DNA of 64,000 bases, from positions 68,285,767 to 68,349,766 of the forward strand of contig NC_133617.1 in the NCBI RefSeq assembly GCF_048593235.1. Direction: 5' to 3'. Made by a program: the position numbers and the translations under genes. The notes under the pieces are model-generated. The model was given only the letters and a program-made list of their open reading frames with translations. It did no database searches and was not told the DNA's origin. The first letter of the stretch is position 1. Each line of letters begins with the position of its first letter. Below are positions 1 through 64,000 of the stretch, in pieces. Origin of the DNA: Sminthopsis crassicaudata (lineage: Eukaryota).

Positions 1-189
1 GAAGTGTGTAAGCTAAAAAAAAAAAAAAATCTCTTTGCAGAAATTGAGAGTACTACAATATTGGTTGTTTCCCAGAAGTCATTAATTTTTATTAAGGGCA
101 ATATAATAAACTGGTTTCCCTCCAAAATGATGATTTTTTCAATATTCAATTAATTTGAAGATGGTTACAGATAATATTTTAGAATTCTC

Positions 190-1000
190 AATTATTAATC
201 TAAATCTGTCTACTATGCGCCAAGCAAAGTGCTAAATACTGGGGATACAATGAAAGGCAAAAGGCAGTCTGTGTCCTTGAGGAACTTACACGGTAATAAG
301 GGAAGACAACACATAAAAAAGAAGCTGAGTCAGGGCATAAATAAGTCCTACAATGGATGGGAAATGATCCTGACATGAGGAAGAATGAGGGGTTCAAGGT
401 AACAATAAGTTGTAAACTTGGGTGCCCAGAAGGATTGAGGTACCCCCAAAAGAAATAAGTCACTTCAAAGAGTGAAAAAGACAATTATTTTATTTGGGGC
501 ATTTTGAGTTTGAGATGTCCATGGGATAGCCAGCTTAAAATTTCTAATGGGCATTTGGTGAGGCAAGATAAAGCTCAGGAGAGGGCTACATATGGAGATC
601 TGGGAATCATTTGCAAAGATTTAAACCTATGGGAGCTAAGGAGGTCACCAAAAGAGAGGGTCTCAACCAGAACCTTGAGATATATCCATTACTAGGGGCA
701 GAAATATGGCAGATGACCCAGAAAAGGAGACTGAAGAGTGAGTAGTCAGACCAGGAGGAGAAGAACCAACAGAAAACATCATGGAACTCTGGAGAAGAGA
801 GCGACTACCCAGGAGCAAAGAAACAGCACCAAGGTGACCAAGAGACACAGAACGATGAGGATGGAGAAAGGGCCATCAGATCTGCCCACTAAAAGACCAT
901 TGGTAACTTTGGGAGAGCAGTTTCAGTTGAAGAATGAGATTCCAAAAGGTAGAAGAGTAAGACAAGTGGAAGAAATGAGAGCAGGTAACTTTTTCTAGAT
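190..1000 (-). mobile_element. Degenerate L2 LINE 3' fragments
   Basis: L2-like 3' terminus (tactatgcgccaagcaaagtgcta...) and typical L2 body (gagtttgagatgtcc, gtaactttgggagagcagtttcag). Recognised by eye; boundaries approximate. Confidence 0.55.
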
Positions 1001-1039
1001 GAAGGATGGAGATAGGATTATAAATAGCCCATAACTACA

Positions 1040-4000
1040 TAAATCTAAACATAAAATAAATAATAAGGAAGTTAAGGACATGAATAGAAATTAAGAAAAG
1101 TTAGATATGATAGAATTCTGGAGAAAATGGAATGTAAAGAAAGAAATATACCTTTTTATGTGCTGTACATGGCATCTTCACAAAAATTAACCAGGTATTG
1201 GGGAATAAAAACCTCACCAAAAAATGCAGAAAATCAGAAATAGCTTGAGATCATGGTAGGATTTTTTTTAAGATAAGGAAGATGTGGAAATAAATGTGGT
1301 AAAGTATGGGCAGCAACTCTGCTGAATTCTCCCAACATTCCCCTCCAAATCACTTTAAAATCAATCTTCAATTCAAATTCTGGAGTGAGAGTCCACAAAA
1401 AATGCCAGAGACTTTTTTCCAGCCCAAGATAACTTAGGAGGATGTCAAGAGGTGTCACAGAGACACCAGAGTCAGAGCATGTACAGCAGCAGCAGCTTCA
1501 GGAGCTCTCAGCCCAGAGAAGGCAAAGGGCTTGGAGCCCTGGCCAGAAAGAGATCACGGCGGACCCTTTGCTGGCTGGGGTGCCTATCGCTTATATACAA
1601 TTCCAGGGTAAAGAAGACCCCCAGTATTTCTGGGGCCCAAGTCACAGTTCCGGAGCCAAGAGGGGTGCTAGAAGTTGTGGCTGCAGGGGTCTCTACATGA
1701 AAAGGACCAGAGGCCGGCCAGGAGGCAGTGACCACACCTCTCCTAGGATCGTATCACTTTGGAAGCACTAAAAACCTACAGATCCCAAGAACTAGTGCTA
1801 AAAACAGCAGGATGGAAAAACTGAAGCTGGGAAGTATTCTTTCCATGTCAGGAGCAAAGTTCAACTTTAATGTAAATTAAAAGTCAAGAAATAGGCTGGG
1901 AAAATAAGCAAAGAACCAGGCCAAAGGACCTGATCATAAAAACCTATTTTGGTGACAGGGAAGAATAAGACAGCTGTAGCAGAAATCTATTATGCTTCAG
2001 GACAAATTAAAAAAAAAAAAAAAAAAAAGCAGATATGGCAATCTTGATCATAGACAAAGCACAAGCATAAATATATCTAAAAGAGATACATAGAGTGGGA
2101 CAAGGTGAATTATAGAAGGATGTGCAAAATTATGGTAGTGGGATATAATGAGAAAGGGATAAAAAGAGAAAAGGTGGGTGTTTAGATTAATGGGAATAGA
2201 ATAAGGTCTGTAGATCTATGGGAATAGGATAAAGAGGGAAGGAAAAAGTGGGAAGAGAAGATGAGAAGAATCCAAGGGTTGGAAGAAGGATAAGTAATAA
2301 CAAGGCAAGTAAAGAAGTAGAATTATAGATATACACCAACACTATAACAAGGATTAGGAGGAGAATTCATTAAGAAAAAAAAAAGTGGGGCTAGTAATCA
2401 TTGATCTCAGACAAAATTATACCAAAAGACTCAATCAAGAGAGAAATTTACATTATACATCAGCCATATTAATAATTTTAGATGCATATCTATAAAAGAG
2501 ACAAGAAGGGATACTACATTTTGCTAAAAGTACCACAGACAATGAAGTAATATTAATACTAAACATATATGCATTAAATAGCATAGTATCCAAAGTTTTA
2601 AAGGAAAAGTTAAATGAGTTACTAAAGAGAAAAACCATACTAATGGAGAAACCTCAACTTTCCCTTCCCATAGGTACGTAAATATAACTGTAAAATAAAA
2701 ATAAGGAAGTTAAGGAGATGAATAGAAATTGAGAAAAGTTAGATATGATAGAACTCTGGAGAAAACAGAACAGAAAGAAAGAAGTATATACTTTTTTATC
2801 TGCTGTAGAACATAAAAAGCTCACCAAAAAAAGGCAGAAAATCAGAAATATTACATGCTGCCTTTCTAGACCATGGTCCAATTTACATTCAGTAAATGGC
2901 CATGGAAACTTAGTTTAAAAATTATTTAGAAACTAAATAATAAAATCCTTAAAAAATGAATAGGTCAAAGAACAAATCATAGAAACAATAAACAATTTCA
3001 TTAAAGAGAATTACAACAATGAGATAACATATAAAAATTTACTGGAAATCACCAAAGCAGCACTTAGAAGAAAAATTTATATCTTCAAATATCTAAATCA
3101 ATAAAAGAGAGAAAGAGCATATCAATGAATTGTGCATGCAACTCAACAAACTAGAAAAAGAATAGGTTAAACATCAAATTAGAAATCCTGAAAATCAAAG
3201 AAGAAATTAACAAAATTGAAAGAAAAAAAAAAAAAAAACCATTAGGAGTAACTAGGTGGAACAGTGGATACAGCACCAGTCCTGAAGTCAGGAGGATTTG
3301 AGTTCAAATTTGATCTCAGACACTTAATACTTCCTAACTGAATGACCATGGGCAAGTCACTTAATGCAAATTTGCCTCAGCAACAACAACAACAAAGTAA
3401 AATTATTTTTTTAAAACCAGTAAAACCAGTTATTTTTTTAAACCAGTAAAATAGATAAACCATTGGCTAATTTAATTTTTTAAAAAGGAAAGAAGAAAAT
3501 TTACCAGTTTCATATTACCAGTAACAAAAATGAAAAGAATAAATGTGCCACCAATAAAGTCATAAAATTAAAGCAATTACTAAAAGATATTTTCCCAATA
3601 ATATGCCAATAAATCTTACTGTAAATGAAATGGATGAGTATAAAATATATAAGGTGCCAAAATAAAGAGAAGAATAAATAAAATAAATAACCCCCTTCTT
3701 AGAAAAAGAAATTAAATAAGCTATCAATGAGCTTCTTAAGAAAAAAATCCCCAGGACCAGAGGGATTCCTAAGTGAATTTTATTATACCTTTTGAAAACA
3801 GAAGCAAAGGTGAATTCCTACCAAATTTCTTTTACATAAACATGGTGCTTATACCTAAACTAGGGAGTATAAAAAGAGAGAAGCAAAACTATAGACCAAT
3901 TTCCCAATGAACATTTATGAACAATGATATGATAATATATTATAAAAATCATATGCTACAAGTGGGTGGGATTTCTACTAGGAATGCAGGATTTGTTCAA

Positions 4001-5397
4001 TATTAGGAAAACTAGCTGCATAATTTACCACATCAAAAACAAATAACAATCATGTTTATCTCAATAGATACAGAAAAAGCTTTTGACAAAAATGCAATAC
4101 TCATTCCTATTTTTAAAAAAATACTAAAAAGCAAAGGAATAAATAGAGTTTTCCTTAAAATAATAAGTGGTATCTATGTAAAATTACCTGTTGAAACAAG
4201 GGTTGAAACAAGAATGTCCACTATCTCTACTGTTATTCAACAGTGCACTAAAATGCTTGCTATAGCAATGAGAGAAGATAAAGAAATTGAAGGTATTAGA
4301 ATAAGGAAGCAAAACTATCACCTTTTTGCAGATAATATGATGGTATACTTAGAGCATTTTAGAGTCAACTAAAAACTAGGTGAATTAATGAACAACTTTA
4401 GAAAAGTTTCAGGATATAAAATAAAGCCATCAAATCATTAGCATTTCTATATAATACCAACAAAGTCCAAAAGGAAAAGATAGAAAGAGAAATAAAACAA
4501 AATAAAGTATTTGGGAATTTACCTATCAAGACAAACCTAAGAACTGTATGTACTCAATAAAAAAATACACAAATAATGATAGATCTAAACAAATAAAAAC
4601 CAATTGCTCATGGGCAAACTCAATCAATATAATACAAATGATAATTCTACCTAAATTCATTTACTTTTTCAGTGCCAAACTACCAAAAATTATTTTATTG
4701 AGCTAGAAAAAAAGTTAAATTCATCTGGAAAACCAAAAAATAATATCAAAGGAGTCAATTAAAAAAAAAAAACGTAAAAGAAAGTGGCTTAGCAATGCCA
4801 GATCTCAAACTGTATTACAAAGTGGTAATCATTAAAACAACCTGGCACTAGCTAAAATATAGAGTAGTAGAAAATAAAGAATAGTAGAACAGATTACCTA
4901 CACAAGACCATATTAAACGACTATAGTCATTTAGTGTTAGATTAATACAAAAATCCAAGGTTTGGGGGCAAGAATTCAGTATTTGACAAAAAACTACTGG
5001 AAAAACTGGAAAACAGGTTGGTAGAAACTTGATATAGATTAACATCTCACACCCTTATACCAAGGTCAGAATGGGTACATGATTTAGACAAAAAGGGTGA
5101 TACCATAAGCAAATGAATAGCATGGAAAATGTCAGAGCTATGGATAAGGGAAAAATTTATGGCCAAACAAAAGATAGAGAATAGGAAGTAAAATAAATAA
5201 TTTTTCATTACATTAATTTAAGTCACATTTATGTATGTACAAATAAATCCAATATAGTCAAGATTAGAAGGAAAGCAGAAAACTGGGAAGAAAATTTTAG
5301 AGAAAGTTTCTCTGATAAAGGCCTCATTTCTCAAACATATATAATTATAAAAAACATAATCAAACATAGAGAAAACTGAATCAATTTGTAAGATTGT
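1040..5397 (+). mobile_element. Old, decayed L1 (5' region and ORF2 endonuclease/RT fragments); resumes at ~7468-8030 after a younger insertion
   Basis: ORF 4052-4372 (ISIDTEKAFDK...LFADNMMVYLE) is L1 RT; A-rich; many stops. The sequence is collinear across the 5398/7451 TSD. Confidence 0.85.
3245..3390 (+). mobile_element. WSINE1-type CORE-SINE inserted in old L1
   Basis: ctaggtgg..cagtggata..gagttcaaat..gggcaagtcacttaa; (CAA)n tail. Confidence 0.8.
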
Positions 5398-5412
5398 GAA
5401 TCATTACCCAAG

Positions 5413-7450
5413 TTTTTTTTTTCCTCTTTTTCTTTCTTATTTATTTATTTATTTAGTTTTATTTACTTTTTATTTTATTTTATAATTATAGCTTTTTTTT
5501 TTGACAGTACATATGCCTGGGTAATTTTTTACAACATTATCCCTTGCACTTAATTCTGTTCAGATTTTTTCCCTTCCTCCCCCAACCCCCTCCCCCAGAT
5601 GGCAGGCAGTCTTATACATGTTAAATATATTACAATATATTCTAGATACAATATATGTGTATAGAACCGAATTTCTTGTTGCACAGGAAGAATTGGATTC
5701 AGAAGGTAAAAATAACAGTTTACACTCATTTCCCAGTGTTCCTTTTCTGGATGTAGCTGATTCTGTCCATCATTAATCAATTGGAATTGGATTAGCTCTT
5801 CTCTATGTTGAAGATATCCACTTCCATCAGAATACATCTTCATACAGTATCATTGTTGAAGTGTATAATGATCTTCTGGTTCTGCTTGTTTCACTTAGCA
5901 TCAGTTGATGTAAGTCTCTCCAAGCCTCTCTGTATTTCTCCTGTTGGTCATTTCTTACAGAACAATAATATTCCATAACATTCATATACCATAATTTACC
6001 CAACCATTCTCCAATTGATGGACATCTATTCATCTTCCAGCTTCTAGTCACTATGAAAAGGGCTGCCACAAACATTTTGGCACATACAGGTTCCTTTCCC
6101 TTCTTTAGTATTTCCTTGGGATATAAGCCCAGTAATAGTATGGCTGGGTCAAAGGGTATGCACATTTTGATAACTTTTGGGGCATAATTCCAGATTGCTC
6201 TCCAGAATGGTTGGATTCTTTCACAACTCCACCAACAATGCATCAGTGTCCCAGTTTTCCCACATCCCCTCCAACATTCATCGTTATTTGTTCCTGTCAT
6301 CTTAGCCAATCTGACAGGTGTGTAGTGATATCTCAGTCTTAATTTGCATTTCTCTGATCAATAGTGATTTGGAACACTCTTTCATATGAGTGGAAATAGT
6401 TTCAATTTCATCATCTGAAAATTGTCTGTTCATATCCTTTGACCATTTATCAATTGGAGAATGGCTTGATTTCTTATAAATTAAAGTCAATTCTCTGTAT
6501 ATTTTGGAGATGAGGCCTTTATCAGAACCTTTAACTGTAAAAATGTTTTCCCAATTTGTTACTTCCCTTCTAATCTTGTTTGCATTAGTTTTGCTTGTGC
6601 AGAAACTTTTTAATTTGATGTAATCAAAATTTTCTATTTTGTGATCAATAATGGTCTCTAGTTCTCCCTTGGACACAAACTCCTTCCTCCTCCACAAGTC
6701 TGAGAGGTAAACCATCCCATGTTCCTGCAATTTATTTATGATTTCATTCTTTATGCCTAAATCTTGGACACATTTTGATCTAATCTTAGTATGTGGTGTT
6801 AAATGTGGGTCCATGCCTAGTTTCTGCCATACTAATTTCCAGTTTTCCCAGCAGTTTTTGTCAAATAATGAATTCTTATCCCAAAATTTGGGATCTTTGG
6901 GTTTGTCAAACACTAGATTGCTATTTTTATTCACTATCTTGCCCTGTGAACCTAACCTATGCCACTGATCAACTAGTCTATTTCTTAGCCAATACAAAAA
7001 TGGTTTTGATGACTGTTGCTTTATAATACAGTTCTAGATCAGGTACAGCTAGACCACCTTCACTTAATTTTTTTTTTCATTACTTCCCTTGAAATTCTCG
7101 ACCTTTTGTTGTTCCATATGAATTCTGTTGTTATTTTTTCTAGGTTATTAAAATAGTTTCTTGGAAGTCTGATTGGTATAGCACTAAGTAAATAGATTAG
7201 TTTAGGGAGTATTGTCATCTTAATTATATTCCCTTGGCCTATCCAAGAGCACTGAATGTCTTTCCAATGATTTAAATCTGACTTTATTTTTGTGGCAAGT
7301 GTTTTGTAATTTTGCTCATATAATTCCTGACTCTCCTTTGGTAGATATATTCCCAAATATTTTATACTATTGACCGTTATTTTGAATGGAATTTCTCTTT
7401 GTATCTCTTGCTGTTGGATTGTGTTGGTAATGTATAAAAATGCTGAGGAT
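5413..7450 (-). mobile_element. Young 5'-truncated L1 (ORF2 C-terminus, 3' UTR, poly-A) with 15-17 bp TSD GAATCATTACCCAAG(TT)
   Basis: ORFs 7060-7479, 6302-6997 and 5827-6309 encode L1 ORF2 (YLGI, KMTILPKLIY, CWRGCGKTGTLMHCWWSC). TSD at 5398-5412 and 7451-7465. Confidence 0.95.
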
Positions 7451-8292
7451 GAATCATTACCCAAGTTATAAATGATCAAAAGATCTGAGCAGGCAGTTTT
7501 CAGATAAAGAAATAAAAACTATCAACAGTCACATTAAAAAGCCTCCAAATCACTATTGGTTAGAGAAATACAAATGAAAACAATTCAGAGTTGTATCTCA
7601 CATATGTCAGCTTGACTAACATAACAGAAAAGGAAAATGACAAATGTTGGAAGGGACATGGAAAAATTGGGACACTAATGCACAGTTGGTGGAGTTTTGA
7701 ATTGATTTAATCATTCTGGAGAGCAATTTGGAACTATGCCCAAAGGACTGTAAACTCTGCATACTTAGCATGGTAATTTCACTTCTAGGTCTGTTTTCCA
7801 AAGAAAACAATGGCAAAAAATTAGAAATTGAGGGAAAGCTCATCAATTAGTGAATGGCTCAACAACTTGTATTATACGATTGGAATGAATATTATTGTGA
7901 TTTAGAAATGACAAGAAAAGCCTGGGAAGATTCCTTTAAATTGACAGTAATCATTATTCAAGACAAGTCCAAAGAATTTATGATGAAAAATGATAGCCAT
8001 CTCCAGAGAAAGAACTAATGAAATTTATATGCAAATTGAAGTTTTTTTTTTTTTTTAAACTTTCTTTCTTTCTCCTTTTTTTCCTCTGGTAAATTATTAT
8101 TATTTATTTTGATTTATTTATTATATTATATATTATCATTAATCATGGTTAATATGAAAATGTTTTACATGATTTCACATGTAAAAGTGATAATGACATT
8201 TCTTGCCACCTTAATAGGTGAAGGAAGGATGGGAGGTAGAGAATTTGGAACCCCCAATTCTTAAAAAGTAAATGTTTAAAAAAAAAAATATA

Positions 8293-8365
8293 GGGGCAGC
8301 TAGGTGGTGCAGTGGATAGAGCACCAGCCTTGAATTCAGGAAGACCAGAGTTCAAATCTGGTCTC
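8293..8365 (+). mobile_element. Young WSINE1-type SINE head, cut by assembly gap
   Basis: ggggcagctaggtggtgcagtggatagagcaccagccttgaattcagg. Confidence 0.85.
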
Positions 8366-9014
8366 NNNNNNNNNNNNNNNNNNNNNNNNNNNNNNNNNNN
8401 NNNNNNNNNNNNNNNNNNNNNNNNNNNNNNNNNNNNNNNNNNNNNNNNNNNNNNNNNNNNNNNNNNNNNNNNNNNNNNNNNNNNNNNNNNNNNNNNNNNN
8501 NNNNNNNNNNNNNNNNNNNNNNNNNNGTAAGGAAAAGGTCGAGATAGGATGAGATTAAAAAGTAGAGGGACAGGGATTGTGGGAATAATTTCTTATAAAG
8601 AGACTAGAAAGAATGGGATCATGAATAAAAGTAGTGGAGTTGATCTTTGTGAGGTTAAAGTCCATTTCTTTATCAAAGACTGGAGTAAAACAGAAAAGAG
8701 TAGGGATAATACCAAAGGAGTCTGACATACAAAAAAAAATTAGGAATGAGTGGTTTTTAGCTGAGAGAGTAGAAAAAGTAGGTAGTGGTTTGGGAGACTT
8801 GAGAAGGAAAGAGCCAAAATAGCCCTTGTGATATAGCTTGTGATAGAGAATCAATTAGGAAGTGGTAAAAGAATTGTGTTGCTAAACTAATGGTCCAGTT
8901 TATATTAGAAAGCACAACTTCTAATTCAGTGGTCTGTATGGTTGAGTAATTTCTTCTTTGAGTGATTTAATTAAATTAAACAAATATATTTGATTAATAG
9001 CAATCAATAAACAA

Positions 9015-10014
9015 GGTCAAAGGATATGAACAGACAATTTTCAGATGATAAAATTGAAACTATATCCACTCATATGAAAGAGGGTTCCAAATCACTACTG
9101 ATCAGAGATGCAAATTAAGACAACTCTGAGATACCACTACACACCTGTCAGATTGGCTAAGATGATAGGAACAAAAAATGATGAATGTTGGAGGGGATGT
9201 GGGAAAACTGGGACACTAATGCATTGTTGGTGGAGTTGTGAAAGAATCCAACCATTCTGGAGAGCAATATGGAACTATGCCCAAAAAGTTATAAAATTGT
9301 GCATATCCTTTGATCCAGCATTGCTGCTATTGGGCTTATATCCCAAAGAAATACTAAAGAAGGGAAAGGAACCTGTATGTGCCAAAATGTTTGTGGCAGC
9401 CCTCTTTGTAGTGGCTAGAAACTGGAAAGTGAATGAATGCTCATCAATTGGAGAATGGTTGGGTAAATTATGATACATAAATGTTATGGAATATTATTGC
9501 TCTGTAAGAAATGACCAGCAGGATGGATACAGAGAGGCTTGGAGAGACTTACATCAAGCGATGCTGAGTGAAATGAATAGAACCAGAAGTTAGCTGTACA
9601 CTTCAATGTTGTATGAAGATGTATTCTGATGGAAGTGGATATCTTCAACATAAAGAAGGTCCAATTCACTTCCAATTGATCAATGATGGACAGAAACAAC
9701 TACACCTAGAGAAGGAATACTGGGAAGTGAATGTAAATTGTTTGCACTATTGTCTTTCTACCTAGGTTACTTATACCTTCGGAATCCAATTCTTACTGTG
9801 CAACAAGAAATTTGGTTTTACAAACATATATTGTATCTAGGGTATACTGTAACACATTTATTATGTATGGGATTGCCTGTCATCAAGGGGAGGGAGTAGA
9901 GGGAGGGAGGATAAGATTTGGATAAGTGAATACAGGGGATAATGTTGTAAAAAAAATAAATTACCCATGTATATGTACTGTCAAAAAAATATAATTATAA
10001 AATTAATTTTAAAA
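9015..10014 (+). mobile_element. Young 5'-truncated L1 3' end with 13-bp TSD AATCAATAAACAA
   Basis: ORF 9108-9473 is the ORF2 Cys-rich C-terminus; same 3' UTR as the 5.4-7.4 kb copy. TSD at 9002-9014 and 10015-10027. Confidence 0.92.
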
Positions 10015-10854
10015 AATCAATAAACAATTGGTTATAGTCCCTAAAAAAAAGAGACAAAAGGTAGGCTCTGTCCTCTAGGAGCTTACAATCAAACGGGATA
10101 GATAAATATATACAGAACAAAAAATATAAAAGATGAACAGGAAATGACAGATATAAACAGAAATAAATCTATATAGAACAAACGATATAAAAGATGAACA
10201 AGAAATAATAGAAAGAAGCACTAGAATAAAGAGGAGTTAGGAAAGGCTTCCTGTGATTGAAGGGATTTAGTTTGGATTTAAAAGAAACTAGAGAAGTCAA
10301 TGGGCAGAATTAAAGAAAACTGCCAGAGAAAATGCCTGAAGTTGAGATGATTTAGCAGCACTCATAGATATGAGGAAGGTAGATGATAATCAATAAAACA
10401 AGGGAATAAGGGAACTTTAAAGGGTGGTTTAGCATTGCATTAACTAATTATATAGTCAAGATTGAGAATGAGAAAAGTTGAGTGAGAGCAAAGGTGATGG
10501 CTTGGACTGAGGAGGTGGAGGGAGGAGTGTAGCTCTAGGTGAAGCTAAAGAATAGGTTGCGGAGGTGTGAAACTTCAGAAGATGCAATAAGGGAAGATCA
10601 TGATCAGATAAGAATTTCAGAATCCTAGAACTCTGAAGTTGAAGCACTTGTGGGTGCTCCAGAGATCAAGGGTGTGGTTAGGTCTATGTTTAGTCCAGAC
10701 TAATTAAAGAAGTAAAGTAATAGGAACTGAGCTGATTGAAGTCCTGAGGAAGTAGGGGTATGACAGGAAGCATCAACAGTTAAGTAGAAGAAATGAAATA
10801 AAAGAAAGCAAAGACCCAGCTTCTTAATTGTTTGGCTATTCCATCAAAGCAATT

Positions 10855-12640
10855 CTCCTTTTGATTGTTGTTGTGGACCTATTCAGTCATGTCTGACTCT
10901 TCATGACCCTGTAGCCATGGGCCCTTCTGTCCTCCACTAACACTCTGTTGTCATTGCTTCCACTATCTATCGATCTCATCCTCTGCCATCCTCTTCTTTG
11001 CCTTCAATCTTTTCCAGCATCAGAAGCTTTTCTAATGAATCCTATATTCTAATTATGTGGTCAAAGTATTTAAGCATTGCCATGATCTTAGTTTTGTGTT
11101 TGTTTTTTATTACGCTTCAAGACAACTTTTATATTTTTCTCTTTCCCCTTTATCAAGAAATTTCCTATTCTGCACTCTCTGCCACCAGAGTGATATTGTC
11201 TGCATGTCTGAGATTGTGGTTATTTCTCCCAGTATCTTAATTCTGAATTTTGATTTGTCCAGTCTGGCATTACACATGATGTACTTTGCATATAACTTAA
11301 ATAAGGTGACAATGTGCAGTCTTGTCATACTCCTTTCTCAATCTTAATTTGATCGTTCATTTTTGGGTCTAACTATTACTACCCAGACCACACACAGGTT
11401 CCTCAGGAAACAAGTAAAATGATATGATTATTTCCATCTCTCTGAGGACTTTCATGCATTTTGTTGTGGTCCACACAGAACAAAAGTTTTAATGTAGTCA
11501 AAGAGGCAGAAATACATGTTTTTTTCTGGAAATCTTTTGCTTTCTCTATAATCCAGATACTGTTGGCAATTTGGACTTTAGTTCCTCTGCCTCTTCAAAA
11601 TCCATCTTGTTCTTTTGGTAATTCTCAGTTCACATACTGCTGAACCCTAGCTTGTAGAATCTTAAGTATAATCTTGCTAGCATGGAAAATAAACATGATT
11701 ATTTGATAATTTAAACATTCCTTGGCATTGTCCTTTTTTAAGAGTATGATGTAAACTGACCTTTTCCAATTCAATAGCCATAGTTGGGTTTTCCAAAATT
11801 GCTAGCAAATTGAGTGTAGTGCCTTAACTGCATCATCTATGAGGATTTTAAATAGATCAACCAGAATTTTATCACAGGATAACTGATTCTAGATCAATAA
11901 CTACACCATAGAGGTTATCAGTGGTGTTAAGATCTTTTTGGTAGAATTCTCCTACATATTCTTGCTACCTGTTAATCTCTTCTACTTCTGTTAAGTCCCT
12001 ACCATTTTTGTCTTTTATAATATTCATTATTGCATAAACTGTTCTTTGATATCCTACTAATTTTCTTGAAGAAATCACTATCTTTCCTATTTTATTGTTT
12101 TCTTATATTTCTTTGCAATTCTCATTTAAGAAAATCTTATCTCTTCTCGTTATTCTTTGGAATTCTATATTCAATTGGGTGTATCTTTCCCTTTCTCCTT
12201 TTTCTCACTTTTGTTCTTTCCTCAACTATTTGTAAAGCTTCACCAGAGAGTTGTTTTGCTTTCTTTTTCTTTTTCTTTGGAATGTTTCTTGTTTCTTTCT
12301 CCTACACAATATGCTGATGTTCTGTCCATGGTTTTTCAAGTACTTTATCTACCAGATCTAATCTCTAAACATCACTTCTATTTGATGTTCATTAAGGATG
12401 TGCTTTAGGCCATACCTATACTGTCTGATAGTTTCCCCTCTATTCTTTAATTTAAATCTAAATTTTGCAAAAAAGAAATTCATGATCTCAGCCACAATCA
12501 GCTTCAGCTCTTGTTTTAACTGACCATAAAGAACTTATCCACCTTTGGCTGCAAAATATAGAGCAGATGAACTTTGGCCTCTTAGGCATTAGGGGCTGGA
12601 GCACAAGATTTATATTACTGTGATGTTGAATTGTTTGTCT
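10855..12640 (-). mobile_element. BovB-like RTE-clade LINE fragment (3' end plus RT region)
   Basis: ttcagtcatgtctgactc 3' motif; 11460-11900 is the reverse complement of BovB-type RT (ttgttgtggtccacacag...actgaccttttcca...gcatcatct). Recognised from memory; family name needs a search. Confidence 0.75.
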
Positions 12641-13199
12641 TGGATTTGAACAGATATCTTTCTCTTTTGAGATTATAACCCAGTCTTGCTTTTTTACCTT
12701 TTTATTGATTATTCATTTTGACTTTATTTTGCCATATGGTTTAATATTGGTCTATGCCCAATTCCTATCAAACTGTCTTCCATTTTTTCCCAATAATTTT
12801 TTACCAAATAATGAATTCTTACATATAATATTTTTCCAAATACATGTAAAGATAGTTTTCAACATTCATTTTTGTAAGATTTTGAATTCCAAATTTTTCT
12901 TCCTCTTTCCCTTTGGTGTCCCCTCTCCCTAAGACAGCAAGAAATCTGATATAAGCTATGCGTGTACAATCATTTTTTAAAAAGTGAATAATGTTTTATT
13001 TGTTCAAATTTACATGTAAAGATGGTTTTCAACATTCATTTTGGTTTTTAATTCCAAATTTTTTCTCCCTCCCTCTTTTAGCCTCCCCTCTCCTCAAAAT
13101 AGCCAACAATATGATAGAGGTTATACACTATACAACCTCTAATATGCTAAACATATTTCCATATTAGTCATGTTATTATGGAAGAAAAATCAGAACAAA

Positions 13200-26833: not shown

Positions 26834-27893
26834 TGTAATACTTGTAGGGGAGACAGCAATAATTTTAAGATCCCCTGACCTTGGGGGCTTCTGTTCTAAC
26901 AATTTGTCAATGATTCTAAATCTTCTGGCTTTGGAATCTGATTCTGAGGCCATCTGTTCTAAGAATGCTGCTATTATGTCAATGATAACAAATGTCCTCT
27001 GGACTAGGAATATAATATTTCTTTCCTTAAACTTTAGGTAAGATATATTAATGATCCTGAAATGGACAAAAAGCTGGCCCCCTCACCTGCTGGGTCAAGG
27101 GGGCTCAGGCTTATAGGAAAAAGTTACTTAAACTGCTTTTAGGGAAGTTCTATGTATAGACTGGGCCCCATTCCCTGGAGCATGAGACCCTGGATTTTCC
27201 GAGAAGTGTTGAAAGGCCAAACTTTCCGGGAAGTGTAAGGTTAACAAAGACAGGACAACATTGCATAAGGTGTCGAAAGGGTCCGTAGTGTGTGTTTAAC
27301 AAAGTCACTTCCCCATTGTAAATGAGAAACTGTATCAGCGATTCCCAAAATTTGTAACCACAAGGCTGTACCAGGATGTGGTAAACAGGCTTAAAAGTGT
27401 ACCTCAGTAAAGGTTTGAGGCTGATCTCTACTAGCCTGTCTAATGGGGTAAGTCGCTGGCCAGCTAATAAATGATGTTTTAAATTTAATAATCTGGTCAG
27501 AGCTGTCTATCTCGTGTCTGTCCATTTCAATCCTAAGACTATTGTTCTATCAATCTGTCTGTCAATGATTTCAAGTTTCCTGGCCTTAGAATAGTCCTAC
27601 CAACATTATTACTGTTGTTGGTCAGTGATAACCAAATTCTTGAGACCATTCTTTGATTCTACCTCTAGGCTATAAAATTAGTATATCAATGACATGAACT
27701 GGATAAATTTGTCTCTTTGCTCCATATTCTTTGCTAAACTCCTGGACTTTAGCCTGCTTCAATTGGCATTACAACTACAACAAACTTTGTCCCATGACTT
27801 GGACATGAGTTCGAGCCTGAAAATCCTTTTGAGATATCTCACAACATTGGTCTGTGACTCCCAACTTTTTGGGGTCCCTTCCCAACCTCAACA
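26834..27893 (+). mobile_element. Older solo LTR, split by the 27058-27529 LTR
   Basis: Both flanking parts align with the reverse complement of the 24184-24640 LTR; ends ...CCTCAACA; possible TTAGTG duplication at 26827-26832 and 27894-27899. Confidence 0.6.
27058..27529 (+). mobile_element. Well-preserved solo LTR (472 bp), perfect 11-bp inverted termini, 4-bp TSD ATCC; gamma/ERV1-like
   Basis: TGAAATGGACA...TGTCCATTTCA; ATCC at 27054-27057 and 27530-27533; AATAAA at 27466-27471. Confidence 0.88.
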
Positions 27894-28244
27894 TTAGTGT
27901 GACAATTGAGTCTATGTAAACTGACCAACAGCACCAAATTTTGAGAAAGCTTGAAAAAAAAAAAAGCCAATCTATGGTAGGAGAAACATGTATTACCAAT
28001 CTTTTGCAGGTTATTTCTTCTTCATATTTTTGCTAAACTCTTTATACTATCTTTGAACATCTTAACTAGGTGTCCCATAGGCATATAAAATTCAATAGTG
28101 TCAGGATAGAATCCATCATCTTACTCTTCCAAACCCTACCTTCCTCCAAACTTCCCTATTGCTCTCAGAGATACTACCTTTTTAAACTAGTTTCCTAGGC
28201 TAGAAGTCCAGGTATTATCTTTGATTTTTCTCTTATTCTCACTT

Positions 28245-29170
28245 CTTGTTTGGTCATGTAGTCATATCTGACTTCTTAACAGAAAGTTTTCTTGACCTCT
28301 TTCATGACCACATGGATCACAGAACACCAGACCCTTCTATCCTCCACTATCTCCTGAGGTTGCTTTCATGACTTTATCTACCTCTTCCTCTGCTATCCCC
28401 TTCTCCTTTTGCCTTCAATCTTTCCCAACATCAGGGGCTTTTCCAATGGACTCTGTTTTCTTATTGCAAGGTCAAGGTGTTTAAGTTTCACCTTCAGTGT
28501 TTGATCTTCCAGTGAATAGTCTCAGTTAATTTAAGTATTGACTGATTTGATCTCCTTGCTGCGCAAGGGACTCTCAAAAATCTTTCTCCAGCATAATTCT
28601 AAAGCATTTAGCTTTCCTCATAGTCCAACTCTCAGTCATTCATTGTTACTGGAAAAACTAGAGCTTTACATATGTTATCAAGGTGATGTCTCTACTTTTT
28701 GGTACCCTGTCCAGTTTTGCCATAACTTTGCTTCCAAGGCAAATTTCATGTGTGCAGGTGCCATCCGGTGTTCTTTGAGCCCAAGAATGTAATATCTGAC
28801 ACTGTTTCCATTTCTCCTTCCTCTATTTGCCAGGAAGCATTACCATGACCTTAAGCTTTTAAAAAATTTTTTTATTAATACTAAGCTTCAAGACAACTTT
28901 TATATTTTCCTCTTTCCCCTTTATCAAGAAACTGCCTGATAGTTCTTTACTTTCTGCCACCAGAGTGGTAATGTCTCTGCATGTTTCAGAATGCTGATAT
29001 TTCTTCCAGCAATCTTAATTCTGGTTTTTGATTTGTCCATCCTGACATTTCACATGATATACTATGCATATAAATTAAAGAACAATGTACAGCCTTGTCA
29101 TGATTTTTTTCCTAATCTTAAATCAGTTGTTTCACGTTTAGTTCTAATTGTTGCCTCTTGGTCCACATAC
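28245..29170 (-). mobile_element. Second BovB-like RTE fragment (3' region)
   Basis: Shares cttcaagacaacttttatatttt.ctctttcccctttatcaagaaa and ttgccttcaatctt with the 10.9-11.4 kb copy. Confidence 0.7.
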
Positions 29171-29732
29171 AAGTTCTTCAATAAACAAGTTAACCTGGCC
29201 CTGGGTAGTGGTGAGGGATCTGGGGTCAGGGGTCATTAGGGAGGGCAGGAATAGTGTGACCTGAGTTTTTGAGTATTGCACATACTCAGTTTATTTTTAA
29301 AATAAAATTAAAAAAAGAAAGTTTTTAAAAAGAAAGTTTATTTACTTTCACAAAATTTCTCATATGTGCCTTCTACTCATACACACAGCCATCACACTGG
29401 TAGAGTTTCTCATTAAATGAGAACATATATAAAGCACTCTGCAGACCATAAAGTGCTGTACAAAGACTAGCTTATTATGACTTTTATTAACTTAATTAAT
29501 CTTCCTACCTCAAATCTCTCCTTACTCCAATTCATTCCCATTCAACTGCCCAAGTGATTTTCCTAAAGCACCAACCTAGCCTTGTCACTCTCATGCTCAA
29601 TGTTAGTTACAGTGACCAGTGAACTATAAGATCAAATGCAAATGTTTATGTTTGACATTTAAAACTCTCTACAATCTGGTCACCTTTAGCACATATAACC
29701 ATATCATTTGTCTATTTAATAAGCTCCAAAAA

Positions 29733-29844
29733 GCCCTGAAATCAAGACAACCTGAGTTCAAATCTGGTCCCAGACACTTAACACTTCCTAGCTGTGTGAC
29801 CCTGGGCAAGTCACTGAACCCCAATTGCCTCAAGGAAAAAAAAA
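29733..29844 (+). mobile_element. 5'-truncated WSINE1-type SINE in L2
   Basis: cctgagttcaaatctggtcccagacacttaacacttcctagctgtgtgaccctgggcaagtcac; imperfect TSD aag(c/t)tccaa. Confidence 0.8.
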
Positions 29845-31130
29845 GTTCCAATGACTCATTATTATTATCTCTAAGATCTTATATAAAATTCTTTGATATT
29901 TAAACCTTTATAATCTGGCCCTTTCCTACTTTTCAAGTCTTTTTACATGTTAATCCCTTACTTGTTAATTTCCTGAACATATCATTCCATCTCATATCTT
30001 AATCCCTTTTCACTAGTTGGATATCCATCATTACTGGAATGTTCACCATTACCATGGATTTTTTCAAGACTGATCATATATCTAAGCTTTTGGAGGAGAC
30101 TTTCCCAGGTCTACTCCTTTCTCTAGACTTTCCCCCTTCCCCATATTCCATTTCTACTATGTATATCTTGTATATATAAGTATTTGTCTTCTCTACTAAA
30201 ATGTGAGTTCTTTGGGGGAGCTGGAACCATGACTTTTCTCTTTTTTTGTAACCCCAATGCTTAGCACAGTAGCTGGCATACAGTAAGTATTTAATAAATG
30301 CTTCTTGACCTTCATAAATATCAACATTTCTATATATTGCTGACAAAGTCCAGCAGCAAGAGATAGAAAGAGAAATTTCATTTAAAATAACTAGACAATA
30401 TAAAATATTTGGGAGTCTACTTGCCAAAACAAGCCCAAGAACTACATAAATGCAATTACAAAACACTTTTCACACAAATGAAGTCAGACCTAAAAAAGGA
30501 AAATAACAATAGTACCTACTGCATGACAAGTTCATTTGATTCTCAAAACAAACCTGCAAGGTAGATGCTGTCCCTATTCCCATTTTAGAGATGAGAAAAC
30601 TGAGGCAAAGTATAGATTTGCTCAGGGTTACACAGCAGTAAATACTGAGGCCAGGTTTGAATCCAGTCTTCCTTTCTCTAGATTTGGCACTCTCCACTGT
30701 GCCACTTTCAGAAATCTCATCTCTGACACAGAACATTCAGGGTTCTCATTTTCTAATTTGTAAAACAAGGGGGGGATCAGGCGGGTAATGAGAATGATGG
30801 GGAAAGAAGAGAAGAAAGGCATCAAAGAAACAGAAGAAATCAATAGTTTAGAAGAGGACTCCTCTTATTAGTATTGTGTTGGACAATTCACTTAAAACAT
30901 TGTATATAAGCTCATAGTTTCAAATATAATCTTTTCTGTTCTTTGTCCTTTGAAATGTTAGTATTTGTTAAGTTCACACGCAGGCAAAATGAAATTAACC
31001 ATACTCTTGTGAACAAATTCAGGAGCCAAATGGTGAAAGCTGCATGGAAAGCATTTGGGTCAGGTCCGGCAAGGGAAGAAGCAAAAGCAATTGTATCTTC
31101 TGAGTCTTCCCCTTTAGAAATGAGTAGTTT

Positions 31131-31279
31131 GGGGCCGCTAGGGGGCGCAGTGGATAGAGCACCAGCCTTGAATTCAGGAGGACCCGAGTTCAAATCTGGT
31201 CTCAGACACTTAACACTTCCTGGCTGTGTGACCCTGGGCAAGTCACTTAACCCCAGCCTCAGGATAAAAAAAAAAAAGA
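31131..31279 (+). mobile_element. Young full-length WSINE1-type SINE with 12-bp TSD AAATGAGTAGTT
   Basis: TSD at 31118-31129 and 31280-31291; A-rich tail; L1-endonuclease-like TT|AGAAA target. Confidence 0.92.
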
Positions 31280-32510
31280 AAATGAGTAGTTCTGAAAATG
31301 CATCACAAGTGTGGAAACTGAAGCACAGTATAGTAATGACGGTCAGCAGCAATCATCCAGAAATGTTGGCGCTGGCTTTCCTCAATAACTTTCCAAAGGC
31401 AGAGGGAAAGGCAAAGAAAAAAAAAATCTTGATTTTTTTTTTTTCTTTTTAAGGGAGTAAGTAATTACTAAGATGGGAATGGTTGATTATTGTTTAAAGA
31501 GGACCAAAGTGACATTTGTCTGTCCAACCGCAGCAGTTCTGCTACAAGTGAGGCAGGAATAGTCACGTGAAGGAAATGTTTCTGGATTTGCTCATCTCCT
31601 TCCGTCTGAGCCGGTAATTCTGCTTTGCTTCCAGAGCACAAAAGCTCTGGACCATGTCTGCCAATCAAAGCTCTTCGGGGGTAGCTTGAAAACTTCGGAG
31701 CTCCACGTCCACTTACCTTGAGCGAATTCTCCACACAATCGTCTCACAGGCTATTTTCATTTTGGGATGAAAGGAACGGAAGCGGCTATATGGCCTCTTG
31801 CTAATTAGTTGTGGTGGGTATTCCTTTTTGATTAGGACTTCAACTAGATCAACACTGAGGCTCCTTCCATATCTAGTCTATAAAAAGTGGCCGCTAGGTG
31901 GTGCGCGCCTACCCGAGGGTTCCTCTTCTCGCGCTCAGAGTTGTGACCCCGAGCACGTCGCTTCGCCCCGTTTGCCTCAGTTTCTCCTCCGTAAAACGAG
32001 CTGGTGGAGGAATGGCAAACCGCGCCAAGAAAACCTCGAATGGGGTCTCGGAGAATGAGACACAACTGAGCACGGGAGGGCCCGGCACAAACGAAAACAG
32101 GGCGAAAACTAGGCCCGGACTTGCAGGGCCCTTCCCGGCCTCTTGGCGATAGGGCGGGCCGGAGCTCGGCTTCTGGATCTAGGCTCAGGAGACGCCAGAA
32201 GAGGTGGGATGGGACCTGGGCGCCATCTCCTTTTCTTTCATCACTTCTCCAGCCCGGGGGGATGCGACACTAGGAGCCTCAACTCCGGCCTCCAGTCCCA
32301 TGCCTGAGACTCACGCGCCAGTCCCCGAGTCGAGTCTCCACCCCTTTGAGCCCCGCGAGGCACGTTGGGACATGTAGTCCTCTAGGCGGAGCCTAAGCCC
32401 CGCCTTCGTCCCCGTCCCGCCCCCGCCAAGGGTAAGATCGCTTCCGGGTAACAGGCGGCGTGCTGAGCCCGCGTCACCAGCTCTTTTGACTCCGCGGCTT
32501 CGGCTTCGGA

Positions 32511-36780
<4,270 letters not shown>

Positions 36781-37015
36781 GCATGAATGAGCCCATTCCT
36801 TCCTGGGGACAATGAGGAGCAACACCTCCCTTCCCCCCACAAAATGATGCCCTGTGTCTCCACTGGTTCTCCCCTGACCTTTGCACTGTGCTGCTCTGCC
36901 CCAGGACTCCTGGTTGTAGCTTTAGATTTCAGGGGCTTCTGGGGTCCTGTATGGGAGCAGTGTCTGAGCTGGCCTACTGTCCCAGAACTGACTCTCCAGG
37001 GAGTATGGATTTTAA

Positions 37016-37021
37016 ATTAAA
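37016..37021 (+). terminator. Candidate CLPP polyadenylation signal ATTAAA
   Basis: About 235 nt after the stop, followed by a U/GU-rich tract (ctttggtcactttttggtcc). Confidence 0.55.
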
Positions 37022-37599
37022 ACTTTGGTCACTTTTTGGTCCCTATTGTCTTCCTTTTTCTTAAGTCATCCAGAGAAAAGAAAACTTTGGCATCCCTCTG
37101 TTCAACAAATATACCTGGACAGTTCGGTGGCTCCCTGGATAGACCACATGCCTGGAGGACCTAAGTGCAAACTCAGGCCTGGGCAAGCCCCAAATGTCTC
37201 CAACACAAACACACACCCTGAGCCTCTCGCCCTAAATTTCCTCAAATATAAAGTGGACATCACAATAGCACCTGCCACCCAGAGAAGACTTGTACAGAGC
37301 TTTCTAAGTGCTCCAAGAATGCCCTCACCTGCGAGGGGACATCCTGCCCAGAAATCCCCTTGCTTCCTGCCCGCCCCACTCCCCCAAGCTGCTAGAGAGC
37401 ACCGGAGTTTGCTGCCTGGGACCCCACCGGGGCGTCCTTCCGTGGGCCAGATGGAACTAGAAGTTCTCTGGGCACACTTCCGGCCGCTAAACCATTACAG
37501 CATCACGAGGTCAAGTCTAGACTCGTGACAATTTAGGGATGGACATTAGGGGCCATCTTCAGACCAGCCCCTTCCTGCAACAAGCCAAAGTCTCGCGGC

Positions 37600-38650
37600 C
37601 AAAGAGCAGAAGCGGGGTTTCAGTCCAGTACAACTGGCGCCTCTGCCTTAGTCTCCGCGTTCCCGACCTCATTGCGGATCCCGGACGCCCTCCCCCGCTC
37701 CTCTGACTGCCGCTTCCTCGGAACTGGGCGGGCTGCCCTGGGGGCCACGTGCTCTAGGGCACCTGGGGAAGGCCCGGGGTCAGGAGGTCCATGTATTTCC
37801 TCGAGGGCGCCTCAGAGGTCACCGGGACTGGGGCGGAACCGGCGGTTTTCTGAAGTGGCCGCGAGTCGGATCGGTTAACGCCTCGCGGTGCCTTCCGGAG
37901 CATAGGGGCGGGGCCTGGAAGTAGCCAACAGCATTAGACCTCCGGAATGTCGCCACCCAATCGCTGAGGGGAAGGGGAGGGCCCGGGCTGGGCCCCGCTG
38001 CCCGGGCCGGCTGCGCGATGGTGTGGAGTGGGCGCCTGGCCCTGGGGGCGCTGCGGGCCCCGGGGCTGGGAGTCTGGCCCGGATGGCTGCGCGGCTCCGG
38101 GCCCACCGTGCTCCGCCGCTTGCGGGGTGCGGCAGTGGTGCGGCCTGGCTTCCTGAGTGCAGCGGAGGAGGAGACGCTGAAGCGGGAGCTGGAGCCCGAG
38201 CTGCGGCGCCGCCGCTACGAGTACGATCACTGGGACGCGGTGAGTGAGGGCGGCCGGTGCCCCCAGGGGGCGGTGTCGCACTGCCTACCTCCCCGTCTTT
38301 GTACCCCCCTTCCTCCGTGTTCTACCATCTTCTCCAGCCTGTGTCCCCGCAAATTCCCGGTGTCCCTGTCTCCACTACCTCTCCTCCTATTCCCTCCTCT
38401 CCCAAGTTCCCCCTGTACTCCCGGCACCCCCAGGACTCCCTGTAGCTGTCTCCTCCCGCCGCCCCGCTCCCCTGCCAGGTTGTCTCCGTGCGGGCCGGGG
38501 TTCTCCCCTTGGCCCCGCCAGGACCCCCATCCTCATTCCGCCAGCTGCCCCAGACCTCGCATCGGGACCTCCTCGGTGTTCCCTCGCACTGCGCCTGGCC
38601 CAGCGGGCGCCCCCTTGTGGTCATTGGCCACCGAGGACTGTGTGGCCCCA
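37600..38650. promoter_or_regulatory. CpG-island promoter/first exon of ALKBH7
   Basis: High GC and CpG density; GC box GGGGCGGGGC at ~37905-37914; TTCCGG-type ETS motifs upstream of ATG 38018. Confidence 0.7.
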
Positions 38651-40239
38651 GTCCCTCAGCCCCGGAGCTCCGGGCTTTGCCCCCAGTCTGGCTCCCTCCC
38701 ACTCTCTCTCCCAGCCTCTTCCACTGGGGTCCATTGGCATCCCAGTAGCTTCCGGGCTCCCCGGGACTCAGAACTAACCACTTGTTCTGCTTTTTGCAGG
38801 CTATCCACGGCTTCCGGGAGACAGAAAAGTCCCACTGGTCAGAAGCAAGCCAGGCCATTCTGCAGCGCGTGCGCGCCGCTGCCTTCCCCCCAGCTCTGGC
38901 CCAGCTTCCCATGGTTCATGTCCTGGATCTCCATCAGAACGGCTACATCAAGCCCCACGTGGATAGCATCAAGGTGGGCGGGGCACCCAGCCTGCAAGGG
39001 CAAGAGGCCGCTTCCCCAGGAGCAGGAGAGGCCCTTCTCTGGCATTGCCAGGAGATCCAGGGTCCTCCCGTCCTCCCCTCCCCTTGCGGGACTTTTGAAG
39101 GAGCCCTTTCCCTTTTTGGGAAGGATAGAAGGAAGCACTTATTAAGCAACTACTGTGCACCCAGCACTGTGCCAAGTGTCTTTTCCTCAAAACAGCCTGT
39201 TAAGTGGATGCTGTGATTCTCCCCACATTAAGGTTGGGAACCCTGGGACAGCTAGGTGGCGCAGTGGATGGAGCACCAGCCTTGAATTCAGGAGGACCCG
39301 AGTTCAAATCTGGTCTCAGACACTTAACACTTCCTAGCTGTGTGACCCTGGGCGAGTCACTTAACCCCAGCCTCAAGGGAAAAAAAAAGGTTGGGGACCC
39401 TGAGGCAGAGGTGAAGTACCCTCACCCATGACATCATGCTGCTAGGAAGTATCAGAAGCCAGATTTAAGCTCTCACCACAGCTTCCTCTGGGCCATAGCT
39501 GCACTCACTGTGATCTGGGTGCTGTCCGAAGTGCTTTACAAGTCTTACCTCATTTGATGCTGAGCAGAAGTTAATGACTCCTTCCATATCCTACCTAGTG
39601 AATCCCTGGGGCCAGATTTAAATCCCCTCTGCCCAGCTCTATCCACTGCGCCACCTAGAGGCTTCTTGAGCCTCAGTCTTCCCATCACTGAAATGGGATG
39701 ATCCCAAATTGCCTGTCTCCCTTCTGACTTCTTGTGGTTCTAATTCTCTGGCCAGTTCTGTGGCGGCATCATTGCAGGCCTCTCCTTGCTCTCTCCCAGT
39801 GTTATGCGGCTAGTTGACACCCAAGATCCTCAGGAGTGGTTGGAATTGCTCCTGGAACCTGGGTCCCTCTATATCCTCAGGTAAGACCACCAGAGGGTTA
39901 GAGCTCCTAGAAATGCGGTCCTAGATCTTTGGGGTCTCTTTAATTGACTTCATCCCTTGGCCCTGTGTCAGTCCTAGCCACTGGAATTCTAATGCTTGTT
40001 GTACTCCCAAGCAGCACATAAAGGGCACCGTGGTGGTGGGCAGCAAGCCAGTCCCTCAGGAACTGACCTAAGCCTTTCTTACCCTTCACACCAGAGGCCC
40101 TGCCCGATATGACTTCTCCCACCAGATCCTTCAAGATGAAGAGTCCTTCTTTGGAGAGCACCGGGTCCCACGGGGCCGAAGAATTTCTGTTATTTGCCGT
40201 TCCCTCCCTGAAGGGGAATCAGGCCCTCCATCTAAATGA
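38018..40239 (+). CDS. ALKBH7: Alpha-ketoglutarate-dependent dioxygenase AlkB homolog 7, mitochondrial, 221 aa. Exons 38018-38239, 38800-38973, 39756-39880, 40095-40239
   Basis: [10 protein letters not shown]...[18 protein letters not shown]|[13 protein letters not shown]...[10 protein letters not shown]|[19 protein letters not shown]...SLYILR|[12 protein letters not shown]...[11 protein letters not shown]. The HxD...H iron ligands and Arg residues are present. 222+174+125+145 = 666 nt; all junctions GT-AG and phase-compatible. Confidence 0.97.
39246..39386 (+). mobile_element. Young WSINE1-type SINE in ALKBH7 intron 2; 16-bp TSD (1 mismatch)
   Basis: AAGGTTGGGAACCCTG at 39230-39245 and AAGGTTGGGGACCCTG at 39387-39402; inserted into an older MIR-like element. 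Confidence 0.92.
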
Positions 40240-40283
40240 CTTCAAGTTCCCCGCCACAGGGCACTTTGTATAAAGTATTTATG

Positions 40284-40289
40284 AATAAA
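40284..40289 (+). terminator. ALKBH7 polyadenylation signal AATAAA
   Basis: Canonical hexamer about 45 nt after the stop codon. Confidence 0.7.
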
Positions 40290-40454
40290 GTTAGAGAAAT
40301 GATACTTGACCCCTGGATCTGGCTGCTATTGAACAAGAGAGAAAAGAACAGCTTCCCAACTGGATGGATAAAGGGCTTATTGCAGTCAGCCCTGAAGAAG
40401 AGAAGGACAGAGCCTGGCACACAACTAGTGCATAGAAGTCACAACACCCGTCTT

Positions 40455-40460
40455 TTTATT
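40455..40460 (-). terminator. PSPN polyadenylation signal AATAAA
   Basis: TTTATT on the + strand, about 220 nt past the PSPN stop. Confidence 0.65.
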
Positions 40461-40679
40461 AACAATGTCCCTCTTCCCCCAAAGCCTCGTTTCCATCACA
40501 CATTCTGGAGAATAGGATTAACTTTACCTCAGTTACCAAGTCCATAAATGTCTACTCTCAAGTGGGCCGAGATGCTGCTAAGGAGGACACAGTGGGCCCT
40601 GGCACAGAAGAGAAATGCATTTTACATCCAACCTCAGAGAAGGGAAGGGAGGGCAGGGTGGGTCTCAACAGGGGGCCTT

Positions 40680-41540
40680 TCAGATCCCACAGCCACAGGC
40701 GGCGGCAGACAGCTGGGGCAGGTGATGCCAGTGGTGGTTGTTGTCCAGGAAGGCCACATCCTCGTATCGGGTGGGGTGGCAGCAGGGCTGGCCCATAACC
40801 CGGCCCTCAGCTGAAAGCCTGGCCAGTGTCAGGCCATGGTGGGTATAAGGACTGTGGCAGCTGCCTGCACAGTATCGGAAGGCAATGGTCTCGTCAGAGT
40901 TGTAGCCGAGGCCCAACTCGGTCACTGGCAGGAGCAGGCTCTGCAGCTGACATTCAGTGGCAGAGCTAGGCAGGTCCCTGGATACCCGGGCTCTGGAAGC
41001 AGGTGGCAACAGGTGGTCCCCTAGAAGAAAAGAGAAGAGCAACTCATTAGGTATAGGGTGATTACAAGTGTAGGTAAACTGGAGACCTCTTCTGGAGAAC
41101 ACAGATCTTGCATCATTCTCAGAGCAAAGCTGCTTAAAATTCTTAAAATGATCTGGATAGGGTCATTAACAAGGTAAGGGTCAAAAAGTTAGGGTTTAAA
41201 GGTAAATGTTTGATTTGTATACCCATCAGATGTACCTATAAACACAGGGACATGCAAAAGGAATTTCAAGGAGAAAGTTTGAGAAGTCCTAACTTGAACA
41301 CACCACCAGCCCTTCCCCTACCCTGCTGGGGAATCCTTTACCTAGCCATGGCCTCTTGGTCCTGGAGGTTGGAGGCAACTTTCCGAGTCTGAGGTGTGAA
41401 GATCCAGGAACTGGACTCAGTTCCCCAGATGTGGGCTTCTCTTCCAGAGGTAGCCCTGGAGTTCTGAGGACAGAAGGCAGTTGCCCCAGACTAGGAGGCA
41501 ACAGAAGCAAAAAAGTGAGCAGGGTTGGTACCCCAGCCAT
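40680..41540 (-). CDS. PSPN: Persephin precursor (GDNF family ligand), 179 aa. Exons 41540-41342 and 41020-40680
   Basis: Signal peptide MAGVPTLLTFLLLLPPSLG; phase-1 intron (321 nt) at WLG|DHL; furin-type RVSR; mature domain with 7 conserved Cys (CQL..ELGLGY..FRYCAGSC..PCC.PTRY.DVAFLD...PQLSAAACGC). Its position between ALKBH7 and GTF2F1 matches human synteny. Confidence 0.95.
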
Positions 41541-42794
41541 GATGAGCTGCGGATTGTAGGAGGGCTAGAGACTGAAGAGTTCCATGCACACCATTTTATC
41601 TCCCCCCACCCCCAGCAGGAGGAGCTGGACAGAGCTGGGTGGGCGGCCCAGAACATTAACTCTTGCCTTGCCCAACTCATGCACCTGGAGCATTATCCAT
41701 CATGCCTACCATTTAATCCCCAATGCTTATAACACCCTATTGGGTGTTCAGCATTGGGAGAGAAAAGTGAAAGCAACATCTGTGGACCATTAGGGAAAAA
41801 GTTGCTCCCTCCCTCATGGTTCCAGAGGCTTTTTTCCAATACTTTTATAATGTAGTTTCTCCAGCCTGGGCTGGAGGTGATTGCATCTCAATGCCAAAAA
41901 TTTAGGGTAAGACTTTCCCCAGTCAGAATGGCCCAAGTGCACATTGCTGACCCATCTCTGATCTCTCAAGTGGAGTTGGAGGGAAAGGCAGAATAACCAA
42001 CGGTAGGGGGACACCGAGGACTGCCTGCCACATGTGCAACAGATGCTTGGAAATCCCTCCTCTACACTTCCTGGGTTCCAGGCTCCAACGTGAGCAGGGG
42101 GGATTAAGGCATCATGCCTCTGTCTCCGGCCTGCCTGCTCCAACATCAAAACAGGAAACACCCCATCACAGCCCACATTTTCCCTTCATTGAGCCACAGA
42201 TTATGAGGCCTAGGAACTTGGTGTTCTTCCACAACGGTCTGGGGGACAAGGCAGAGTGAGGCTGGGGATCCCCTCCAGCCCCTGTTGCTAGGCAGAGAAT
42301 CAAGCTGTCAGACCTCAGTCCCTGAAAGCCGGGCCTAAATTTGTTTAGGACAGGGAAGGAGGAGGAAGAGAGCCGGGGGTCCAGAAGAGCCTGCTTCCTC
42401 TTGGATGTTCCCCTCCAAGGTGGGGGGTGAGGAGATGGGGAACAGGAGTCTCCTCCTAGGAATACCAGGCATTTCCCAAGAATTAGCTTGACATGCCAGA
42501 CATTCCCAGCAGCCACCAAGTACAGCGGGGGGAGGGGGGGGGGGACACTGCAGGAAGGGAAGTTTCCACACCTGGATTCCAGACTAAATCCCTTGATGGA
42601 AGGCAGTCCTGCAGGGATGAGGAAGGGGGGCAAGGCCTGACAGCCCAGACCAGTCCCTTTGCTGCCGTGGGGCTCAGTTTCCCCACCTGTAGCCAGGGAG
42701 CTGCCCTCAATGGTCTCTTGGGCCACCGGCTCCCAAACCCACAATCCTCCCCCCCAGAAAGTCACACAGAGCCCGAGAAAAAGGCCGAGCAGCT

Positions 42795-42800
42795 TTTATT
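42795..42800 (-). terminator. GTF2F1 proximal polyadenylation signal AATAAA
   Basis: TTTATT on the + strand, 26 nt beyond the stop codon. Confidence 0.6.
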
Positions 42801-42826
42801 GGCTCTGCTGTGTCCCTGCAGCTGCG

Positions 42827-45800
42827 TCACTCCTTAAGGGAGAAGTGCATCTTGTCATTGATCATCTTGCGCTCCGGGTTGAGGCGCTTCAAGATCTGGG
42901 CCAGCACGTTGACTGTCTGGTCACTGCTGAGCCCCGTCTTCTTGGTCTGGAACTTCTTCAGCAGGTCCTTGGTGGTCATGGGCTTTCGGGTCAGGTAGCG
43001 CCTGACCGCGTCCTCTGTCACCTGCACATCACTGGGGGGAGAAAGGTCAGGGTCAGAGGGTGGAGGCTCTGCTGTCAGTCCCAGAAATGGCCCCTGACTC
43101 ACCTATTGCAGCCCAGCCCAGGCCCCTCCCCCCAATGGGTCCTGATTCACACACTGCTGCCCAGCCCAGGCCCCCCCTTTCCCCCTCCCCGCCAAATGGC
43201 CCCTGACTCACCCACTGCTGGGCGTGGACTTGCCAGACTGAGGCTGGGGGGTGGATTTCCCTGAGATGCTCTGAGGCCCCGCATCCAGCCTCAGGCGCTT
43301 GGCAGCAGGTGTATCACTGGGTCCCGTCTGGCGCTTCCCTGCATGGAACCATCCAACCTCCAGGTCAGAGCTGGAGGGGTCTCTCAAAACTCAGGCTTCT
43401 CTACAGCTGAGCAGGAGCCCCTTCTTCAGGACCCTCAGAAAGCCTCCCCAACCCCTCTCTCTCAGAGCCAGAGGATGGGGATTCAAGCTCGGACCTGCCT
43501 CCCTGGGCCTTGCTTCCAAGGCCCACACCATCCTAGCCATCTTCCTCTGGGCTGCCCCCCCCACCCCATCACTGTTCGCACAAAGTGGGCCCCAGGACTG
43601 AATGAATACTGCAGTGGTGGAGGACGGGGCGCTCTCCCCTCCCGGGTCTGAGTCCCTATACCCCCAAAATGAGCTTCTCTGGCCTCAGAGGGGCCAACAG
43701 AACCTCCCAAAGCGAGAAGCTGGGAAAGTGCCCAAAAAGAGGAGAGAGACAGGGCCCAGGAGCGGGCTCCTGGGGGACACGATCTCATGGGGGAGGGGTA
43801 GAGACCGGGGTCCACCTCACCTTGCTCCAGCTTGCTGGCGGCTGCCCGCAGGGTGGAGGACGTGCTGCCGCTGTCCACACTGGGAGTGCTAGGGCGGCTG
43901 TTGCCCCTGGAGCTGCTGCCTGAGGCCTTCCGCTCCCTCTTGGGGGGAGTCTTCTTCTTCTGCACAAAGGGGCAAGGGAGACTGAGCTGGGGAAGGCAAA
44001 GACGAGCCCACCCCCCCGTTGGGGTCCCCCCAGACCATACTCACGGTCATGAAGAGGGCCGAGGACGCCTCGTTGTCGATGTCACTCTCCTCGGAGGTGT
44101 CCGACTCCTCGCTGCTGTCTCCTGAGGGCCAAAAGGGAGCCTGAGTCCCGGGGCCGGCCAAAGGGGCACCTCACCCAGACTCTGCAGCCTCAGGGAGCTG
44201 TATAGAACCAAGCCCAAGCAGCAGCCGGGGCTCCAGAGAGGGGACCTGGGGGAGGCAGGGAAGTTGGAGGAGCCAGAGGGGTTTCTGGGGGAGGAAGGAG
44301 AGCTTCTGGGGCCTCCAAGTGCATTTCCCCCAGCAGCTCAGGGGCCAGGGGAGAGGATGGGGACTAAGCACAAGGAGAGCAGGAGTCTGAGAAGGGAGGG
44401 GCAGGGACCCGTCAGCCAAGAGGGCATCTGGGACGGCCATGGGAACACCGGCTGTGCAGAGGCAGCGTGAAGGCCTCGAATGCCGGGCCGGCTCCTCCTC
44501 CAGCCATTGAGCTCACCTTTCCTCCTCTTCTTCTCCTGTGGGTTGGGGGCCTTCTTATCTTCTTCCTCCTTCTCCTCCTCCTCAGGGGGCTTCTCCTCCT
44601 CACTCTCCTCACTGCTTTCACTTTCCTCATCAATGCCTGAGGGGGAAACCAGAGGGTTCTCCTGGTCCAGGGACCCCGACCTGCCCCTGCCTTCGGCTCT
44701 GCTGCCAACTGGCACCCCGAGACTTAGCCTGGGCTTAAAGCATCCTCTGCAGCTAAAGGCCTGTGGCTCTCTGCTCCCCTTCCCAGCCTTCCTCACAGAA
44801 AGTGTTCCCTCCCCTGCCACTGCCTTCTCAGCTCCTTACAGGAGCCTGGCTTTTGGAAGCAAAAATGACTCCATTTTGCAACCACTGTCATCAAGGTTGC
44901 CATTGGTCTCCTAATTATTAAACATAATTGCCTTTTTCTCTTTCCAACTGGATGCTGCACACATGCATTTCCAATTCAACGTAAGGAAAGCAGAGTTTAT
45001 CACATCCCTCCCACACCCCACAATCCTCTAACTTCCCTATATCTTTCTTTCTTTTAAAAATTTTCTCCATTGATGATCCAGCCATTCTGGAGAATAATTT
45101 GGAACTATGCCCAAAGGGCTATAAAACTGCATATACTTTGACCCAGCAGTGCCATTACTGGGTCTGTATCACAAGGAAATCATAGAGGAGGAAACGTGCC
45201 TAAATGTTTGTGGCAGCTCTTTTTGTAGTGGCAGGGAACTGGAGACTGAGTGGCTGCTCACTAATTGAGGAATTGCTGAACAAACTGTGGTACATGAAGG
45301 TAATGGAATATTCGTTCTATAAGAAACAATGAGCAGGATGATTTCAGAACTGATGCTGAGTGAAGTGAACAAAACCAGGAAGTGACTGTAACAGTAACAG
45401 CAAGGTTGTATGATGATCAACTGTGAAAAACAGCTCATCTCATCAATGTGGTAGTTCAAGACAATTCGAATAGACCTGGGATAGAAAATGTCATCTATAT
45501 CTAGAGTCTCCGCTACGGAAACTGAATGTGGATCAAAGCATGCTATTTTCCCCTTTTTTATTTGTTTGCTATTTCTTTCTCGTGGATTTTTTCCCTTTTG
45601 GTCTGATTTTTCTTGAACAACATGATGCATATGGAAATATGTTTAAAAATGTCATATATGTCTACTCTATGTCCGATTGCTTGCTCTACTGAGGAGGATC
45701 TGGAACCCAAAACCTTACAAAAATAAGTACTGAAAACTACTTTTGCATGTAGTTTGGGGGAAAAAATACCACTGATATAAAAACAATTTTCCCCCAATTT

Positions 45801-48800
45801 CTTTTAAGAGTTCAAGATTGTAAGCTTGAGTTGTTCCATTCTTTCCTCTCCCTCACCACTTATATAAAGAGAGTTGTCACTTTATTTCTAATTACTCTTT
45901 GTCCTCTCCATTCCTAATTTAGATCCTCATCCTTTCTTACTCAGATTTCTCCAACAGCCTCCTCTCCTGTCTCCTTGCCTCCAATGCTGCCCCCCCCACC
46001 CATCCTCTAGAATTCAGCTTCTTAAAACTGGGTTGTGACCTCATTTGGGATGATGTAACTCAATGTGGGGGGGGGGCCTATTTACTGTACTTTACCCACA
46101 ATGGCTGAGCCTTTGAACAGGCCAGGAGCCCTCCTTTGCTTGGGATGCTCAGCTCAGTTCAACGCTCTACTCACGCCGACGCTTCCCATTTGAGACCTTT
46201 TTGGATCATAACTGTGAACCTCCTTCCTAAAGTTACTTTGAATTGCACCTCTCTGAGTCCACATTCTCCCAAGTACAACGTCAGCCCCTTGAGGGCAGGG
46301 CCTTTTTCTCTCAAGCACAAGGCTCCTCAGTGGCCGGCGTTTAACCAGTATTGGCTGACCTGCTCTGCCCTGAATATCCTGGTCTTCACAGGGAAAGGCA
46401 AAGAGAAGGATGGGTCCTGCCCTCAGGCCCACACCTACCTTTAGGGCCGTCCTCCTCCTGCTGGACCACCTTGGTTTTCCCTACTGCCTCCTCCTCAGAG
46501 CTGCTGCAAGGGAAAGAACAGGCTGCAGGTGAGCAGGTTGTGGCGGGGGCTCCGAGTCTGGAAGGAAGAAGGGGGTCTGGAGCCTGTGTCCCTTACCTGG
46601 AGCCATCTGACATGTAGTCCACCTCCTGGCCCTCAAAGTCCCCATCATCGCTGTCCTCAAAGGCCTCATCATCAGAGCCCTTCTTCTTCTTCTTCTTGCC
46701 CCCCCTGGAGGGAGCCGCCTTCTTCTTGCTCTTGGGGACCTTCTCTCCTGGGGAGAGCAGGGGAGGTCAGGGCCTACACTGTGCCGGTCCCTGATCCCTG
46801 GGGGCCTTTCCCCCAGCACACCCACAGCCCCGCCCCCATCCTCACCCTCCTCCCCACTGCTGTTGCTGTCCTCAGAGCTCATCTCCAGGTCGTCCTCCAG
46901 GTCATGGATGCGGAGCTCACTGGGCTTCTTCCGGCTCTTCTTCTCTTTATGCTCATCTTCATCCTCATCGTGGTCCTGGTCCTTCAGCCGCCGCTGCTGC
47001 ATGATGCTGAAGTGGTTCAGGACTTTGTTCCTCCTGCAAACAAGGCTGTGCATCATGCAGGGTCTCCGGGAGGGGCAGCCCTTCTACCAGGAAGCCCTCC
47101 CTGACTGAGGACGCCCAGCTCAGAACTCTCTGCCTCCCCTCAGGGCTCAGGCCCAGTTTGTTTGCACTGGGAGGTGTGTCTGTCTGTCTGTCTGTGGCTC
47201 TTCCAAAGCCGAGAAGCAGGGGCAGAACCCTTCATACGGAATCAGGAAAGTGACAGAGGATCCCCTGCCGTGATCTTCCCCTGGATCCTTGGATCACAGA
47301 AGTCGAGCCGGAGCAAGCTCAGAAGTCCTCTGGCCAAGATCTCAGAGGCAGGAGAGGACTGTCCCCATTACTAGCTCTCTGACCCAGGCTGTGGCCAGGA
47401 GGAGGCAGAGGACACGTGGAGGAGCCTGAGGCAAAGGCTGAGCAGGGAGCACGGCTGCCCCGGGCCCTGCAGGCTGCCCTGACTGACACACAGGCTCCCC
47501 CGCGGGGGATGGGCCCTCCCCGTCTCCCTGCCCGCTCACCTCTCCCATTCCTCCTCGGCCTCCTCGGCCGTGAGCGTCCGGTGCCGCGCCAGAGGGGTGA
47601 AGTTGTACCAGTTGTGCACAGGGAAGGCTTCGAAGGCCCCGTCGGGGCACTGGGTGAAGATGTAGTACGAGGTGTTTTCCGTCACCCCGCCCTTCTTCAC
47701 TCCCTTGAACCTGCAGCAGGCAAGAGGAAAGGGGACAAAGATGTCTTCCCTGCCGGGCCCTGCCAGGCCTGCGGGGCTGCTCCTCAGAGGGCCCCCCTCC
47801 TCTCAGCCTGGAGCCCCAGGCACCGACAGGCCTGGAACATGGCCCGGGATGGGGCCGGAGCCTCGGGGCCGAGCCTCGTCCCCCAAAGCTGGGAGAATGT
47901 TCCAGTCCCGCTCCCCCTCCCAGGAGGGACAAAAGGCCAGAACCCGGGCCAGGGCCCCCCCGAGGCCGCTCACCTCCTGCCCGTTTTGCCATTGACTTTG
48001 AGTAGCCAGGGCTGGTCTTCAGCCTTGAAGGCCTTGAGGATGATGCCGTACTTCTTCCTCCTGGCCTCGTCCCGCAGCTTGCGATTGAACTCGCTGCCGG
48101 CCCCGGACTCCGGCATCTCCTCCTCCTGGTAGATCTTCTTGTTGCTCAGGTCCCGCTCCATCTTGGCCTGCGGGGGGAAGCCACCTCGTCTGGGGGCCCC
48201 GGCCGGGCCTGGGGGGCCTCAGCTCCCCCGCCCCCGCCTGCCTCCTCCGGGCCCTTCCTAACCTCTTACCCTCGGTGTCCTTCAGGGCCGTGACTTATTT
48301 TTGCACTGCAGTGTTTAGTTACACACCCTGGAGGGTGTTTCCTTTATACCTTGTTAGGTATCCTGACAGACTGAGCACACAGAAGGGCTCTAATGAGTGC
48401 TGGGCAAACTGAAAGAGGAGGAAGATGCCCTTTCTGGTACCCGTGTACCCCTGCGCCTGGAAATCCCCAAGCCCTCCTGCCTCCGGCTCAAAGCCCTCAG
48501 AGCTCTCCTGGTCCCGGACTCTTACCTGGTGCCAGGTGGAGAAGTTGACTTTGTCCGCTGCGTTGAAAGCCATGATGTTGTACCTCTTGAGGTTGTTCCT
48601 GTGGGAGCAGAATTGTGAGCCCTCAGGAAAAGTCGGTGGGGGAAGAGAAAAGGACTGAAGCTGGGACTTGGGCTGCCCGGCCCATGCCTCCCCTGCCCCT
48701 GCCCCTCCCGGCCGGCAGAACTCACTTGGGAACTCGAACGACATACTCGGTCACAGTCTGGCTGCTGGTCCCCTGCACAGAGAGAGTGAGTCAGGGAAGC

Positions 48801-49035
48801 GCGCCACTTTAAAATGCCGGGGTCCAAAAGAAGCGCGTGGGTGCGGGGCACAGCCCCTGCCCGGGTACAAGGGGTACGTACACACAGCCCCCCCCAGGGA
48901 CTCCGGGGAAGGCGCGGAGCTGCAGTGGCCACACCCACCAGGCAGAGGCCGCTCCCAGAGGGTCAGAGCCGCTCCCGCGGGTCCCACACACCTGCACAGC
49001 GCTGCTCCCATCCACCCACTCACCAAGCTCGTCAT
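42827..49035 (-). CDS. GTF2F1: General transcription factor IIF subunit 1 (RAP74), ~520-522 aa. 13 exons: 49035-49024, 48772-48726, 48598-48526, 48167-47974, 47710-47540, 47033-46846, 46747-46597, 46503-46439, 44636-44517, 44121-44045, 43959-43821, 43338-43212, 43031-42827
   Basis: MTSL|GTSSQTVTEYVVRVPK|NNLKRYNIMAFNAADKVNFSTWHQ|AKMERDLSNKKIYQEEEMPESGAGSEF...|FKGVKKGGVTENTSYYIFTQCPDGAFEAFPVHNWYNF...|...DVQVTEDAVRRYLTRKPMTTKDLLKKFQTKKTGLSSDQTVNVLAQILKRLNPERKMINDKMHFSLKE*. All junctions are GT-AG and phase-compatible; total 1569 nt. Confidence 0.98.
45070..45785 (+). mobile_element. Old L1 3' end in GTF2F1 intron 8 (antisense to the gene)
   Basis: ccattctggagaataatttggaactatgcccaaag...gcagctcttttt ORF2 C-terminus plus marsupial L1 3' UTR. 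Confidence 0.8.
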
Positions 49036-50450
49036 CTTGTCCAAAGCTGGGCCCGCTGCGTGACCGCGTGGAGGGTCAAAAGTCGTAGCGCATCCGGCTC
49101 CTAATCTGCCCCCCGAACCCCGATGCGACTACGATGCGGGCCAGGTTCCTACCTCAAACAAGGAAGAGCCACCGAGGGAAACTTGGAGTCCCAGCAAGCG
49201 CTGCGGTTTGACCCGGAAACTAAACTTTCCGCGTCGTCGTCTTGACTACCTTTAGCGGCCTTAGGGGAGTGGCTCAAGCCCGACCCAAGCGGCGGGCCAT
49301 TGCAAGCGTCCGAGTTTGTGCAAATCTCTGTCTCCGGGGCCCAGCCTTTCCCCACAATGTAGACAGGCCTGGGTGTCGCGCTGCGCGGGCGGAATGGGTC
49401 CCTTCCCCATCCTCGGTCGTGGGAAGGAGTCAATCGGGCTTCATTAATTATTCATGAGGCGGCAAATTTTCTGCGCGGGCCGGACTAATCTAGCATTTCC
49501 TGTGTCGTTGTTGTCGTATAGAACCATACGGGCATTCGCAGGATTTTCGTTGCAGTGCGGCGCATTTCGGGATTCGTAGTTCTTGAATCTCCTGGACACG
49601 GAGAAGAGCCCGAGCCCTTTGCGCAGGCGCACTCTCACCGCTGTTTCGTTGCGTTGTCACGGCAACTGCGAGGCCATGGCAACTGCATTCTAGGCTTCCC
49701 CTCCCTTCCCCCTTCCTGGAAACTACAGCATCCACCTCTAGACCTGATGTGGACCTTAGGGGGTCTGTTCCCACCCTCCCTGCGGCACAGCCTGTGACAA
49801 GTACCCAGTCAGCGCTGCTGAGAAACCTGCCCGAGCGGGAGGAGCCGCCGTGCTCCTTTGTACCGCGCGGCCAGGAACTGCTCTAGCAAGCTTGCGTTTG
49901 CCTCATGGATGCTGCCCCCTGTTTATCCCCTTCGGCGCCAACCCTCCTTCCAAAGCGCTGAAAGCGAGGAGCCCGTCAGTCCTCCGTGGCAGTCCTCCGG
50001 GACGCCCCCGCTCCTCAACGCCCCAACATGGGGTCCCCGGGTCCGGGCGCAGCAGCACAGCCGCAGCCGCGGCTTCAGTTACTCTGCCGCGTTATTCCGT
50101 TCTCTCGTATTAAAACTGGAGCCCAACAAGGGACACTCCGACTGCGGGAGCGCGTTTGGGGGAGGCGGGTCACGGGGTGACTGAGGAGGGAAGGCCGAGC
50201 CTTCCGAGCTTGTCCGGGCTGGGAGTGACATCTCGCTCCCAGAAACTCCGCCCGCCCTACTTCTCTCCCCTTCTGGAGATGCTGACTCCTGCAGGAGGGC
50301 CCTTCAGCCTTGCGTAGTGCTAGAAACAGAGTAGCGCTCAGCGGGGGGTCCCTCCCGCCCGCAAGCAGTCGTCCGGCTTCAGCCTTGGAAAGCGGGACTG
50401 GGGGCGCGCTGCCGGGCTCCGGGTGGACCTCCCAGCTGAACTGACTTTCC
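48700..50450. promoter_or_regulatory. CpG-island promoter of GTF2F1, with NRF1 motif (TGCGCAGGCGCA, 49620-49631), ZNF143/THAP11-type motif (AACTACGAATCCC, - strand, 49569-49581) and ETS site (~49213)
   Basis: Extended CpG-rich tract spanning exon 1 and ~1.4 kb upstream; motifs read directly. Confidence 0.75.
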
Positions 50451-51029
50451 CTTATCGCCTCTCCTGAGCCGGGGTTGTGCAGTGATAGGGTTTTGTGGCG
50501 CCTGATATGTGATCCCTTAGCGGTCTAGGCAGTTCTCTCAGACTGTGTGGCAGAGAAGATGCTGGCCTGCATTGGTAGAGGGAATTTTTTCATTTGGGAT
50601 TTCCCTAAAATAATGGAATCATGCTCCCAGAATTCATCCCCATCTCTTCCTTAGCAAACCTTAAGTTCCACCACCAAGATTTTTTCCCCTTGTTCCTTCC
50701 TTTCTCCTCTAGTATTTTACTCCAAAGATCACTCTCTGGAACAACGGGAATTCTTTCCTTGGAGGCAGGCTTTCTGATCAGTGAGATTTTCTATATCAAG
50801 CCAGCCCCAGACCCTATTTTGGGCCTAATCTTGTTTTGAAAGTTAACCAGATGAACTCTACATTGCATCTGAAAAGGGCACATTGATTCATTATCCCACA
50901 ACTCACCCTCCGAAACTTCCCAAACCTCCTCCTTGGGGTCAAATTGTGAAGGGCTTTAAAAGCCAAGAGGGGCCCACCAGAGAAATCACATGACTGGGTA
51001 ATCACTAACCATTTTGGCTGCTGTGTGGA

Positions 51030-51420
51030 GGAGTTGAAATGGTGACTGATGAGTGAAGGGGATCCGATCCAGTCGGATCAGGGGGCATTATTACAATGTT
51101 GAGAGGCAAGGTCTGAATAAGGGTCTAACTTAAAATCACATAGGTAAAGTCATATTTGTGTGAGTGGAAAGATGGCAGAGCTGTGGGGGCAGGACCAGTA
51201 AGATTCAGCCATGGATTGGATAGAAGGAGGAGGAGAAATAATTGAAGATGACAATGTTGTAAACCTGGGAGACGGAGAAATGATGGTGACTGGCAGAAAT
51301 GGGGAAGTCTGGAGAAAGAAAATCGATGAATTGTGTTTTGGACAGAGTAAATTTTAGCTGCCTATGGGTCATCCAGTTTGAAATGTCCTTTGGGTATCTG
51401 ATACTGTGGAAGCAGAGGTC
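51030..51420 (-). mobile_element. L2 fragment
   Basis: ttgtaaacctggga..ggagaaatgatggtg...cagtttgaaatgtcc motifs typical of L2. Confidence 0.55.
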
Positions 51421-54400
51421 CGAAAAGAACCTGAATGATAGCAAGCTATTCCCTCACATCAGGAATCTTTCCTCATCGCTTCTTATACACTGAGAGACAG
51501 AAAAACCGCACCCGCTTTGTAGGTGCTTTTCCATCAGTTACTGTGGCCCATGTGGTCAGTGCTCTGAAGATAGTCTGTACTCTTTGGACAACTGCCACAC
51601 AAGCTCGCTAGGACTTGCAAGAGCACCTGCTCCCCTGACACAACCTTTGAACTCCTCCTCCGAGTTTGAGGTAGAAGAGAGAGGAAAGAGAAGAAAAATG
51701 GGCCCTGTAAGCCAGGCCACCCACAGGGAGCAGTCGGTTGCTGTGGGGACCACTGAAGCTGTGGCCGAGCCTTTACCTGGCTTAATCAGCACAGCAGTTG
51801 AGTCCCAAACAAATAGATGCAGGCTGTTTTCTAGGAATGGGGGGCCGGGGGCAGGGTGCTGATGCCTCCCCGGAGGGAGTGAGCTGAAACAGAGTGTTGG
51901 AAGGGCACTTAGAGCAGCAGTTTCTGGGAGCCATTAGTTGGTGAAACGGAGGGAAGATTAGGTGCTTTACCCTAACTAAAGATGTCCCAACCTTTGTAAT
52001 TCCTGCCTCTGATCCTTTCAGAACATGGGGAAAGGAGAATGCAATTAGGAGTAACTATTGGGAAATGGTCAGGAGGAGGGAAGAAGGAAGGATGTATCCA
52101 GAGAGCCAGTTGGATTGGAAGGAGTTTGCCAGCCCAAGGTAAGGCAGAGTCACAGAGACATTTCATAATTTTTCTAGATTGAGGGAATGTTACATCTGCT
52201 GAGTGAGGGTGACTGATCTTCTCAGCCTTGAAGTGGTGCAGGTAAGAGATCATTTTGAATAGTCATTGGAGACACCTTGTTTGAGACCCTCCGGAGGTGA
52301 TACACAGAGCATGGTATCACCTCCTGAAGAAATTATAAATTTTATTCCCTTGCTTGCCAATTGAGTAATTGCACAGTGGCCTGCTTCTTTATAGATTCAG
52401 CCATTGGGGCAAAGACCTAGGGGTAGATAGGTATAGGTTTGGCAGTCCCACCTAACACGTCATGTTACCTTTGTGGAAAAGACTGGATACATGTGGATTA
52501 TAAATGGTAGCGTTAGGCGAATGAAAAAAAAGTTGCACATTTGGACTGAAAGAGCTATTAATGGTTCCTAATCAGCTCAGAAGGAGCCCTCTCAACCTCC
52601 TGCCTTAGCTACCTATGTTTAGTCCTGCACTGTTTAATAGTTTTATCAATTATTTTTTGGGGAAAAGGCATAGGTGAAATGGTCATATTTATTGACACAA
52701 AATGAGGAAAGTCAGCCAACCCTTTGGACAGCAGTCAGGATCCAAGATATTTAATAGGCTATAAAAAAAATTGATCCAAATGTAATGATTTTAAAACATT
52801 AACTTTATAGCCATTTCTTGATACATACCACCCCCTCCCTTAATTTTTTTTTTTTTTTTTATCCTACAAAATAAGGACTGGCAGTAATAAGTAACATCCC
52901 ATACCCTGCCTCTAGGTGGAAAAAGATATTTCTTCATTTCTTGATCCTTGAACCTTATGTCTAATAGCAACATAAAAACAGTTTAGTGAATTTTCTTGAA
53001 TAATTAAATTTTCTGGAATGGTTGGACCAATTCTCTGCACCACCGCCAATGTGATTGAAGAGCCCTAGAGGATGTCCTGCAAGTGAATTGAGTCCATTAC
53101 ACATTTATGTTGCCTGGTTTCATTTGGGTCTTCCTTGCAGCAGCAAGGCAATCTTTTTAATGCTCTCTGATTCCCTACCTCATTTCAACCCAGAGGATAT
53201 TTCAGACTACTACTTCTCTCCTCAAGCTTCCCATAGCTCCTATCCCCTGCCCCTAATCTCCACATCATATCAGGACCTCAGGACCTCATCTTATATTTTA
53301 ATGAGAAAATAAAGATCATTCTCTATGAGTTTTCTTCTTTTCCCACATTTTACATCTCAGCACACTTGATTCCAAGTTTGAGGAATAGATGGCTGTTCTT
53401 GATAAAGTCAATCTTTCTACTTGTGCATTTGATCCCGTCCTCTCTGAGGTCTGCCAGCAGATTGTTCTCTTAATCATCCTCTGTGTCATCTATAAACATG
53501 TGGGGGAATTTGGGAGTGAAGATAGGGTGGGGAAGGGAGAGGTATTGATGTGTACAGAGTTAGGCTGAATTATAAGGAAAAGCTTAATGTCCATTTTTCA
53601 GTCACGTTTGACTCTTCATGGACCCATTTGGGATTTTCTTGGAAAAGATACTAAATTAGTTTGCCTTTATTTCTCCAGTTCATTTTACAAATGAGGAAGC
53701 TGAGGTAAATGGTGTTAAGCAACTCGCCTGAGTCCCATAGCTAGTAAGTGCCTGAGGCCAGATTTGAACTCAGGAGGATGAGGCTTCCTGACTTCAGGCC
53801 CATCATTCCATCCACTGTGCCACCTGGTAAAGAGAATTATCTGACTATGGAATAGGTTCCCTTGGAAGATAGCAAGCTTCCCAGGACTGGGAGGTTGAAG
53901 GAACATTTCTCAAGCCTGTGGGTATTTCCCATATAGAGATGTGTACAGGTACCAGTTATTTGAGGTTCCTTCCTGAATGAGAATCAAAGCAATTAATGCC
54001 TGAGAGAAATGTGGCAAATTACCAAAATTATCCATTGTACACCTCTGCTGTCTCTTATTTATATGGCCAAGAGGCCTTGTGAATAAGAGAGAGAGATATT
54101 TGGGGGAGCCAGATAGGAGGAGCGGGTAAAAAATGCATACCGTGGTGTTCAGCAGGAATAGTGGTGGAGAGAAGAGCCAAAGTTATCTTCTTTGACTTTA
54201 ATGTCGTCTTTATTATTTTTGAGCCTATTAGTAAAAGCAGAACAAAACCTTTCCTACAGTCCAGATGTCACAGAGACTTAAATGAACCCAGATATGGGAG
54301 AGCATGGAAATTCATTTTCTTTAAGGCACTGAATACAGAGGAGATCACACTTTGGATGAAGAAGTATGGAGGAAGGACCACTGGATTTGTAATCAAAAGA

Positions 54401-54526
54401 CCTGGCTTAGACCCCAGACTCCACGCCCCACTAAGCTATGTGTTCTTGGACTTGAGTAAGTCTTTGACTTTGACTCTCTGTACCTCAGTTTCCCACCTGA
54501 AAAACAAAAGGTAAGACTACTTTAGG

Positions 54527-54765
54527 AATTCTTAACTCAGGGTATATGAATTTTTAAAAATTTAGCTATTTCAATATAATTCATATATAAATCTGTATGT
54601 ATATTTATACACATACCTACATATATAAACATAAACACATAGACTTACATACATGAATGTATGTCTATATGTGTATGTGTGTATTTGCATTTAAACATTT
54701 TTCTGAAAAGAGATCCATAGCCTTTACCAGACTGCTCCTTGACACAAATAGGGTTTGGAACTCCC
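54527..54765. mobile_element. Probable hAT (Charlie/MER5-like) non-autonomous DNA element
   Basis: aggaattcttaac...gtttggaactc termini resemble cagggg..cttaac TIRs; AT-rich core. Confidence 0.35.
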
Positions 54766-55053
54766 GGATTAAATTATCTCTAAGATTTCGTCCAGATTCT
54801 GTGTTGGCTCCCAGAGTCCAATGCTACTCTCTTTTCCTGGCCCATGTATGTCTCTTTTCCCTCCCCACCCAAGGTAAGGGCAATAGTAGGGGCCACAGAG
54901 TTCCTTATGACATCAGAAAGCTGGGGGAGCAGAGGTGGGAGGGTAAAGAGGGACAGAAAGGCTGAGTTAGGACCAAAGGGGTTCTGGAAGTACAAGATCC
55001 AGGAGGGAGAAGTTGGCGGGCAGGGTCATTAAGCCCCCAGGGCTACTGGGAAG

Positions 55054-58000
55054 ATGGGCAGATGCCATTCCAAGCTGCCCCAGGTGGGAAAACCCCTGAG
55101 GCCTCAGCAGAAGGGTAAATCTCTAGGCACCCTCCTGGGGGCTCAGCTTCTCCCTACCCTATCCACATGCCCGTGGCCAAGCGGAGGGGGCCAGGATCCA
55201 GGCAGAAAGCCCAGTACCTTTCCTTGAGTTGGGGAAGAAAAGTCGAGGGGACACCATTGCAGCCTTCCTCTTGTTTAGTGCAGGTTGGAGGATAGTGCCA
55301 GCCTTGCAATCAGAAGGCCTGGGTTCAAATCTTTGGCAAAGACCAAGTCTTAGTTTTCTCATTGTATGAGACCATATGATCCTCGCCAGCTCTGCATGGT
55401 ATAAAAGGGGGCATCCCCATTCTGTATGCAGCAAGCACAAGAGTAACCATGCACATACATGTGCCAACTGCATACAGCTTACCTTCTTCCTCCCGCTCCC
55501 CAGATCTGCTCAAGTCTTACCGGATCATCTTCGTAATGGGGGGACCAGGATGTGGCAAGGGGACACAGTGTGAGAACATGGCAGCCAAGTACGGCTTCTG
55601 CCACGTGGGCCTTGGGGAGCTTTTGAGGGAGGAGGCAAATCAGGCGACTGTGCGGGGCCAGCTGATCCGGGACATCATGCTGAAGGGCCTGCTGGTGCCC
55701 ACGGTGAGGACCCAGCGTTTCCCCCTGCTCCCCACAGCGCTGCCTTTGTGGCCAGAGCCTAGAGGGGTTGGACGGGGTCCTTCCTCATGGCATCTCAAAG
55801 GGCTCTTCTGTGGCCCATAGGAACGGAACGGGCCACTATACCCATTTCACAGATTTGGGTGATTGTGTCCTTGGGCCTGGGTAACTAATTGCATGGGGTG
55901 GAAAATCAGGCTCCATTTTTCAGATATAACTGAAGCAGCTGTGGAAAGAGCCAGGTGTGGAGCAGTCAGATTGTTTAAATCTCGGGGGTGGAGGGGGTAG
56001 GTCTCAGTTTCCCCAGCTGTAAACGCCGTGGTTCCCATGATATAAAGGCTCCCAAAGTTCCCTTAGCAAGTTAGTGCAGGACCCCACACAGCCTCCCTAA
56101 TGCCCAGTCTCTGCCCCACAGGGTGTGATTCTGGACATGGTGAGTGACAACATGTTGTCCCGCCCAGACAGCAAGGGCTTTCTCATAGATGGATTCCCTC
56201 GGGAGCTCAGCCAAGCCAAGGAGTTTGAGCGCATTGTAAGTGTCTGCTTCCTCCCAGCCTCCGCCGGCTCAGCCATCTTCTTGGCCCACCTCCCACCCCC
56301 CACTTTATTAATAATTCTGAGGAAAACCTGAGATTCCAGCGCTCACCCAAAGTCTGGGGATGCCGCACCCCTCCTTCCCAATCCGGCCATCTCCCTCAAT
56401 CCCCCTTCCTTCCAGAGCAGGCTGCCGCTTTTTTTTTTTTTTTCCTGAGGCAATTGGGATCAAGTGACTTGCCCAGGGTCACACAGCTAGGAGGTGTTAA
56501 GTGTCACATTTGAACTCAAGTCCTCCTGACTTTGGGCTGAGCTCTATCCACGGCGCCACTGAGCTGCCCCTAAAGCAGGGCTTCTTAAACTTTTTCCACT
56601 CCCTTTTTGCTCAAAAAAAATTTTTACATGACCCTCAGGCATATAGGTATATAAATAGGCCTATAAATCAAACACTTATTGATAATAAATCACAGTCTAA
56701 TAACCCCCATGTTCAGTTATGTGATTCCACATGGGGTCAAGATCTGCTTTGTTGTAGAGAAATCACCTTTAAGGGGTCTGGGACAGGAAGTGGAGTGTGA
56801 AGAAGGGGCGTGTCATCCAGTAGCTGAGGACCTGAACCAGGCCATGCAGATGCAGCCAGCGCAGAATTTTCCTATTTCGGGTCAAAGAACAGGGAATTGC
56901 AAAACAGAAAGATCCTTTTAGTCTTTGGAGTCCTTCTGCAGTCTTTCCAGTATTTATTAAGCGCCTACTGTGTGCCAGGCACAATATAAAGAATGGCAAA
57001 AGACAGTTCCTTTTTTCAAGGAGTCATAATGTAAAGGGAGGCAACATGCCAACAAATAGGTCCAAACAAGCAAGCAAAAGTCACAAGTTACCGGATGGAA
57101 TCAACAGAGGGAAGGCATTAGAATTAGGAGGGACTGGAAAAGGTGGCAGAGAATGCCTGGTTGGATGAGTTGAAAACAGGGAGAAAGGCGATCTTTGGAA
57201 AGGCAGTGCAGTGTGCTAGAAAGAACTTGGAGTGAGAGTCTGCGCTCCCTTAGGACCTGTGTAATGGCAGGCAAGTTGCCTTCGGTCTCACAGCCTCACT
57301 GGTCCCATCTGTAAAACGAGCCAGTTTGACTCAATGATCTCTAAGATCTCCAGATCTAAAGTGATGAAATTAAAGCAAAATGCAATAAATTTGGGCTGAA
57401 TTTCTAAAGAAAAAAAAAAATAGATTCAGAGCCTTGGAATTTAGAAACCAAGACCATGATGTGATGATCTTGGGCAATTAAAAAAACAGCTTTTCTTTGC
57501 CTATCACTTTTATTTCCAAATCTATGCCTTGCAACAATGAATTTAAAAAGTAAAGAAAAAGTTGGTCAGCAGAAGACCTCGTTGTAAATTGCTTAGTTTC
57601 TTTAAACATAAGTTTGCTTTTGAGTCCAAGTCATGTCTGACTCTTTGTTGAGTCTGTTTGGGATTTTTCTTGGCAGACATACTGGAGTAATTATGCCACT
57701 TCCTTGTCTGGCTCATTTTTACAAATGAGGAAACTGAGGCAAACAGGATTAAATGCCTAGGGTCACACAGCTCGTGTCTGAGGCTGGATTTGAACTCAGG
57801 GCCTCCTGACTCTAGGGCCAACTTTTCCATCTTGCTACCCATAAAAACATAACTTTCCCCGTTGTGTAAAAATGGAGACACACAACTTATCAGAATTGTT
57901 ACCAAAAAAAAAAAATACAACACTTTGTAAAAGTTGCTATAAAAACTTGATTTTTGATATTACCTATAACAACAGTAATAGTTCTTAATCTGTATAGTGT

Positions 58001-60548
58001 TCTACAGTTTACAGAACATTTTCTTAAGAACAGGATTTTTGGGGGGGATTCCCATTTTATTCCCATTTTACAGATGGAAAACCAGGGCCCGCAAAGTTTG
58101 AGGTAAGTGACTTAGAAAGGTCACACAGGCATGTGTTTCATAGTTTTTTGAGATACGAGAGACCTAAAAAATCATTTAGCTCAAACTTAATCATTTTACA
58201 AATGCAGAAACTGAAGCCCAGAAAGGGAAAGTTTGAGTTTTGAACCCAGACCTTCTGATTCCCTGTCCGTTACTCTTCCTTTGACATTCTCAGAAGCAGT
58301 CTCAGAGTTAAAAAATACAAACAGCCCCCCCTCCCTCCAAACCTACTCAAGAAGGCTAATTTGGCTTTTACTACTACTGTGACTCTGGGCAAGTTATTAA
58401 GTCTCTTCTCAGTTACCTCATCTGTAAAATGGGGCATTAATAGTACCTGCTTCCCAGGTACCATTTTGGATCAAAAGCTTAGAGCACAGGGCCTGGAGCC
58501 TAATAAACACTATGTAAATGTTACTACTCATCACCATTATCATTACTGATTTTACATGTGTGGGTGAGCCAACCTGTACACGAGTAGGATTGCTCCCTCT
58601 GACACCCCCAAGCACGGCCATCCATTCTCCTCTTGAGCACCTCCAAAGGCAGGGCCCTGATTCTTGGAAGGCCCATCTGCCCTCTTCACAACTGCTCCTA
58701 ACTAGGCCCTCACTGCTCCCTCAGTCAGCATCTGAGACTGGAGGGGGACAGCGAGGGGGGACCCCTGCAGCCTCTTCCCTTGCCTCACCCCACCAGGTGG
58801 GCCGCTCCCCCAACATCGTCATCGTCTTTGACTGCTCCACGGAGACCATGATTCACCGGGTGTTGCTTCGAGGCCAGGAGGAGCACCGTGAAGATGATGT
58901 GGAGGACATTGTACGCCAGCGGCTGGAGACCCATTACACCCTGTGCGAGCCCATCCTGGCTTTCTACCAGCAGAAAAACCTTCTCCGGAATGTAGGTGCT
59001 CCTACGGCCTGTGCTCAGGCTTTCCCCTGTAGAAGTGAAGGGGGGTGTGTGTGAAGTATTCCCTGCTGGGAGAGGGCTGAGGAAAAGGGGAGGGTCTCTG
59101 CTTCCATTTACAGGAAAGTCTGGAGGGCAGCAGAATAAGAAGCAAACCGAAAGATCCCAGCCCAGGACTGGGTCCAACAGTGGCCCAGCCACTTGGTTTG
59201 TGACCTAAAGCAAACCATTTCCCCTCTTTGAAGCTTTTCATTTCAAGATTGTAAGATAAGGGGGGGCGGGCTGGATGATGTCTAAGTTCCCTCTGCACTC
59301 CAGCATTCTGTGTACTATGAGCTCAGGTTCCCCTGACTCATTTAACATTCTACATTCTGTGATCTGAATTCCTTCTAGCTCCATTAGTCTGAGTCATAGA
59401 ATCTTAAGTTGGAAGGGAGGGGACCCCAAGGCCCAGCTCAACCTCTCCTGAACCCCACCCAGCCTGGAAAATGCCATCCAGGTTGGGCTTGGAGGCAGAC
59501 CCCTTGCAGGCAAGCCACTCGACCTCTGTTTGCCTCGGTACCTCATCTGCAAAGTGGGGAACAATGTGAGGAGGATTGATAGATAATAAAGTGTCTGGCA
59601 CATAGTAAGTGCTATACAAATGTTTATTGTTATTATTAGCTGTTATTAGTGAGGCACAAGTCACTGGTCTGAGCATCCCATCCCATTCTAACATAGCTCT
59701 AATTATGTGGTAGTTTTTCATCACCTCAAACTTAAATTTGTCTACTTACAACTTCAACTCATTGTTCCTAGTTCTGGGACTTTCCCTTTCAATGACTCAT
59801 TTTTTTTCCACCTGAAAAATGGAAAAGGGAACAGAGTTTTGTCCCCTGAGAATCCTGGGCAGTTATGAGTGCCCTAAGATACCCACGTTAGCCAGGGATG
59901 AGCTGCCACTCTTTTTGGGTCCAAGTCACTGCCCCCTCTGTAGGTCTGTTTTAGGGGGGTGCTCATTTCCAGTTCTGATATCCCATGATTTATTCTCCTC
60001 TTCAGCCATTTTAAAATAGAAAATTACTTTTTAAATTTATAGCCAGTGAGAGGTGATTACTGCTAATCTTGTTAGCAAACCATAAGCTGCATGATATCTT
60101 CTTCAGCTCTTGATCAGAATTATCAGAAAGCAGCCTAGAGCAGGGGACACAGATCTAGCTTCCCCCTCTGATGTTGAAATGGCATGTTAGATGTCAGGTT
60201 GGGCCTGCATTTGAAGTCAGAGCAATGTGGATTTAAATCCTGACTCTCAAATTTGTTCTGCTCGTGTGATCTTGACATTATTTCTCAGTTTCCTTATCTG
60301 AAAAATAAATGGGGTTGATATCTGAAGTCCCTGACAACTCTGCCTCCCATGACAAGTAATCCCCATTTCTGGGCATGGGGTGGTGGTAGTGATGCACTTG
60401 GGGGGAAGTAAGGACAGGGGTCCCTCCTCACGTGGCCTGGACCTGACCCTTCCCCCTCCATACCTACCACCTCCTTCAGATCCTGGCAGAAGATGCTGCA
60501 GAAAATATCTTTGCCAAATGCTGTTCCGTCATTGACAGTCTGCAGTAG
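55054..60548 (+). CDS. Uncharacterised adenylate kinase isoenzyme 1-like (AK1/AK5/CMPK short-LID family) protein, 212 aa. Exons 55054-55114, 55504-55703, 56122-56235, 58797-58991, 60480-60548
   Basis: Spliced product MGRCHSKLPQVGKPLRPQQK|DLLKSYRIIFVMGGPGCGKGTQCENMAAKYGFCHVGLGELLREE...GLLVPT|GVILDMVSDNMLSRPDSKGFLIDGFPRELSQAKEFERI|VGRSPNIVIVFDCSTETMIHRVLLRGQEEHREDDVEDIVRQRLETHYTLCEPILAFYQQKNLLRN|ILAEDAAENIFAKCCSVIDSLQ*. It has a P-loop, DG(F/Y)PR and R-x3-R-x5-R-x-DD motifs, no stops or frameshifts, and canonical splice sites. Exon 1 is chosen by phase match and strong Kozak (aagATGg), so it is less certain than exons 2-5. Confidence 0.92.
55400..55407 (+). promoter_or_regulatory. Consensus TATA box (TATAAAAG) in intron 1 of the AK1-like gene; possible alternative promoter
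   Basis: Perfect TATAAAAG followed by G-rich flank, about 42 nt before an in-frame ATG (55449, aaccATG). Confidence 0.35.
56428..56570 (-). mobile_element. WSINE1-type SINE in AK1-like intron 3
   Basis: Poly-T then cctgaggcaattggg..gtgacttgcccagggtcacacagctagg...gctgcccc. Confidence 0.85.
56576..56750. mobile_element. Probable hAT-family MITE
   Basis: Starts cagggcttcttaaactttttccactc, with gaccc/ggggtc internal motifs typical of Charlie-type elements. Confidence 0.4.
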
Positions 60549-61589
60549 AACCAGAGGCCCTCCCCCTACCCCCACTGGAGGACCACAGCTCCAAGATGCT
60601 CACCGCCAGGACAGCCCAGAGCCTCAGCATTACCAACAAACACTTCCTGGGGCCCTCCATGAGGTAAAAGGGAGGGGGCCTGGGATATCCCTGTACAGCA
60701 AAGTCGAGCAACGCAACGGGCCAGGCCCGTGTTCCCCGAGCATCACCTAAAACACCCGCGTTAGCCAGGGATGGTCAAGTCCCAAGGGCCGGTCCTGCCA
60801 CTCTTTTTGGGTCCCAGTCACCACCCCTCTGTGGGTCTGTTTCAGGAGTGCTCCCCTCCAGTTCTGATAACCCATGATTTATTCTCTCCTTCAGTTCTCG
60901 ATCAGAATTATCAGAAGGCAGCCGAGAGTAGTGGAATAGAGTAGGGGAAACAAGAAAATTGGATTCCAATCCCATGTCGAAGTCTAACTTACTGGGCGCC
61001 CCGGACACATTGTCTTGCTGGTTGTCTCTCTCTATAAGATATTATGGGCACCTATGGGCAGTTGGACAAGTGCCAGTGTGGAGACTGGGCGACCCGGGTT
61101 TAAATCAGGATTCAGATGCCTGCTAGCTGCGTGAGCCTGGGCAAGCCCAGCGACCTGTGGAGCCTTTTTCCTCAACTATAAAACAGCTAATATAATTCTC
61201 GTGCCATCTAATACTTCAAGGGGTTGTCATGAAGAAAGTGCATTATGAGTCCTACAGGGCTCTAGAGAAGGAGACAGTGCTTTCCCATCCTTGGAGGACC
61301 GAGATGGCCGGCCTCTTTTCCAAGGGTTAATGGGGGTGTAGAGACAGTAGTCTGTGGTACAATGGGAAGAATAATGACTTTCAGAAGACCAGAGTTTGAC
61401 TACCAGCTCTGGGCCACTGTGGACAAGTCACAACCTCCCAGGGTGCTCCATTCCCTCTGTAAAATCCAGCCCCAAACCCTGTGATTCTCATGTAACCAAT
61501 AGCTGATACCCTGAAAAGCAAAGCTGCCTGACTGTACTCACGTCTCCCTTCTCTCCTCAAGACTACACTGTGTCTCCTTAGAGGGTTGC

Positions 61590-61815
61590 ATTCTCCTCCT
61601 CAAATCTCTCTCCTCCATTTCTCTTTCTTTACCCTCCCTTCCCCCCTTTCTCTCCTCTTCCTTCTTTCTCTCTCTCGTTTCTATTTCTTTCTTCTCTGTT
61701 TCCCCGTGTCTATCTTTCTTCTCTCTCTGTCTCCATCACTTTGTGTCTGTGTGTGTCTCTCTCTGTCTCTGTCTCTCTCCTCACCTCTTTCCCCCTCACT
61801 CCCTTCTCTCTCTCT
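61590..61815. repeat. CT-rich polypyrimidine low-complexity tract
   Basis: Almost purine-free on the + strand. Confidence 0.85.
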
Positions 61816-61818
61816 TAA

Positions 61819-61922
61819 GGGCAGCTGGTAATGAAATCAAGTGCTAGGCCTGGAGTCAGGAAGACCTGATTTCAAATCTGGCCTCAAATACTTACTACCT
61901 GTGTGACTCTGGGCAAGTCACT
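61819..61922 (+). mobile_element. CORE-SINE cut by assembly gap
   Basis: gggcagctgg...ggcctggagtcaggaagacctgatttcaaatc...ctgggcaagtcact. Confidence 0.75.
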
Positions 61923-62636
61923 NNNNNNNNNNNNNNNNNNNNNNNNNNNNNNNNNNNNNNNNNNNNNNNNNNNNNNNNNNNNNNNNNNNNNNNNNNNNNN
62001 NNNNNNNNNNNNNNNNNNNNNNNNNNNNNNNNNNNNNNNNNNNNNNNNNNNNNNNNNNNNNNNNNNNNNNNNNNNNNNNNNNNNNNNNNNNTTCTAGGGA
62101 ATGAAACAGGAAAGGCATTTGATGTCTAGCCCCAGTTACCCAAGTTCTCACTGTACTGCTTTTTAGTACATGGGGAAAAGTAAAAGTTCAGTTTAAAATC
62201 CCACTGTTTTGAAGATTTATCACTTCCTAGTAAAAACACATAAAAATGCTAAGTTCTAAGATCTGGTCACTAGAACAGAATTGATTCTTCTGATTTTTTT
62301 TTTTTTTTTTGTACTTTTATTTCAGCTAACTGCTGGCATCTCCCATCAGCCCACTATGTATTCCACTAATGAACAAACAGGCCACCCACAAATGTTATGT
62401 TCAACCATAGCTTTTATGTGAAGAAAAAATCAAAATAAAGAAACAACTTAAACCTAGTGAGGAAACATATCACAAATTGATGCCAGCTAGTGACCAGCAA
62501 TGGGGAAAGGAAATTTGGAGAGAGGACATTTTTTAACCCTTTCTCAGCCTCTTGAAGAGAAATGGTTTGGTTCAGTCTCCTTTCTTAAGGAATTTTATAT
62601 AAGGAATTTTATTATATATTCCTTATTTATATAAGG

Positions 62637-62640
<4 letters not shown>

Positions 62641-62674
<34 letters not shown>

Positions 62675-62730
62675 ACATCCACATGCACAAACATATATAA
62701 ATATAGATAGATATATACATACACATATAT
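62641..62730. repeat. (CA)n / (TA)n microsatellite
   Basis: (AC)14-like run followed by TA/CA mixed repeats. Confidence 0.85.
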
Positions 62731-63175
62731 GTCTTTTATGATCAGAAATACAACTAAAAGGCTTTTTTGCTAGATTAAGAGGGCAAAATCCTACAAGCCT
62801 CAGGATTCTTGGCAAGGTTTTAAACTATTTCCTCTGTGAAAGTTCAGAACTCCATCCTGCCCATGGGGGAATCTTGACTGGTGAAATACCCCATTTCACT
62901 AGAGAAGGAGCCTTTTTAAGGGGGTAAACATTACTTCATTGGTTCTCACTCATAACACATGAAGGAGGTTGGTAGAGAAGTCATTAACAGCATTTTCCAG
63001 ATGAGGAAACTCAAGATCCAGGAAAGGAGACATGAGCAGGTGACATTTCCATCACACCTGAAGTTTTGCAAAGCATTTTCCAACTATTTTGTCATCTCAG
63101 CCTCCTGCAAAGCAGGTACAAATGACTTGTTTCCTGTCAACCAGGAAGTAAGGAACAGATTTGAACTCAACTCCT

Positions 63176-63207
63176 TTAGATCCGGGGATGTTAGATCCGG
63201 GGATGTT
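63176..63207. repeat. Exact 15-bp tandem duplication (TTAGATCCGGGGATG x2)
   Basis: Read directly at 63176-63190 and 63191-63205. Confidence 0.9.
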
Positions 63208-63589
63208 TCTCCAGGAAAAGCAGTGTTATGGGTTCTCTTGGGAGAAAAAAAGCCATGGGAATATTGGGTACCAAGCATTAATCGATAATCCATAGTTTCA
63301 CAACCCACAACCTCCCAAGAAAAAAGTCTCAGTTCTCTAGTACAGGAAAATAACTGAATAGAATTCTAAAGGGAGACACCAGGCAGGTGGCTCTGGGTCC
63401 TCCTAGAATGGACAGGAGGACACAGGAGTGAGGGAGAGGAGGTCTGGAGCTCCACTCCTGCTCCCATCCACCCCCAAGTAGCACTGTCTCCCACTCCAAA
63501 AACAGTAGTGCCATACATAAGGTGGGTTTGTTTTTAAGCAAAAAAGGAGGGAAAGGGGAGAAGAAAAAAAGTGGATCTATGGAAAACTC

Positions 63590-64000
63590 TTTCTCTGTGT
63601 ATCTCCCTCATTCTCTGTATCTGCCTCTCTCTCTCTATCTTTTTCTGTCTTTGTTTCCATGTCTCTGTTTCTCTATCTCTCTATCTCTTTTGTCTCTATC
63701 TCTATTTCTCTGTTTCTTATCTGTCTCTCCCTTTTTTCTCTCCTTCCCCTTTCCCCTCCCTTTCTCTCTCTCTTTCCCCTCTGTCTCTGTATCTCCCTGT
63801 TTATGTCTGTCTCTCTCTTTTTATTTTTTTATTCTTTCTCCTCTCTGTATCTCTCCCTCCTCCTTCCCTTTTCCCCTCCCTTTCCCTCTCTCTTTTCCCC
63901 TCTGTCTCTTTCTGTATCTCCCTGTCTCTCTGAATTTCTCTCTCTGGTTTTATTTCTCTATTCTTTCTCCTCTCTGTCTCTGTCTCTCTCTTTTTTTTTT
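63590..64000. repeat. CT-rich low-complexity/(CT)n-like tract to window end
   Basis: About 400 nt of tctc/tccc repeats. Confidence 0.9.

What the first reader, a model, noticed from the sequence alone, without database searches (positions are those of the whole stretch)
55054..60548. Intact, uncharacterised AK1-like adenylate kinase paralogue
Seen: a complete 5-exon, 212-aa ORF with canonical splice sites. Established: the AK1 catalytic set (P-loop Lys, Arg44, Asp93, Arg97, Gln101, Arg128, Arg132, Arg138, Asp140/141, Arg149 in human AK1 numbering) all has counterparts here, and the intron positions match AK1-type positions except that the two short AK1 5' coding exons appear as one 200-nt exon. 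It is clearly divergent from AK1 itself and sits in the GTF2F1 synteny block. From memory (needs verification), human has only a poorly supported 'adenylate kinase isoenzyme 1-like' locus (LOC390877) in this interval. Inference: an old, overlooked extra short-LID NMP kinase, functional in marsupials and possibly decayed in some eutherians.
Basis: partly seen in the sequence, partly recalled or inferred. Interest (0 to 1): 0.75.

Follow-up and report, generated by a model that had tools for sequence, protein, structure and literature searches.

The report
Unstudied tetrapod paralogue of adenylate kinase 1
This is a real, intact and selectively maintained extra copy of the energy enzyme adenylate kinase 1. 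It is at least as old as four-limbed vertebrates, annotation pipelines already call it 'AK1-like', no study has examined it, and it has decayed in monkeys, gibbons, whales and a lynx.

Summary
Five GT-AG exons on the + strand (55054-55114, 55504-55703, 56122-56235, 58797-58991, 60480-60548) encode 212 aa. [quoted passage not shown]

It is a single-domain, short-LID adenylate kinase:
- Pfam ADK scores 142 bits.
- The AlphaFold model (pLDDT 93) matches human AK1 bound to AP5A at 1.3 Å.
- All 11 AK1 catalytic residues are kept.

It is not AK1:
- It is 42-46% identical to AK1.
- It fails NCBI's AK1 equivalog cut-off (214 against 284 bits).
- Its tetrapod clade has 100/99 support and lies outside AK1.
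- It sits between GTF2F1 and KHSRP from alligator to rat and next to KHSRP in a caecilian, with the same exon sizes throughout.
- It shares four of AK1's five intron positions, so it is not a retrocopy.

dN/dS is 0.05-0.14. An N-terminal MGxCxS leader is conserved, so it is probably a lipid-anchored AK like AK1β.

Catalytic arginines are lost in gibbons, Old World monkeys, whales, camel and lynx. No bird, frog or fish orthologue was seen.

The nine-isozyme literature omits it, and no paper studies it. It is a new member of a known kind, of moderate interest.

The parts
55054..55114 (+). Coding exon 1 (61 nt, ends in phase 1). It holds the start codon and a 20-residue leader beginning MGRCHSK, which is an N-myristoylation-type Gly2/Ser6 plus Cys4.
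   Evidence: Searches give the Kozak context and the upstream in-frame stop. Among 19 full-length amniote orthologues, G2 is kept in 19, C4 in 18, S6 in 17, and P9, L15 and P17 in 19.
55504..55703 (+). Coding exon 2 (200 nt). It holds the P-loop GGPGCGKGT and the NMP-binding segment with R62. It equals AK1's 36-nt and 164-nt exons fused.
   Evidence: Pfam ADK E 1.4e-16; AK5 and AK1 structures E 4e-20 and 3e-19; intron comparison.
56122..56235 (+). Coding exon 3 (114 nt). It holds D110, the GFPR motif with R114, and Q118. Some RefSeq isoforms (174 aa) and the macaque models skip it.
   Evidence: Pfam ADK E 2.9e-8.
58797..58991 (+). Coding exon 4 (195 nt). It holds the short LID with R146, R150, R156, D158, D159 and R167.
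   Evidence: Pfam ADK E 8.8e-7; AK1 structures E 4e-12.
60480..60548 (+). Coding exon 5 (69 nt including the TAG stop). It encodes the C-terminal helix, with a clade-typical ILAE...IFAKCCSVIDSL tail.
45054..49035 (-). The 5' part of the neighbouring GTF2F1 gene (TFIIF_alpha), arranged head to head with the AK gene.
   Evidence: the gene called at L001:1-3982 carries PF05793. L001 coordinate + 45053 = window coordinate.
49000..50500 (.). CpG island, taken to be the GTF2F1 promoter. The AK gene's own start region is CpG-poor.
   Evidence: CpG o/e is 0.74-0.93 here, against 0.11-0.16 at 54500-55500.

Best explanation
Window 55054-60548 holds the dunnart orthologue of a tetrapod gene that pipelines label 'adenylate kinase isoenzyme 1-like' (mouse Gm17949 by name transfer, human LOC390877). 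I call it AK1L here.

Shown:
- It is a five-exon, 212-aa, single-domain, short-LID adenylate kinase.
- It has a complete AK1-type catalytic set and an AK1-like predicted fold.
- It is a paralogue of AK1, not a copy nested inside it.
- It keeps a fixed place between GTF2F1 and KHSRP and a fixed exon structure from caecilians to mammals.
- It evolves under strong purifying selection in marsupials and rodents.

Inferred:
- It catalyses ATP + AMP <-> 2 ADP, as AK1 does.
- Gly2 is myristoylated and Cys4 palmitoylated, so the enzyme works on the cytoplasmic face of membranes, as the AK1β isoform of AK1 does. Here the lipid leader is the gene's only start rather than an alternative one.
- The CpG-poor promoter suggests tissue-restricted expression.
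- The split from AK1 most likely dates to early vertebrates.
- The gene was later lost or inactivated several times: in catarrhine primates, cetaceans, camel and lynx, and apparently in birds, frogs and fishes.
For: Gene and identity:
- Model and splice sites; identical to XP_074165588.1; locus in assembly GCA_048593235.1.

Family and fold:
- Pfam ADK 142 bits. AK1 198 bits, AK5 184, CMPK1 115 against solved chains.
- AlphaFold pLDDT 93, pTM 0.90. Best fold match is human AK1-AP5A, TM 0.94, rmsd 1.3 Å.
- Catalytic residues are kept in the dunnart and in at least 18 of 19 amniote orthologues.

Paralogy and age:
- The AK1L clade (amniotes, salamanders, caecilians) has 100/99 support and lies outside a 95/81 AK1 clade.
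- Echidna, softshell turtle and a caecilian each carry both AK1 and AK1L.
- The arrangement GTF2F1(-) | AK1L(+) | KHSRP(-) holds in platypus, alligator, turtle and rat; in Mus caroli only GTF2F1 was identified by Pfam. KHSRP is adjacent in a caecilian.
- Exon sizes are conserved. Four of AK1's five introns are shared.

Selection:
- dN/dS is 0.05-0.06 for dunnart-antechinus at dS 0.07, 0.07-0.12 for mouse-sloth, and 0.08-0.14 for dunnart-sloth.

Leader:
- The leader is conserved. AK1β-type MGxxC leaders run from rays to dog. AK1β is reported as myristoylated and on the plasma membrane (PMC2680645).

Expression in a relative:
- The rat T2T paper lists 'adenylate kinase 1-like' at Chr9:6.77 Mb with IsoSeq support (PMC13477028). 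This fits the rat locus at 6.65-6.67 Mb between Gtf2f1 and Khsrp.
Against:
- No enzymology exists for any member.
- The NMP-binding pocket differs from AK1 at positions invariant or nearly so in AK1: S38->G56, T39->L57, E65->L83, Y95->F112. AMP specificity is therefore assumed, not shown.
- The marsupial leader has Arg at position 3, which strict myristoylation patterns disfavour.
- The residue after the P-loop lysine varies across the clade (G, A, E, N, D), and two caecilians have Arg in place of that lysine. The sloth has R156W. Some lineages with an open frame may therefore already be inactive.
- Timing is not settled. A tetrapod-only duplication is disfavoured but not rejected (AU p 0.06), and a split after the lamprey divergence is not rejected (p 0.25). 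AK5 could not be placed.
Confidence: 0.72

Rival explanations
1. It is an active nucleoside-monophosphate kinase whose substrate preference has shifted away from AK1's strict AMP/ATP pair, for example to dAMP, CMP/UMP or another phosphate donor. Retuning of the NMP pocket would be the cause.
For: There are clade-wide changes at pocket positions that are invariant or nearly so in AK1: S38->G, T39->L/I/M, E65->L, L69->T, D70->G and Y95->F. The stem leading to the clade is long, at 0.55 changes per site.
Against: Q118, the counterpart of AK1 Q101, is present in 19 of 19 amniote sequences, as are R62 and R114. The protein scores far higher against AK1 (198 bits) than against UMP-CMP kinase (115 bits), and it is below the UMP-CMP family cut-off (154 against 208 bits).
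Confidence: 0.15
2. It is a catalytically weak or dead adenylate-kinase-like protein, kept for a non-enzymatic role such as membrane scaffolding or nucleotide sensing.
For: The P-loop is relaxed in parts of the clade: GKA, GKE, GKN and GKD, plus K->R in two caecilians. The leader is conserved beyond what an acylation signal needs, at P9, L15 and P17. The gene has been lost repeatedly, which shows it is dispensable.
Against: In the dunnart and most mammals every catalytic residue and a canonical GGPGxGKGT loop are kept. dN/dS is 0.05-0.14 over the whole length. The model superposes on the closed, inhibitor-bound AK1 structure.
Confidence: 0.08
3. It is a recent retrocopy or segmental copy of AK1, or a decaying pseudogene in the dunnart.
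For: None beyond the family resemblance.
Against: It has four introns at AK1 positions. Its clade is separate and its internal branching broadly follows the species tree. Synteny is conserved from the caecilian (KHSRP side) and amniotes to the rat. dN/dS is 0.05 against antechinus. The frame is open, with every splice site canonical.
Confidence: 0.01

Closest known systems
AK1 (cytosolic adenylate kinase isoenzyme 1)
   Same: Single ADK domain with a short LID and the same 11 catalytic residues. Four of five coding introns share position and phase. The predicted fold lies 1.3 Å from human AK1-AP5A.
   Different: Only 42-46% identical. Below the TIGR01360 AK1 equivalog cut-off. Separate clade and separate locus, and it coexists with AK1 in echidna, turtle and caecilian. 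It lacks AK1's intron in the P-loop codon 15. Several NMP-pocket residues differ.
AK1β (myristoylated, membrane-bound product of the AK1 gene)
   Same: About 18 extra N-terminal residues begin with Met-Gly and have a cysteine within the first five residues. They are joined to the core at the same phase-1 junction, and total length is about 208-212 aa. PMC2680645 reports AK1β as myristoylated and located at the plasma membrane.
   Different: In AK1 the leader exon is one of two alternative starts. In AK1L it is the only full-length start found in the models. The cysteine is at position 4, not 5. The rest of the leader (LPQxG+xLRPQ) is specific to the clade and conserved. Acylation of AK1L is untested.
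AK5
   Same: It belongs to the same short-LID subgroup. Exon 2 scores marginally better against the AK5 domain 2 structure than against AK1.
   Different: AK5-type proteins have an N-terminal docking segment and two AK domains; this protein has one domain and a lipid-type leader. Over the full length, AK1 outscores AK5 (198 against 184 bits). No bona fide gnathostome AK5 was available for the tree, and the AK5-like sequences that were added gave an unresolved position.
UMP-CMP kinase (CMPK1)
   Same: Short-LID NMP kinase fold.
   Different: Much more distant: 115 bits and about 30% identity. Below the TIGR01359 cut-off.

Membership tests
Adenylate kinase superfamily (Pfam ADK, PF00406) | Whole-protein score above the gathering threshold, with a full-length domain match | tested here: met
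   142.1 bits against 26.8, covering profile positions 1-150 of 151. Exons 2, 3 and 4 also pass singly.
Short-LID NMP kinases (AK1/AK5/CMPK type) | No long LID insertion, and a fold that superposes on short-LID structures | tested here: met
   The alignment to AK1 has single-residue gaps only, apart from the N-terminal leader. The model matches human AK1 with TM 0.94 and rmsd 1.3 Å.
Catalytically competent adenylate kinase | P-loop Lys, the NMP-site and LID arginines, the Asp pair and the adenine-selecting Gln | tested here: met
   K39, R62, D110, R114, Q118, R146, R150, R156, D158, D159 and R167 are all present.
Catalytically competent adenylate kinase | Measured ATP:AMP phosphotransferase activity | not testable with these tools
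   Needs recombinant protein.
AK1 proper (NCBIfam TIGR01360 equivalog) | Score at or above the curated cut-off of 284.1 bits | tested here: not met
   Dunnart protein 213.7 bits and caecilian orthologue 233.7. Echidna AK1, as control, scores 334.3.
AK1 proper | Falls inside the vertebrate AK1 clade and at the AK1 locus | tested here: not met
   It forms a separate 100/99 clade. It lies between GTF2F1 and KHSRP. AK1 and AK1L are both present in single species.
Tetrapod 'AK1-like' orthologue group (Gm17949 / LOC390877 type) | Clade membership, GTF2F1 adjacency, and 61/200/114/195/69 exon sizes | tested here: met
N-myristoylated / palmitoylated proteins (AK1β-like) | Met-Gly start with a small residue at position 6 and a nearby Cys | tested here: met
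   The start is MGRCHSK. G2, C4 and S6 are conserved in 19, 18 and 17 of 19 amniote sequences. Arg3 in marsupials is atypical.
N-myristoylated / palmitoylated proteins (AK1β-like) | Lipid actually attached, and membrane localisation | not testable with these tools
   Needs metabolic labelling and imaging.
AK5 | Two tandem AK domains behind an N-terminal docking segment | tested here: not met
   One ADK domain in 212 aa.
UMP-CMP kinase family (TIGR01359) | Score at or above 207.6 bits | tested here: not met
   153.6 bits.

The most novel reading that the evidence does not exclude
AK1L is a tenth vertebrate adenylate kinase isozyme and an early-vertebrate (whole-genome-duplication) sister of AK1. 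It kept the ancestral lipidated leader as its only start, so it is a constitutively membrane-anchored AK. It is functional in marsupials, mouse and rat but is a dead gene in catarrhine primates, so rodent models would carry a sub-membrane adenine-nucleotide enzyme that humans may lack. The duplication reading rests on my recollection of the human map: AK1 lies near FUBP3 on 9q34, AK5 near FUBP1 on 1p31, and this gene lies next to KHSRP (FUBP2) on 19p13.3.
Probability: 0.3. Interest if true: 0.6.

Novelty: new member of a known kind. Interest (0 to 1): 0.5.

Why it matters
Reviews count nine adenylate kinase isozymes (PMC10056885). This gene would be an unlisted tenth lineage: a paralogue at least as old as tetrapods, with a complete catalytic set and a conserved lipid-type leader. 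It is intact in the standard rodent models and decayed in Old World monkeys and gibbons. That makes it directly testable through a mouse Gm17949 knockout and recombinant enzyme work. It bears on how far rodent data on local ATP/AMP signalling carry over to primates. It is also a clean case of repeated gene loss. It does not reveal a new kind of enzyme or mechanism.

Tried and rejected
Tools that gave nothing:
There is no junction or tissue evidence for the dunnart.
- The wallaby protein P0082 had no contig on record.
- The exhaustive representative search was dominated by multi-domain AK proteins of protists and invertebrates. It yielded only a few useful single-domain rows, among them the newt orthologue.

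Wrong turns:
- I first treated lamprey P0204 as AK5. Its second domain is 96% identical to a Petromyzon 'AK1-like' protein and 81% identical to echidna AK1, so it cannot stand for AK5.
- P0230 and P0254 best match the AK5 structure, but only at 167-182 bits. Adding them produced long-branch joins and an unresolved position. No CMPK1 row was available.

Not attempted:
- Salamander synteny, because their intergenic distances far exceed the 10-kb flank.
- The human locus: no human DNA was fetched or compared.
- The N runs at 8366-8526, 17853-18013 and 61923-62091 were left as they are.

The joined sequence was built only inside scripts, to translate it and compare it with fetched proteins. It was never sent to a search tool. 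Full-length searches used P0081, a database protein returned that proved identical to the model.

Readings rejected: retrocopy, recent segmental copy, and dunnart pseudogene (see rivals).


Full report
**What is in the window.** Reading 54800-60800 and assembling the frame gives five + strand exons: 55054-55114, 55504-55703, 56122-56235, 58797-58991 and 60480-60548. All are bounded by GT...AG. Together they make 639 nt, or 212 codons plus TAG. The start codon has a strong context (A at -3, G at +4) and an in-frame stop eight codons upstream.

**How the searches were run.**
- Exons 2, 3 and 4 each hit Pfam ADK alone.
- They also hit solved AK5 and AK1 chains.
- A window ORF containing exon 4, scored over the exonic region only, found 63 relatives.

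The joined sequence was used only inside scripts and was never sent to a search tool. One database protein returned, P0081, proved identical to it. [quoted passage not shown] I used P0081 as the full-length reference. The window is therefore dunnart DNA, from assembly GCA_048593235.1, and the model is already a RefSeq prediction.

**What kind of protein.**
- The full-length protein scores 142 bits on Pfam ADK.
- Against solved structures it scores 198 bits for AK1, 184 for AK5 domain 2 and 115 for UMP-CMP kinase.
- An AlphaFold model built on 51 sequences has pLDDT 93 and pTM 0.90.
- The best fold match is human AK1 with AP5A: TM 0.94, rmsd 1.3 Å, 44% identity.

I aligned 19 full-length amniote orthologues, 3 amphibian ones and 13 AK1 sequences. 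Each is kept in at least 18 of the 19 amniote sequences.

The consistent differences from AK1 lie in the NMP-binding segment. These are S38->G56, T39->L57 (hydrophobic across the whole clade), E65->L83, L69->T, D70->G and Y95->F112. The P-loop Ser is Cys in most amniotes.

**It is not AK1.**
- Identity to AK1 is 42-46%.
- NCBI's AK1 equivalog model TIGR01360 gives 213.7 bits against a cut-off of 284.1. Echidna AK1 scores 334.3.
- In a careful maximum-likelihood tree of 58 domains, the amniote, salamander and caecilian proteins form one clade with 100/99 support on a long stem (0.55).
- Inside that clade the branching broadly follows the species tree, with some polytomies: amphibians, reptiles, monotremes, marsupials, eutherians.
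- The clade lies outside a 95/81 clade that holds all gnathostome AK1 plus a lamprey sequence.
- Echidna, softshell turtle and a caecilian each have both genes.

**Synteny and gene structure.**
- GTF2F1 (TFIIF_alpha) lies upstream, head to head, in dunnart and antechinus.
- The full arrangement GTF2F1(-) | AK1L(+) | KHSRP(-) is seen in platypus, alligator, turtle and rat.
- Mus caroli shows GTF2F1 upstream, and an unlabelled 742-aa gene sits where KHSRP would be. Sloth shows the same three-gene layout, but neither neighbour carries a Pfam label on record.
- In the caecilian Rhinatrema the gene lies tail to tail with KHSRP.
- Exon sizes are 61/200/114/195/69 in all seven amniotes examined, and 61/200/117/192/69 in the caecilian.
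- Compared with a frog AK1 gene, four of AK1's five coding introns are shared in position and phase. Only AK1's intron in codon 15 is missing.

This excludes a retrocopy and fits an old duplication at the DNA level.

**Age.** The gene is at least as old as the tetrapod ancestor. The tree places the split before the lamprey-gnathostome divergence, but the stem is long.
- An AU test disfavours a tetrapod-only duplication but does not reject it (ΔlnL 18.2, p 0.06).
- It does not reject a split after the lamprey divergence (p 0.25).
- The lamprey row is domain 2 of a two-domain protein whose N-terminal half is AK5-like.
- I had no true gnathostome AK5, and adding two AK5-like proteins gave an unresolved position.
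- From memory of the human map, AK1/FUBP3 (9q34), AK5/FUBP1 (1p31) and this gene/KHSRP (19p13.3) look like a whole-genome-duplication triplet. That is a lead and has not been tested here.
- No bird, frog or fish member appeared in three word searches or the exhaustive search. Clustering and list limits mean this suggests loss without proving it.

**Selection.** Pairwise dN/dS values come from exactly spliced coding sequences.

| Pair | dN/dS | dS |
|---|---|---|
| dunnart - antechinus | 0.05-0.06 | 0.07-0.08 (unsaturated) |
| Mus caroli - sloth | 0.07-0.12 | 0.9-1.3 |
| dunnart - sloth | 0.08-0.14 | 1.0-1.6 |

**Decay elsewhere.** In the predicted proteins of non-human species:
- Gibbons carry R114W, R150Q and R167S.
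- Old World monkeys lack exon 3 and carry R150W, and most also have R156Q or R156W.
- Whales, dolphin and camel carry R62W; the whales and dolphin also have GKE in the P-loop.
- A lynx carries R62P, R114W, D158C and R167G.
- The sloth carries R156W.

Lemurs, rodents, dog, horse, a bat, elephant, monotremes and marsupials keep the full set. Many of the changes are Arg to Trp or Gln, as expected from unconstrained CpG decay. These are gene models and should be confirmed on genomic exons. I did not examine human DNA. The literature shows only that LOC390877 carries the name 'adenylate kinase isoenzyme 1-like' (PMC10171165).

**The leader.**
- Exon 1 encodes MGRCHSKLPQVGKPLRPQQK. G2, C4, S6, P9, L15 and P17 are conserved across amniotes, and amphibians keep MGNC.
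- AK1 genes from rays to dog have alternative products that begin MGxxC, with about 14-18 extra residues.
- A candidate leader exon lies in intron 1 of the frog AK1 gene. It would join at the same phase-1 junction that AK1L uses.
- AK1β is reported as myristoylated and located at the plasma membrane (PMC2680645).

I infer that the ancestral gene already had a lipidated start, that AK1L kept it as its only start, and that AK1L is membrane-anchored. This is not shown. Arg at position 3 in marsupials is not ideal for the myristoyl transferase, although from memory the neuronal calcium sensors tolerate Lys there.

- The start region is CpG-poor (o/e 0.11-0.16), whereas the GTF2F1 promoter island at 49000-50500 has o/e 0.74-0.93. 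This suggests tissue-restricted use.
- In rat, a 2026 telomere-to-telomere assembly paper lists 'adenylate kinase 1-like' at Chr9:6,767,415-6,777,049. It appears among genes absent from the reference annotation but supported by IsoSeq (PMC13477028).
- The rat orthologue lies at 6.65-6.67 Mb of a 110-Mb chromosome record, between Gtf2f1 and Khsrp. This is very probably the same gene.

**What is known.**
- Reviews count nine AK isozymes (PMC10056885).
- Full-text searches for the locus names found only table entries: 'adenylate kinase isoenzyme 1-like', LOC390877 and 'adenylate kinase 1-like'.
- Gm17949 found nothing.

The gene is therefore annotated but unstudied.

**Verdict.** One correction applies: annotation pipelines have not overlooked the gene. 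It is a new member of a known kind, of moderate interest.

Noticed in passing
window 45054-50500: GTF2F1 (TFIIF_alpha, minus strand) lies head to head with the AK gene, about 6 kb away. A CpG island at 49000-50500 (o/e 0.74-0.93) sits at its 5' end.
   Followed up: partly
P0204 (Lampetra fluviatilis, 560 aa) and P0369 (Petromyzon): The lamprey two-domain protein has an AK5-like N-terminus and first domain. Its second domain is 81% identical to echidna AK1 and 96% identical to a Petromyzon 'AK1-like' isoform. Either one lamprey gene yields both AK5-type and AK1-type products, or the model is chimeric.
   Followed up: partly
P0359, P0360 (caecilians); P0221, P0356 (salamanders): The amphibian orthologues have unusual P-loops. 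The invariant lysine is arginine in Rhinatrema and Geotrypetes, and salamanders have GKD-I where AKs have GKGT. This hints at altered or lost catalysis in those lineages.
   Followed up: no
window 57553-57582 (intron 3); P0005, P0006: The koala and Dromiciops models carry 12-13 extra basic residues between exons 3 and 4. A weak match exists in dunnart intron 3, but read as an exon it would begin with a stop codon. It may be an alternative or poison cassette exon.
   Followed up: partly
L009:20367-20433 (Bombina AK1 locus): A candidate AK1β-type leader exon (MGAGCS..., with a GT donor in phase 1) lies inside intron 1 of frog AK1. MGxxC leaders occur in AK1 products from rays to dog.
   Followed up: partly
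window 62434: This is the only AATAAA/ATTAAA found between the stop codon and the window end, which would imply a 3' UTR of about 1.9 kb if it is used. An N run at 61923-62091 lies in between and was left as it is.
   Followed up: no
window 56440-56560, 57700-57830, 58090-58250: Introns 2-3 hold several copies of a marsupial SINE-like repeat, recognisable by the motif 'gggtcacacagc...tttgaactcag...cctcctgac'. This was seen by eye only.
   Followed up: no
P0407 (Amazona aestiva): A parrot gene model fuses AK1 with a sialyltransferase domain (PF00777). It is probably a merged model of AK1 and a neighbouring gene.
   Followed up: no
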